A DNA stretch of 64,000 bases from an uncultured Gemmatimonadales bacterium (GTDB lineage Bacteria > Gemmatimonadota > Gemmatimonadetes > Gemmatimonadales > GWC2-71-9): contig CAWGED010000003.1 in the NCBI GenBank assembly GCA_963821525.1, positions 32,001-96,000 on the forward strand, read 5' to 3'. Shown piece after piece: positions 1 through 64,000 of the stretch. Below the pieces are notes generated by a model. It did no database searches, had not been told where the DNA came from, and saw only the letters and a program-made list of their open reading frames with translations. Every line of letters starts with the position of its first letter. Position 1 is the stretch's first letter. A program made the translations under genes and the position numbers.

Positions 1-237
1 AGGAAGCTCCACTTCCTGGACGATGGAACCGTTGCTGCGAAAGTACCCCTCCCGCAAGTAGACACGGGCATTGGATTCGGGTGGTATAACCCCGTTGCCG
101 GCGCGAATGATGGCGGCTACGGTGTCCAGAGCGGCGTGAAAGAGCTCGGCACTCGGTGGCAAGGACGAGTCAGGGCCTTGGGCGCTGAGCGGCGCGAAGG
201 GGCCAACAATAAGGCTGATTAGGAGTGCCAACCGCAT
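1..237 (-). CDS. Cassette-encoded secreted hypothetical protein, 5' part (second copy of 3760-4331)
   Basis: Own translation MRLALLISLIVGPFAPLSAQGPDSS... with a signal-peptide-like start; nt 8-220 identical to 4102-4314. Confidence 0.8.
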   Translation of the reverse strand, partial: MRLALLISLIVGPFAPLSAQGPDSSLPPSAELFHAALDTVAAIIRAGNGVIPPESNARVYLREGYFRSNGSIVQEVELP

Positions 238-254
238 GTTGGTCCTCTTGGGCC

Positions 255-358
255 ACCTAACGCCCGCGCTTCACCTGCGGGCGACGAGTGTACGAGTTGG
301 CAACTGTTGGGCTTCCTTTAAGACTACAGCGCCCGACAGGTGCAAGCGCTGGTTAGAC
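255..358 (-). other. attC site (family A)
   Basis: ACCTAAC...cttcacctgcgggcg...cgcccgacaggtgcaag...GTTAGAC; R/L boxes with two unpaired bases. Confidence 0.95.
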
Positions 359-359
359 G

Positions 360-545
360 TCACGGCGGCGGGATCTCGAGGTCGCGACAGATCTTCCGCG
401 CTAGCAGATCGTTGATGTCGCGATGGCGAGGGATTGAGGAGCTCTTCCGGACCCGGCGATTCACATAGACCGTGTGGTTCCCACCCTCGCGGAGGAACTC
501 ACAGCCGTGGGACTCCAGGTGGCGGATGAGATCGGTCCGCTTCAC
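360..545 (-). CDS. hicA: HicA-family toxin (mRNA interferase)
   Basis: 61 aa, REGGNHTVY...SSIPRHRDI...ARKICRDL pattern; overlaps the hicB stop. Confidence 0.9.
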   Translation of the reverse strand: MKRTDLIRHLESHGCEFLREGGNHTVYVNRRVRKSSSIPRHRDINDLLARKICRDLEIPPP

Positions 546-766
546 GCGGCCGAGATACGCAAGGGTTCGCGGATGACGTTCCGGCCGCGAAGCTCCTCCT
601 CCAGCAACTGGCGATTGGCTTCCAGGACGAGGCGGGTCGCCTCCTCCAAGTTGGTGCGGGCTTCGTCGAGCGTGGCGCCCTGGGTGTTGGCTCCCGGGAG
701 CTCCTCGACGAACCCGATGTACCCCTCGGGGACTTTTTGAAAGACGGCAGTGAGCTGGAGCTGCAT
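542..766 (-). CDS. hicB: HicB-family antitoxin, short form with no obvious DNA-binding domain
   Basis: GYIGFVEELPGANTQGATLDEARTNLEEA motif. Confidence 0.9.
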   Translation of the reverse strand: MQLQLTAVFQKVPEGYIGFVEELPGANTQGATLDEARTNLEEATRLVLEANRQLLEEELRGRNVIREPLRISAA

Positions 767-815
767 GGGAGTGCTCGGGTTCAGATGCTCAAATCTACCA
801 CGGGGGATACGTGAC

Positions 816-919
816 GGCTAACGGCCCGCGCTTCACCTGCGGGCGACGAGTGTACGAGTTCACAACTGGACGGCTTCCTTCAAAATACAGCGCCCGACAG
901 GTGCAAGCGCTAGTTAGCC
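816..919 (-). other. attC site (family A)
   Basis: GGCTAAC...GTTAGCC with the same L boxes and loop as 255-358. Confidence 0.95.
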
Positions 920-1313
920 AGCTGACTCACTCAGGCGGTCAAGGTCGCGTCTGACCCAGGCGAGCAGGTCCTCCTGCGTCCACGTACCATTGGCGACTGA
1001 CAGAATCGCTCGCTCAGCTTCGTCGACTGACGCCGTCAGTTGGAAGCCGTTGAGCATCAGGAAGGCCTCCATGGCCGCATGCCCGACCCGCTTGTTCCCA
1101 TCGGTGAAGGGGTGTCCCTGAATCAGGGCGAACCCGAGGATCGCCGCCTTGTCTGCCAGCTCCAGATAGAGATCTGCCCCGCCAAACGTCTGGCGGGGCA
1201 GGGCAACCGCGGCTTCGAGGTAGTTCATGGCGGCCAGGCCTTCACGTCCGGCGGTCGCCGCCATGATGCGTGCGTGAAGGTGGAGGACCTCACCGCAGCG
1301 TCAGGTACCGCAC
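914..1313 (-). CDS. doc: Doc/Fic-family toxin (one frameshift near 1296)
   Basis: HPFTDGNKRVG Fic motif; reconstructed start GTG-RYLTL/GEVLHLHARIM; stop lies in the attC R'' box. Confidence 0.88.
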
Positions 1314-1515
1314 TAGCGCAGGCGATCGTAGAGCTCAGCGTTCTTGGCCAAGATCCGGTCGGCCACCTGAGCGAACTGGGAATCCGGAGGCCGACGAGAT
1401 CTCGGACGGCCGCAGACGCCAAGTCCTCGGGGCTCAGATTGAGCCGCCGAGCGGCCTCCTGAAGCTGCGTCTGCTGCTCCGCGGTGAGTTCGAGGGAAAT
1501 CTTCGACGAGCGCAA
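1313..1515 (-). CDS. Putative antitoxin / DNA-binding partner of Doc (frameshift near 1385)
   Basis: ISLELTAEQQTQLQEAARRLNLSPEDLA...QFAQVADRILAKNAELYDRLR*; TAG overlaps the doc GTG. Confidence 0.75.
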
Positions 1516-1559
1516 ATCTAAGGGATTATGGGTGGGGAGGATACTCCGGTCGTTCAGCT

Positions 1560-1665
1560 GGCTAACGGCCCGCGCTTCACCTGCGGGCGATGAGTGTACG
1601 AGTCCACAACTCGGCTGGCTTCCTTCAAGGATACAGCGCCCGACAGGTGCAAGCGCTGGTTAGGC
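1560..1665 (-). other. attC site (family A)
   Basis: GGCTAAC...GTTAGGC. Confidence 0.95.
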
Positions 1666-1675
1666 TGCACTCGCC

Positions 1676-1889
1676 CTAGGAAGGTGTCGTCGACTTAGGT
1701 TTCCACAGAGCTGCATCCAGGATAGACCAGAGATGAATGATCCAGCCAAACAGAAAGAACCAGGAGGACGCCCGCCAGGACGAATCGGATGATGGTGATG
1801 ACAGGCCGCTTGGGCAGGCCCAGCCCCGGAATGAAGAAACTGCAGAGCGCCGCGATGACGTTCCCCGTTGATCCCCGTCCGCTCGCCAT
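1676..1889 (-). CDS. Small membrane protein, cassette-borne (frameshifted)
   Basis: MASGRGSTGNVIAALCSFFIPGLG...WIIHLWSILDAALWKPKSTTPS*; GGAGG RBS. Confidence 0.75.
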
Positions 1890-1943
1890 GACGGACCTCC
1901 GCCTCAATCGAATGGATGATCGACTAGACGAACTCTGCGTGCA

Positions 1944-2046
1944 GCCTGAACGCCCGCGCTTCACGTGCGGGCGACGAGTGTACGAGGCCGCAACTGGACG
2001 GCTTCCTTAGAACCTAGCGCCCGACAGGTGCAAGCGCTGGTTAGGC
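1944..2046 (-). other. attC site (family A; the R' box reads gcctgaac, one extra base)
   Basis: Same arms and loop as the other family A sites; ends GTTAGGC. Confidence 0.85.
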
Positions 2047-2054
2047 GGCACCGG

Positions 2055-3373
2055 GGTACAGTCTAAATACATGGGTGACAGAACAGTCTAAAGACATGGG
2101 TGACACCGGGGCCACCTTGCGGACTCCTCAAGGAGGGGTCCGATGCCGTGGCAGGAGGAGTCGACCATGCAGCTCCGTCGCCAGTTCATTCAGGATGTCC
2201 AGAGTGGTGCGACGCCCATCACCGAGCTCTGCCGGGCCTATGGCATCAGTCGGAAGACCGGCTACAAGTGCCTCGCGCGCTACGAGGCCGGCGGCCTTCC
2301 GGCACTCGTCGATCGGTCGCGGCGCCCGCAGACCTCCCCCACCGCGACGGCCCCGGAGCGGTGCGGGCCCTGCTCGCGGCCCGGCACCATCACCCCACGT
2401 GGGGGCCCCGGAAGCTGCTCCGTCTCTTGCGGCAGCAACTGCCCGCCGCGCCCTGGCCCGCGCGCAGCACGATCGCCCTCCATTTGCACCGCGCCGGACT
2501 GGTCGTCACGCCCCGGCGGTCCGGCGCCCCGGCCATCCCGGCCGTCCCCAAGCGCCGATGGACGCCCCGAATGCGATCTGGACCGCCGATTTCAAAGGTC
2601 AGTTCAAGCTCGGCAATGGGCAGTACTGTTATCCGCTGACGCTGGCGGATGGCTACAGTCGGCTGCTGCTCCGCTGCCAGGCGCTGACCAGCACCCAGGG
2701 GGCGGAGAGCCGTCCCGTCTTCGTCCGCGCCTTTGAGGAGTTTGGCTTGCCCGTGCGGATCCGCTCGGACAACGGGGTGCCCTTTGCCACCCAGGCGCTC
2801 GGCCGGCTCTCTCCGCTCTCGGTGTGGTGGCTGCGCCTGGGGATCCTGCCCGATCTCACGGAACCGGCCTCGCCGCAGCAGAACGGCCGGCATGAACGGA
2901 TGCATCGCACCCTCAAGGCCGAGTGTACCCGGCCGCCGCGGGCCTCGCGCCAGGCGCAGCAGCGCCGCTTCGACACCTGGCGCACGGAGTTCAACGAGCT
3001 CCGCCCGCACGAGGCGCTGCACGATGTCACGCCGGCGTCCCTCTATCGGCCGTCGCCGCGCCCGTATCCGCGCCGCCTGCCGCCGCTCGACTACCCGCTG
3101 CACTATGAAGTCCGCCGGGTCAGTCATAACGGCGGGATCCGCTGGTACAGCGACTGGGTCAATGTCAGCCAGACGCTCGGCGGCGAGTACATCGGCCTGG
3201 TCGAGATCGATGATCGCGAATGGGACGTCTACTTCGGGCCGCTCCGCCTCGGCCGCTTTCACGAGGACACCCGGCGGATTGAGGATGCCCTCGGTCGCCA
3301 GCACCGGCGGCCCTATTGAAAAGTGTTACCGATGTCCTTGGACTGTTTTGTCACCCATGTCCTTGACTGCTCA
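2055..3373 (+). mobile_element. IS481-family insertion sequence
   Basis: Ends carry repeated acatgggtgaca / tgtcacccatgt inverted motifs; encloses an HTH + rve transposase. Confidence 0.9.
2143..3319 (+). CDS. IS481-family transposase (two frameshifts)
   Basis: MPWQEES...ELCRAYGISRKTGYK; WTADFKG, IRSDNGVPF, PQQNGRHERMHRTLK DDE motifs. Confidence 0.92.
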
Positions 3374-3380
3374 CGGAGTC

Positions 3381-3617
3381 TCAACTGAGCGGGTTCCAGC
3401 TCCAAATCTGAGAGTTGAGCGACTACAGAGGCTCCAATCTCGGTGCCACGAGCGGTTGGGGTGGCCTGGTGAACAATGCGAAGTATTGGTATGTGATGTC
3501 GAAGGTGTCTCAAGAGGTGACACCAAGCAACGTAGCCTCGACGATCTCGCCATCGCGAAAGCTGAGTTGGACACGTTTCTTGAGGTAGGCACGCAGACCA
3601 TTCGGGTCAGTATTCAT
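3381..3617 (-). CDS. Cassette hypothetical protein (frameshifted; 3' end approximate)
   Basis: MNTDPNGLRAYLKKRVQLSFRDGEIVEATLLG joined to ILRIVHQATPTARGTEIGASVVAQLSDL; starts 30 bp inside the cassette. Confidence 0.55.
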
Positions 3618-3646
3618 TCTTGGTCTACTCAGGCGACTGGAGCGCC

Positions 3647-3749
3647 GCCTAACGGCCGGCGCTTCACCTGCGGGCGACAAGTATTCGAGTTCACAACTGG
3701 ATGGCTTCCTCAAAACCTAGCGCCCGACAGGTGCAAGCGCTGGTTAGGT
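3647..3749 (-). other. attC site (family A)
   Basis: GCCTAAC...GTTAGGT. Confidence 0.95.
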
Positions 3750-3759
3750 GGCCCGAAGG

Positions 3760-4331
3760 CTAGTGCTCCTGCGTCACACTGCTGACGTGCCAGGCTCCCG
3801 TGCCGTCGGGGGTGAAATGTACAGCGAAAGTGCGCGAGCGAATGACCTTTGTGCGAACGCGCTCTCCCGGCGCCACCGACACGTGCTGTCTGGTGCGAAG
3901 GCGGGGCGGCTCAGAAAGGGGGCCTCTCCGACTGGAGGAGTTGGTCATCGATGGTCAGCACCAGATGCTCAAAAGTCGGCATGGGTGACCAAGCCGACAA
4001 CAGGTGGCCCGAGATGGGCCCGATCGCAGAAGCCGGAGCCGAGGGCACAGGTGCCGGCCAGATGTCTTGTCTTGCGAAGAGAGTCGATCATCACCGGCGA
4101 GTCCACTTCCTGGACGATGGAACCGTTGCTGCGAAAGTACCCCTCCCGCAAGTAGACACGGGCATTGGATTCGGGTGGTATAACCCCGTTGCCGGCGCGA
4201 ATGATGGCGGCTACGGTGTCCAGAGCGGCGTGAAAGAGCTCGGCACTCGGTGGCAAGGACGAGTCAGGGCCTTGGGCGCTGAGCGGCGCGAAGGGGCCAA
4301 CAATAAGGCTGATTCGGGGTCCGACCCGCAT
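3760..4331 (-). CDS. Cassette secreted hypothetical protein (frameshifted)
   Basis: ORFs 3969-4331 and 3760-3948 together fill the cassette; GAGGA RBS; duplicated at the window start. Confidence 0.7.
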
Positions 4332-4348
4332 GTTGGTCCTCTTCGGCC

Positions 4349-4450
4349 ACCTAACGGACTGCGCCTAAGCTGCGGCGCCACACTGTATGGTTCACAAACG
4401 CAATTCTAGCATCGAGGACTGGCGCCGTCAGCTTCAGGCGCGTGTTAGGC
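4349..4450 (-). other. attC site (family B)
   Basis: ACCTAAC..cctaagctgcggcgcc...ggcgccgtcagcttcagg..GTTAGGC. Confidence 0.93.
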
Positions 4451-4615
4451 GGCAGCCTTCCGCGGCAGACGCCATGCCCAAACGCTGAGTCCCGCGCTCA
4501 CAGCAACGATCAGAAGGTCAGCATGGTGAAGATGGCCTCGGTTGATGACCTCGACGACATGAGCGGCCGCGATAGCAGCGAATACAAGGCCAGTAGTGAT
4601 CAAGTAGGGCTTCAT
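4445..4615 (-). CDS. 56-aa two-helix membrane protein (absent from the ORF track)
   Basis: Own translation MKPYLITTGLVFAAIAAAHVVEVINRGHLHHADLLIVAVSAGLSVWAWRLPRKAAA*; TAA in the attC R'' box. Confidence 0.8.
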   Translation of the reverse strand: MKPYLITTGLVFAAIAAAHVVEVINRGHLHHADLLIVAVSAGLSVWAWRLPRKAAA

Positions 4616-4673
4616 CGGTCCCGTTCGAAGGGGTGCTGCAGAAGTCGCAGGTCACTCCTGACGGCAAGACTGG

Positions 4674-4952
4674 CTACTTGCCGAACACTCTGGCCGCCGC
4701 TTCTGCCGCGTTGGAATCGTCGACGACCGGGTGCAGTTCGATGTCAATCAGGTCGCCCCAATTGTTGACGTGCTCGCAAAGGGCGGTCATGTCGTCCGTT
4801 TCCAGGACGTGCCAGCCCAGAACCGAGCCGGGCACATGGTACCGAGCGACTTGGTTCACCCCCTCGGGCGGCGGACCGCCAGTTTCCAGAAACTGCTGAA
4901 ACGCCATCTTGTACAGGCCGGGGCGCGTCCTCCATGTCAGCATGAACTTCAC
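4674..4952 (-). CDS. DUF3303-like protein
   Basis: MKFMLTW...FLETGGPPPEGV..ARYH..G...GW...ETDD...WGDLIDIELHPVVDD; AAGGAG RBS. Confidence 0.8.
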   Translation of the reverse strand: MKFMLTWRTRPGLYKMAFQQFLETGGPPPEGVNQVARYHVPGSVLGWHVLETDDMTALCEHVNNWGDLIDIELHPVVDDSNAAEAAARVFGK

Positions 4953-5175
4953 GGTAGCACTCTCCTTCCCCTAGTTGAGTTCTCGAGCGGGAAAACATCG
5001 TACGCGCATTTGTCGATAAGAGCTATTAGCGCTATCCGAAGGCGAGATAATGACTCTTGTCAGGCACCTCCGCACTCACAAGCCAGGACTCATGAAGCAC
5101 GTTCGGCGAAGCGGTGGAGGCCCAGGCCACGGTGGGCGCCGCACACAGCAGTGGGTTGGTACTAAGGGGCCCGCC

Positions 5176-5265
5176 GCCTAACGGACCGCGCTTAAGCTGC
5201 GGCGCGCTGGAGAAAGATTCATTCCATAATCTACGCGCGCCGGCAGCTTCAAGCGCTTGTTAGGC
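5176..5265 (-). other. attC site (family B-like, shorter)
   Basis: GCCTAAC..cttaagctgcggcgcgc...gcgcgccggcagcttcaag..GTTAGGC. Confidence 0.93.
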
Positions 5266-5292
5266 AGCACACCATGATGGAGCACAGCGTCT

Positions 5293-5724
5293 CTAGTGCT
5301 TAGCGGCATGCTTCAACGCAGCGACAGCTCCCATGAGTGTGAGGAGACCTGCGAACAACCCCGAACCAACGGTGACGATGTTTGCCACGAAAGCTATCCA
5401 ACCAGCCACTGAGCCGTCTGGCCCCAGCGCGCGAATGCCGACGGTCGCCTGCACAAGAATGGCCGTGGCGAAGGCATACGCCGTCGCCAAGAGCGTCCAG
5501 CAAAGGGCTGCCTGCTGAGCTGGCGTCAGCACCAGAAGCGGGAAGGCAGCCGCTATGGCCAGAAGCCAGACGCCAGCGAGTAGCAATGCGTTGTGTGCGG
5601 CACGCCACGCCTGAGGCTGTATGCCGGCGACCTCCTCAGCCACTGCCGCCAGGCCTAGGAGCAGACCGACGAGGACCAATGCGGCCCCGTGAAGGAGAAT
5701 AAGCGCTCGCCCGTTACGGATCAT
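5293..5724 (-). CDS. 4-TM membrane protein of the first cassette, possibly StyC (styrene oxide isomerase)-like
   Basis: Four hydrophobic helices with HG...WRAAH; family assignment from recall only. Confidence 0.6.
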   Translation of the reverse strand: MIRNGRALILLHGAALVLVGLLLGLAAVAEEVAGIQPQAWRAAHNALLLAGVWLLAIAAAFPLLVLTPAQQAALCWTLLATAYAFATAILVQATVGIRALGPDGSVAGWIAFVANIVTVGSGLFAGLLTLMGAVAALKHAAKH

Positions 5725-5740
5725 GCTCAGCCGGTGTGCT

Positions 5741-5765
5741 GCCTAACTATTACTTCACTTGCATG
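5741..5765 (-). other. Putative attI recombination site
   Basis: Minus strand ...atgcaagtgaagtaata-GTTAGGC: a core with no attC hairpin, at the start of the first cassette. Confidence 0.8.
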
Positions 5766-5943
5766 CGTGCGCTGCCCGTTCCCCCAATCCCCGCCTCCAT
5801 ATGCAATAAAGCAGAGCAAGCAACCGCCCCGCCCGGAAGCCGAAACTCCCCGCCGCGCATCATATTAGCCCTGCCAGGATTGAAACGGTGTCCCAATAAT
5901 ATGCTGCGAAGAACCCGGAAATAAGCAGTCCCCCCATCCGCCC

Positions 5944-6924
5944 TCAGCGCCGGTCCGCCGGACTCCGGACCCCCATCACCCCCCGGTTCAAGACGTGAGT
6001 ATAGATCATCGTCGTGCTCACGTCCGAATGCCCCAACAACTCCTGGACTGTCCGGATATCGTACCCATCCTCCAGCAGATGGGTCGCGAAGCTGTGCCGC
6101 AGGCTGTGACAGGTCGCCCGCTTGGTGAGCGCGGCCGAGCGGACCGCCTGAGTGACCGCCCGCTGGACCACCGTCTCGTGGAGATGGTGCCGTCGCCGCT
6201 CCCCCGTCTGCCGGTCCACCCAGGTCCGGGTCGCCGGGAAGACCCACTGCCACCGCCAGTCCCGTCCCGCATTGGGAAACTTGCGGGCCACCGCCGTCGG
6301 CAATTCCACCGTTCCACCCCCCGCCGCCACGTCCCGCTCGTGCAGCCCCTTCACCCGACCCAGATGCCGCCGCAACTCGGCCTTGATCGACTGCGGCAAC
6401 ATGGTGATCCGGTCCTTGTCTCCCTTGCCGCCCCGCACCGTCAGCTGGTCCGACTCGAAGTCCACGTCCTTCACCCTGAGCTGCAGACACTCCAGCAGGC
6501 GAAGTCCGCTTCCGTAAAGCAATGTCGCCACCAGCCGGACCGGACCCTCCAGCTGCCGCATCAGGCTCGAGACTTCATCCCGGGTCAGCACCACCGGCAA
6601 CCGGGTCCGCCGCGGCGCCCGCACCACTCGGGTGAGCCAGGGGAACTCCGACCGCATCACATGTCGATACAGAAACAGTATCGCGCTCAACGCCTGCGTC
6701 TGGGTGGACGCACTCACCCGGCCCGCCTCGGCGAGACTGCTCAGAAACCGGGTGACCTCTTCCTCTCCCAGCTCCGCCGGATGCCGCATCCCGCTGGCGC
6801 GAACGAACCGGATGACCCAGCGTACGTAGGCTTCCTCCGTCCTGCGGGAATAGTGCCCCAGACGAAGCGCCCGTCGCATCTGCGGAATGAGCTTGAGTGA
6901 CTCTGACGATTCGGGAGCCGCCAT
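5944..6924 (-). CDS. intI: Integron integrase
   Basis: [18 protein letters not shown], IntI-specific insert (VELP.A.ARKFPNA..DW.WQWVFP), [30 protein letters not shown]. Confidence 0.97.
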
Positions 6925-7043
6925 CCCCCAGAATCGTACATAGGCGGCAAACTCGCGTCACCGAAAAAACGCGAGACGATAACACCAGCGTCTACTGTTC
7001 GTCACACGACTCGGCGCCATTACCCCTGGTCTCGGCGATCAAG

Positions 7044-7812
7044 TCAGCCGGCACTCAAGAGCATCGTCGCCATGAGCGCCGCATTGTAACCCGCGTGCAT
7101 TCCGATGCCAGGCCACAGCGACCGGGTGCGCAGGCGCAGCGCCATCGTGACGGCGGCCAGCACCGAGATGCTGAGCAGGGCCGGCCAATAGGTCCGCACC
7201 TCGGTCAGATGACCGACCGCGAAGAGGATGGTGACGATCAGCGCCGCCGGACCAACTCCCCACGAGTTTCCGAACCCGGTGAGCAGCACCCCTCGGAAGA
7301 GAAACTCTTCGACCGGTGGGGCAAAGAACACGGCGAGCAGCGCAAACAGAATTCGAACGGACGTGGATGCCGAAGCCGCCGCCTCGCTGAGCGGGCCAAA
7401 GGACTGTCCGGGATGTGGGGGAAAGAGCCTGGTCAATACCAGCAAATAAAAGACGGCCAGCAGCACACCGGCCGCGATGCCGACCCTGATATCGCGTCGC
7501 GGTGCCTCTCGCCAGCCGAGGGCTGCGAGGATGGTCGGCCAGGAGCCGCCGGGAAAACGTTGCCTGGCCTTGGTGAACATGACCAAGGCTGCAACCAGCC
7601 ATCCCGAACACGGCAAACGGGATCAGATACCGGGTTGTGGCGTCTCCGATTTGTGCCGCGGCATCCTCGCCGCCTGTTGCGGTCCGCAAGCCGAGGAAGA
7701 AACCCAGGATTCCGCCCACGACCAGCTGAGTTCCGAAGTACCAGAGGAACACCCGGAGCGAGGACCAGGCCGTCAGCGGGAGTGGCTCTCGGCCGACTGC
7801 GGTGATGGGCAT
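7044..7812 (-). CDS. CPBP/Abi (CAAX) intramembrane metalloprotease (frameshift near 7615)
   Basis: APPVEEFLFRG, LFAVGH, HAGYN motifs. Confidence 0.88.
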
Positions 7813-7833
7813 GAAGGCCTGGGTTGAGAGTGT

Positions 7834-7971
7834 CGGTTCGACGGTTCGACGGTTCGTCCGTTCGACGGTTCGGCGGCTCGGCCCCGTTCGCCGTTCGCTG
7901 TTCCCTATCTCTTCTCCCTTCTCCCCTTCTCCCGTTCTCCCGTTCTCCCGTTCTCCCGTTCCCCCGTTCCC
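7834..7971. repeat. Compound tandem array: (cggttcga)n + (ccgttcg)n + (ttctcccg)n
   Basis: Directly visible 8-, 7- and 8-nt periodicity filling the intergenic space. Confidence 0.9.
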
Positions 7972-7974
7972 GCC

Positions 7975-8292
7975 TCATCCCGCCCCCTCCCAGATATCAT
8001 CCAGCCACGCCGCGAAGAACTTCCGGTGCGCGTCGCACAGACAATTACGATTGAGTTGATCGGGACACTGCGCGATGATCGCCAGCTTGGGCTCGGCCTG
8101 CTCCGCCGGGATCGGCCCTCGGTAGGTGACCTCATCCTGGCCGCCCCCAGCGTCACGATAGCCTGCGATAGTGTACTTGCCACAGGAGGGACAGTGGAAA
8201 TACGCCTCGGTGTACGCGGCGCCCATCAGGCCACCCCGGATCACCGCGGTGCTCTTCGCAATCGGCTCGTGACAGGCGAGACACTGGACCAT
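7975..8292 (-). CDS. Cys-rich putative metal-binding hypothetical protein
   Basis: CLAC...CPSC...CPDQLNRNCLCDAH. Confidence 0.75.
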   Translation of the reverse strand: MVQCLACHEPIAKSTAVIRGGLMGAAYTEAYFHCPSCGKYTIAGYRDAGGGQDEVTYRGPIPAEQAEPKLAIIAQCPDQLNRNCLCDAHRKFFAAWLDDIWEGAG

Positions 8293-8299
8293 CTGGTCG

Positions 8300-8373
8300 A
8301 TTGGTAATTGGTAATTGCAAATTGGTAATTGCTAACAGCTAACGCTAACCGCTCACGGCTCACGGCTGACGGC
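8300..8373. repeat. Compound heptamer array (aattggt)n + (gctaaca/gctcacg)n
   Basis: Visible 7-nt periodicity. Confidence 0.9.
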
Positions 8374-8382
8374 CCTCATCAC

Positions 8383-9207
8383 TCACATCGGAGCCCAAGG
8401 TGTCGTCGTGAGCTGTTTAAGCCGCTTCCCATACAGCACCCGCCGCCACCAGGTCGGCTTGGGCTGTAAGCTTTTGAGGACCGTTCCCTCCCAGCCCTTC
8501 GCCGTATCCACCGAGATGATCGCCGCGAAGGCACCGCCTCCGATCAGCCGGGCGAGCGACTTGACGTGGGCACGCAGGAAATGGGCGGCTGCCGCGGTCC
8601 CCGAATCGCTCAGTCCCATCACTACCCAGCAGCTCCGATGACTCGCCGAGTGGTAACCCTTGTAGATGAGCCCGAAGTCGTGCCCCTCCTTCGCCTCGAA
8701 CAACTCGGAGGATGTCAGGGTGCGGAAGGCGGCCGGCTGCTGCCGAAGCTGGACCAGCTTGGGCTCGCAGGCATCCAGGATCTGGAGCGACTTGTAGTGC
8801 GGCCCGATCCCGATCGCATCCTCGCTCCAGGTCTGTCGTCCCGTCTCGCCCGACAGGAGCGAGAAGCTGAGCCGGCTGTTGGTTGCCAGCACCAGCTGCT
8901 GCAGCTCGGCGACCGCGCGCACATCGGGCACGGTATAAAGCTCCGGAATCTTCGCCCACTTGAGCACGGTGAGCCCGGAGGCAGGATTGCGGGGATCTTC
9001 CGGCGCCTTGGAGAAGAGTTCGTTATTGGGAACGAAGAGGCCGCGGAGAAAGAAGGCGGCGCTGGAGTCCTTGGTAGCGAGCGAGCCGAGGAGGAGACGG
9101 ACCGAAGGATCCGTCCGAAAGTACCAAAGGGCGAGCCCCACCAGGAGGATCGCGAGTACCGCGATCCCCGCGATGGCCAGCGGGTTCGAATCGGAAAGAA
9201 ATCCCAT
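8383..9207 (-). CDS. Membrane-anchored hypothetical protein
   Basis: Long ORF with an N-terminal TM helix after MGFLSDSNP. Confidence 0.75.
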   Translation of the reverse strand: MGFLSDSNPLAIAGIAVLAILLVGLALWYFRTDPSVRLLLGSLATKDSSAAFFLRGLFVPNNELFSKAPEDPRNPASGLTVLKWAKIPELYTVPDVRAVAELQQLVLATNSRLSFSLLSGETGRQTWSEDAIGIGPHYKSLQILDACEPKLVQLRQQPAAFRTLTSSELFEAKEGHDFGLIYKGYHSASHRSCWVVMGLSDSGTAAAAHFLRAHVKSLARLIGGGAFAAIISVDTAKGWEGTVLKSLQPKPTWWRRVLYGKRLKQLTTTPWAPM

Positions 9208-9247
9208 GCTCAGATCCGTGGTTCTGTCATGAGTACCCGACCGGCGA

Positions 9248-10030
9248 TCACACGAGTGACGGCTTGTATTCCCTGATTTGTCCGAATTCCTGAAAGCCGA
9301 GCCGGCGATAGACCCCGACACCATCGGGTGCGGCCTGGAGGATGGCGATCTGCTGGCCCGCCTCCCGGGCGTCCTGCAGGGGTCTCACGGTCAGCGCCGA
9401 ACCATAGCCCCGCCGGCGATAGGGAGCCAAGGTCGAGATGGCATAGAGTCCGACGACTCCGCCTCCCACCGTCAGCTCCGCGGTTCCCACCGCGACGCCA
9501 TCGACATATCCCAGGTAAAGCCAGAGGGGACTGGCCGAATGCAGCAGGACTGGCGCGGCCCGGGCATAGAACTCTACTACCAATTCGTCGGGCGGAGACC
9601 AGTTAGCGGCACTGAGTCTAGCGTACTCCCGAAGCTCCTCGGGGCTGCTTACCCGCCTGATCGAGAGCCCATTCGGCGCGAGATCTATGCCGGGAAGGGC
9701 GTCCAGGTCCACGGCCATGGCCAGCTCGGACTCCGCCGGCTCAAGTCCCGCCTGCTCCAGCTGTTGCCCGAGGTCGGCCGGCCGGTCGCCGGGCCCCACC
9801 CACCAGGAAAACGGATGCGACCGCTCGGCGAACCAGTCGATCGCCTCTCGAATCGCAGACGCAGCGGCATCCCGCTCCAGTCGAGCGCGACAGACGGCGT
9901 TGAACGTGTCACAGGGAAGGCCGCTGTCGCTCAGGACCAGCGATTCCGACCGGCGCACCCGCATGCCGGCCGTTTGCTGCTGCACCCAGGTGAAGTGGGT
10001 GGCAAGGTTGGCGTCGGCTGCATCAGCCAA
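9248..10030 (-). CDS. GNAT-family N-acetyltransferase
   Basis: ISTLAPYRRRGYGSAL and GVYRRLGF acetyl-CoA motifs. Confidence 0.9.
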   Translation of the reverse strand: MADAADANLATHFTWVQQQTAGMRVRRSESLVLSDSGLPCDTFNAVCRARLERDAAASAIREAIDWFAERSHPFSWWVGPGDRPADLGQQLEQAGLEPAESELAMAVDLDALPGIDLAPNGLSIRRVSSPEELREYARLSAANWSPPDELVVEFYARAAPVLLHSASPLWLYLGYVDGVAVGTAELTVGGGVVGLYAISTLAPYRRRGYGSALTVRPLQDAREAGQQIAILQAAPDGVGVYRRLGFQEFGQIREYKPSLV

Positions 10031-10050
10031 CGTTGTAGATCATGTATTTT

Positions 10051-10193
10051 AAGTACCGAGTACCTAGTCCCGAGTACCTAGTACAGAGTACTGCGTAGTT
10101 CTGACTCCGAGCTCTCGGCATGTGGTCTCTGGAAATCCAAACTCAGCGCTCGGTACGCAGTTCTCGGTACTCGTTACTAGGTACTCGGTACTT
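10051..10193. repeat. Inverted pair of heptamer arrays (agtaccg/agtacct ... cggtact/aggtact)
   Basis: Perfect 18-bp terminal IR (10051-10068 / 10176-10193) built from 7-mers. Confidence 0.92.
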
Positions 10194-10195
10194 TT

Positions 10196-12865
10196 CTAGA
10201 CCGTCGCTCTCGTCCGATCCATCGTCCCCCGCTCGGCCAACGACGACTGCGCCGCCGCCAATCTCGCGATCGGTACCCGGTAGGGAGAACAGCTCACGTA
10301 GTTCATGCCGAGGGCATCGAAGAAGGCCACCGATCGCGGCTCTCCGCCGTGCTCGCCGCAGATGCCGAGCTTGAGATCCTGCCGGGTCTTCCGCCCCAGC
10401 TCGCAGGCCATCTGGATCAGCTTGCCCACTCCACCGATGTCCAGCACCTGGAACGGATCATCCTCCAGGATGTTGTGCTCCAGGTAGTAGGGAAGGAAGC
10501 GTCCCGCGTCGTCGCGCGAGAGGCCCCAGGTGGTCTGGGTGAGATCGTTGGTGCCGAAGGAGAAGAACTGCGCCTCGCGCGCGATCTCGTCGGCGGTGAG
10601 GGCGGCGCGGGGCAGCTCGATCATGGTGCCGAGCAGATAGGGCACGGTGAGCTGCTTCTCCCGGAAGACCTGCTCCGCGACTTCCCGCACGATGAGCGCC
10701 TGCTTCCGGAACTCAACGACATTGGCGGTGAGCGGGATCATCACCTCGGGCATCACTCGGCCCTTGCGGGACGCCACGGCACAAGCCGCCTCGAAGATGG
10801 CGCGGGCCTGCATGCGTGCTGATCTCGGGATAGATGATGCCCAAGCCGGCAGCCGCGGAGTCCCAGCATCGGGTTGGTCTCCTGCAGCGCCTGCACGCTC
10901 GCGGCCACTTCTTCCGGCTTGCGACCCAGCGCCTTGGCCAGCGCTTCGATCTCCTGCTTCTCCTTGGGGAGGAACTCGTGGAGCGGGGGATCGAGCAGCC
11001 GGATGCAGACCGGATATCCCTCCATGGCGCGGAAGATGGCCTCGAAGTCCCCCCGCTGCATCGGGAGCAGTTTGGCGAGCGCCTTCTTGCGACCCTCGCT
11101 GTTCTGGGCCAGGATCATCTCCCGCATCGCGATCAGCCGGTCGCCCTCGAAGAACATGTGCTCGGTACGGCAGAGCCCGATGCCCTCGGCGCCGAAGTCG
11201 CGGCCCCGGTGCGCGTCGGCCGGCGTATCGGCATTCACCCGCACCCGGAGATGGCGGACCTTGTCGGCCCACAGCATGAGCCGGGTGAAATTGCCCGACA
11301 GCTCGGGAGAAACCAGGTTCGCCTGTCCCGCGTAGACCCGCCCGCTGCCGCCGTCGATCGTGATCCACTCGCCCTGTTTGATGGTGCGGCCGTTCACCGA
11401 GAACTGCAGGTTCTGCTCGTTTACCTCGAGCTTCTGGGCGCTCGCGACGCAAGGCTTTCCGATGCCGCGCGCAACGACGGCCGCGTGACTCGTCATGCCG
11501 CCGCGCGCGGTCAGAATCGCCTTGGCGGCGACCATGCCGTGGAAGTCTTCGGGACTGGTCTCCCGTCGCACCAGGATCACCGAGTCGCCCTTGCGGCCCA
11601 GCTGCTCCGCCAGGTCGGCGTCGAACACCGCGGTGCCCGATGCGGCTCCGGGTGAGGCGGGCAGTCCGGTCGTCAGCAGATCGAGATGGGCCTTGGGATC
11701 GATCGCCGGATGGAGCAGCTGGTTGAGATCGTTGGGGGGAATCCGGGCGACCGCCTCGTCCTCGCTGATCGCACCTTCATCCACCATCTCGCAGGCGATA
11801 CGCACCGCGGATTGCCCCGAGCGCTGGGCGCGCCGGGTCTGCAGCATGTAGAGCTTGCCGCGCTCGATGGTGAACTCCATGTCCTGCACATCGCGGAAGT
11901 GCCGCTCCAGGATCCTCGCCAGCCGGTCCAGCTCGGTGTAGGCGGCGGGCATCACATCCTTGAGCCGCGCGATCGGCTCCACGTCCCGGGTGCCGGAGAC
12001 GACGTCCTCTCCCTGTGCGTTGAGCAGATATTCACCGTAGAGCCGCCTCTCACCGGTCGAGGGGTCGCGGGTGAACGCGACGCCGGTGCCCGAGTCCTCG
12101 CCCAGGTTCCCGAAGACCATCGTCACCACGTTGACCGCGGTTCCCATGCTGTCGGGAATGTCGTGCAGCTTCCGGTAATCGATCGCGCGCCGGGTGTTCC
12201 AGCTCTCGAAGACCGCGGCGATGGCGCCCCAGAGCTGCTCCATCGGGTCGTCGGGGAAGGGGCGCCCGGCTTCCTTCTCGACGTGCTTCTTCATCTCGTG
12301 CACCAGCGCCAGGATCTCCTCGGCCGGGAGGTCGATGTCGCGCTCCGCCTTGTGCTTCTTCTTGCTGCGCCTCGAGCAGGTGCTCGATCGGGGCCTTGGG
12401 GAGATCGAACACCACCGTCGCGTACATCTGCACGAAGCGGCGGTAGGAGTCGTAGGCGAAATGCGCGTTGCCGCTCTCCTTGCGCAGGCCCTCCACCGTC
12501 GCGTCGTTGAGGCCGAGGTTGAGGATCGTCTCCATCATGCCGGGCATGGAGACCGCGGCGCCCGAGCGCACCGAGACCAGCAGCGGCCGTTCGCGGCCGC
12601 CGAAGTGGCGGTTGGTCGCGGCTTCGAGCCGCTGGAGACTGGTCTCGACCTGGGATCGAAGCCAGGGCGGAAATTGACGAGTCTCGAGGTAGGTGACGCA
12701 GAGCGATGCGGCGATGGTGAATCCGGGAGGGACCGGAATGCCGAGGTTGGTCATCTCGGCGAGACCGGCGCCTTTTCCTCCCAGCACGTCCTTCATGGTG
12801 GCGGTGCCGTCGGCGCGGCCCTGCCCAAAGAAATAGACTGACGGCTGGGAGTAGGTTCCGCTCAT
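10196..12865 (-). CDS. ppdK: Pyruvate, phosphate dikinase (frameshifts near 12360 and 10830)
   Basis: [62 protein letters not shown]. Confidence 0.96.
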
Positions 12866-14256
12866 GCGGTCGTCACGATGGAGGGAGCCGCGTGCCGGAC
12901 CTGGACCAGCTCGTCCGAGATCGGCGTCGGATAGTTGCCGGAGAAGCACGCGTCGCAGAACTCGTTCCGCGGTCCGGCCGCGCGGAGCATGCCTTCGAGC
13001 GACAGGTAGCCCAGGGTATCCACGCCGAGGTAATCACGGATTTCCTCGATCGAGTGGTTGGCGCCGATCAGCTCCTCGCGGGTCGGCGTATCGATCCCGT
13101 AGTGGCAGGGGCCGGTGATCGGCGGAGAGGCGAGCCTCAGATGTACTTCGCGGGCGCCCGCGGCGCGAATCATCTGCACCAGCCCCTTGCTGGTGGTTCC
13201 GCGGACCAGGCTGTCGTCCACCATCACCACCGAGCGGCCCTCGATCACGTCGCGCACCGGATTGAACTTGATCTTCACCTTGGCCACCCGCAGCGCCTGG
13301 GTCGGATTGATGAAGGTCCGGCCCACGTAGTGGTTCCTGATCAGCCCGTTCTCCAGCTTGATCCCCGAGACCTCGGCGAAACCGAGAGCCATCGCGTTTG
13401 CGCTGTCCGGAACGCTGAACACGACCTCGGCGCCCGGGGCAGGGTGCTCCTTCGCCAGCTCGCGGCCCAGCTCGCGCCGCACCCGGTCCACCGACTCGCC
13501 GAAGACCCGCGAATCGGGCCGGGCGAAGTAGACCAGCTCGAACACGCAGCGGCTGATCGGCCGCGGCTTGAGCCGGGGCAGCTCGGTGATGTTGCCTTCC
13601 TCGATCTTGAGGAACTGGCCCGGTTGCAGCTCGCAGACCATCTGGGCGCCCACCAGGTCGAGCGCGCAGGTTTCCGAGGCGACAACCACACCGCCGCTCA
13701 ACCGGCCGAGCACCGCGGGCCGGAAACCGCGCGAGTCGATCACCACATAGATCGTCCGACCCACGCTCATCAGCAGGGTATAGGCGCCCTCGGCTTTTTC
13801 CAGCGCCTCGCGAATCTGCTCCTCGGGCGTGTGCTTCCTCGAGCGGGCGATCAAATGCAGCAGGACTTCGGTGTCGGTCGTCGTGGTGAAGATGGCGCCC
13901 TGGTCCGCCAGCTCGCGCCGCAGCTCCGGCGCGTTGGTCAGGTTGCCGTTGTGCGCGATGGTGAGCGGCCCGCCGCGATAGTCGATGAGGAGCGGCTGGG
14001 CGTTGGCCAGCACCGAGCTTCCGGCGGTGGAGTAGCGGGTGTGCCCGACGGCGACATCGCCCAGGCAGCGCTGGAGTGCCGCGTCATGGAAGTTCTCCGA
14101 GACGAGCCCCATTCCACGGTGTGCCCGAGCCCTGCCGTGCTCGTCGATGGCGACGATGCCGGCACTCTCCTGGCCACGATGCTGCAGGGCGTAGAGCCCC
14201 ATATACGTGAGCCGCGCCGCGTCAGGTACTCCGGAGACTCCGAAGATGCCGCACAT
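12862..14256 (-). CDS. purF: Amidophosphoribosyltransferase
   Basis: N-terminal CGIFG, QHRGQESAG, VDDSLVRGTTS. Confidence 0.97.
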   Translation of the reverse strand: MCGIFGVSGVPDAARLTYMGLYALQHRGQESAGIVAIDEHGRARAHRGMGLVSENFHDAALQRCLGDVAVGHTRYSTAGSSVLANAQPLLIDYRGGPLTIAHNGNLTNAPELRRELADQGAIFTTTTDTEVLLHLIARSRKHTPEEQIREALEKAEGAYTLLMSVGRTIYVVIDSRGFRPAVLGRLSGGVVVASETCALDLVGAQMVCELQPGQFLKIEEGNITELPRLKPRPISRCVFELVYFARPDSRVFGESVDRVRRELGRELAKEHPAPGAEVVFSVPDSANAMALGFAEVSGIKLENGLIRNHYVGRTFINPTQALRVAKVKIKFNPVRDVIEGRSVVMVDDSLVRGTTSKGLVQMIRAAGAREVHLRLASPPITGPCHYGIDTPTREELIGANHSIEEIRDYLGVDTLGYLSLEGMLRAAGPRNEFCDACFSGNYPTPISDELVQVRHAAPSIVTTA

Positions 14257-14307
14257 TCCGGTGTGGTAACTCCTCTCTTGGGTACCTCATCCCTCGCTCC
14301 CTCCGCC

Positions 14308-14419
14308 ACCTCATCCCGAGCGCAGCGAGGGACCTACTCTCCGAGTCTTGAACCTCAGTCGAAGCGCTACGCATCTAAGGCCACCTCTGCAAGGTCCCTC
14401 GCTCCGCTCGGGATGAGGT
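14308..14419. repeat. REP-like palindromic element
   Basis: acctcatcccgagcgcagcgagggacct ... aggtccctcgctccgctcgggatgaggt, a near-perfect 28-bp IR. Confidence 0.85.
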
Positions 14420-14460
14420 ACTTGTACGACATCGCTTCTCTACATTTCCCGTCCTCATCG

Positions 14461-14490
14461 CCCTACTCCCCACTCCCGACTCCCTACTCC

Positions 14491-14495
<5 letters not shown>
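14461..14495. repeat. Heptamer array (ccctact)n at the purL stop
   Basis: ccctactccccactcccgactccctactccctatt. Confidence 0.85.
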
Positions 14496-16920
<2,425 letters not shown>

Positions 16921-16924
<4 letters not shown>

Positions 16925-17259
16925 ATCTCGTCCTTCGGACTGGGCTTCTTCCCGAAGGCGCCCATCAGGTCGTCCATGATCCGAAAGACGAGACCCTTGT
17001 CGTAATGGGCCAGGATCGCCCTGACCTCACCGTAGTCGAACCACGAGCCCTTGCAGTCCTCACACATTTCGAACTCGATGCCGTGGAGCTTCCGGTCCTT
17101 GAGATGCCCGCCGCACTTGGGGCATCGCATGTGGTGCAGGCGACGCTCGGCATCCCGGGCGCGCGCGTGCTCCTGCTGGCGCCGGCGCTCAATGCGCTCC
17201 GCGTCGAGCTTGGCGAAATATTCGACTTCGTTCTTGCTGGGCTTGCTCTTGTCGGCCAT
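16921..17259 (-). CDS. zf-TFIIB-like zinc-ribbon protein
   Basis: EYFAKLDAE...HHMRCPKCG...[13 protein letters not shown]. Confidence 0.85.
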
Positions 17260-17288
17260 TGCCTTCGGTGTCGGTTAAGGTTCTTCGT

Positions 17289-17361
17289 CTAACAGCTAAC
17301 AGCTAACAGCCAACAGCTAACAGCTAACAGCTAACAGCTTACAGCTATTAGCTATTAGCTT
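17289..17361. repeat. Heptamer array (ctaacag) x about 10
   Basis: Directly visible. Confidence 0.95.
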
Positions 17362-17363
17362 CT

Positions 17364-17717
17364 TCACGGGGCCGTCGGTGCCACCCCCGTCGGCTCCGGC
17401 TTCCGCTCCGGCGGCGAGGACGATACACCGTCGTAGCTCCGGCCCTGGGCGCGTACGATGGCGTCCACCACCTGGTCTTTCTCCAGGATCACCACGTCGT
17501 AGGTGCCGCAGGTCTTGAGGCACCCGTTGGTGTAGAACATGTAGCTGTAGTCGCCCATCTTCCTGACGGTGAGCGGCTCGCCCCACGCGGCGCGCACATC
17601 GGCCTCGGACTGTCCCGGCTTGATGGCCTGGGCGGACAGGGCGGTCGGGGCGGACAGGACGGTCAGACTGAGCACCAGCGCCAGTGTGGCTAATCTGGTC
17701 AGGAGGTTGCTTGGCAT
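17364..17717 (-). CDS. Secreted hypothetical protein (BamE/SmpA-like start)
   Basis: Signal peptide followed by IKPGQSEADVRAAWGEP. Confidence 0.75.
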   Translation of the reverse strand: MPSNLLTRLATLALVLSLTVLSAPTALSAQAIKPGQSEADVRAAWGEPLTVRKMGDYSYMFYTNGCLKTCGTYDVVILEKDQVVDAIVRAQGRSYDGVSSSPPERKPEPTGVAPTAP

Positions 17718-17759
17718 CGCCAGTTTCCTCGGGTCGAAGGTGTCAGGCTCTGAGTCCTA

Positions 17760-17900
17760 GTCCGTCGGTTCGTCGGTTCGTCGGTTCGTTCGTCCGCCGG
17801 TCCGCCGCTCTTTGTCCGCCGGTCCGCCATCTCTTCGTCCGCCGGTCCGCCGCTCTTTGTCCGCCGCTTTACGTCCGCCGGTCCGCCCGTCTCCCGTCTC
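17760..17900. repeat. Compound array (cggttcgt)n, (gtccgccg)n with about 22-nt higher-order units, (tctcccg)n
   Basis: Directly visible; abuts the purQ stop. Confidence 0.9.
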
Positions 17901-18596
17901 CTACCGCTCCTTTACCACCCCCGCCACCGCCGACGTGAAGAACCCCAGCCCATCCGTGTTGCCCAGCGCGGGATCCGACGCGCGGTCGGGGTGGGGCATC
18001 AGGCCGACCACGTTGCCTTCGTCGTTCACGATGCCGGCGATCTGGTTGACTGAGCCGTTGATCTCTTCGGTCGGAGCACCGCCGTCGCGGTTCACGTAGC
18101 GCACCACCACGCGTCCCTCTGCTTCCAGCTTCCGCCGTGTGGCTTCGTCCGCCACGAAGCGGCCGTCTCCGTGCGCCACCGGCATCTTCAGCACCTGGCC
18201 CACCGAATACTGATTGGTGAACGCGGTGTCGGTTTGCTCAACTCTCAGCCACACCGGGCGGGAGACAAAGCTGAGCCGGCTGTTCCGCATCAAGGCGCCG
18301 GGGAGCAACCCTGCCTCGCAGAGAATCTGGAACCCGTTGCAGATGCCGAGGACGGGTCCTCCTTCCCTGGCGAACTTCTGCACCGCCGCCATGATGGGAC
18401 TGAAGCGCGCGATGGCGCCGGAGCGCAGGTAGTCGCCGTAGCTGAACCCGCCCGGCAGCATCACCGCGTCGGCTCCCTGCAGATCGGTCTCGCGATGCCA
18501 GACGTAGTAGGGTTCCGCGCCCGCAATCGCCGCCGACCGGAACGTGTCGGCGTCACAGTTGCTGCCGGGAAACCTCACGACCGCGACTCGGCGCAT
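17901..18596 (-). CDS. purQ: FGAM synthase glutaminase subunit
   Basis: FPGSNCD, PGGFSYGDYLR, GICNGFQ, GLMPHP. Confidence 0.97.
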   Translation of the reverse strand: MRRVAVVRFPGSNCDADTFRSAAIAGAEPYYVWHRETDLQGADAVMLPGGFSYGDYLRSGAIARFSPIMAAVQKFAREGGPVLGICNGFQILCEAGLLPGALMRNSRLSFVSRPVWLRVEQTDTAFTNQYSVGQVLKMPVAHGDGRFVADEATRRKLEAEGRVVVRYVNRDGGAPTEEINGSVNQIAGIVNDEGNVVGLMPHPDRASDPALGNTDGLGFFTSAVAGVVKER

Positions 18597-18847
18597 CAGG
18601 CCTCGACCTCCACCAGGTAGTCTTCAGTGACCGGATTCGCGAGGAGCTTGTCGCACATCGCGCGGGCGCGGGCCTTGGCGTCCGTCGCATTCGCCGCCTT
18701 CACCTCCAGCTCGATCGCCTTCCCGATCCGGACGTTGGAGGCCTCCTGAAACCCCAGGGCGGAGAGCGCGTGCTCCACGGCCTGGCCCTGCGGATCCAGC
18801 AGCCCGGCCCGGGGAACCACTCGCACGTGCAGGCGGAACGTCGTCAT
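18596..18847 (-). CDS. purS: FGAM synthase small subunit
   Basis: LDPQGQAV, KLLANPVTEDY. Confidence 0.96.
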   Translation of the reverse strand: MTTFRLHVRVVPRAGLLDPQGQAVEHALSALGFQEASNVRIGKAIELEVKAANATDAKARARAMCDKLLANPVTEDYLVEVEA

Positions 18848-19701
18848 GAATCCTCTCCTCTTGTCGGTCGGTCATCCACGCGTCGCGGAGCGGTGAGCCG
18901 CGGCCCGCGCGACATCTCAGATTCGCCCTCCACCACGGCCGGATGCCACTCTCCCCGATCGAGGAAGCCGAACAGGACGGCGCGCCCAACACCGAAGGCC
19001 AGATAGGTGAGTCCCAGCGGGAACAGGAAATGGGACGGCACCCAGAGACTCATCACCAGGATCACCAGGTGGAGCAGGAGCCCAAGGATTCCCTTGATAC
19101 TCCGGAAGCCGATGGCGGGGAAGCGGGGATACTTGATGTTGCTCACCATCAGCAGCGCGAGCAGCACCATCAGGATGGCGAGACCCTGGCGCTGAAGATT
19201 GAGATAGGCCAGCGACGCCTGGTACCACGGCGTCTGGCTGAACGGGTAAAAGACCGCGAGCGTCATTCCCGCCGAAGGTGAGGGCATTCCGGTGAACCAT
19301 CCCGGCTTGTCGTTCCCGTGCGAGACATTGTACCGCGCGAGCCGCACCGCCACCGCGACCACATACAGGTAGCAGAGAATCCAGCCGAACCTTCCCCCTT
19401 CGCTGAATTCCAGGAAGTACATGATCATCGCCGGCGCCACACCGAAGGAGATCACGTCTACCAGCGAATCCAGCTCGGCGCCGAACCGGGTGCCGGTCTT
19501 CGAGAGCCGAGCCACCCGCCCATCCAGCATGTCCAGCACGCCGGAGAACATGACGAACCAGGCCGCCCACACGAAGTTCTTGTTGTAGGCGGAGACCATG
19601 GCCCAGAAGCCGAAGAACAGATTGCCCAGGGTGAGCGCGCTCGGCACCACGACGACCACCTTGCGGGTGTCAGGGCGTCGCAACCCACCACGTGAGGGCA
19701 T
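18844..19701 (-). CDS. pssA: CDP-diacylglycerol-serine O-phosphatidyltransferase
   Basis: DMLDGRVAR...FGAELDSLVDVISFGVAP, RLARYN. Confidence 0.93.
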   Translation of the reverse strand: MPSRGGLRRPDTRKVVVVVPSALTLGNLFFGFWAMVSAYNKNFVWAAWFVMFSGVLDMLDGRVARLSKTGTRFGAELDSLVDVISFGVAPAMIMYFLEFSEGGRFGWILCYLYVVAVAVRLARYNVSHGNDKPGWFTGMPSPSAGMTLAVFYPFSQTPWYQASLAYLNLQRQGLAILMVLLALLMVSNIKYPRFPAIGFRSIKGILGLLLHLVILVMSLWVPSHFLFPLGLTYLAFGVGRAVLFGFLDRGEWHPAVVEGESEMSRGPRLTAPRRVDDRPTRGEDS

Positions 19702-20336
19702 CAGTCCCATTCTGCCACCTTGGTTAAGCCGGCCCGGGTCTTCTGGCCGCTCTGGACCAGAATCCGCGCGGCCACCGGTATAAAGATATCCACCCGGGAA
19801 CCGAACCGGATGATTCCCATTCGATCACCCTGGTGCACCTTCGTGCCTACTTCATGATCCGTTACAATCCGTCGCGCGACGAGGCCCGCGATCTGGCGGA
19901 CCAGCAGTTTCCCCCGCGGCGTTTCCAGTCCCACCGTACTCTGCTCGTTTTCGAGACTCGCCTTCTCGGTGCCGGCGTGGCCGAACTCGCCCTTCACGTA
20001 GTGGCGGTATCGTACCGTGCCGTCGCTCGGGTACCGGTTCACGTGGACGTCGAACACGTTCATGAAGATCGAGACCCGGGTGGTGCGCGCCGCCACGAAC
20101 TCGGGTTCGTCCATCGTCACGATGCTCACGATGGCGCCGTCCGCCGGCGCGATCACCAGGTTGTCGCCCCGCGGCCCGTTGCGAACGGGATCCCGGAAGA
20201 AGGCGATCACCCAGATCGCCACGACCACCCAGAGCGCCGTCACCCACCACGGGGCGAACCAGGCGAGAACCGCGGCGAAGAACCAGGCAGCTGCGATGAA
20301 CGGCCGGCCCTCCGGAGCGACTGCGACCTTGATCAC
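19701..20336 (-). CDS. psd: Phosphatidylserine decarboxylase
   Basis: [35 protein letters not shown]. Confidence 0.94.
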
Positions 20337-21253
20337 GCCTCCTCCGGCAGGTCGCGACCGGTGATGCGGCGATACGCTTCCAGGTATCGCGCGCTGGTCG
20401 CCGTCACCACCTCGCTCGGCAGCCGCGGGGGAGGCGCCTCGCCGTTCCATTCACCCTTGCTGCGCAGCGCCGCGAGATAATCCCGGAGCGGCTGCTTGTC
20501 GAAGCTGGGCTGCGCCCGTCCCGCCTCGTACTGGTCCGCCGGCCAGAAGCGGGATGAATCGGGTGTCATCACCTCATCAATCAGCCGCAGCGCGCCCCGC
20601 TGGTCGAAGCCGAACTCGAACTTGGTATCGGCGATGATGATGCCACGTTCGGATGCGTGCGTCGCCCCGGCGCGATAGACCTCGAAGCTCAAGTCCCGCA
20701 GGCGAGCCGCCGTCTCGGCCCCCAACCCCTTGGCGACCGCGTCGAAGGTCACGTTGATGTCGTGGCCCGACTCCGCCTTGGTGGCCGGTGAGAAGATTGA
20801 AGGCTCCAGGCGACTGCTCTGCACCAGTCCCGGCGGCAGCGTCTCGCCGGCCAGCGTTCCATGGTCGCGGTATTCGTTCCACGCCGAGCCGGAGATGTAG
20901 CCGCGAACAACGCACTCGAAGGGCACCGGGTTCGTCCTCAATACCAACATTGCCCTCCCTGACACCTGACCCCTGACACCTTCCAGCTCCGGAACCCGCT
21001 CGATAATCTGATCGGTATCAGCCGTCACGTAGTGCGAGGCCGTCACCCCGGCGAGACGCTCGAACCAGAACGCGCTCAACTGCGTCAGCACCGCTCCCTT
21101 CCGCGGGATCGGCTCGGCCATCACGATGTCGAACGCGCTCACCCGGTCGCTCGCCACGAGCAGGAGGTGGTCAGCGTCTACCTCGTAGACCTCGCGCACC
21201 TTGCCCTTCCGCAACAGCGGCAGGGGCAACCGGCTTTCAGTCAGAACTGCCAT
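20333..21253 (-). CDS. purC: SAICAR synthetase
   Basis: [35 protein letters not shown]. Confidence 0.97.
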
Positions 21254-21285
21254 GCAGCCTACGCCTTTCAGCTATCACAGATCTC

Positions 21286-21365
21286 GGAGTTCCGAGTTCC
21301 CAGTTCGCGGTCCCGCTCACCGCTCCCGTCTCCCGTTTTCCCGTCTCCCGTCTCCCGTCTCCCGC
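21286..21365. repeat. Compound heptamer array (gagttcc)n + (tctcccg)n
   Basis: Directly visible between purB and purC. Confidence 0.9.
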
Positions 21366-21366
21366 T

Positions 21367-22806
21367 TCAAACAACCACCTCGGCTTCGCTCGCCTTGGCC
21401 GCCAGCGGTCGCGCGCGCTCCAGCAGCGGCTTCATATACTCCGCCAGAAACTCTCCTACCTGTTGCTCGGCGCGACCGGTATACAGGGCGGGAACCAGCT
21501 CGCCCTGGAGCGTCTGCATTGACAGCTTTGCGAAGGTGTGGTCGCGAGCGAGCCGCTCGAGCAGATCGTTGGGCCCACCCTTGCTCACCCGCTCCGCGGC
21601 GGCGAGGCTGTTGGTGCGGATCACCTCGTGCAGCGCCTGCCGGTCTCCTCCCGCCTCGACGCCGAGCATGAGCAGGCGCTCGGTGGCCATGAAGGGCATC
21701 TGTTCGTCGACGTGCCTCCGGATCGTCTCGGGCCGTACCTCGATCCCCGCGGCGATGTTGGTCGCGAGAACCAGGATCGCGTCGGTCGCGAGGAACGCCT
21801 CTGGAAGCGTGAGGCGACGGTTGGCGCTGTCGTCCAGCGAGCGCTCCAGCCACTGAGTCGCGGCCGTGTTCGCCGTGCTGGACGCGAGGGAGATCACGAA
21901 GCGGGCGAGTCCGCAGATCCGTTCCGCCCGCATCGGGTTCCGCTTGTAGGCCATCGCACTGGAGCCGATCTGGTCGCTCTCGAACGGCTCCAGCAGCTCG
22001 CCCTCGTGCTGCAGGAGGCGCAGGTCTGTCCCCATCTTGGCGCAGGACTGGCTCACGCCGGAGAGGATGTCGAGGATCGCGGCGTCGGCCTTGCGCGAAT
22101 AGGTCTGCCCGGTCACCGGGAACACCCGAGGGACGCCGAGCTTCTCGGCGATCAGCCGCTCCAGCTCGCGCACCTTGGCGTGATCTCCCTTGAACAGCTC
22201 GAGGAAGGAAGCCTGGGTGCCGGTGGTCCCCTTGCAGCCGCGCAGTCGGATGTTCTCGATCCGGTAGGCTAGGTCCTCTACGTCGAGCCCCAGATCCTGC
22301 ATCCACAGCGTGGCCCGCTTGCCCACGGTCGTGAGCTGGGCCGGCTGGAAGTGGGTATAGGCGAGGCAGGGCAGGGCGGCATGGGTGCGAGCGAAACGCT
22401 CGAAGGCATCGAGTACCGCGATGAGCCGTCCCAGCACGAGGCGCAGGCTTTCCCGAATCACCAGCACATCGGCGTTATCGGTCACGTAGGCGCTGGTGGC
22501 GCCGAGATGCAGGAACGGCTTCGCGGCCGGGGCCTGGTCGCCGAAATGGTGGACGTGGGCCATCACGTCGTGACGGAAGCGCTTCTCGTAGGCGGCCGCG
22601 GCATTCAGGTCGGCATCGTCCAGATGGGCTCGCATCTGGGCGAGCGCTTCGTCCGGGATCGCGAGACCCAGCTCCTGCTCGCTCTCGGCGAGCGCCAGCC
22701 AGGTCCTGCGCCACAGCCCGATGCGGTAGCGCTCGCCCCAGAGCCGCTGCATCGGGGGCGAAGCGTATCGGGCGCCGAGCGGCGAGCGGTAGCGGTCCTC
22801 GGTCAT
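21367..22806 (-). CDS. purB: Adenylosuccinate lyase
   Basis: RHDVMAH, HLGATS, THFQPAQLTTVGKR, GSSAMAYKRNP. Confidence 0.97.
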   Translation of the reverse strand: MTEDRYRSPLGARYASPPMQRLWGERYRIGLWRRTWLALAESEQELGLAIPDEALAQMRAHLDDADLNAAAAYEKRFRHDVMAHVHHFGDQAPAAKPFLHLGATSAYVTDNADVLVIRESLRLVLGRLIAVLDAFERFARTHAALPCLAYTHFQPAQLTTVGKRATLWMQDLGLDVEDLAYRIENIRLRGCKGTTGTQASFLELFKGDHAKVRELERLIAEKLGVPRVFPVTGQTYSRKADAAILDILSGVSQSCAKMGTDLRLLQHEGELLEPFESDQIGSSAMAYKRNPMRAERICGLARFVISLASSTANTAATQWLERSLDDSANRRLTLPEAFLATDAILVLATNIAAGIEVRPETIRRHVDEQMPFMATERLLMLGVEAGGDRQALHEVIRTNSLAAAERVSKGGPNDLLERLARDHTFAKLSMQTLQGELVPALYTGRAEQQVGEFLAEYMKPLLERARPLAAKASEAEVVV

Positions 22807-24226
22807 TGGAACACCAGATCGGTATAGAGGATCTGCTGGTCGCGCTCGAAGTAGAGCCGCACCGGCTGGCGCGATCGCAGATTCTCGATCACCTCGTTCA
22901 CGTCATCCGCCGAACGGATGTAGCGCCGGTTCATCGCCACGATCACGTCGCCGCGGCGGAGCCCCGTGGACTGGGCCAGGGCGTCGGCGATGCGGAAGAT
23001 GAGTGCGCCTCGCTCGCTCTGAACGCCCTGTTCGGCCTGGATCGCGGGTGTCACGGTCACCAGCTGCAGGTCCTTCAGGACCGTCACCTTTTCTGCGGCG
23101 ACGGTCGGGAGGTCACCGGTCGTGATCGTCGACGTGGTGGTCTTGCTGCCTTGACGATAGGTCACCTTCACCCCGTCACCCACGTGCAGATCCAGCTTCA
23201 CCGCCTCCCAGTCGAGGTAGTTCCGCAGGGTTCGGCCGTTGGCCTGAGTCAGGACATCCTTGGCTTGCAGGCCGGCCCGGGCGGCCGGGCCACCCGGAGC
23301 CACCGTGGTCACCAGCACGCCGCCCTGAGTCTTCCACTCGCGCAGCGATTCGGCGCCGGCGACGTCGAGGCCGACCCAGGCGCGCCGCACCTCGCCGTTC
23401 TTCACGATTTCGTCCGCTACTCGCAGTGCGCGCTCGATGGGGATGGCGAAGCCCAGTCCGATCGATCCCCCGCTTTGGGAGAAGATCGACGAATTGACCC
23501 CGACCACCTCGCCCAGGGCGTTGGCGAGGGGACCGCCGGAATTGCCGGGGTTGATCGAAGCGTCGGTCTGAATCATGTCGAGGTAGAGGCCCGCCTGATC
23601 CTGACTCGGCAAAATATTCCGTCCCGTGGCACTCACGACTCCCGCCGTCACCGTGGGCTCCGCATTGCCCAGCAGGTACGCGAAGGGATTGCCCAGGGCC
23701 ACGACCCATTCGCCAATCATCAGATCGGTGCTCTTGCCCGGAGTCGCGACCTGGAGACCGCGCCGGTCAACCTTGATCACCGCGATGTCGGTCAGTGCAT
23801 CCTCACCCAGCAACTTGGCGGGGAGATCGCTCCCGTCGGGCAACGTCACCACGATCTTGGTTCCCCCCGCCACCACGTGCTGGTTGGTGAGAATGGTGCC
23901 ATCGGGGCGGATGACGAATCCGGTAGCGAAGCTCTGGACCGTCTGCTCCTGGCCCTGAGGCAGGAAGAAGAAGTCCCATGGCGTTTGGGGTGTCGCGCGG
24001 CGCCGGCTGTCCACCGTGATGGAGACGACGCTGGAGGACACCCGCTGGGCCGCCTCGACGATCGCGGTGCGGCGAGTGGCGTCCACCGCGCTGCTCGCCT
24101 GGCGCGAGGTCTGCGCCTGCACCTGCGCCGTGGCGAGGGTGGAAAGCATCCGCTCGGCCTGCCCGTTGCTTCCTGGGCGACCACAACTCAGGGCGGCGAA
24201 GGCGACGGCAAGGCGACGCGCCTCAT
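22803..24226 (-). CDS. HtrA/DegP-family serine protease with two PDZ domains, probable lipoprotein (frameshift in the signal region)
   Basis: LTNQHVV, DIAVIK, QTDASINPGNSGGPL; ALSC lipobox upstream of the listed ORF. Confidence 0.92.
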
Positions 24227-25008
24227 GCGCTCACCTCCATCGGTTCGGCGTAGCAGACCGCGGGGTATTCGGCCGCGACGAAGTACAGGCCTTGAGGTGG
24301 AGCTGGCGGGCTGGTGAGCTGGTTGTCGCGGCTGGCGAGAAGCATCGCGATGTCGTCCACCGGGCGACGGGCCAGTCCGACATCAACCATGGTCCCGACG
24401 AGGAAGCGCACCATGTGGTGGAGGAAGCGGTCGGCCGCGACGTGAAAGCGGAAGCCCCGGTCGCCTTCCCGGGGCTCCCAACGCGCCGTGACCACCCGGC
24501 AGCGATAGTGCGGCTTCGGCCCCGACCGGGCGGCGAACGCCTCGAAGCTGTGCTGTCCCTGGATCTGATCCGCCGCCCGCCGCATCAGCCCGAGATCGAG
24601 CGCGCGACCCAGCGGCCACTCGTAGGGCCGACGAAACGGAGAAAAAGCGGCGTCGTCCGTTCCGACGTCATAGCGGTAGCGGCGCCCCGAGGCGCTTTTG
24701 CGGGCGTGGAATCCTGGCTTCATCGGCATCACGGCTTCGACCCAGCAGTCGCGGGGCAACAGGGCATTGAGAGCCCGGCGCAGCGCGTCTGCGGTCCATT
24801 TTGGTGGTGCCGCGAAACTCACCCCGAGGCCGAGGGCATGCACCCCGGCGTCGGTCCGGCCAGCCGCGTGGCACGCGATCCGGCGGCCACACAACCGCTC
24901 CATGACCCCCTCGAACTCCGCCTGGACCGAGCGCCCGGAAGCCTGGCGCTGCCACCCCACGAAGTCCCGGCCATCATAGTGCAGGAGGGCCAGATAGGTG
25001 CGGGTCAT
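24223..25008 (-). CDS. truA: tRNA pseudouridine(38-40) synthase
   Basis: YDGRDFVGWQRQ, AGRTDAGVHA, FLHHMVR. Confidence 0.97.
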   Translation of the reverse strand: MTRTYLALLHYDGRDFVGWQRQASGRSVQAEFEGVMERLCGRRIACHAAGRTDAGVHALGLGVSFAAPPKWTADALRRALNALLPRDCWVEAVMPMKPGFHARKSASGRRYRYDVGTDDAAFSPFRRPYEWPLGRALDLGLMRRAADQIQGQHSFEAFAARSGPKPHYRCRVVTARWEPREGDRGFRFHVAADRFLHHMVRFLVGTMVDVGLARRPVDDIAMLLASRDNQLTSPPAPPQGLYFVAAEYPAVCYAEPMEVSA

Positions 25009-25056
25009 GAGGCCCGAAATATAGTCGGCCCGGGACCGGTTTGCTTACCTTATGTG

Positions 25057-26112
25057 ATGACCTCTACTGACCAATCCGCCCTCCCACTCGAGAGCGCGCT
25101 GACGTCCCTCGAACAGGGGCAGGACCTCACCGCCGGCCAGGCCGCGGCGGCCTTCGGCGTCATCATGCGCGGCGAAGCCACCGCCGACCAGATCAAGGCC
25201 TTATTACTCGGCCTCCGCGCCAAGGGCGAGACGTTCGAAGAGATCGCCGGCGCGGCCCAGGCGCTCCGCCAGGCAATGATCACCGTGAGCCCGTCGGCCG
25301 GCTCTCCGATCGTGGATACCTGCGGAACCGGCGGCGGCACAGTCGGCACCTTCAACATCTCGACCGCGGCGGGGTTCGTCGTCGCTGCGGCCGGTGTCAG
25401 GGTCGCCAAGCACGGCAACCGCAGTTACACCTCGAAGTGCGGCAGCGCCGACGTGCTCGAGGCCCTCGGCGTCGACATCACTGTTGCGCCTGACCGAATC
25501 GCGACTCTGCTCGACCGTGCGGGCATGGCCTTCCTCTTCGCCCCGAATTTCCATCCCGCCATGCGTCACGTCGGGCCGGTTCGCAAGGAACTTGGCGTCG
25601 CAACGGTGATGAATCTGCTCGGCCCATTGGCCAATCCCGCCGGAGTCACCCGCCAGGTGATTGGTGTCTCCGATCGCGTCCGCGCGTGTCGGATCGCACA
25701 GGCCGTAGCTCGTCTTGGAGCCGACCACGCCCTCGTGGTGCACGCGGAACTCGGGATGGACGAGATCAGTCCGGTGGGCTCCACCTACGTCTGGGAGGTG
25801 CGCGATAACGCGGTGACGACCTGGGTGATTCAGCCGGCAGAGCACGATCAGGCGTGGGAGCGCGCCGAGGACCTGGCCGGTGGAGGTCCGCGGGAGAACG
25901 CGGCGAGAATTGAGAGATTGCTCGACGGCTCGGCGAGTGGCCAGGATGATGAGGCTGGAAGGAGGGCGGTGGTCCTGAATGCGGCGGCGGGTTTGTACGT
26001 CGCTGGGGTGGTGGGGAGTTATGGGGAGGGGGTTAAGGTGGCGGGTGAGGTACTGCGGACGGGGAAGGGTGGAGAGGTGTTGAGGAGGTTGCGGGAGAAA
26101 GCAGACGGCTAG
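25057..26112 (+). CDS. trpD: Anthranilate phosphoribosyltransferase
   Basis: DTCGTGG, FNISTAA, AKHGNRS, GSADVLEALG. Confidence 0.96.
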   Translation: MTSTDQSALPLESALTSLEQGQDLTAGQAAAAFGVIMRGEATADQIKALLLGLRAKGETFEEIAGAAQALRQAMITVSPSAGSPIVDTCGTGGGTVGTFNISTAAGFVVAAAGVRVAKHGNRSYTSKCGSADVLEALGVDITVAPDRIATLLDRAGMAFLFAPNFHPAMRHVGPVRKELGVATVMNLLGPLANPAGVTRQVIGVSDRVRACRIAQAVARLGADHALVVHAELGMDEISPVGSTYVWEVRDNAVTTWVIQPAEHDQAWERAEDLAGGGPRENAARIERLLDGSASGQDDEAGRRAVVLNAAAGLYVAGVVGSYGEGVKVAGEVLRTGKGGEVLRRLREKADG

Positions 26113-26678
26113 ACGGAAAGACGGTTCGACGGTTCGACGGTTCGTGGCTTGGCGGTTCGTGGTTCGTCGGTTCGTTTCGCTGCCTTGAGTCTTTCGGATG
26201 CTCGACGCAGCCCTCGCGCTAGACCACCAACCAACTGGCTCGCCCGCTGCTGCATTTGATCCAAGCGCTGGAATTCCGCTGGGGCCAGAAAACCCACACG
26301 ATGTGCCAGTCGCAGGGCGAACGACAGTTCGGCTAGGGACCCGGCACTGATGTCCGCGTAGCGACGAAATTCACGTGGTCCCGACTTGGCGCAGCCTTCG
26401 GCGAGATTTGCCCCTGCAGAGTATGCAGCCCGCCTCACTTGAGAGGTGAGTTCGAACCGCTCCTGTCGTGGCCAGGCATTGGTGGTGCGGTAGAGCTCAA
26501 CCGCGAGGTCAAAGCAGGCCTGCCAGGCTTTCAGCCGCAGGTAGGGAGGTTCTTCCAGGCTCGCCATCCACGCACTGTAGGCGCATTCCTGGCTTTCAAG
26601 ACAACCAGCCCAACGCACCGGCCACCTTAAGCACGCGGCGCTTTTCGAACCGTCGAACCGTCGAACCGTCTAGCCGTC
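26104..26678. mobile_element. Putative element: four-helix-bundle gene bracketed by inverted octamer arrays
   Basis: Left gacggcta-gacggaaa-(gacggttc)3 is the reverse complement of right 26646-26678 apart from one extra unit; mobility is inferred. Confidence 0.6.
26109..26567 (-). CDS. Four-helix-bundle protein (23S rRNA IVP / Avd-like family)
   Basis: LKAWQ..DL..ELYR.T..WP..ERFELTSQVRRAAYS..ANLAEG......EFRRY..I..GSL.E. Confidence 0.92.
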   Translation of the reverse strand: MASLEEPPYLRLKAWQACFDLAVELYRTTNAWPRQERFELTSQVRRAAYSAGANLAEGCAKSGPREFRRYADISAGSLAELSFALRLAHRVGFLAPAEFQRLDQMQQRASQLVGGLARGLRRASERLKAAKRTDEPRTAKPRTVEPSNRLSV

Positions 26679-26699
26679 CGACCTGGAAACCAGCCCCAC

Positions 26700-27308
26700 C
26701 TAGTACTTCCGAATCACCCCCACCACCACTCCCTGAATCAACACATCCCGCTCCTGAAAACGCATCGGCTGCATGGTGGGATTGGCGGGCTGCAGACGAA
26801 TCCACCCGCCGGCCTCACGATAGAAGCGCTTCACCGTGGCCTCGGAGCCGTTCACCAGAGCGATCACCATCTCTCCGCTCTCGGCGGCCTCCTTGCCGTG
26901 GACCACGACGAAGTCTCCATCCATGATGTGCTCGTCGATCATGGACTCGCCCTGGACCTTGAGCGCGTAGTTGGGGCCGCGGCGAGGCAGCAGGCTGTCG
27001 GGGACCGCGATGGTCTCCTGAGCCATGATGGATTCGATTGGGGTGCCGGCGGCGACTTTACCGAGCAGAGGAATTTCAGTGGCGCCGGACTGGCCCTTGG
27101 GCGGCAGGACCTCGATGGCGCGACTCTCGTTATGGGTGCGGTGGATATATCCCTTCCGCTCCAGGTTGGTCAGGTGCTCATGCACCGTGGCCAGCGACTG
27201 GAACCCGAACTGCTCGGCGATTTCCTCGAAGCTTGGCGCATACCCCCTGTCGCGGATATGCTCCTGTAGGTACTTGAGGATTTCGCTCTGACGCCTGGTG
27301 AGCGGCAT
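26700..27308 (-). CDS. lexA: SOS repressor LexA
   Basis: LTRRQ, PSFEEI, HTH SLATVHEHLTNLERKGYI, VAAG cleavage site, GESM, TVKR. Confidence 0.97.
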   Translation of the reverse strand: MPLTRRQSEILKYLQEHIRDRGYAPSFEEIAEQFGFQSLATVHEHLTNLERKGYIHRTHNESRAIEVLPPKGQSGATEIPLLGKVAAGTPIESIMAQETIAVPDSLLPRRGPNYALKVQGESMIDEHIMDGDFVVVHGKEAAESGEMVIALVNGSEATVKRFYREAGGWIRLQPANPTMQPMRFQERDVLIQGVVVGVIRKY

Positions 27309-27329
27309 CCAGCCTCCCGGGTGTGGTGA

Positions 27330-27377
27330 CCGAACAGAGTCCGAATCGCCTCTAACCTACCCGAACACCGACCGAAG
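27330..27377. promoter_or_regulatory. Two candidate LexA operators (GAAC-N7-GAAT and GAAC-N7-GAAG)
   Basis: ccgaacagagtccgaat and ccgaacaccgaccgaag in the 75-bp lexA/trpC spacer. Confidence 0.7.
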
Positions 27378-27383
27378 AGCAAG

Positions 27384-28171
27384 ATGCCCACTCTCTCCGG
27401 CATTTTGGAGACAACCCGGGCGAGTATCCCGGCCCTGCACAAGCGGAAAACCGAGATCGAGGCGAAGGCCAAGGACGCCCCGGATCCGCCGGTTTTCCTG
27501 GGCGGGCGGGATCTCTCGCGACTCGCCCTCATAGCTGAGGTGAAGCGGCGCTCCCCCTCCGCCGGCGACATTGCCCCGTCGCTGGATCCGGTCTCCCACG
27601 CCGAGGCCTATGCCCGGGCAGGTGCAGTAGCAATTTCGGTACTCACCGACGGGCCCTATTTCGGGGGGTCGCTGGATGACCTTCGGGCAGTGGCTCAGAG
27701 GGTTCGGGTCCCGGTGCTCCGGAAGGATTTCATCGTAGACGAGCTACAGATTGCGGAGGCTCGAGGGGCGGGCGCCTCTGCTATCCTATTAATAGTGCGG
27801 GCCCTGTCTCCGGCACGATTGGCCGAGCTGGCAGCTGCGGCCCGACACTGGGGCCTCCAGGCGCTGGTGGAGGTTCATGACGCTGGCTGAGCTCGTCGCG
27901 GCGCTGGCCAGTGGGGCGCGCATTATCGGGGTCAACAGCCGGAACCTCGACACCTTCGCCGTGAACACCCGGGCAGCGTGGACCCTGTTCCGCCGCATTC
28001 CCAAAGACATCGTTGCAGTCGCCGAGAGCGGCATGGCCACTCCCGACGATGTCCGTGCGGCCGCCGAGGCCGGCGCCGACGCCGTTCTGATCGGGACCGC
28101 CCTCTCGGCCGCGCCGGATCCTTCGGCCTTGGCGGCCCAGTTCACGAGCGTACCTCGACGCGGGTCGGTGA
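27384..28171 (+). CDS. trpC: Indole-3-glycerol phosphate synthase (frameshift near 27885; stop inferred)
   Basis: IAEVKRRSPSAG, ISVLTD, LRKDFI, GVNSRNL, VAESG. Confidence 0.94.
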
Positions 28172-28450
28172 AGTGTTTGTCTGACTTCGTGTTCTTCGTG
28201 ATTCCCGGCTTCTGACCTGACGACGCCCAGCCGAGGCCACGAGGGACAGGGGCTTGGCTATTCCCGGCCCCTTTGGCAAAGCGTTGACTCGCTAGATATT
28301 ACGGGCGAGAGTGGCGGTCCCGAGCCGCCGAGCCGCGGCCGCCAGCCACCGAGCCGTGGTGGACGGATCGTCCACGGTCTAGCAAATTCCCAGACTCAGG
28401 AATCACCAGCGGAAATGGCCCAGTTCATGGAGGCAGCGGGGTGGGCATAA
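28168..28450 (+). pseudogene. trpF: Decayed phosphoribosylanthranilate isomerase remnant
   Basis: Canonical position between trpC and trpB; reads [30 protein letters not shown], resembling the TrpF C-terminus (VDVSSGVE..PG.KD..RM..F..A); only about 280 bp. Confidence 0.65.
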
Positions 28451-28452
28451 CC

Positions 28453-29644
28453 TTGCCACGCGAGCGCACCGTGGGCGGACGCTTTGGGCCCTACGGCGGG
28501 CGCTACGTACCCGAAACGTTGGTGGCCGCCCTGGACGAGCTGGCGGCGCTCTACGACGAGGCGCAGGCGGACCCGGCGTTCTGGACCGAGCTGGAGTCAT
28601 TGCTGCGGGAGTATGCCGGACGCCCATCCACGCTCACCGAGGCGCCGCGCCTGAGCGAGCGGGTGGGCTGCCGGGTGGTCCTGAAGCGCGAAGACCTGAA
28701 TCACACTGGCGCGCACAAGATCAACAACACGATCGGCCAGGCCCTGCTGGCTCGGCGCATGGGTAAGCGCCGGATCATCGCCGAGACAGGCGCTGGGCAA
28801 CACGGCGTGGCGACGGCGACGGTCTGCGCCCGCTTCGGCCTCGACTGCGTGGTGTATATGGGCGCCGAAGACATGGCCCGCCAGGCGCTCAACGTCTATC
28901 GCATGCAGTTGCTGGGTGCTCGCGTCGTACCGGTGGAATCCGGCACCCGCACCCTGAAGGATGCGACGAACGAGGCGCTGCGAGACTGGGTGACCAACGT
29001 CCCAACCACCCACTACATCATCGGATCGGTGGTTGGCCCCGATCCATTTCCCCGCTTGGTCCGGGATTTCCAGTCAGTCATCGGCCGCGAGGCGCGGAGC
29101 CAGATGTTGCAGCGCTATGATCGGCTTCCGGCCGCCGCGGTGGCCTGCGTCGGGGGCGGCTCCAACGCGATCGGCCTCTTTGCCGGCTTTCTGGCCGATC
29201 CCGAAGTCGAGTTGGTGGGAGTCGAGGCAGGGGGTGAGGGAATTCGGACCGGCCACCACAGCGCTACGCTCTCTGCGGGGCAGCCGGGTGTCCTGCATGG
29301 GTGCCTGAGCTACCTGCTCCAGGACGAAGACGGGCAAGTTCTTCCGGCCCATTCGATCTCTGCCGGGCTGGACTATCCCGGTGTCGGTCCCGAACACAGC
29401 TGGCTCAAGGACAGCGGGCGAGTGCGCTACGAATCTGCCACCGATGACGAGGCGCTGGATGCATTTCAGAGTGTCTGCCGGTTGGAAGGGATCATCCCCG
29501 CTCTCGAAGCCGCGCACGCTTTCGCCTGGGTATTCCGTCACGCCGGCCGCTGGCCGGAGGATGCGTCGGTCCTGATCTGTCTGAGCGGAAGAGGAGATAA
29601 GGACGTGGCCCACGTGGCACGACTTCTTGGGAACTCCAGTGTGA
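28453..29644 (+). CDS. trpB: Tryptophan synthase beta chain (stop inferred)
   Basis: [47 protein letters not shown]. Confidence 0.96.
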
Positions 29645-31324
29645 CCCAGGGACTCCCGGTCGCGGTGGATCTGCCGCACGCCCAGGTTGAAGAGCTGCTC
29701 CGGAACGTGGTGAAGGGTTTCCGGGCCTTCCAGATGTACCTCCCCAACAATCCGATGTACCACCGCGCGATCCAGAACGTGCGCAGCGCCTTCCAGCCGG
29801 TCTGGGCCTCGGGGCTCGACAAGCTGGTGCTCACCATTGTCGAGACCGACGTCATCTGGGACGATCACGTCATTTATCACCAGCCGGCCAAGAACGAGAG
29901 CTTCGCCTTCTACCTCTTCAAGGACGGGATGCGGGTCCTCAACCTCTTCCCCGGAGTGGAAGAGGACGAGATCATCAGGTTCCTCGAAATCGTCCAGAAG
30001 GCGCGCGCGTTGCCCAACGATGCGGGAGACGATCTCCTGACGCTGCTCTGGGCTCACGAATTCCAGCTGGTGCAGTACCACTTCGCCGAGTTCGCCGGTG
30101 ACACAACCGGGATGGGTGGAGGAGGCGCCGCGGCCGAGGCAACTCCTTCGAGTCCGGAAGAGACCAAAGGCAAGATCGCCGAGGAGGCGCCCAAGAGCTC
30201 GATCGTGGCGGTCGAGGACTTCGACTCTACGCTGTACTGGCTGGACGAAGCCGAGATCCGGGGGATCAGCAACGCGATCACCAAGGAGTATCAGCAGGAT
30301 CTGCGGGCCAACGTCGTTGCGATCCTGTTCGACATCTTCGAGCAGCGCGAGGAGGACTGGGCTCGCGGAGACGTGCTCTCCACGCTCGAGGCCTACCTGC
30401 CGCACATGCTCAGCACCGGCGACTTCAAGACCGTCGCCTCGCTCTTGAAGGAAACGCGACTCATTGTGGGGAGGAACCAGGGGCTGCAAGCAGGATCAGC
30501 GGGAACGGCTCGATGCTTTCGTGGGCCGACTCAGCGATCCCGGTGTCGTGGCTCAGATTCTTCAGTCCATCGACGAAGCCACCTCGCCGCCACGAGAAGA
30601 GGACTTGGGCGAGCTGGTGCGCGAGCTGCGGCCGGCCGCGCTCGAGACGGTTCTCATCTGGCTGCCCAAACTTTCCTCTCCCAAGGTGCGTGCTCTCCTG
30701 GAATCGGCGGCGGAGCGGCTCGCGGAGACCAGTCCGAACGAAGTGCTGCGACTTCTGCGGCAGGGAGAATCCGAGGCCCTCCCGGCCGTGATCGCCTTGT
30801 GCGGAAGGCTCCAGCTCCAGGCCGCCGTCCCTGGGCTGGGTGAGCTCCTGGGACACGCCAATCCCGCATTCCGGCTCGCCGCAGTGCAGGCACTTGCAGC
30901 GGTGGGAAGTCCCGGAGCGCTGGGTCACGTCGAGCGCGGGATCGACGATGCCGATCGCGAAGTGCGGCTGGCCGCGGTGCAGGAGATGGGACGGCGGGGA
31001 TTCAAGGGAGCACTGCGCCGGATCGAGCCGGTGGTGATGGGCAAAAAATTGCAGCGGGAGATCGATCTCACCGAGCGGATGCGTTTCTTCGAGGCCTACG
31101 CGATGATCGCCCGCGATGGCGCGCTGGAAACGCTCTCCGGCCTGATGAGTGCCGGTGCGCTCTTCAAGCGCAAGGAATCTCCCGAGGTCCGGGCCTGCGC
31201 CGCCCTCGCCATCGGGAAGATTCGGACCCAGGAGTCGCGCGACCTGCTGCAGCGCTCGGCCAATGACAAAGACCTCGTCGTCCGCAATGCGGTGAGCCGG
31301 GCCCTGCGGGAGAATCCGGCGTGA
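29641..31324 (+). CDS. HEAT-repeat protein (frameshift near 30480)
   Basis: MYLPNNP N-terminal domain; repeats [40 protein letters not shown]. Confidence 0.8.
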
Positions 31325-32797
31325 TCCACGAGTCCGACGCCGCAACCTCTCATGCCGCCGAGGTGGCGGCCGACGCCTTCCTCCGCCACGCGGGTCGCAG
31401 TCTGCTGCTCGGGATGTATGCCGCGATTCGGAGCCTCAAGCTCTATCCGATCGAAAACGCCACCGCCCAGAAGTCGCTCGACGACTTGCTGCTCGCCTCC
31501 AACGGTCTGCTCGAACCCCAGGGCGAGATCGAAGTCCGGCTTTCCGGCGATTTCATCTTCATCAACGGTACCCGGCTTCGCCTCGAGCTCGACAACTACG
31601 CCTCGTTCAGCCACCTGCTGGCCATCTTCAGAGCGGTGGACCTCGGGGCGCTTAAGGTCAAGCACGGCACCGACCGGCGGGACTGGCAGATCTTCCTCGG
31701 CGTGTTGCTCTCGGTCATTCCCAAGGAGCGGGATCCAGAGAAGATCTTCGAGCTGCGCGAGAAGCTCGGTCGCGCGGGCATCACCCGGATCGACGTCGAA
31801 CCGACCCTCGAGACCGGAGGAGCTTGCTCGCGGAAGAGGAGAAGGCCAAGGAGGCCGCGAAGCGCACCTATTCGCTCGGGGTCGCTGTCACCAAGGACCT
31901 GATCAACAGCGTGCGGATGGGGCGGACTACTTCGGTCGCACGGGTCAAACGCGCCGTGCAATCCATCGTGGACCAGGTATTGAACAACGAAACGTCGCTG
32001 ATCGGCCTGACCACGCTGCGGGACTACGACGAGTACACCTTCACCCACTCGGTCAACGTCTGCATCCTTGCCGTCGCGATCGGCAAGAAGCTCGGCCTCC
32101 AGCGGCTGCAGCTCTACGATCTTGGGATGGGTGCGCTGCTGCACGACGTAGGGAAGGCGCGAATTCCGGTGGACGTGCTCAACAAGACCAGTGGGCTCAA
32201 CGACGATGAATGGCAGCCTGATGCAGACCCATCCCTGGCTCGGGGTGCTGACGCTGTTCAACATGCGAGCCTACGGTGAGATTCCCTACCGGCAGATCGT
32301 GGTCGCGCACGAGCACCACATGAAGACCGATCTGACCGGGTACCCGAAAGCACTGCGGCCCAGGGAGCAGGGGATCTACTCCCGCATCGTGGCGGTGGCG
32401 GACGGGTACGACGCGGCCACGACCCGACGTAGCTATCAGACGATACCGATTCAGCCCGACCAGGTGCTGCGGGAGATGTGGGAGAACCCCCGCCGCGGCT
32501 ACGATCGGATCCTGGTCAAGGCGCTGATCAACCTGATCGGGATCTACCCGGTAGGCACCTGTGTCATTCTCGATACGCTGGAGGTGGCGGTGGTCTCGGC
32601 GCCGAATCCGGACGGCGGGCAGCTCAACCGGCCGCTCGTCAGAATCGTGATCGACCAGGATGGCGCCGGCGTGCCCCCGCCGGGGCGAACCGAGAAGCCT
32701 TGCGGAGCAGGACGCCAGCGGTTCCTTCCTGCGCTCTATCGTGAAGGTCACCAATCCCGATCGGTACGGCATCGTTGTCGGCGACTACTTCGTCTGA
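31321..32797 (+). CDS. HD-GYP-domain phosphodiesterase (three frameshifts)
   Basis: YTFTHSVNV, LLHDVGK, HEHH..DLTGYP, AVADGYDA, GIYPVGT. Confidence 0.88.
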
Positions 32798-33592
32798 GTC
32801 CGCGCTCTCCGCCGCCTGGAGCGACCTGCGCCGCCGGGGACGCACCGCGCTCATCCCCTATCTCACGGCCGGCCATCCTTCCCTCGAGGCGAGCCTGGAC
32901 GCGCTGCGCCGGGCGGACGAGCAGTGTGACATTCTCGAGGTCGGTGTACCATTCAGCGACCCGCTGGCCGACGGCCCGACCATCCAGCGTTCGACCTTCG
33001 AAGCGTTGCAACAGGGGATGACTCTTGCCCGCACGCTCGAACTGGTCGAGAGCGCGCGATTGACCAAGCCGGTCGTGATCTTCAGCTATCTCAATCCGGT
33101 CTGGCGCTACGGGGTCGATCGCTTTCTGAAAGACGCCGCCGATCTCGGGATCGCCGGCCTGCTGCTCACCGATCTTCCGGTCGGGACCGATCCCGCCATC
33201 GAGCGGGCCGTCGCCCAGAGTCCCCTTGGACTTGATTCGGCTCATCGCGCCGACCACGACAGGACCCCGCCTGAGACAGGTAGTCGCCGGTGCCGAGGGG
33301 TTCCTGTATCTGGTGGCGCGGCTCGGAGTCACCGGTGCGACGAGCGAACTCTGGAGCGGACTCGAGAGCTACGTCGACACGAATTCGTGAGGCCACCAAA
33401 CTGCCGCTCGCGGTCGGATTCGGGATCTCGACGCCGGAACAGGCGACCCGAGTCGCCGGACTGGCCGACGGAGTGGTGGTGGGGAGTGAGCTGGTGAGGA
33501 CCTTGGGACAGGAAGGGCCGGCCGCCGCGGGACGGTTGCTGACCGCGCTTCGCGCCGCGCTCGACGCCAAAGACCAGGCCAGGTCGTCATGA
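32775..33592 (+). CDS. trpA: Tryptophan synthase alpha chain (frameshifts)
   Basis: [39 protein letters not shown]. Confidence 0.95.
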
Positions 33593-35671
33593 CATACAAC
33601 GCCCGCGGGGCGCTCAGCATCTACACCAAAGTTCTGGCCTGGGGCGGCTCGGCGCTGCTGATCGCCTTGTTGTGGAGCGACCGGCGCTGGATGGAGCAGC
33701 CCTGGATCACGCTCTTCATGCTGGGCGCGATCATCGCGCTGCGCCGCGGGCAAATCCCGCTCTCCAAGTTCTCCTACCTGACCCAGGTCGGCGTCGTGGT
33801 GCTGGTCGGCGCGGTCACGGTCGGCCCGGGGCCGGTGGCCTTTGCGCTGGGCATCGGCATTTTCACCTGCGACGCCTTCCTGCTCCGCAAGATGCTGATG
33901 GCCTCGTGGATCAATGCCGGCCGCGAAGTCATCGGTTTCGTCGCCGCGTATGGGGCCTACGCCTTCGTCTTCCATTTCACATCTCCGAGCGGTGTCAGCC
34001 TCGAGTACCTCCCGTCGGCCGTGACACTCGCGGGGATGTACTTCTTCTTCACCCGGGCACTCTTCTACTTCACTCTGCTGGTTCGCGGCAAGCTCGAGGC
34101 CCACGAGGGCCTCATGATCCTGCGGTACGAGATCCTCGCGTACCTGCTGACCCTGATCGCGGCGGTGGTATCGGGTGGCGCCATCATGGCGCTGCCGCCC
34201 GAAGGGTGGATCACCGTCCTCGCCGTACTGGGCGTCCTCGGGCTCCTCACCAAGCGCATCCTGGAAGAGGCGATCGCCGCCGAGGAGCTCAACAAGATCG
34301 CGCTGCGCGAGCGGATCATCACCAGCAACCTCACCTTGGGTGACGCCTTCACCCAACTCGAGAAGCTCGCGAACCGGGTGCTCGACTGGGGCGACTTCCG
34401 GATCTACCGGCTCCGTGAGGAGCAGCCGGTCCTGGTCTATCGCGGGGCGCTGGGCTGGGAGGGAAGGGGAGATCCTCCCTTCGACAGCGCCGCGCTGCGG
34501 GCGATTGCGATTCGGACCGGCGAACCGGTCGTGGTGGTGGACTCACGACGGGACGAGCGGATCATGGCGCCCAGTGCTGCCGCGCTGAGCATGATGGTGC
34601 TGCCGCTCCGCTTCGGGAACGAGACCATCGGCACCTTCGAGGTGGATCACCACAAGACGCGCACCTACGGCAAGAAGGAAATCGCGGCCGCTTCCACCTT
34701 CGCCGCTCAGCTGGCCACCGCCATCCACATCGCCGACCTGCGCCGGCCGCTGGTGGAAACGGTCGACGGGACTGGGCGAGCAGATTCGTGCGCTGGCCGC
34801 GACGGCCGAAGCGCTCCGCGGTGCTGCCGCCGCAACCGCGGCCGCGGCACAGCAGATTCGAGGTGGCGTGGCGGAGCAGGAACAGCTGGTAGCCCGCGGC
34901 CTCGAGGCGACCGAGAGCCTGTCGAGCCAGGCGCGCGAGGTGGCCGATCACGGCGGCGCCGCGGTCGTCGTCTCCGACCTTGCCGCGAACGTGGCGACGC
35001 GCAATCGGGAATCGATTCAGGACGCGATCCAGCGGCTGGTTCAACTGCACAGCTTCGTGTCCGTCACCGCGGGACAGGTTGGCGAGCTGTACCAGGTGAC
35101 GAACCGGCTGATCGGCTTCATCGCGACGATCAGGGAGATCGCCGACCTTACCAACCTCATCGCCCTCAACGCCGCGATCGAGGCGGCCCGCGCCGGGCAA
35201 CAGGGGAAGGGATTCGCCGTCGTCGCCGAAGAGGTGCGGCAGCTCGCGGCCCAGAGCGGTGAAGCGTCACGTGAAGCCGGCGGACTGGTCGCGGCGATCC
35301 TGGGCCAGGTCGCCCAGATTTCCGAAGAGATGGATCGCGGGCAGGCGACGGTTCGCGGCGTGGAGCACCTGTCGGCCAACGCGGCGAAGGCGCTGGAGGA
35401 TATCGTCGGCGCCACCCATGATGCCGGAGCCCATGCGCGCCGCATCGCGGATACCGCGGGCCGGCAGGAACAGGGCGTGAGCCGGCTGCGGGACCAGATG
35501 GCCGGAGTCGTTTCGGTTTCGGCCCGCACGCTCGAGCAGGCCAACAGCGCCGCTCGCCGTGCCTCGGAGACTTCGCGCAGTCACGCCGACCTCGAGCGGG
35601 CCATTCGCGAACTGTCGAACGTCACCGAGCATCTCGAGGCCATCGCCCGGCATTTCTCGCACGACCTATGA
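33589..35671 (+). CDS. Multi-TM + GAF + methyl-accepting signalling-domain protein (frameshift near 34770)
   Basis: About 7 TM helices, a GAF-like segment, [35 protein letters not shown]. Confidence 0.9.
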
Positions 35672-36106
35672 ACCTGCGCGAACGGGTGTATGTCGCCCTC
35701 GGCAGCAACATGGGCGACCGTGACGCCTACCTGGCCAAGGCCCGAGAGGCCCTGGCGAAGCTCCCTCTCACCACCGTTCTGGCCGAGTCCAAGGTCGAGG
35801 AGACCGAGCCGGTTGGCCCGGTCCCCCAGGGGAAATTCCTGAACCAGATGATATTGGTGGAGACCGGACTGGATCCCGGCCGCTTTCTCAAGCTGTTGCA
35901 CAAGATCGAGGACGAGAACGGGCGAAGCCGCGAGGCAACGCTGGGGGCCCCGAACTCTGGATCTCGATATCGTGCGCTACGGCACCCGGCGCCTGCGGGA
36001 TCCGGATCTGCGCATTCCTCACCCGGAGCTGCCGAATCGCGACTGGTGGCAGCGGGAGATGGAGGAGGTGGACGCGTTGGCGCCAAAGAAAGTAGAGAAA
36101 GAGTGA
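35668..36106 (+). CDS. folK: HPPK (frameshift near 35935)
   Basis: [27 protein letters not shown]. Confidence 0.93.
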
Positions 36107-36233
36107 TGGTCGATGGGTCCTGAGTCGTGGGTCTTGGGTCGTGGGTCCGGCGGCTTAGGTTTTCGTAAACTCGAGAGTGTGAATCAGGATTGCAGACCTT
36201 CGACTCAAGACTCAAGACTGAAGACTCACGACC
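36107..36233. repeat. Inverted heptamer pair (tgggtcg/tgagtcg ... gactcaa/gactcac)
   Basis: Fills the folK-panB gap from stop to start. Confidence 0.9.
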
Positions 36234-37047
36234 ATGCCCGACGACCAAGCCCGCGCCCTGACCATCCGCGACCTGCTCGACGCCAAGCGCGAAGGGCGGA
36301 AGATCGTCGTCCTCACCTGCTACGACGCGCTCACCGCGCGGGTACTCGATCCGATCGTGGACCTGCTCCTGGTCGGAGACTCGGTCAACCAGGTCGTCGC
36401 CGGTCACGGGACCACGCTAAGCGCGACGCTGGACCAGATGATCTATCACGCCGCCGCGGTGCGCCGGGGTGCGCAACCGCGCACTGGTGTTCGTGGATCT
36501 GCCGTTCCTGACCTATCAGATCTCGATCGCCGAGGCGCTGCGCAATGCGGGCAGAGTCCTGCAGGAGAGCGGGGCGCACGGCGTCAAGCTGGAAGGCGGC
36601 CGTCACATGGCCGAGACGATCCGCGCCCTGGTACAGGTCGGCATCCCCGTGATGGGACACCTCGGCCTCACGCCGCAGTCGGTCAACGCGCTCGGCGGGT
36701 ACCGGGTTCAGGGCAGGGAGGCCGATACCGGCACCCGGCTCCTGGAAGATGCCAAGGCGCTGGAAGAGGCGGGTGCCTGTTCGATGGTTCTCGAGCTGAT
36801 TCCGGCCGAGCTAGCGGGCCGGATCAGTGCGGCGGTGCGGGTACCGACAATCGGCATCGGGGCCGGCGCTTCCTGCGACGGGCAGGTGCTGGTGCTGCAG
36901 GACATGCTCGGCCTCAATCAGGACTTCACTCCCAAATTTCTCAAGAAGTACGCCGATCTCACCTCCGCCATCCGCCAGGCGGCTGTGGCATACGCCGATG
37001 ACGTGCGGGCCGGACGGTATCCTGGGAAGGAGCACAGTTTTGAGTAG
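36234..37047 (+). CDS. panB: Ketopantoate hydroxymethyltransferase (frameshift near 36475)
   Basis: LTCYD, LLVGDS, VKLEGG, GHLGLTPQS, IGIGAG..CDGQVLV. Confidence 0.95.
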
Positions 37048-37240
37048 CCGTTAGCCGTAAGCCGTCAGCCATAGGCTCCGTGCAAGCAGACGCAAAGACA
37101 AGGACCCAAGATCAGGAAGACATCAGGGATAGAAGATGAATTCAAATTGTGCTGCGACCCCTCTGTGCTCTCTGTGCCTCTGCGTTTAAGACTCACTCGG
37201 CCTCGGCCAAGAGCCAAGCTGACGGCTGACGGCTGATGGC
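37045..37240. repeat. Inverted heptamer pair (agccgtc ... gacggct) enclosing a degenerate ctctgtg-type 9-mer array
   Basis: tagccgttagccgtaagccgtcagcc ... cctctgtgctctctgtgcctctgcg ... gctgacggctgacggctgatgg. Confidence 0.88.
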
Positions 37241-38093
37241 TCTCCCCGAATTCCCCGACATTCCCAGTCTCCGCTCCTGGATCGCCCGCGAGCGCGGAGC
37301 AGGGAAGCGCATCGGGCTCGTGCCGACCATGGGCGCGTTGCACGAAGGCCACCTCTCGCTGGTGGATCATGCCCGTCGCCATGCACAGAGCGTGGTGATG
37401 AGCATCTTCGTCAACCCGCTGCAGTTCGGTCCGAAGGAAGACTTCGGCCGATACCCGCGCGATCTCCATCGCGACCGCGCGCAGGCCGAGGGACGCGGAG
37501 TGCACGCGCTGTTCGTGCCGACGGTGGAGGCGATGTACCCGCCCGGCGCGGAGACCCGGGTCGTGCCCGGCAGCTCGGCCGAGCGCTGGGAAGGAGAGAT
37601 GCGGCCGGGACATTTCGCCGGGGTGCTCACGGTTGTGGCGAAGCTGTTCCACATCGTTCAGCCGGACGTCGCCGTGTTCGGGCAGAAGGACATCCAGCAG
37701 GCGGTCCTGATTCGGCAGATGGCGCGTGACCTGGACTGGCCGCTCGAGCTGATTATCGCCCCGACGGTTCGCGAGGCGGACGGCCTGGCGCTCAGCAGCC
37801 GCAACGCCTACCTGGATCCGGCTCAACGCCGCGAGGCGCTGGCGCTGAGTCAGGCCCTCCGGGCCGCGGAACGTGCCTGGCACGCCGGAGAAGATGATGC
37901 GGCGCGGCTCGAGGCGGCGATGCGAGAGGTGTTCCGGCTGCATCCGTCGGTCAGCGTGGACTATATTGCGATCGTTGATGAACGTCTCGCGCCGACGGCA
38001 CGCGCTTCGGCCGGCACCGTCGTCGCTGTGGCGGCCCGCGTCGGCACTACGCGGCTGCTCGATAACCTCATACTCGGCGTGGAGTTTCCTTGA
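37236..38093 (+). CDS. panC: Pantoate-beta-alanine ligase
   Basis: VPTMGALHEGH, FVNPLQF, FGQKD, GLALSSRN, RLLDN. Confidence 0.97.
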   Translation: MALPEFPDIPSLRSWIARERGAGKRIGLVPTMGALHEGHLSLVDHARRHAQSVVMSIFVNPLQFGPKEDFGRYPRDLHRDRAQAEGRGVHALFVPTVEAMYPPGAETRVVPGSSAERWEGEMRPGHFAGVLTVVAKLFHIVQPDVAVFGQKDIQQAVLIRQMARDLDWPLELIIAPTVREADGLALSSRNAYLDPAQRREALALSQALRAAERAWHAGEDDAARLEAAMREVFRLHPSVSVDYIAIVDERLAPTARASAGTVVAVAARVGTTRLLDNLILGVEFP

Positions 38094-38680
38094 CCGACGA
38101 GGCCAGCCCGGTTCGCCAGACGCCGGCAGGACTGCGGCCTACCACTCCGTCCTGGGCCACCGCCTCACCCGGGCGCGTGGCGCACATCGAGCGGGTCGCT
38201 CGACTGGTGCTCGACTGGGCGGAGGAGATGGGCGTTCCCGATTCGGAGCGGAATCGCTGGCTCCGCGCGGTGTGGCTGCATGACGCGCTGCGCGATGCGC
38301 CGCCCGAGGAGTTGGAGAAGTGGGCTCCAACCTCACCCGGTCCACCTGCGATACGGCATGGCCCCGCCAGCGCGGCGCGGGCCAAGGCCGACGGCGAAAC
38401 CGATCGCGGCGTGCTCGACGCGGTGCGCTACCACAGCATGGGGCTGGCGGAGTGGGACATGGTAGGCCGGGTCCTCTATTGCGCCGATTTCCTCGAGCCG
38501 GGCCGGAACTTCGATCAGAGCGGACGGGCCGACCTGGCGGCCCGTTTCCCCCGCGATCCAACCGGAGTGTTGCGCGAGGTGGCCCGGGCCCGGGTCTCTC
38601 GCCTGGTACAGTCGGGCTGGCCTCTCCCTGATCCGACGGTGCGCTTTTGGAACAGTCTCTTCTCACGCGCCGGCTCCTGA
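38090..38680 (+). CDS. HD-domain hydrolase, YqeK-like
   Basis: R..H..RV, WLHD, HG, AVRYH, YCADFLEPGR. Confidence 0.82.
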   Translation: MTDEASPVRQTPAGLRPTTPSWATASPGRVAHIERVARLVLDWAEEMGVPDSERNRWLRAVWLHDALRDAPPEELEKWAPTSPGPPAIRHGPASAARAKADGETDRGVLDAVRYHSMGLAEWDMVGRVLYCADFLEPGRNFDQSGRADLAARFPRDPTGVLREVARARVSRLVQSGWPLPDPTVRFWNSLFSRAGS

Positions 38681-39069
38681 TCGTCGCCGGAGTGCTCGGC
38701 GTCATCACTCTCGCGGCCCTCGTTCGTCCCCACCAGGACCGGGTGGCCGGCCACGCCTTTGCGATTCCATCGGCCGATGATCGCATCCTGGTCGAAGTGC
38801 TGAATGGCACAGAGCAGCAGGGCCTCGCCCGGCTGGGGACCCGGAAGCTGCGCCGCCAGGGACTGGACGTGGTCTTCTTCGGGAACTCCGGCCAGACGAC
38901 CGACTCGACCCTGGTTGTCGCCCGGCGCGGAGCACGGAACGCGGCCGAGCGGGTGCGCGAAGCCCTCGGCGTCGGCACGGTGGAGGTGGAGGCCGATACG
39001 CTGCGGCGGGTGGACGTGACGGTGATTCTGGGGGGGGATTTTCGACCGGAAGAGGATGGGAGGCCGTAG
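38647..39069 (+). CDS. LytR C-terminal-domain protein
   Basis: TM helix + VEVLNGT...GLA...GN...DVTVILGGDF. Confidence 0.88.
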   Translation: MEQSLLTRRLLIVAGVLGVITLAALVRPHQDRVAGHAFAIPSADDRILVEVLNGTEQQGLARLGTRKLRRQGLDVVFFGNSGQTTDSTLVVARRGARNAAERVREALGVGTVEVEADTLRRVDVTVILGGDFRPEEDGRP

Positions 39070-39071
39070 GG

Positions 39072-39174
39072 GATTGCCGATTGCTGATTGCCGATTGCTG
39101 ATTGGAGCGGCTCAACCCAAATCTCAATCTTCAATCTTATTCTCAATCTCAATCGGCAATCGTCAATCGGCAAT
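39072..39174. repeat. Inverted heptamer pair (gattgcc/gattgct ... ggcaatc)
   Basis: Between convergent stop codons. Confidence 0.9.
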
Positions 39175-40547
39175 TCTCACCAGTCCAATCACAACGTCCA
39201 TCACATTCGTCCCCGTCATCCCCGTCTTGAACAAGGCACCCGCTGAGGCCAAGGCGTCGTAGGCGTTGTGGGTCGCGAGATCCTTGGCAGGGTCTCGGCC
39301 CGCGGCTCGAATCGCCTCCCACGAATCCCCATCGACAATCGCCCCGGCCGCGTCGGTCGGGCCATCTCGACCATCAGTTCCAGCAACAAGCAACGTCACC
39401 TCTCTCCGTCCGCCCTGTCTCCGCCTGTCCCGTCCGCCGGTCCGCCGGTCCCAGCTCTCTCGCTGCAGCCAATGCCACCTCCTGCGCCCTGCCCCCACGA
39501 CCCGGAGTAGGGCCCGAGGGTCACCGTGGTCTCCCCGCCCCAAACGCAGACTGCATCTTTATTCAGGGCCCTGTCTTGCGCTCCCGGCGGGTTTTCGCCA
39601 TCATGAAGAAGTAGGTAAGCCGCGACCCGGGCCCCCGCGCTGGCTGCTTCCCCAGCCAACGCGGCATCAACCAGATGGGCCGTGAGTCCGAGGGTTCGTG
39701 CCTTAGCGCAGGCCGCCTCCAGCGCCAGCCGGTTGCTGGCAACGAGAACGGCCTGCGTCGTCTTGAAGGCGGGATGTTCAGGCTTGGGGGTCTCCGGAGT
39801 CTCTCCCCGCTCCACCGCCTGGAGAATTCGGCGGCATGGTTCGGGGACTCTCTCCCACAGGCCGGCGGAGGTCAGCAGCGCTCGCACTTCCGCGGCGGTG
39901 GACGAATCGGGCACGCATGGACCGGATCCAATAGCAGCCAGATCGTCCCCGATGACGTCCGAGATTGTGAAATTTTTCACGCGCGCCGGAGCGAGCGCGG
40001 CTGCGAGACGGCCTCCGCCCCAGAGGGAGAAACGCTTGCGGACCCGATTCATCGCAGTTATGTCGAGCCCGGAGCCAAGAAGCAGGCGGTAGAGCTCGGT
40101 CAGGTTCTGCGGAGTGAGTGGAGGAACCGGCGCAGCGAGCAGGCTGGTGGCGCCGCCGGAAAGAAGGACCCAGACTTCGTCGTCGGGTTGCACCCGAGCC
40201 ACCGCTGCCTGGAGCAGTTCGGCCGCTCGGAATGAGCCGGGACCCGGCTCGGGATGATCGCCTACGGCGACACCGAGTCGAGGATCAGGTGAAGGTGTTG
40301 GTTCCGGAGTGACGAGCAGGCCTCCGGCGAGATCCTGGTCGCGCTCCCTGAGCGCGGCGACGGCAGCAACGGCCATCGGGTAGGCCGCCTTGCCGAGTGC
40401 CAGAAGGTGTACCCGACGCTTGGGCTCCGACGGATGGGAGGCCAGCGCCGCACTCAGGGCGGGACCCGGTGCAGCCGCGGTGACGGCTGCCCAGTAGAGG
40501 TCCGCCAGCAGCGCCGTGCGTTGTTCGCGCGTTGCGAGTACGGCCAT
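39163..40547 (-). CDS. gck: Glycerate 2-kinase, DUF4147/MOFRL type (frameshifts; repeat insertion at 39405-39452)
   Basis: ALGKAA, GDHPEP, LLSGGATSL, ISDVIGDD...IGSGP, GGETTV, GTDGRDGPTDAAGA, TGTNVMD. Confidence 0.9.
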
Positions 40548-40658
40548 GGTGCTCCGGACGTCGAGGGTGTTGGCGGCCGAAGTATGGCCGCGGACAGTAA
40601 TTCGCGCGAGAGCCCGGAGCTCTCGCTCTCGTCTTGTCTCCAGCGCTGAGGAAGCGTC

Positions 40659-41912
40659 ATGCCTGGTCGCAACCATCTTTTCGTCCCCGGTCCTACCAAT
40701 ACGCCCGATCGGATCCTGCGCGCGATGCACGTCGCGATGGAGGATCACCGCTCCTCGATCTTCCCCGAGCTGCCGCTCGGGCTCTTCGCCGAGCTGCGCA
40801 AGATCTTCAAGACCAAAGACGGGCAGCCGTTCATCTTCCCCGCCAGCGGAACCGGCGGCTGGGAAGCAGCCCTGAGCAATACTCTCTCGCCCGGCGACAA
40901 GGTTCTGTCGTTCCGCTACGGCCAGTTCAGCCACCTCTGGATCGACATGATGCAGCGGTTGGGACTCGACGTGCAGGCGATCGACGTCGAATGGGGCGAG
41001 GGCGCTCCGCCGGAGCAGATTCAGCAGATCCTGAGCGCCGACAAGGCGCACGCCATCCAGGCCGTCGCCGTGGTCCACAACGAGACCGCGACCGGCGTCA
41101 CCAGCGACATCGCCGCGGTGCGGAAGGCGATCGACGCGGCGGGACATCCCGCGCTCCTCTTCGTGGACGGCGTCAGCTCAATCGCCTCGCTCGACTTCCG
41201 GATGGACGAGTGGGGAGTGGACATGGCGGTCTGCGGATCCCAGAAGGGACTGATGCTTCCCGCCGGTCTCGGAATCATCTGTGCCAGTCAGAAGGCGCTT
41301 GCCCGGAGGGAGCAGGCGAAGCTGCCCCGGGTGTTCTTCGATCTGGGCGACATGATCAAGGCGAACGCCACCGGGTATTTCCCCTATACGCCGTCGTTGC
41401 CGCTGCTCTATGGCCTGCGGGAATCACTCGCGATCCTGGCGGAAGAAGGCCTGGAGAATGTCTTCGCCCGGCATCACCGCCTGGCCGAAGGGACTCGCGC
41501 GGCGGTCAAGGCCTGGGGACTCTCGCTCTGCGCCAAGGCGCCCAAGTGGCACTCGGACACCGTCTCGGCGATCCTGGTCCCGGCCGGCTTCAACGGCGCC
41601 GACGTGATCGATGTGGCGTATCGCCGGTACAACCTGGCCCTTGGTGCTGGTCTCAACAAAGTGGCCGGAAAGCTCTTCCGCATCGGCCATCTGGGAGATC
41701 TCAACGAACTGATGCTGATCAGCGGCATCGCCGGAGCGGAGATGGCGATGCGTGATGTGGGCATCAAGGTGACCCCTGGAAGCGGTCCCGCTGCCGCCGA
41801 GGAGTACTGGCGCAGCACGGCCGCGCCCCTTGCCACCAAGCAGGCGGCCGCCAGTCCCGACGCGGCCAAACCGGCTGAGACTCGAGCGACTCGCGCCCGC
41901 GTAGGCGCATGA
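40659..41912 (+). CDS. sgaA: Serine-glyoxylate aminotransferase
   Basis: GRNHLFVPGPTN, HNETATGV, DGVSS, GSQKGLMLPAG, FPYTP, FRIGHLGDLNEL. Confidence 0.93.
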   Translation: MPGRNHLFVPGPTNTPDRILRAMHVAMEDHRSSIFPELPLGLFAELRKIFKTKDGQPFIFPASGTGGWEAALSNTLSPGDKVLSFRYGQFSHLWIDMMQRLGLDVQAIDVEWGEGAPPEQIQQILSADKAHAIQAVAVVHNETATGVTSDIAAVRKAIDAAGHPALLFVDGVSSIASLDFRMDEWGVDMAVCGSQKGLMLPAGLGIICASQKALARREQAKLPRVFFDLGDMIKANATGYFPYTPSLPLLYGLRESLAILAEEGLENVFARHHRLAEGTRAAVKAWGLSLCAKAPKWHSDTVSAILVPAGFNGADVIDVAYRRYNLALGAGLNKVAGKLFRIGHLGDLNELMLISGIAGAEMAMRDVGIKVTPGSGPAAAEEYWRSTAAPLATKQAAASPDAAKPAETRATRARVGA

Positions 41913-42910
41913 GCCACACGCGTTACGAGCCGGCCCGGGCCCGCCTGCAGCGCAGTGAGCTGGCGGTGCCCGGGTCCAATCCGGCCATGTTCCCCAAGGC
42001 GCTCGAGAGCGAGGCGGACTACATCTTCCTCGATCTCGAAGACGCCGTGGCGCCCGCCGACAAGGTTGCCGCGCGACTCCACGTCATCAAAGGCCTGCAG
42101 GAGTACGATTGGCGCGAACGCGGGAAGACCATCTGCGTTCGCATCAACGGCATCGATACCCACTACATGTACCGCGACGTGGTGGACGTCGTGGAACAGG
42201 CGGGCCAGCGGCTCGACACCATCCTGATCCCGAAGGTGGGCGTCCCGGCCGACGTGTACCTGGTTGACGCGCTGCTCACCCAGATCGAAACGGCGAAGGG
42301 CATCGGTCACCGCATCGGCATCGATGTCCTGATCGAAACCTCGCTCGGCATGGCGAATGTCGAGGCCATCGCGCAGAGCTCGAAACGGCTCGAGGCGATG
42401 CACTTCGGTGTCGCCGACTACGCGGCAAGCATGCGGGCCCGCACCGTCTCGATCGGCGGGCTCAATCCCGATTATCCCGGCGATCAATGGCACGCCTCGC
42501 TCACCAGGATGATCGTGGCCTGCCGCGCCTACGGGCTGCGGCCGATCGATGGTCCCTTCGGCGACTTCAAGGACGCCGAGGGCTACCTCGCGGCCGCCCG
42601 TCGTGGCGCCGCCTTGGGCATCGAAGGCAAGTGGGCGATTCACCCCTCCCAGATCGCGCTGGCCAACCAGGTCTTCACCCCGCCTCCCGCAGAAGTCGAA
42701 CGGGCCCAGCGCATCCTCGACGCGCTGGATGAGGCGGCTCGAAACGGCAAAGGCGCCGCCCAGCTCGACGGCAAGATGATCGATGCGGCGAGTGCCAGGA
42801 TGGCGTCGGTGATTGTCGACATGGCCAAGGCGATCAGACAGAACAGAGCCATCAGCCGTCAGCCGTCAGCCGAAGAGCATAGGCTGCACGCGCTGACGGC
42901 TGATGGCTGA
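41909..42910 (+). CDS. mcl: L-malyl-CoA / beta-methylmalyl-CoA lyase
   Basis: MSHT...[55 protein letters not shown]. Confidence 0.92.
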
Positions 42911-42916
42911 AGGCTG
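42847..42916. repeat. Inverted heptamer pair (cagccgt ... acggctg) overlapping the mcl 3' end
   Basis: gccatcagccgtcagccgtcagcc ... gctgacggctgatggctgaaggctg. Confidence 0.9.
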
Positions 42917-42939
42917 CACGGCATCACAAGGAGTCGATC

Positions 42940-44122
42940 GTGGACATACACGAGTACCAAGCCAAAGAACTCCTCGCCAACTTCGGCGTCGCGATCCCGC
43001 CGGGCGGGGTGGCGTACAGCGCGGAGCAGGCGGTATATCGCGCGGCCGAGATTGGCGGCTCGCGGTGGGCGGTGAAGGCGCAGATCCATTCGGGCGCTCG
43101 GGGCAAGGCCGGTGGGATCAAGCTCTGCACCACCGAGGACGAGGTGCGAAAGGCGGCGACTGCCCTGCTTGGCAGCCGGCTGGTCACTCATCAGACGGGG
43201 CCCGAGGGTAAAGTCGTCCACCGGCTCTACGTCGAAGCGGCGGTGCCGATCGAGCGGGAGCTCTACATCGGCTTCGTGCTCGACCGGAAGACTGAACGGA
43301 TCATGCTGGTAGCCCACCCGCACGGCGGCATGGAGATCGAAGAGATCGCGAAGAGCGAGCCCGAGACGATCCTGCGCCAGACCATGGAGCCCGCGGTGGG
43401 CATGCAGGCGTTCCAGGCTCGAGAGATCGCCTTCGGACTGGGGCTGGATCCCGCCCAGGTGAATCGCATGGCCAACATACTGCTGGGTTGTCACCGGGCG
43501 TTCCGCGATCTCGACGCCACCATGGTGGAGATCAATCCGCTGGTATTGACCAAGGACGGCCGGCTCCTGGCACTCGATGCCAAAATGGGATTCGACGACA
43601 ACGCCCTTTTCCGCCGGCCCCAGGTGAGTGAGCTGCGGGACCACGCCGAGGAGGATCCGCGTGAGGCCCAGGCCGCGGAGTACGGGCTCAACTACGTGGC
43701 ACTCGACGGCGAAATCGGCTGCATCATCAACGGAGCCGGTCTCGCCATGGCGACGATGGACATGATCAAACACGCGGGAGGCCAGCCGGCCAACTTCCTC
43801 GACGTGGGCGGCGGCGCCTCGCCGGAGCGGGTCGCCATGGCCTTCAAGCTGGTGCTGCAGGACAAGAAGGTCGGGGCGATGCTGGTCAACATCTTCGCCG
43901 GCATCAACCGGTGTGATTGGGTGGCGAAGGGTGTGGTGCAGGCGGTGAAGGAAGTCGGGGTTGAGGTGCCTCTGGTCGTGCGGCTGGCGGGAACCAACGT
44001 CGAGGAAGGGTCGGCGCATCCTGGATGAGTCGAAGCTCCCGCTGATCCAGGCCGACAGTCTGGAGGACGCGGCGAACAAGGTGGTGGCCGCGTGGAAAGG
44101 CAAACAAAAACGTGAGAAGTGA
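42940..44122 (+). CDS. mtkA: Malate-CoA ligase beta subunit (frameshift near 44015)
   Basis: [33 protein letters not shown] (Mtk-like); serine-cycle context. Confidence 0.88.
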
Positions 44123-44195
44123 GAGGTGAGGGTGAGAGGGCGCAGCGATCAGCTTCTTGCCATCCCCTCTCACTTCTCACCTCTTACTTCTCACG
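44111..44195. repeat. Inverted heptamer pair (gtgagaa ... ttctcac)
   Basis: Contains the mtkA stop codon. Confidence 0.9.
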
Positions 44196-44215
44196 CTTTT
44201 CCAAAGGGGACGCGA

Positions 44216-45130
44216 ATGGCAATTCTGATCAACGAAATCACCCGCATCCTGGTCCAGGGCTTCACCGGGGACAAGGCCACCTTCCACGCCCAGAAGATGA
44301 TCGAGTATGGGACCAAGGTGGTCGGTGGGGTGACGCCGGGCAAAGGCGGGCAGACTCACATCGGCCTGCCGGTGTTCAACACCACGAAGGAAGCCGTGGA
44401 CGCGGTCTACCCCGATGCCAGCATCATCTTCGTCCCGGCCGCCTTCTGCGCCGATGCGATCATGGAAGCGGCGGATGCGGGCATCAGGCTGGTCTGCTGT
44501 ATCACCGACGGTATTCCCGCCCAGGACATGATGATGGTGAAGCGGTACCTGCGCAGGTATCCCAAGGAAAAGCGGACCATGCTGGTCGGTCCCAACTGCG
44601 CCGGGATCATCAGCCCCGGCAAGTCCATGCTCGGCATCATGCCGGGACACATCTACATGGCGGGGAAGGTCGGGCTGGTCACCCGATCGGGCACGCTGGG
44701 CTATGAGGCAGCTTCCCAGATGAAGGACCTCAACATCGGGGTCTCCACCAGTGTCGGCATCGGGGGTGACCCGGTGAACGGTTCTTCCTTCCTCGATATC
44801 CTCGCGCGTTTCGAGGAAGATCCCGAAACCGAAGCGGTGATGATGATCGGCGAGATCGGCGGTCCCCAGGAGGCGGAAGCCGCCCTCTGGGTCAAGGAAA
44901 ACATGTCCAAGCCGGTCATCGGATACGTTGCCGGTCTCACCGCGCCGAAGGGACGGCGCATGGGGCACGCCGGTGCGATCATCTCCGCCTTCGGCGACAC
45001 CGCCGCGGAGAAGGCCGAGATCATGCGGTCGCTCGGATTGTCCGTGGCGCCCAGTCCCGCCGATTTGGGGAAGGCCGTGGCCGAGGCCTTGGCGAAGCGT
45101 CCGTCTCGTCGCGCGGTCCTGACCCGATGA
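44216..45130 (+). CDS. mtkB: Malate-CoA ligase alpha subunit
   Basis: [43 protein letters not shown]. Confidence 0.9.
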
Positions 45131-46102
45131 GCGGCAAGCCCCGCGTGGTCGTCACCCGGAAGATTCCGGCTCCGGTAGAGGAGGAGCTGACCCGGCTGTT
45201 CGACGTACAGCTCAATCGCGAAGATCGCCCGCTCGATGCCGCGGGACTTCAGGATGTCCTGCGGACTGCGGACGGCATCCTGCCTACCGTCACCGACAAG
45301 CTGACGGCCGAGGTCCTCGCGGCGGATCCGCTCAAGACCAGGATCATTGCGAACTTCGGGGTGGGCTTCAACAACATCGACATCGCCGCGGCAAAGACGC
45401 GGGGCCTGACCGTCACCAATACGCCCGACGTCCTCACCGACGACACCGCCGACATCGCGACCACGCTCTTGCTGATGATCGCCCGGAGAGCGGGAGAGGG
45501 CGAGCGTCACGTCCGCTCCAAATCCTGGACCGGGTGGCGCCCGACGCACATGCTGGGCACCAAGGTGAGCGGAAAGACCCTTGGTCTCGTGGGGATGGGC
45601 CGCATCGCAAAGGCGGTCGCGAAGCGTGCCCATCACGGATTCGGCATGCGGGTCATCTACCACGACCCGTATCCGCCGAAACCTGAAGAGGCGAAGGCAC
45701 TGGGCGCCGAGGGTCGGGACAGCATCGACGCGGTGTTGGGTGAGGCCGACTTCGTCTCGCTGCATTGCCCGGCGACGCCGGAGACCCGCCATCTCATCAA
45801 TGCCGACCGCCTCAAGCTGATGAAACCAGGGGCCTTCCTGATCAACACCGCTCGAGGTGACGTGGTGGACGAGGCTGCGCTCATCGCCGCACTCAAGTCG
45901 GGGACGATCGCCGGCGCCGGGCCTCGACGTGTATGAACGGGAGCCTGCCATGGCGGCCGAGCTGCTCTCGATGGAGAACGTGGCGTTGCTTCCCCATCTG
46001 GGCAGTGCCACGACCGAGACCCGCATCGCCATGGGCATGCGGGCGCTGGAAAACCTCAAACTGTTTTTCGCGGGCCAGCCCGTTCGTGATCGCGTCGTGT
46101 GA
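45127..46102 (+). CDS. D-2-hydroxyacid dehydrogenase, probable hydroxypyruvate/glyoxylate reductase (frameshift near 45920)
   Basis: [36 protein letters not shown]. Confidence 0.9.
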
Positions 46103-48871
46103 CCCAGGAGCGCGTCGCCCCGTTTCCCGCCGAAGCCCTCCCCGCTTCAGCTGACCCACTCGCCGCCAGCGCCGCCGCCTATGCCACGGAGGTGGCGGAG
46201 CTTCTCTTCCGCCTGCTCCTCGACGTGGTGGGGGCCCGTCAGCCCGAGGTGGTTCCCATCCTTCGTAGGAGAGGCGCCGAGCCCCTCGGCTACGCCGGAG
46301 GAGATCGAGCGCGGCCTGCGAGCGCAGGGGATCTGGTTCCAGCTGCTCAGTGTCGCGGAGCAGAATGCGGGGATGCGACGCCGGCGGCAGACCGAAACCG
46401 AACGCGGCATGGACCAGGTCCGAGGAACCTTTGCCCAGGTGATGACCGACGGGGCGAAGGCCGGCGGCAACGCCGACCGGATCCGGAAACTGATCGCCGG
46501 CCTTCGAGTACGGCCGGTGATCACCGCTCACCCTACCGAGGCCAAGCGAGTCACCGTTCTGGAAAAGCATCGCCGGATCTATCGCCGGCTGGTGGATCTC
46601 GAGTCTCCCCGCTGGACCCCGCGGGAACGCACCGCGCTGATCGACCAGCTTCGCAACGACATCGAGCTGCTCTGGATGACGGGAGAACTCCGGCTGGAGA
46701 AGCCGACCGTTCCGCAGGAGGTCTACTGGGGACTCCACTTCTTCAACGAGACGCTGTTCGAAGCCACCGCTGAGGTGCACGAGAAGCTCGACCGCTCACT
46801 TCAGATGGTCTTTCCGGGCGAGCGCTTCGAGGTGCCGCCCTTCCTTCAGTTCGGTTCCTGGATCGGCGGCGACCGGGACGGGAATCCCTTCGTTACCAAC
46901 GATGTCACCCGCCGCACGCTGGCGGAGAACCGTCGCGCCAGCCTGCAGCGCTATCACGCCCGCCTGGCGGAGCTGGTGAAGGTGCTGAGCATCACCGAGC
47001 GCGCGGTGGAGGTGCCGGCCGCCTTCCGCACGGCGCTGGAGAAGGCACTGGGGACTGTTCCGCATGGCAAGGAGATCGTGGTCCGGAACCCGGGAGAAAT
47101 CTTCCGGCAGTACCTCGCGTGCATGATGGCTCGGCTCGAAGGCGCGATGCGTCACGCCGAATCGGGAGACATCTCCCGCTGCTCCGAGGGATACGCCACC
47201 GCCGACGAGCTGATCGCGGATCTGCGGGTCATGATGAGTGCGCTGAAGGACTCGCAGTCGTCGCACCTGGCAAATGCCTTCGTGCGGCCCGTGCTCCGCG
47301 AGGTAGAGGCGTTCCGGTTCAGTACCGTGCGGCTCGATCTCCGGGAGAATTCGGCTCGACTCCACGACACACTATCCGTCCTGTGGCGGGCCTCGACCGG
47401 AGAATCCGGAGAGCCGCCTCCTGTCGCATCGAAAGAATGGAAAGCGTGGCTCCTGGCAGAGCTGGGGAAGCCGCTGAGTTCCGACCACAAAGTTCCGGCA
47501 GAGGCCGGCGAGACGCTGGGCATGTTCCGGCTGGTGGGCGAGGTCCGCGACGGGCTCGACCGCGAGGCCTTCGGGAGCTTCGTGCTCAGCATGACTCGCG
47601 AGGTGTCGGACGTGCTGGGCGCCTATCTCCTCGCCAAGGAAGCCGGACTCTTTGCAGACCAGGCCGGGACGGAGAGCTGCACCCTTCCCATCGTGCCGCT
47701 GTTCGAAACGATTGATGACCTGCAGCGCGCGCCGGTCATCATGCGGGACCTGCTCGGTGTCCCGCTGGTGCGGCGCAGTGTTCGAGCCTCGGGCGGAGTG
47801 CAGGAGGTGATGATTGGATACTCCGATTCGAACAAGGACGGAGGATTCCTTTCCTCTAACTGGGAGCTCAGCAAGGTCCAGGCTCGGCTCACCCGGTTGA
47901 GCGACGAATTGGGAGTGCCGCTCGCCTTCTTCCACGGGCGTGGCGGATCGGTGAGCCGTGGCGGAGCCCCGCTGGGCCGGGCCATCGCGGCGCAACCCGC
48001 AGGCTCCATTCGCGGCCGCATGCGCCTCACCGAACAAGGCGAAGTGGTTTCCTTCAAGTATGCGAACCGGGGCACCGCGGCATACCAGCTCGAGCTTCTC
48101 GCGGCCAGCGTCATCGAGCACTCGATCAAATCGGAGACCGAAGCCGAGCTGGTGCCGACGGCCGAGTTCGACGAGGCGATGGAGGCGCTGTCGGGAGCGG
48201 CGCAGGCGGCCTATCGCCGGCTGGTGGACCAGCCGGGGCTACTGGCGTACTTCCAGGCCGCGAGTCCGCTCGAGGAGCTGGCGCTGCTCAACATCGGATC
48301 GAGACCGGCGCGCCGCTCCGGACTCCAGACTCTGGGCGATCTGCGGGCAATTCCGTGGGTGTTCGCCTGGTCCCAGAACCGCCACTTCATCACCGGTTGG
48401 TATGGCGTGGGAAGCGGACTGCTGACCTTCCTCCAGATCCGGGGAGAACGAGGTGAGAGTCTGCTGAAGCGGATGTACGAGCAGTCCAGACTGTTCCGCC
48501 TGGTGATCGACGAGGTTGAGAAGACTCTGGCATATGTGGATCTCGGGATCGCGAGACTGTATGCCGACCTGGTGCCGGACCGCGGGTCGCGAGACGAGAT
48601 CTTCGGGTTGATCGAGGCGGAGTATCGCCGAACGGTGGAGGCGGTGCTTCGGGTGAGCGGCGGCACCGAGCCCGCGGAGAGATTCCCCCGGTTCCGCCGC
48701 CGGCTGGCCCGCCGTCTTCCGACGATCAATCAGGTGAGCCGCCAGCAGGTGGACCTGCTGCGCCGCTTCCGGGCTGCCTCGACCGATCAGCAGCGGCAGC
48801 AGTATCTCTCGGCGCTGTTGCTGTCGATCAACTGTATCTCGAGCGGGTTTGGGGCGACGGGTGTAGAGTAA
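46099..48871 (+). CDS. ppc: Phosphoenolpyruvate carboxylase (frameshift near 46265)
   Basis: VITAHPTE, GSWIGGDRDGNP, QEVMIGYSDSNKDGG, FHGRGGSVSRGG, LRAIPWVF. Confidence 0.96.
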
Positions 48872-49056
48872 CCTCTTCCGCCCACCTCTGTAGTCTCCCG
48901 TCCCACAGAGCATTCATCCGAGAACCTGACGCCATGGTTTGGCGAGTGACCGATCCAAGCGATCGGGCACAGCTCCTAGCTTCAAGTCCCGTTCGGCCGA
49001 GCTCGCATTGATGCGGGACGGCGAGTTCGTGACCCTGCAGCGAATGGAGCAGCCCA

Positions 49057-50538
49057 ATGAGCCGTCGCAATACTGGAAGTCGCAGTCCCTGGAAGCTCGT
49101 ATTCCTTGCCTTATCCGCTGTCACGCTTGCCTGTGGTGACAATCCCCTGCCGACCGGTTCGTCCCAGGCACCCGACGCGTTGCCTGACGTCGTTGCAGCA
49201 CCCGCCGGCCAGGCTGTCCCCGATGAATACATCGTGGTCTTCAATAACAACGTCAGCTCACCTGCCGCAGAAGCCACCGGCATAGTGAACGCTCAGCACG
49301 GGAAACTGAAATACACCTACAGCAGCGCGCTGAAGGGTTTCGCCGCCGAGCTACCGCCTGCGGCCATTCAGGCATTGCGCTCCAACCCCAAGATCGCGTC
49401 GATCGAGCAGGACCAGCGGGTGCACCTGGAAACTACCCAGCTCAATCCTGCCAACTTTGGCCTAGACCGGATTGACCAGCGCAACCTGCCGCTCAGTAAT
49501 TCCTACACCTTCAATCGCACCGGTGCCGGGGTGCACTTCTATGGCATCGACACCGGGATAAACCTTACCCACGTCGACCTGAGCGGGCGAGTGGGTGTTG
49601 GCTTCGATGCGGTGACTCCCGGGGGCAACGCGAACGACTGCAACGGCCATGGGACCCACACGGCAACCACGGCCGCCGGCACCACCTTCGGTGTCGCGAA
49701 GGGTGCCATCGTGCACCCCGTGCGGGTGCTCGACTGCAGCGGATCCGGCTTCATTTCCACCGTCATCGCCGGAGTAGACTTCGTCACCCAGAACGGACTG
49801 CGCCCCGCCGTGGCCAACATGAGTCTGGGGGGCGGCATTTCTTCGGCGCTGGATCAGGCGGTCGCTGCCTCCGTCGCTTCGGGAGTGGTATACGCCATCG
49901 CTGCGGGCAACAACGCCGGCAACGCGTGCAACACGTCGCCTGCGCGGGTAACGTCGGCTCTCACGGTCGCGGCCAGCACCAGGACCGACGCGCGGGCCAG
50001 TTTCTCGAACTTCGGGACTTGCGTGGACCTCTTCGCGCCTGGCGTTGGCATTACCGCCGGCTGGATCGGATCCAACACTGCCACGATGACCATCAGTGGC
50101 ACCTCGATGGCTACTCCCCACGTGGCCGGCGTCGCGATGCTTTTCCTCGAGGCCAATCCCACTGCTACACCCACTCAGGTGGCCAACGCCATCAACACCA
50201 ACGCCACCACCGGCCTGATTACGTCCGCGGGCACGGGCACGCCGAACCGACTGCTCTTCATGGGCTTCATCGGTGGTGGCGTTGCTAACCAGGCTCCGGT
50301 GGCGAGGTTCACTGCGGCCTGCAATACCAGCCACACTTGTACGTTCGACGCCAGCAACTCGACGGATGATGTGGGGGTCGTGGCCTTCGAGTGGAAGCGG
50401 GCGAGCGGGGTCATCATTGGTAACACGAAGGTGATCACCTTCACGTTCTCCACCGGGGGTTCCAAGACCATCACCCTTAAGGTGACCGACGGTGGTGGCC
50501 TGACGGGCACGATCACCAAGACGATCAACGTGCCCTGA
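49057..50538 (+). CDS. S8 (aqualysin/proteinase K-like) lipoprotein peptidase with I9 propeptide and PKD domain, copy 1
   Basis: TLAC lipobox; [20 protein letters not shown]. Confidence 0.93.
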
Positions 50539-50564
50539 GCCGAGCCGTGGAAGTGAGAAGTGAG

Positions 50565-50610
50565 AAGGACTGAGGAGTGCGTTAGCAAGCATTCCTCAGT
50601 CCTTTGATTT
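50565..50610 (+). terminator. Intrinsic terminator hairpin
   Basis: aaggactgaggagtgc...gcattcctcagtcctt followed by tgattt. Confidence 0.75.
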
Positions 50611-50711
50611 CAGCCCCGCCTTGCCGCTCTGCTCCACTTCGCGACGGCGTGGGCCTTACGCATTCGGCATTAGCTCTCAGCCTTTAGCTGTAGCTCTGCC
50701 TCCCTCCCGTC

Positions 50712-51776
50712 CTACGGCGCTCCTCCGCGCTCCACCTCCACCTTGAACTGCCCACACGCCGCACTGATATCCAAGCCGCGGCTGCGGCGGACCACCGCTT
50801 CAACTCCCTGGTTTTTCAGTCGCGCCGCGAAGGCGCGGATCCTGTCGGGTGGAGTAGGGATGAGACCCGGAGCACCACCGGGATGTAGCGGGAGCAGGTT
50901 GACCAGCGCGCCCATCTGCCGGGCGAGACGAACCAGCTGGTCGGCATCGCGGTCGCTGTCGTTTTTCTCCGAGATCAGAACGTATTCGAAGGTGATCCGC
51001 TTCCGGAATACCTTTGCGGCCTTGAGCACCTGGGCCAGGTCGTACTTTTTCTCGACCGGCATCAGGGCCAGGCGGCGCTCAGGGGTGGCCGCGTGGAGGG
51101 AAATGGCCAGCCGGAATTGCTCGGTCCGCTTGGCCAGCTCCTCCATGCCCGGAATAATCCCCACGGTGGAGACCGTGATGTGGCGGGCGCCGATGCCCAG
51201 ACCCTCCGGGTGGTTGAGGATGGTGAGGCTCGGGTCCACGCCCTTCCAGTTGAGCAGCGGCTCTCCCATTCCCATGTACACCACGTTGGTGGGTGCGAGG
51301 TCGGGATGACGCAGGATGATCTCTCGCGCCTGACCGGCGATCTCGAAGGGAGAGAGGTTGCGGCCGAAGCCCATGCGGCCGGTCGCGCAGAAGACACAAC
51401 CCAGCGCGCATCCCGCCTGAGAGGAGATGCACAGGGTGCGGCGACTCTGCGACGGAATCAGCACCGATTCGACCGCGGCGCCGTCGCTCAAGCGCCACAG
51501 AAATTTCCGGGTCCCGTCGGCCGACTGTTGCTCCGTTACCAGGTCGAGTCGGGGGAGGGGGAGAGTTTCCTGCAGCGCTTGCCGGAGGGTGAGAGGAAGC
51601 TCGGTCGCGTCGGTCCAGGCCGCGATCGGTCGCTGCCAGAGACGGGGGAGGAGCTGCCGCGCACGATAAGGAGGGAGATCCTGCGCCGTCACCCAGTCCG
51701 CGAGCCTCTGCGCCGCGTCCGGCGGCGTCAAGTCCAGCAACGAACTAGATCCAACGGTCCGAGATTGTATCACCAT
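50712..51776 (-). CDS. rlmN: 23S rRNA m2A2503 radical-SAM methyltransferase
   Basis: CISSQAGCALGCVFC, MGMGEPL, DISAACGQ. Confidence 0.96.
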   Translation of the reverse strand: MVIQSRTVGSSSLLDLTPPDAAQRLADWVTAQDLPPYRARQLLPRLWQRPIAAWTDATELPLTLRQALQETLPLPRLDLVTEQQSADGTRKFLWRLSDGAAVESVLIPSQSRRTLCISSQAGCALGCVFCATGRMGFGRNLSPFEIAGQAREIILRHPDLAPTNVVYMGMGEPLLNWKGVDPSLTILNHPEGLGIGARHITVSTVGIIPGMEELAKRTEQFRLAISLHAATPERRLALMPVEKKYDLAQVLKAAKVFRKRITFEYVLISEKNDSDRDADQLVRLARQMGALVNLLPLHPGGAPGLIPTPPDRIRAFAARLKNQGVEAVVRRSRGLDISAACGQFKVEVERGGAP

Positions 51777-52003
51777 GTCACAAAATAACCGAAAAGCTGA
51801 GGACATGATCCTCAGTTTCGTGGCGCGAGGGCCACGGTGTGTCGTCGATGCCATGTTGACGGTCCACCATGTGGTGCATAGTTTGCTCGGGCCTGCCTCG
51901 GGGGTGTGTTCGCCTCCAAGACCACGCCATAGAATTGCCCACATATGCTGATGGGAGACCTCCGTCAGAGTCCGTGCCGTTCCAGTCCCGCAAGGAGGGG
52001 TGC

Positions 52004-53461
52004 ATGCGCTGGTCGCTTGCCGCCATTTCGTGTAGTGCAGTAGTTCTGTTTGCCTGCAGTGAGAGCCAAACCCCCACCGAAATGGTTCCTGCCTCGGGAC
52101 TGGCAGACGTGATCGCCGCACCAAGCGGGCAGGGAATACCCAATCGGTACATTGTCGTCTTCAAGCAGAATGTCGCCGGGCCGGCTGGCGAGGCCCAGCG
52201 GATGGTGGGTCAGGCGCAGGGCAAGCTTCACTTCATCTATACCAAGGCCATCAAGGGCTTCGCCGCCGAGTTGTCGCCCCGCGCCGTGCAGTTGCTCCGG
52301 GCCGACCCCAGTGTCGCCCTGATCGAGCAGGATCAGGTGATCAAACTCGAAACCACGCAGAACAATCCGGTCAACTGGGGTCTCGACCGCATTGATCAGC
52401 GTAACCTGCCGCTCAGCCTCTCCTACACCTACAACCGCACCGGCGCCGGAGTGCACTTCTACGGGATCGATACCGGCATCAACCTGACCCACAACGATCT
52501 GTGCCGGTCGCGTGGGCAACGGGTTCGATGCGGTCACCGCCGGTGGCAATGCGGCCGACTGCAATGGACATGGCACTCACACAGCGACGACTGCGGCGGG
52601 AACCACCTACGGTGTGGCCAAGGGCGCGACGGTCCACCCGGTCCGCGTGCTCGACTGCGGCGGCTCCGGCACGACGGCTGGTGTTATCGCCGGCATCGAC
52701 TGGGTTACCAACAATCACCAGACCCCGGCCGTGGCGAACATGAGCCTGGGCGGTGGCGCTTCCGCCACGCTCGATCAGGCGGTTGCCAACTCGGTTGCGT
52801 CCGGCGTCGTCTACGCGGTCTCCGCCGGCAACAACAACGTGAGCGCCTGCACCCAGTCTCCCGCGCGCGAGCCGAGTGCCATCACGGTCGCTGCGAGCAA
52901 CAAGACCGACACTCGGGCCAGCTTCTCGAACTTCGGCACCTGTGTCGACATCTTCGCGCCGGGTGTCGAACATCACCGCGGGCTGGATCGGCAGCAACAC
53001 GGCGACCGCGCGCGCCAGCGGCACCTCGATGTCATCGCCCCATGTGGCCGGCGTCGCTTTGCAGTATCTCGAGGCCAATCCGTCAGCGACTCCGGGCCAG
53101 GTGGCCAACGCCATCACGAGCAACGCCACCCTGGGCAAGATCAAGAGCCCGGGCAGCGGCAGCCCGAACCGGCTGCTCTACATGGGCTTCATCACCGGTG
53201 GCGGTGGCGGCGGAACCAGCCCCGGTCGCGAACTTCACGGCGACCTGCAATGCCAGCCACAGCTGTACCTTCACCAGCACCTCGACCGATGACGTCGGGA
53301 TCGTGGCCTATGAATGGAAGCGGCCGAGCGGCGTGATCATCGGGAGCACCCAGGTGATCACCTTCACCTTCGCCACCGCAGGATCCAAGGACATCATCCT
53401 GACCGTCACTGATGGTGGTGGCCTGACCGGCACGATCACCAAGACGATCAACGTACCCTGA
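52004..53461 (+). CDS. S8 lipoprotein peptidase + PKD, copy 2 (three frameshifts)
   Basis: LFAC lipobox; [30 protein letters not shown]. Confidence 0.9.
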
Positions 53462-53482
53462 GGTAAAGAGGTAATGTACGAC

Positions 53483-53531
53483 CAGCCCCGCCGAGGTCTC
53501 CCGGAGAATCTCGGCGGGGTTGTTGTTTTTT
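53483..53531 (+). terminator. Intrinsic terminator
   Basis: cagccccgccgag...ctcggcggggttg followed by a T-tract. Confidence 0.85.
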
Positions 53532-53588
53532 AACGGGATGGTGACGTGGCTCACTTTCCCTGCACCCTTCGCCCTGCAGGAGGTAGCA

Positions 53589-55040
53589 ATGCTGAAGAAG
53601 TTGGCTGTCCTTCCCCTGGTTCTCGCTATCGCTGCCTGCAGCGATTCACAGGCGCCCACCGACACGATGCCGGTGAACGCGCCAGCCGCGGTCGCCGGCC
53701 AGGCGATCCCCAACCGGTACGTAGTGGTTTTCAAGAACACGGTAGCAGCAACCTCGGTATCCGCCGAAGCGCAGAGCATCGTGAACGCCGACAAGGGCAA
53801 GCTTCACTTCACCTACGAACACTCGATCCACGGCTTCGCCGCGGATCTGTCACCCTCCGCCGTCGCCGCGCTGCGCCTGAACCGGAACGTGGCTTACGTA
53901 GAGCAGGATCGGGTGGTCACCGTCCAGGCGACCCAGTCTCCGACGCCCTCGTGGGGACTCGATCGCATTGATCAGAAGGCGCTCCCGCTCAACAACTCCT
54001 ACACCTATCCCAATACCGGCGCCGGCGTGCATGTCTACGGCATCGACACCGGGATCCTTTACAGTCACACCGATTTTGGCGGCCGGGCCTCCAAGGGCTT
54101 CGATGCCATCACGACCGGGTGGCAATGCGGTTGACTGCAACGGACATGGCACCCACACGGCTACCACGATCGCCGGCACCAAGTTCGGCGTCGCGAAGGC
54201 CGCGACGGTGGTCGGCGTCCGGGTGCTGGATTGCGGCGGCTCCGGTTCCTTCTCTCAGGTCATCGCGGGAGTGGACTGGGTCACCAACAACGGCATCAAG
54301 CCCGCCGTGGCGAACATGAGTCTGGGTGGCGGCACCTTCCAGGCGCTGGATGACGCCGTGACCGCGTCGATCGCGAAGGGGATCGTCTACGCCATCGCCG
54401 CAGGTAACAACTTCGGATCGAACGCCTGCAACAACTCGCCGGCCCGCACTCCCAACGCCCTCACCGTTGCCGCGAGCGACATCAACGACAACCGGGCCAG
54501 TTTCTCCGACATCGGGACCTGCGTTGATATCTATCGGGCCTGGGGTGAACATCACCGCGGGCTGGATCGGCAGTAACACCGCCACCAACACCATCAGCGG
54601 CACCTCGATGGCGACTCCGCACGTGGCGGGTGTCGTGGCGCTCTATCTCGCCGCCAATCCGACCGCGACTCCGGCCCAGGTCCGGAGTGCCCTGATCACC
54701 AACGCCTCCGCCGTGGTGAAGAACCCCGGCGCCAACACCACGAACCTGCTGGTCTTCATGGGCTTCATCGGCGGTGGTGGTCGGCGGCAACCAGCCGCCG
54801 GTGGCTCGCTTCACCGTGAGTTGCACTGCCAGCATCGCTGCACGCTTAACGGCAGCAGCTCCACGGACGACCACGGCGTCGTGAGCTATCCGCTGGAACT
54901 GGCCCGGTGGCCGGTTGCTGGGCACTGCCGTCCAGATCACCGTCCAGTATGAAAGGGCGAGCAACCGTACCGCCGTCCTGACCGTGACCGACGCGGGCGG
55001 CCTGACCGGAACGCTCTCCAAGACCTTCGCCGTGCCATGA
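53589..55040 (+). CDS. S8 lipoprotein peptidase + PKD, copy 3 (several frameshifts)
   Basis: IAAC lipobox; [29 protein letters not shown]. Confidence 0.9.
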
Positions 55041-55061
55041 TCTGAGCCGGCATGACGATCT

Positions 55062-55099
55062 ATGCCGCCGGAGGCCACCCCCTCCGGCGGCATTCGTTT
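55062..55099 (+). terminator. Intrinsic terminator
   Basis: atgccgccggagg...cctccggcggcat followed by tcgttt. Confidence 0.78.
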
Positions 55100-55241
55100 G
55101 GGCACCCGACCATCGACCATTCCGCCATCGACCGTCGCCTTAACGACGATGCGGAAGCCCCTAACCCCTAGTCCCTGAATCGCTTGCAGGGTTTGCCCGG
55201 GCTGGTTAGGTTTGCTCGGGTCCCCTACTCCCGACCGCCGA

Positions 55242-55697
55242 TTGCTGCTCACCGAACTGCTGACGCCTGACCGGATCAAAGTCCCCCTCGAGGCGGGCGA
55301 CAAGCCGGGCGTCATCCGCGAACTCACCCAACTCCTTGCCGAACGTGCCGGTGGCGACCCAGCCAGGATCCTGGCCGCAGTCGAGGAACGGGAACAGGTC
55401 CTGAGCACCGGCATCGGGTACGGCATCGCGATTCCTCACGCCAAGTCGGCGACCATTCACGACCTTCAGCTGGTGTGCGGCAGCCGCCCGGTGGGTGTGC
55501 CGTTCGACGCACTCGACGGCGAACCGGTGCGGCTCTTCTTCCTTCTCGTCGGCCCCGAGGGCGCTGCAGGGCTGCACGTAAAGGCGCTGAGCCGGATCGC
55601 CCGCGTGGTTCGTCGCGAGGCAGTCCGCGAGGCGCTGCTAAAAGCGCAGACTCCTGCCGAATTCCACCAGGTCCTGGTGGAGGCCGAGGAACGATGA
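55242..55697 (+). CDS. PTS EIIA (fructose/Ntr type)
   Basis: ERE..LSTGIG.GIAIPHAK, FDALDGEPV, HVKALSRIAR. Confidence 0.92.
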   Translation: MLLTELLTPDRIKVPLEAGDKPGVIRELTQLLAERAGGDPARILAAVEEREQVLSTGIGYGIAIPHAKSATIHDLQLVCGSRPVGVPFDALDGEPVRLFFLLVGPEGAAGLHVKALSRIARVVRREAVREALLKAQTPAEFHQVLVEAEER

Positions 55698-57461
55698 CCG
55701 CCACCGCATTACGGACTCACCGCTGCGGCAGTCTCCGCCGCGACCACGCGGGCCAGAAGGTTCGCCTCGGCGGCTGGGTGCATCGGGTGCGCGATCTTGG
55801 CGGGCTTCTGTTCATTGACCTGCGGGACCGCGACGGGATCGTGCAGCTCTCCTTCGATCCCAAGTGGACTCCAGCCGAGGTGCTGCGCCGGGCCGGAGAG
55901 GTCGGAGCCGAGAGTGTCGTACTGGTGAGCGGTACAGTTGAGCTCCGGCCGGAGTCCGCGCGCGACACCGCCCTCGCCACTCGCGACGTCGAAATCAGGG
56001 TGGAATCCCTGCAGATCGTGGGGCCGGCGGAGACGCCCGCGATTCCGGTCGCCCGCAAGGAGGGCGAGGAGCTTCCCGCCGAGGAGCTGCGACTCAAGCA
56101 CCGGGTGCTCGACCTGCGCCGCCCGGAGCTGGCGCGGAACCTCATGCTGCGACACCGCCTCCTGCAGCGCTCCCGGCGCACCCTCACCGAGCTCGATTTC
56201 CTGGAGCTCGAGACACCGATTCTCACCAAGCCGACTCCCGAAGGCGCGCGCGACTACCTGGTTCCGAGCCGGATTCATCCGGGGGAGTTCTTCGCGCTGC
56301 CCCAGTCGCCCCAGATCTACAAGCAGCTGCTGATGGTGGCGGGCTACGATCGCTACTTCCAGATCGCGCGCTGCTTCCGGGACGAAGATCTCCGCGCCGA
56401 TCGCCAGCCCGAGTTCACTCAGATCGACCTGGAAGCGTCGCTTCGTCTCGACGGACGATGTGATGGCCGTGGTCGAGAAGGTCCTGGTGGACCTGTGGGC
56501 CGAAGCGGGACAGTCGGTGCAGACGCCGTTCCTTCGGATGCCGTGGCGGGAGGCGATGGAACGCTTTGGCGTGGACAAGCCCGACCTGCGCTACGACCTC
56601 GAAATCCGGGACCTCACTCCTCAAGTCGGAGCCGACGCGGCGGAATTCCTCAAGTCCGCCGTGGCAGGCGGCCAGCGCCTGCGTGCCATCATCGCCCCGG
56701 GATCTGCCGGCATGAGCCGGAAGGAAATCGACGGGCTCACGGCGATCGTCAAAGGCGCCAAGGCGGGAGGACTGATCTGGGCCAAGCGCACAGCGACGGG
56801 GTGGGAAGGGCAGGGAGTAAAGGCGGTTGGCACGGAGACGCTGGCGAAGCTGGGCACCGAGGGGGATCTGCTGCTCGCGGTTGTGGGAACTGATCAGGTC
56901 ACCTCACCCGCGCTGCACGCCCTGCGCTCGGAGCTGGTCCGGCGGCCCGGTATGAAGGCCAACAAGGATCACGCCTTCTGCTGGATCGTGGACTTCCCGC
57001 TCTTCGAGCTGGACCCCGACACCGGGCAGCACGTGCCGGCGCACCATCCGTTCACCGCTCCGCATCCGGATGACATTGCTCAGCTGACCAGCAATCCGGC
57101 CGGGACTCGTGCACTGCACTACGATGCGGTGTACAACGGCAACGAGCTGGGCAGCGGCTCCATCCGGATCACCGATCCCAAGGTTCAGCGCAAAATCTTC
57201 GAGCTGCTGGGCATTCCGGACTCCGAGATCCGTCGCCGCTTCGGTTTCCTGCTCGACGGCCTGGCCGCTGGCGCGCCCCCCCATGGCGGATTCGCCCTGG
57301 GGTTCGATCGAATTTCGATGCTGTTGGCAGGAGCTACGTCGCTGCGGGATGTAATCGCGTTCCCCAAGACTACGGCGGCACGGGCCTTGTTCGAGGGGGC
57401 GCCGACGGTAGTGAATCCAGAGGACTTGAAGGCGTTGCACATTGAGGTACGGGAGACGTGA
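55694..57461 (+). CDS. aspS: Aspartate-tRNA ligase (frameshift near 56440)
   Basis: LRTHRCG, PEGARDYLVPSR, FRDEDLRADRQPEFTQID, PPHGGFALGFDR, IAFPKT. Confidence 0.97.
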
Positions 57462-57554
57462 GAGGTGAGACGTGAGAGGTGAGAGTAAGACGTGAGAGGC
57501 GAGAAGTGAGAAGTGAGGGCGTTTCCCTCTCACCTCTTACGTCTCACGTCTCAC
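57453..57554. repeat. Inverted heptamer pair (gtgagac/gtgagag ... gtctcac)
   Basis: Begins inside the aspS stop region; about 9 left and 4 right units. Confidence 0.92.
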
Positions 57555-57575
57555 TTTTTTCCAAGGAGACCAAAA

Positions 57576-58526
57576 TTGCCTGACGACATCCAACACCGAT
57601 TGTCGACTGAAGGCGCGGACCCACTGCTCCTGGCCGGCGTGAACGATGCGAACCTGCTCGCACTGGAACGGGCGCTTGGGGTCCGGGTGTCGCTCCGGGG
57701 TGATGCCATCACGGTGGGGGGAAGCTTCGAGCAGGTTGAGCGCGCGACCGGCGTGGTTCAAGCGATGCTTGACCTGACTCGCATGGGCGAAGCGGTGACC
57801 GCGGATGACGTGGCCCGCCTGGTGGCAAACGGCCCGGTGGCTGAACCGTCAGCGAGCGGCGAGCAACGCATCATCCTGCCTGGTCTCCGCCGGGTGATCG
57901 TGGCCAAGACGCAGGGCCAGCGGGACTATCTGCAGGCCATTGCGACGCACGATATCGTGGTGAGCATCGGGCCAGCCGGCACCGGCAAGACCTATCTCGC
58001 CGTCGCCAAGGCGGTGGAAGCGCTGGCTCGGAAGCGGGTACGCCGGATCATCCTCGCCCGGCCGGCGGTGGAAGCGGGAGAGTCGCTGGGATTTCTCCCC
58101 GGAGACATGCAGGCCAAGGTCGATCCGTATCTCCGCCCGCTGTACGACGCACTCGAGGACATGATGCCGCATGACCGGGTGCAGAAGGCGCTGGAGACGC
58201 GAACGATCGAGATCGCGCCGCTGGCTTACATGCGCGGCCGCACGCTCGCGGACGCGTTCATCATCCTGGACGAGGCACAGAACGCCACGATCGCCCAGAT
58301 GAAAATGTTCCTGACCCGGCTCGGCGTGAACAGCAAGGTGGTGGTCACCGGAGACAAGACCCAGATCGACCTTCCCAAGAGGGAAGAATCGGGACTGATC
58401 CAGATCGAACGGGTCCTCCCTGGCATCGACGGGATCGCGTTCTGCTATCTCGACGAGTCCGATGTGATGCGGCACAGGCTGGTGCGGGAGATCATCCGGG
58501 CCTACGCGGAGGATCAGAACGGTTGA
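57576..58526 (+). CDS. phoH: PhoH-family ATPase
   Basis: GPAGTGKT, RPAVEAGESLGFLPG, AYMRGRTL, DEAQN. Confidence 0.94.
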   Translation: MPDDIQHRLSTEGADPLLLAGVNDANLLALERALGVRVSLRGDAITVGGSFEQVERATGVVQAMLDLTRMGEAVTADDVARLVANGPVAEPSASGEQRIILPGLRRVIVAKTQGQRDYLQAIATHDIVVSIGPAGTGKTYLAVAKAVEALARKRVRRIILARPAVEAGESLGFLPGDMQAKVDPYLRPLYDALEDMMPHDRVQKALETRTIEIAPLAYMRGRTLADAFIILDEAQNATIAQMKMFLTRLGVNSKVVVTGDKTQIDLPKREESGLIQIERVLPGIDGIAFCYLDESDVMRHRLVREIIRAYAEDQNG

Positions 58527-59980
58527 TGCGTGATGGCAGGACCGAGCGCGCGTGGGGTGACGCCGCCGGATCCTCCTTGCTGAATCGCTTCACTTTCCAC
58601 GCGGCCCGGTGGGGGCTGATCCTCATCCCGGCGCTGGCCACCCGGCTGGCATATCCTCCGACGACCACCGGCGGCTTCGTCCGGACCTGGGTCGGCCCCG
58701 TTCTCTACAATCTCGTCATCCTCTCCATCTTCTGGCTGCTGCTCGCGTTCTATCGCCGCGAGACCTATCGACGGCTGCGGGAGATGGTGTTTTTTACCGC
58801 CCTGTTCACGCTCTCCATCGTTCTCGGGGATCTGCTCGACGGGCTGTTTCCGGCCCGTGCCGAACCGCTGCCAATCCCGCTTGCGGCTATCCTGGTCACC
58901 CTTCTCTATAACGGTCGCATCGCGATCACCTGCGCCATCACCCTGGCACTCCTGCTGGGAACCCAGGGCGGTCAGACCGACGCCGCGACACTCTTCTTCG
59001 GGATCGCGGGCGGTGTGGCCGGTGCCATCAGCATGCGCGTGGTGCGGCGCCGCAGCCAGGTCCTCGTCAGCATCGCGGCGATCACCCTCGCCTACGCCAT
59101 CGCGGGGTTCACCTACGGGTTGATGGCCGGGTGGACAGCGGACGACATGCTTCGGAGCGCGGGCATCGGCGGGATCGTCGCCCTGGTGAGTACGTCGGTC
59201 GCCATGGCCCTGCTGCCGCTCGCCGAATGGCTTACCCGCATCACCACCGATCTCCGGCTGCTGGAGCTGGCGGACCCGTCGCGCCCGCTCCTCAAACGCC
59301 TGGCCACCGAGGCTCCCGGCACCTGGGCCCACAGTCTCCAGATGGCCAACCTCTGTGAAGTCGCGTGTAACGCGATCCAGGCCAACGGGCTGCTCGCCCG
59401 GGTCGGCTGCTATTATCACGATGTCGGCAAGCTGGTCGGCCCGCTCTACTTCGCCGAAAACCAGCAGGGCGGGCGCAATCCGCACGACGATCTCAAACCG
59501 GAGGACTCGGCGCGCATCATCAGGCAGCACGTGGTCTACGGATTGGAGCTGGCCGACCAGGCCCGATTGCCCGAAGTGGTTCGAGGATTCATCGCGGAGC
59601 ACCACGGCACCAGCAGGATGGAATACTTCTTCGAGCAGGCCCAGAAGCCTGACGGCGCCGCATCGGGAGACGAGAGCGCCTTCGAGTATCCTGGCCCCCG
59701 GCCCCGGACCGCGGAGACCGCCGTCGCCATGCTCGCCGACAGCGCCGAGGCCGCGGTGCGGGTACTGGATGAACCGACTCCGGAGCGGGTGAGGGAAGCG
59801 GTGGATTTCCTGGTCGCGCAGAAGATCGCCGCCGGCCAGCTGAGGGAGGCACCGCTCACGCTGCGGGACCTGGACCGCGTGAGCCAGGAGTTCGCCCGGC
59901 TGCTCGCCGGTATGTACCATACCCGCGTCGAGTATCCCAGCGGTGCGGGTGGGATCACGGCTGACTTTGGCCGTGACTAG
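58526..59980 (+). CDS. 7TM-HD phosphohydrolase (PgpH-like)
   Basis: Multiple TMs; APGTWAHS, YYHDVGK, YFAENQ, EHHGT, YPGPRP, MLADS. Confidence 0.9.
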   Translation: MRDGRTERAWGDAAGSSLLNRFTFHAARWGLILIPALATRLAYPPTTTGGFVRTWVGPVLYNLVILSIFWLLLAFYRRETYRRLREMVFFTALFTLSIVLGDLLDGLFPARAEPLPIPLAAILVTLLYNGRIAITCAITLALLLGTQGGQTDAATLFFGIAGGVAGAISMRVVRRRSQVLVSIAAITLAYAIAGFTYGLMAGWTADDMLRSAGIGGIVALVSTSVAMALLPLAEWLTRITTDLRLLELADPSRPLLKRLATEAPGTWAHSLQMANLCEVACNAIQANGLLARVGCYYHDVGKLVGPLYFAENQQGGRNPHDDLKPEDSARIIRQHVVYGLELADQARLPEVVRGFIAEHHGTSRMEYFFEQAQKPDGAASGDESAFEYPGPRPRTAETAVAMLADSAEAAVRVLDEPTPERVREAVDFLVAQKIAAGQLREAPLTLRDLDRVSQEFARLLAGMYHTRVEYPSGAGGITADFGRD

Positions 59981-60410
59981 GAGATTGAGCCAGCGTCCGC
60001 CGGAGGTGCTTGTGAGCGGCCGAAGCAAGCTCTCCGCGACGCGAGTGCGACGGATCGTTCGGAAAGTGCTGGCGGCCGAGCGACGCCGCGCCACGGTGTC
60101 GGTGACTTTTATCGGACCGACCCGAATGCGGCGGCTCAACCGGGAGTACAAGAGGCATGACCGGCCGACCGATGTCATCTCGTTCCACCTGCCGGGGCCC
60201 GATGGGAGCCTGGCGGGAGACATTTACATCTGCCCGGCGGTCGCGGCACGCGAAGCAAAGGCGGCCGGTGTGACTCAGGCCGAAGAGTTGGCTCGCCTTG
60301 TAATTCACGGCACCTTGCACGTGCTGGGTTACGACCATCCCGAAGGTCGGGGACGGACCACTTCGGTTCTCTGGCGACGGCAGGAGCGATACCTGGAAGC
60401 GCTGACGTGA
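59973..60410 (+). CDS. ybeY: rRNA maturation endoribonuclease (start uncertain)
   Basis: PTDVISF, GDIYIC, HGTLHVLGYDH. Confidence 0.94.
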   Translation: MTRRLSQRPPEVLVSGRSKLSATRVRRIVRKVLAAERRRATVSVTFIGPTRMRRLNREYKRHDRPTDVISFHLPGPDGSLAGDIYICPAVAAREAKAAGVTQAEELARLVIHGTLHVLGYDHPEGRGRTTSVLWRRQERYLEALT

Positions 60411-61604
60411 TAGAAACACTGCACTACTTCATCACCCCGCTCGCCACCCTGATCTTCGCGTTTTGGGCGGCATGGCTCTCCTTTGCGGGAGAGGCGGATG
60501 CGGACGTCCCTCATATCCTCGCGGACGAGCAGCCGACCGGTGAAAGCGGACTCCCTCCGGCGCGGGCGCTGTATGTCGCGCACCTGGCCCTGCTGGTGCT
60601 GGCGGGCGCCGCTGCGGGAATCGCCGAATCGTGGTGGGCGCGTCCTGCCGGGGGAGCGCTCGCTCGGCTGCTTCTCGCGGTGGGACTGGTCTGGATCGTC
60701 GGCAATATTCTCCCGCGCTTCCTGGCATCCGTCGCGCCCGACTTGCCCGCCCTCGCGCGTCCGTCGGCGATCCGCTCCCTGCGACTCCTGGCCCCCGGTC
60801 TTCGCCTCGCGGCCTGGGCCGACCGGAAGATCCGCCCGGTCAAACGGCGGGAATACCGCGAGTCCGGCGCCACCCGCCGCGACATGCTGCTCGGCCTCTT
60901 CTCCCTGGCCGACACGACGGTCGCCGAGGTGATGACTCCCCGGATCGATATCATCGCGGTCGATGCGTCGGCCACCAGGGACGAAGTGGTCGCGACGCTC
61001 CAGGGCTCCGAACACGCGCGGCTCCTGGTGTACGAGGAGCACCCCGATGCGGTCATCGGCGTGCTCTACGCCAAGGACATGCTCGCCCGATTGCCGGAGG
61101 GCGACGATGCCGAGCCATGGAACGCCCTGATCCGGCCTGCGGCCTACGTCCCGGAAGGGAAGACACTCGATCGCCAGCTGCGCGACTTCCAGCGGGGGCC
61201 AAGCCATCTCGCGGTCGTGGTGGATGAATTCGGCGGCACCGCGGGCATCGTGACGTTGGAAGACATCCTCGAACAGATCGTTGGTGAGATCCAGGACGAG
61301 CACGACACCGATGAGGCCATTCCGGTTCAGGAGCTTCCCGCGGGACGGCTGTCGGTCGAAGGCGGCGTGCCACTCTCCGAGCTTGAAGCGATTCTCGGGA
61401 CACAGCTTCGGTCGGGAAGACGTGACCACCGTGGGTGGCTTGATGCTCGACGCCTTTGGCCGGGTACCTCGCTCGGGTGAGGCGGTCGCAGTTGATGGGA
61501 TTCGCTTCGCGGTGGAGCAGGTGGCCCGCAGGCGGGTCAGGCGGGTCCAGGTGGAGCGGCCCACCGCGCCGGCCGCGGCCGAGGCAGAGGAGGCGGCCGA
61601 ATGA
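60407..61604 (+). CDS. CNNM/CorC-family (TM + CBS pair + CorC) protein (frameshift near 61395)
   Basis: EVMTPRID, VVDEFGGTAGIVTLEDILEQIVGEIQDE. Confidence 0.9.
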
Positions 61605-62809
61605 TCTGGATCGTCTTCTCGATCGGCATCCTCCTCGCGGTCATCGGCGCCACCTCGAGCACCGCCCTGGTTTCCATGAGCCGCCTCGAGCTGGTGCAGG
61701 CAGTCTCCCGGCAGCTCCGCGGCGGACCCGGCTCCCTCGCCTGGCTGGCCGAGATGGAGACCTACCTCGGCATCACCGCGGCGCTCACCGCCCTCGGCAT
61801 GACGATACTCGGCGTGGCCACACCGGCGCTGTTCACCGGTGTGAGCCTGCTCGGATTCTTCGCGCTGATGATCCTCGTGGTCATCCCCGTCGTGCTGTTC
61901 GGCGGTTACCTGCTGCCCCGCTGGGTGGCTCGCTCCCGTCCCGAGGCCTTCCGCGCCGCCGTCGTGCCGGTGCTGCGGCCCGTTTCCGCCCTCTTCACTC
62001 TGTTCCTTCCCTCACGCGCCGGGACGTCCAGCGCCGATCTCCGCACCATCTGGCGCCAGGGTGCCGCGTCCGGTATCGGTGGCGACGAAGAGCTGATCAT
62101 GGTGGGCGGTGTCATGACCTTCGCCGAGCGAGCGGTACGGGAAGTGATGACTCCACGCACCAATCTCGTGGCGATTCCGGAAGACGCGCCGCTGGATGAG
62201 ATCGCCGCGGTCTTCGCTCAGAGCGGATACAGCCGGCTTCCGGTCTACCGCGGGACGCTGGATGAAATCGTCGGGATGCTGCACGCCTTTGACCTCTTCA
62301 AGCTGCAGCCGGGAGACCGGCTCCCGATTCGCCCGGTGGCCAACGCGCCAGCGGGACGGAACTGCGGTGACCTGCTGCTCGACATGCAGCGGGAGCGGCG
62401 CCATCTCGCCGTAGTCCTGGACGAATTCGGGGGAACGCTGGGCATCGTCACCTTCGAGGACCTGCTCGAGGAGCTGGTGGGCGAGATCTTCGACGAGTTC
62501 GACGAAGGCGCCGGCGGGGCGGGTGGTGCCACGCTGACGCTGTTCGAGACCGACGGCGCCACTCCGATCTCCGCCATCGAGGAGCGGTTCGATCGCAAGC
62601 TGCCCACCGCGACGACCAGCACGGTTGCCGGTCTGCTCGCCGAGCTGGCCGGACGGATTCCGGTAGCCGGCGATCGCTTCATCATCCGGACCCTGCAGTT
62701 CGACGTGGTCCAGGCCTCGCCCACCAAGGTGGAGCGCGTGCTGATTCGCCTGGTGCCTCCGCCGCCCGTGCTGCTCGCTCCGCCTCTCTCCGAGGATTCC
62801 CGGAAGTGA
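61601..62809 (+). CDS. CNNM/CorC-family protein, second paralogue
   Basis: EVMTPRT, GYSRLPV, VLDEFGGTLGIVTFEDLLEELVGEIFDE. Confidence 0.92.
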   Translation: MIWIVFSIGILLAVIGATSSTALVSMSRLELVQAVSRQLRGGPGSLAWLAEMETYLGITAALTALGMTILGVATPALFTGVSLLGFFALMILVVIPVVLFGGYLLPRWVARSRPEAFRAAVVPVLRPVSALFTLFLPSRAGTSSADLRTIWRQGAASGIGGDEELIMVGGVMTFAERAVREVMTPRTNLVAIPEDAPLDEIAAVFAQSGYSRLPVYRGTLDEIVGMLHAFDLFKLQPGDRLPIRPVANAPAGRNCGDLLLDMQRERRHLAVVLDEFGGTLGIVTFEDLLEELVGEIFDEFDEGAGGAGGATLTLFETDGATPISAIEERFDRKLPTATTSTVAGLLAELAGRIPVAGDRFIIRTLQFDVVQASPTKVERVLIRLVPPPPVLLAPPLSEDSRK

Positions 62810-64000
62810 ATCCTTCGAGAATCGTCCAGTCTCTGCTCGGTCTCATCCGAGTGGGCGATCTCAAGCAGTTCCTTCTTCGGGCCGAGAAAACCGAGCCAGC
62901 CGACCTGGGAGACGTCCTGGCGTCCCTGGACGATCAGGAGCGCCTCGCCGTCGTGAAGCAGCTGCCGCCCCGGCTTTCCGGGCGTGCGCTGCTCGAGATG
63001 CCGGACGAGACCCAGGCCGAAGAGACGCTGGTCGCCCTCGAGTCCGAGACCGCAGGAGAGATCGTCGAGGAGCTGCCGGACGACGAGGCGGCGGACCTGG
63101 TCGGCGCGCTGGACCCGGAGGACCAGCAGCGAATTCTGGCCGAGGTCGAGGACCGGGCCGATGTAGAAACGCTGCTCCGCTACGATCCCGAGACCGCCGG
63201 CGGCATCATGACCGCGCATGTGGTCTCGGTGCGGGAGGACAGCACGGCGGCGGAAGCGATCGATGCTCTGCGAAAGCAGGCGGAGGAGGTCGAGGATTTC
63301 CCCCACGTCTTCGTGGTGGACTCGGATCGCAAGCTGGTCGGGGTACTGCCGCTCAAGGGGCTGGTCATGAGTCCCGCGGACCGGCCGGTCCGTGAGTTCA
63401 TGGAAAATGCCGACGTGCGGGTGGCGCCGGAGGAGGACCAGGAGGAAGTCGCCCGGCTCATCAAGCGCTACGACGTGGCGGGCGTGCCGGTGGTGGATGC
63501 GGCAGGACGGCTGCTGGGCCAGGTCACCTTCGACGACGTCATCGACGTGGTGGAAGAAGAGCAGACCGAAGACATGCTCCGCTTCGGTGGCGTCTCCGCC
63601 GATGAGGAACTGGGCGCCCGGTGGACCACCGCGGTGCGGAGCCGGTTGCCCTGGCTCTTCGTCAATCTGCTCACCGCCTTCATGGCCGGCGCCGTGGTCT
63701 ACCTGTTCAAGGACACCGTGACCCGGACCGTGGCGCTCGCGGTGTGGATGCCGATCATCGCCGGAATGGGCGGCAACGCCGGGACTCAGGCTCTCGCGGT
63801 GACGGTGCGACGCCTGGCCCTGGGACTCATTCCGCCCGACCGCTTTTTTCGGGTAGTGGGGAAGGAGATTCTCGTCGGACTGGTCAACGGGCTTGCGATC
63901 GGCGTCACGGTATCAGTCGTTGCGGTCGCGATGGGAGGGGGAGCTGAGCTGGGGCTTGTTGTGTTCCTCGCGATGGCCGGCAATCTCTTCGTCGCCGGCT
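62806..64000 (+). CDS. mgtE: Magnesium transporter MgtE (runs off the right edge; not in the ORF track)
   Basis: Own translation: YDPETAGGIMT, CBS pair, TFDDVIDV, RLPWLFVNL, MPIIAGMGGNAGTQ. Confidence 0.95.
   Translation, partial: MNPSRIVQSLLGLIRVGDLKQFLLRAEKTEPADLGDVLASLDDQERLAVVKQLPPRLSGRALLEMPDETQAEETLVALESETAGEIVEELPDDEAADLVGALDPEDQQRILAEVEDRADVETLLRYDPETAGGIMTAHVVSVREDSTAAEAIDALRKQAEEVEDFPHVFVVDSDRKLVGVLPLKGLVMSPADRPVREFMENADVRVAPEEDQEEVARLIKRYDVAGVPVVDAAGRLLGQVTFDDVIDVVEEEQTEDMLRFGGVSADEELGARWTTAVRSRLPWLFVNLLTAFMAGAVVYLFKDTVTRTVALAVWMPIIAGMGGNAGTQALAVTVRRLALGLIPPDRFFRVVGKEILVGLVNGLAIGVTVSVVAVAMGGGAELGLVVFLAMAGNLFVAG

What the first reader, a model, noticed from the sequence alone, without database searches (positions are those of the whole stretch)
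26104..26678. Four-helix-bundle (IVP/Avd-like) gene bracketed by inverted octamer arrays: candidate 'loaded' form of a dispersed repeat system
Seen: the gene lies between trpD and lexA and is bracketed by (gacggttc)n on the left and (gaaccgtc)n on the right. The 33-bp right arm is the exact reverse complement of the left arm apart from one extra unit, and the left arm includes the trpD stop. The same architecture occurs with only a short spacer at seven other junctions. Established: this family has no settled function, is related to the DGR accessory protein Avd, and was first found in 23S rRNA intervening sequences. Inference: inverted microsatellite arms plus this gene may form an mRNA-level intervening/processing element or a transposase-free mobile unit, with the gene-less copies being non-autonomous derivatives.
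Basis: partly seen in the sequence, partly recalled or inferred. Interest (0 to 1): 0.88.

Follow-up and report, generated by a model that had tools for sequence, protein, structure and literature searches.

The report
Hairpin-bracketed four-helix-bundle gene cassette

Summary
A PF05635/TIGR02436 gene (window 26109-26567, minus strand) lies between 33-41-nt inverted octamer arrays. The left arm contains the trpD stop.

This is a rule, not a coincidence. All 13 PF05635 matches in this Gemmatimonadales genome have inverted flanks 435-581 nt apart. In a control, 1 of 300 random positions reached the same score. The rule also holds for:
- 25 of 27 loci in the order
- 31 of 38 loci from a collection scan
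- 11 of 13 loci in four other phyla
- 7 of 8 loci on plasmids of named bacteria, mostly cyanobacteria

The gene is under purifying selection. At fixed junctions, gene and arms are often replaced together as a block. The cassette can be absent with its arms, and it was inverted once. The 225 gene-less hairpins share its position at gene 3' ends, its polarity and its repeat families, but carry no gene remnants. GxxExxY and DUF559 nuclease-family genes are bracketed the same way.

Best reading: an IVS-like guest gene cassette closed by a stem. RNase III, which cuts rRNA IVS stems, was not found in this bacterial class, so excision is unlikely here.

I found no paper describing this. Earlier notes of this scan report the same cassette in at least 13 other genomes.

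The parts
26104..26144 (.). Left arm (the 3' arm relative to the gene). It consists of GACGGNNN octamers and includes the trpD stop TAG at 26110-26112 and the cassette ORF stop at 26109-26111, which overlap in a CTAG palindrome.
26145..26175 (.). Degenerate inward continuation of the left array (CGGTTCGT-like units). It encodes part of the C-terminal tail of the ORF.
   Evidence: (26122-26175, period 8, 7.0 copies)
26109..26567 (-). Four-helix-bundle (23S_rRNA_IVP / TIGR02436) ORF. The likely start is ATG 26565-26567; the listed ORF starts at GTG 26616-26618. The tail runs through the left arm.
26568..26644 (-). Leader between the 5' arm and the start codon. It is the presumed site of the cassette's own promoter, which is inferred; no sigma-70-like match was found.
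26645..26678 (.). Right arm (the 5' arm relative to the gene): (GAACCGTC)3 followed by TAGCCGTC. It begins 22 nt from the lexA stop.
25096..26112 (+). TrpD-type gene (Glycos_trans_3N + Glycos_transf_3 domains). Its last codons and its stop lie in the left arm.
26700..27308 (-). lexA (LexA DNA-binding domain + Peptidase S24), on the same strand as the cassette gene.
10052..10192 (.). Gene-less hairpin, (AGTACCG)n arms, 61-nt loop.
37046..37241 (.). Gene-less hairpin, (AGCCGTN)n arms, 148-nt loop.
39073..39174 (.). Gene-less hairpin, (ATTGCCG)n arms, 52-nt loop.
42847..42915 (.). Gene-less hairpin, (AGCCGTC)n arms, 21-nt loop.
44112..44194 (.). Gene-less hairpin, (GTGAGAG)n arms, 45-nt loop.
57458..57554 (.). 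Gene-less hairpin, (GTGAGAG/GTGAGAC)n arms, 41-nt loop.

Best explanation
The feature is a self-contained guest gene cassette of the kind known from ORF-bearing rRNA intervening sequences, lodged here between two protein genes. Its order is: 5' arm, then a leader of about 80-190 nt, then the four-helix-bundle ORF, then a 3' arm that abuts or overlaps the stop codon.

Shown:
- This packaging is the rule for the gene family, in this genome and beyond.
- The protein is under purifying selection.
- Gene and arms are often replaced together at the same junction. They can be absent together, and the cassette can be flipped.
- The arms are the same kind of structure as the genome's 225 gene-less hairpins. 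They share location just after stop codons, a G-rich 5' arm, and repeat families.

Inferred mechanism:
- The two arms pair in any transcript that crosses the insert, and possibly in single-stranded DNA. This closes the roughly 500-nt insert into a stem-loop.
- The stem gives trpD and lexA a hairpin 3' end, acting as a terminator or stabiliser, so the insert does not disturb its neighbours.
- The gene is expressed from its own leader. This is supported by the natural inversion and by the antisense orientation of 7 of 7 cassettes lying between co-directional genes.
- Arms are built from whatever repeat material the host genome's hairpins use. They are tandem 7-8-mers here and unique inverted repeats in an array-poor relative. 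Selection for pairing plus array slippage would keep them complementary.
- Spread within the genus is mainly vertical. Alleles are swapped as blocks by recombination in the conserved flanks.
- Unlike rRNA IVS, the stem is probably not cut by RNase III in this class.

What the protein itself does remains open.
For: Architecture. The arms pair in both the minimum-free-energy and centroid RNA folds (-267.1 kcal/mol, z = -3.7).

Family rule:
- 13 of 13 own loci score at least 12, and 12 of 13 score at least 15, with 435-581 nt between the arms.
- Of 300 random positions, 15 score at least 12 and 1 scores at least 15.
- Relatives in the order: 25 of 27.
- Collection scan: 31 of 38.
- Pirellulales, Terricaulis, an 'Akkermansia' MAG and Saccharibacteria: 11 of 13.
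- Named plasmids: 7 of 8.
- The array-poor genome G019 still has long unique inverted repeats around its genes.

Selection: dN/dS is 0.03-0.36 in 11 alignable pairs.

Block replacement:
- At the trpD-lexA junction the arms are GACGGTTC or GACGGTTA in three genomes and GGCTCGGC in two.
- The proteins there are 51-56% identical with saturated dS, beside a lexA with dS 0.32-0.37.
- The ABC-ATPase/response-regulator junction carries two unrelated cassettes.

Other events:
- Empty junctions without arms: G011 at trpD-lexA and G000 C12 near 21 kb.
- Inversion at C5:407k.
- Gene-less hairpins lie a median 14 nt from a 3' gene end. 19 of 214 are in divergent spacers, against 539 of 2381 spacers overall.
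- The 5' arm is G-rich in 89 of 99 cassettes and 191 of 217 gene-less hairpins.
- 7 of 7 own cassettes between co-directional genes are antisense.

Dimensions match the Coxiella IVS: 428 nt, a 28-bp stem and the ORF in the loop (PMC4990558, passages read).
Against: - There is no RNA evidence. RNA runs held only 5-6% of the sampled words, and only DNA contigs could be laid.
- No sigma-70-like promoter was found in the leader.
- Mismatches in the arms show no strand bias towards G-U pairs: 111 on the sense strand against 127 on the antisense strand. RNA-level selection is therefore not demonstrated, and DNA-level pairing fits equally well.
- RNase III, the enzyme of the IVS paradigm, was not found in the class.
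- A terminator or insulator role does not explain why this one protein family is the usual cargo.
- It also does not explain why the 14 most abundant array families each match a cassette's arms.
- In cyanobacterial cas operons the gene lies in sense orientation, so the antisense bias is not general.
Confidence: 0.45

Rival explanations
1. A DNA-level mobile unit. The arms act as terminal inverted repeats or hairpin substrates for an enzyme supplied in trans, or for the four-helix-bundle protein itself. The gene-less hairpins are its non-autonomous relatives, as REPINs are to RAYT genes.
For: - Arms and gene appear and disappear together.
- In 6 of the 10 genus pairs whose interiors no longer align, the arms are also of another unit or gone. 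This is my by-eye reading.
- One cassette is inverted between the arms.
- 12 of 12 own cassettes use different array families (P = 0.068).
- All of the top 14 array families, and 15 of the top 20, match arms of a cassette in the genus. Simulation gives P = 0.0009 and P = 0.049; the top-14 cut was chosen after seeing the data.
- The genome has 4 Y1-transposase genes, each flanked by REP-like palindromes.
- Nuclease-family genes (GxxExxY 3 of 3, one DUF559) sit in the same kind of bracket.
Against: - No transposase lies inside the cassette.
- No direct target duplication is seen at the two empty/loaded pairs read by eye.
- 21 of 24 G003/G004 loci lie at a junction that also holds a cassette in G000.
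- 0 of 93 loops carry gene remnants.
- Block replacement is equally explained by recombination in the conserved flanks.
Confidence: 0.2
2. A cognate repeat-binding protein. Each paralogue, probably a ring of five subunits like Avd, binds tandem units of one 7-8-nt family in RNA or single-stranded DNA. Through this it tunes hairpin formation at the 3' ends of many genes. Its own flanking arrays would give autoregulation, a TRAP-like logic.
For: - The one-family-one-cassette pattern.
- Both solved family members, 2GSC and 2RLD, are deposited with chains A-E, and the model matches them at TM 0.86-0.96.
- Arrays typically hold 3-6 units; the median arm is 26 nt.
- Five of five IVP-free genomes of the order have 0-2.5 arrays per 100 kb, against 7-42 in four of five IVP-rich genomes.
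- Among pairs with unlike flanks, those sharing an arm family have more similar proteins: 0.49 against 0.42, P = 4e-5.
- For cross-phylum pairs only, the permutation P is 0.008.
Against: - G019 has 8 genes and no arrays in 80 kb, and its arms are unique inverted repeats.
- The cross-phylum same-family pairs number 15 against 13.3 expected by chance. None shares an exact unit, and they are not independent.
- The array survey sampled only 40-80 kb per genome, and its IVP-rich genomes include close kin.
- There is no binding data.
Confidence: 0.15
3. Passive lodging. Small selfish genes simply insert preferentially into the loops of pre-existing terminator-like hairpins, and the arms have no role for the cassette.
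For: - Gene-less hairpins share position, polarity and units with the cassettes.
- At one orthologous site the same GGAACGG arms hold the gene in G004 and a palindromic element of about 95 nt in G000.
- Several unrelated cargos occur in loops.
Against: - Empty alleles lack arms.
- An array-poor genome still supplies long inverted repeats to its cassettes.
- rRNA IVS carry their own stems (PMC4990558).
- The fixed anatomy, with the 3' arm at the stop in 11 of 13 own cassettes.
Confidence: 0.15
4. An Avd accessory protein of a diversity-generating retroelement.
For: Fold likeness to Avd (4DWL, TM 0.81), and a weak hit to NF033474.
Against: - NF033474 scores 22.5 bits against a cut-off of 80.
- No reverse transcriptase (PF00078) was found in the genome, which is 81% complete.
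- There are 13 dispersed copies, none beside an RT.
Confidence: 0.01

Closest known systems
ORF-bearing intervening sequences (IVS) of 23S/16S rRNA that encode S23p / 23S_rRNA_IVP (Leptospira, Coxiella burnetii, CPR bacteria)
   Same: - The same protein family sits in the loop.
- The insert has the same size. The Coxiella IVS is 428 nt with a 28-bp stem of terminal inverted repeats (PMC4990558). Here the arms are 33-41 nt with about 500 nt between them.
- The insertion is tolerated because the host sequence continues on both sides of a stem.
   Different: - This insert lies between protein genes, not in an rRNA helix.
- The arms are tandem 7-8-nt arrays that differ from copy to copy.
- There are 13 copies per genome.
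- RNase III, which excises rRNA IVS, was not found in this class.
RAYT genes flanked by REP/REPIN sequences (recalled from general knowledge; the four Y1_Tnp genes of this genome show the pattern)
   Same: A small gene is bracketed by inverted copies of a repeat that is also dispersed, gene-less, after many genes. There are hints of one gene per repeat family.
   Different: - The gene encodes a four-helix bundle, not an HUH/Y1 transposase.
- The repeats are microsatellite arrays, not a fixed palindrome.
Intergenic heptamer repeats: GGGAATC of Xanthomonas and GGGGA(C/T)T of Nostoc (Rehm et al. 2015, PMC4692102; passages read), and the cyanobacterial STRR repeats (recalled)
   Same: Tandem 7-mers lie in spacers. 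In Xanthomonas, 70-75 convergent pairs could form stem-loops. The function is unknown.
   Different: The paper makes no link to the four-helix-bundle family; 'intervening' occurs 0 times in its text. Here the loaded form carries that gene.
23S_rRNA_IVP genes inside cas operons (Zhang and Ye 2013, PMC3936711; passage read)
   Same: The same gene family is wedged between operon genes. I saw the same in Pseudanabaena, Anabaena sp. 90 and Picosynechococcus PCC 7003 plasmids.
   Different: That paper read the gene as a possible Cas-associated function. The passage I read, found by searching for the family name alone, does not mention flanking inverted arrays; I did not search the paper for repeats or arrays.

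Membership tests
23S_rRNA_IVP / four helix bundle protein (PF05635, TIGR02436) | Score above the curated cut-offs of the family models | tested here: met
   PF05635 scores 94.1 bits against 33.8. TIGR02436 scores 89.8 bits against 24.
23S_rRNA_IVP / four helix bundle protein (PF05635, TIGR02436) | Four-helix-bundle fold like the solved members 2GSC and 2RLD | tested here: met
   The model has four helices and mean pLDDT 96.8. TM is 0.96 to 2GSC and 0.86-0.89 to 2RLD. By sequence, 2GSC matches at 1.8e-18.
23S_rRNA_IVP / four helix bundle protein (PF05635, TIGR02436) | Conserved motif GxxRxxxSxxxNxxE, as quoted in PMC3936711 | tested here: inconclusive
   R-x3-S-x3-N-x2-E is present (RAAYSAGANLAE). 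The leading G is not at the quoted spacing.
Avd of diversity-generating retroelements (NF033474) | Score above the equivalog cut-off | tested here: not met
   22.5 bits against a cut-off of 80.
Avd of diversity-generating retroelements (NF033474) | Encoded beside a DGR reverse transcriptase | tested here: not met
   No PF00078 match in the genome, which is 81% complete.
ORF-bearing rRNA intervening sequence | Inserted in a helix of 23S or 16S rRNA | tested here: not met
   It lies between a TrpD-type gene and lexA.
ORF-bearing rRNA intervening sequence | Complementary termini form a long stem around an insert of about 430 nt with the ORF in the loop | tested here: met
   The arms are 33-34 nt at 91-94% complementarity with 501-507 nt between them. 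They pair in the predicted fold.
ORF-bearing rRNA intervening sequence | Excised from the transcript by RNase III | not testable with these tools
   No RNA data were available. The enzyme's gene was not found in 21 genomes of the order with PF00636 and TIGR02191, in G000 with PF14622, or in 45 genomes of the class with PF00636. It was found in 14 of 15 genomes in other classes of the phylum.
RAYT/REPIN system | The flanked gene encodes a Y1 (HUH) transposase | tested here: not met
   The only Pfam family matched is PF05635. The genome's four Y1_Tnp genes lie elsewhere.
RAYT/REPIN system | The gene is flanked by inverted copies of a repeat that is also dispersed without the gene | tested here: met
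   The arm family AACCGTCG has 14 array loci in the genome.
RAYT/REPIN system | One gene per repeat family | tested here: inconclusive
   12 of 12 own cassettes use distinct families, P = 0.068. 15 of the top 20 families are covered, P = 0.049.
Transposon or MITE with terminal inverted repeats | Direct target-site duplication outside the arms | tested here: not met
   None was seen by eye at the two empty/loaded pairs. This was not a formal test.

The most novel reading that the evidence does not exclude
Each four-helix-bundle paralogue is the cognate partner of one dispersed 7-8-nt repeat family. A ring-shaped oligomer reads several tandem units in RNA or single-stranded DNA. It either propagates these arrays (REPIN/RAYT-like, without a transposase fold) or controls the hairpins they form at the 3' ends of many genes. 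On this reading, the roughly 1,250 array loci of this genome, the STRR and heptamer repeats of cyanobacteria and Xanthomonas, and the rRNA IVS proteins would be parts of one system.
Probability: 0.17. Interest if true: 0.95.

Novelty: new variant of a known kind. Interest (0 to 1): 0.8.

Why it matters
The IVS-protein/Avd-like family is widespread and has had no function since it was first seen inside rRNA intervening sequences in the 1990s (date recalled). Bacterial heptamer arrays have been unexplained for about as long. If the gene is almost always enclosed by a stem, often built from such arrays, both puzzles become one testable question.

Carriers include named, cultured strains:
- Trichormus variabilis ATCC 29413
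- Nostoc punctiforme PCC 73102
- Picosynechococcus sp. PCC 7003
- Azospirillum lipoferum 4B

The finding also has practical consequences. It warns against reading these genes as functional parts of the cas or other operons they sit in. It also shows that array-bracketed cassettes break short-read assemblies at their arms.

Tried and rejected
A three-sequence alignment worked.
- RNA evidence. The six RNA runs held only 5-6% of the sampled words and exist only as contigs. I laid four DNA runs instead. The loaded allele is present in all four, contigs break at the arms, and there are no joints, so nothing can be said about empty alleles or RNA ends.
- Replication-strand bias of cassette orientation. 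GC skew is too weak to call.
- A sigma-70-type promoter in the leader: none found. A leader motif (..GCGTT.. then AAATGATG about 72-86 nt before the domain) is present in only about 10 of 70 leaders.
- G-U wobble asymmetry as a sign of RNA-level selection: no signal.
- My first array-density metric was confounded by GC-only, period-6 and period-9 low complexity. I replaced it with period 7/8, at least 3.5 copies and at least 2 A/T.
- The window pair 15091-15693 (CGCCGAGC/GGCTCGGC, 567 nt apart) lies inside a 201-residue open frame (not family-searched) and is probably a chance pair.
- IVP remnants in gene-less loops: none in 93 loops.
- The DGR/Avd reading was rejected.
- Literature. Searches, and the passages read, gave no description of the gene-plus-inverted-array layout. 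Subscription journals are not covered by that library.
Full report
**What is in the window**

Between a TrpD-type gene on the plus strand and lexA on the minus strand lies a minus-strand ORF (26109-26618 as listed; likely ATG at 26565-26567). TrpD is identified by PF00591 and PF02885; lexA runs 26700-27308 (PF01726 + PF00717).

The ORF matches 23S_rRNA_IVP (PF05635, 7.4e-27, 94.1 bits against a cut-off of 33.8) and TIGR02436 (1.3e-25).

The ORF is bracketed by a left arm at 26104-26144 and a right arm at 26645-26678. Ungapped, the arms are 34 nt at 91% or 33 nt at 94% complementary. Read with one 8-nt unit looped out of the left arm, the match is exact.

The trpD stop TAG and the stop of the cassette ORF overlap in a CTAG palindrome inside the left arm. 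The C-terminal tail of the ORF is encoded by the array.

Two octamer units in tandem occur six times in the window against none expected.

Folded as RNA, the arms pair in both the minimum-free-energy and the centroid structure (-267.1 kcal/mol, z = -3.7).

A model built from an 11-sequence alignment has four helices (pLDDT 96.8). It superposes on XCC0516 (2GSC, TM 0.96), BT_0352 (2RLD, TM 0.86-0.89) and Avd (4DWL, TM 0.81). By sequence only 2GSC is found (1.8e-18).

**It is a rule for the gene family**

The window is contig C3:32001-96000 of a 4.33-Mb assembly in 19 contigs, 64% G+C and 81% complete. Named relatives place it in Gemmatimonadales.

The genome has 13 PF05635 matches, 11 of them over the cut-off. 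For each I scored the best ungapped inverted match (+1/-2) between the 350-nt flanks:
- All 13 score at least 12, and 12 score at least 15.
- The arms lie 435-581 nt apart, and each locus has a different repeat unit.
- Of 300 random positions treated the same way, 15 reach a score of 12 and 1 reaches 15.

The same test on other sets, using a score of at least 15:

| Set | Loci with inverted flanks |
|---|---|
| 20 relatives of the order | 25 of 27 testable loci (misses: L021, L040) |
| Scan of species-representative genomes | 31 of 38 testable loci (misses: L048, L057, L060, L068, L078, L081, L082) |
| Four genomes of other phyla (Pirellulales 5/5, 'Akkermansia' MAG 3/3, Terricaulis 2/3, Saccharibacteria 1/2) | 11 of 13 |
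| Plasmids of named strains | 7 of 8 |

Notes on these sets:
- The collection scan used a 450-nt right flank, and its loci may overlap the relatives' genomes.
- Four of the 13 other-phylum loci are loci already seen.
- The named plasmids with arms are from Trichormus variabilis ATCC 29413, Nostoc punctiforme PCC 73102, Pseudanabaena galeata, Picosynechococcus PCC 7003, Anabaena sp. 90, Stanieria and Azospirillum lipoferum 4B.
- The exception, Nostoc PCC 7120 pGamma, has an ISL3 transposase where the left arm would be.

**Anatomy**

With the gene oriented 5' to 3', the 3' arm starts between 54 nt before and 34 nt after the stop codon in 11 of 13 own cassettes. The 5' arm ends 56-258 nt before the start of the domain match, and 107-190 nt before it in 11 of 13.

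**The genome's hairpins**

Tandem Repeats Finder gives 956 period-7 rows with at least 3 copies and 1280 merged array loci of period 6-10.

Seeding from arrays, 269 inverted partners score at least 14. Loop sizes are bimodal:
- 229 loops are under 250 nt.
- None lies between 250 and 350 nt.
- 22 lie between 400 and 700 nt.

Of those 22 rows (with for the families):
- 11 rows (10 loci) enclose a PF05635 match.
- One encloses a frameshifted IVP.
- One encloses a GxxExxY gene.
- One encloses a DUF559 gene.
- Eight enclose other or no recognisable ORFs. One of them (window 15091-15693) lies inside a 201-residue open frame and is probably a chance pair.

The 225 non-overlapping gene-less hairpins have a median arm of 26 nt and a median loop of 51 nt.

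I used crude gene calls of my own (3535 ORFs chosen by GC3). With these, the hairpins lie a median 14 nt from a 3' gene end and are depleted in divergent spacers. 19 of 214 are in divergent spacers, against 539 of 2381 spacers of at least 40 nt.

The 5' arm is richer in G than C in 191 of 217 gene-less hairpins and in 89 of 99 cassettes. For an inverted repeat this property is the same on both strands. It is therefore a shared feature of the hairpins, not of gene orientation.

**Evolution within the genus**

At the trpD-lexA junction, four genomes of the genus are loaded with the gene in the same orientation. The arms are GACGGTTC, or GACGGTTA-like, in G000, G004 and G002. They are GGCTCGGC in G003 and G001.

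A genome of another genus (G011) has an empty junction with the two stop codons 1 nt apart and no arms.

lexA is 93-96% identical in DNA. The cassette interiors match at 68-71% or not at all. The proteins are 51-56% identical with saturated dS, beside a lexA dS of 0.32-0.37 (the flank alignments are crude).

I compared 24 loci of G003 and G004 with G000:
- 19 lie at a junction that also holds one of the 13 PF05635 matches in G000.
- Two have no counterpart in the assembly.
- Three are junctions where G000 has no gene.

The three junctions where G000 lacks the gene differ:
- One is empty with no arms.
- One has the same GGAACGG arms around a palindromic element of about 95 nt.
- One has different arms around a related palindromic sequence.

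The following is my by-eye reading. In the 8 pairs whose interiors still align, the arms are the same or a closely related unit. In 6 of the 10 pairs whose interiors do not align, the arms are also different or gone.

The ABC-ATPase/response-regulator junction exists twice in the assembly, on contig C11 and at C5:276k. These are paralogues or co-assembled strains. They carry unrelated cassettes (39% protein identity, arms TAGCTGT against GCCGTCA). G003 carries the second type at 98% protein identity.

The cassette at C5:407k is inverted between G000 and G003 while its flanks are collinear.

dN/dS is 0.03-0.36 in the 11 pairs where dS is not saturated, so the proteins are maintained.

All 7 own cassettes that lie between co-directional genes are antisense to them. 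In relatives the split is 13 antisense to 4 sense. That count uses crude gene calls, has at least one misclassification, and the orthologues are not independent. In cyanobacterial cas operons the gene is in sense orientation.

**What speaks to mechanism**

- No reverse transcriptase was found, and the Avd equivalog model is far below its cut-off. This is not a DGR.
- RNase III was not found:
  - in G000 with PF14622;
  - in 21 genomes of the order with PF00636 or TIGR02191, 15 of them at least 90% complete;
  - in 45 sampled genomes of the same class with PF00636.
- RNase III was found in 14 of 15 genomes of other classes of the phylum and in 8-9 control genomes. IVS-style excision is therefore unlikely here. 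A stem would persist and could act as a transcript boundary or stabiliser.
- Arm mismatches show no strand bias towards G-U (111 against 127). RNA-level selection is not demonstrated.
- The arms are not tied to microsatellites as such. G019 has 8 genes, no 7/8-mer arrays in 80 kb, and long unique inverted repeats around its genes.
- Across 11 sampled relatives of the order (40-80 kb sampled each) plus G000, the five IVP-free genomes have 0-2.5 arrays per 100 kb. Four of five IVP-rich genomes have 7-42. Three of those four are one genus.
- The 1245 array loci of period 7-9 fall into 122 families.
  - The 12 own cassettes with assignable arms use 12 different families (P = 0.068).
  - The 14 most abundant families each match the arms of a cassette somewhere in the genus. 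In simulation the mean was 9.6, with P = 0.0009 for a cut chosen after the fact. At least 15 of the top 20 families are matched, P = 0.049.
- Pairs of cassettes with unlike flanks but the same arm family have more similar proteins (median 0.49 against 0.42, P = 4e-5).
  - Across phyla the effect is weak. There are 15 pairs against 13.3 expected, with mean identity 0.451 against 0.41 and permutation P = 0.008.
  - Those pairs are not independent, and none shares an exact unit.
- None of 93 gene-less loops of at least 60 nt holds a remnant of the gene.
- All three GxxExxY (PF13366) genes and the one DUF559 gene examined here are bracketed by inverted arrays. The four Y1-transposase genes are flanked by REP-like palindromes.

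**Reading**

What is shown is a discrete, selected cassette (arms, leader, ORF). It is the normal package of this gene family in several phyla and shares its stem design with the host's 3'-end hairpins.

I think it most likely (0.45) that the stem closes the insert in transcripts, or in single-stranded DNA, so that neighbours keep a hairpin end. The gene would then run from its own leader, with alleles exchanged as blocks through the conserved flanks.

The rivals are a DNA-level mobile unit with gene-less relatives (0.2), a cognate repeat-binding protein (0.15) and passive lodging in pre-existing hairpins (0.15). The present data do not exclude them, and the family-coverage pattern favours the first two.

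**Prior knowledge**

- The Coxiella IVS is a 428-nt element with a 28-bp stem. The S23p ORF is in the loop and RNase III cuts the stem (PMC4990558, passages read).
- 23S_rRNA_IVP ORFs occur in rRNA insertions of CPR bacteria (bioRxiv 10.1101/2024.02.27.582315, passages).
- They also occur in cas loci (PMC3936711, passage; PMC10910872, figure legend only).
- PF05635 resembles Avd (PMC10053308, passages).
- Heptamer arrays with 70-75 convergent pairs are described in Xanthomonas without any link to this gene family (PMC4692102, passages).
- No search returned a description of the gene-plus-inverted-array layout.
- Earlier notes of this scan report the same cassette in at least 13 other genomes, and the gene-less hairpins in this genome. 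Those are unchecked AI notes that agree with what I tested here.

Noticed in passing
Whole genome G000 and relatives (no window coordinates): The RNase III domain was not found in 45 sampled genomes of the same class. Nearly all are at least 96% complete and some are closed. It was found in 14 of 15 genomes of other classes of the phylum. This looks like a clean lineage-wide loss that may be linked to the abundance of long perfect hairpins in transcripts. My one search found no paper on it.
   Followed up: partly
G000 C12:247094-247200, C11:10620-10798, C18:14808-14986 and about 20 other places: A palindromic element of about 95-110 nt (ends CACCTCATCCCGAG ... CTCGGGATGAGGTG). The end motifs occur 22-27 times in the genome. 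At least 9 of 225 microsatellite-hairpin loops contain it.
   Followed up: partly
G000 C5:948545-949354, C4:251062-251592, C8:120386-121169; C19:770068-770576: All three GxxExxY (PF13366, PD-(D/E)XK) genes and one DUF559 gene are bracketed by inverted arrays in the same way as the four-helix-bundle genes.
   Followed up: partly
G000 C12:49271-49965, C12:7056-7655, C1:35835-36434, C19:590098-590605: Four Y1-transposase (PF01797) genes are each flanked by inverted REP-like palindromes, which is the RAYT signature. Two copies have identical flanks.
   Followed up: no
G000 C5:406974-407575 against locus L099 (G003): The whole cassette is inverted between two genomes of the genus while both flanks stay collinear, as expected from recombination between the arms.
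   Followed up: partly
G000 C11:8330-9490 against C5:276050-277200: Two near-identical ABC-ATPase/response-regulator junctions carry unrelated cassettes. The 23.7-kb contig C11 may be a paralogous region or a co-assembled strain variant.
   Followed up: partly
225 gene-less hairpins genome-wide; six of them in the window (see parts): The 5' arm is richer in G than C in 88% of hairpins, so both strands start G-rich and end C-rich. I have no explanation for this polarity.
   Followed up: partly
G000 C12:68155-68864 and C7:75085-75810: Two ORFs are also enclosed by strong inverted arrays (scores 36 and 21): one 197-aa histidine-phosphatase-like and one CBS-domain-like. Both labels are my reading of the translations; no family search was run. 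So not only selfish-looking genes are bracketed.
   Followed up: no
Leaders of cassettes, e.g. G000 C18:38265-38400, C12:98358-98470, C5:276783-276906: About 10 of 70 leaders share ..GCGTT.. followed by AAATGATG, 72-86 nt before the domain start. This may be a promoter element.
   Followed up: partly
window 24016-25095: The ORF listed for trpD is 698 aa, but the TrpD domains start at residue 361 and no family matches the first 360 residues. The listed start is probably over-extended across the upstream gene.
   Followed up: no
Locus L110 (G004) against G000 C12:21060-21100: The empty allele already holds one unit-like 7-8-mer (CCTACCTC) where the loaded allele's right array ends. This hints that arrays can grow from a seed in host sequence.
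   Followed up: no
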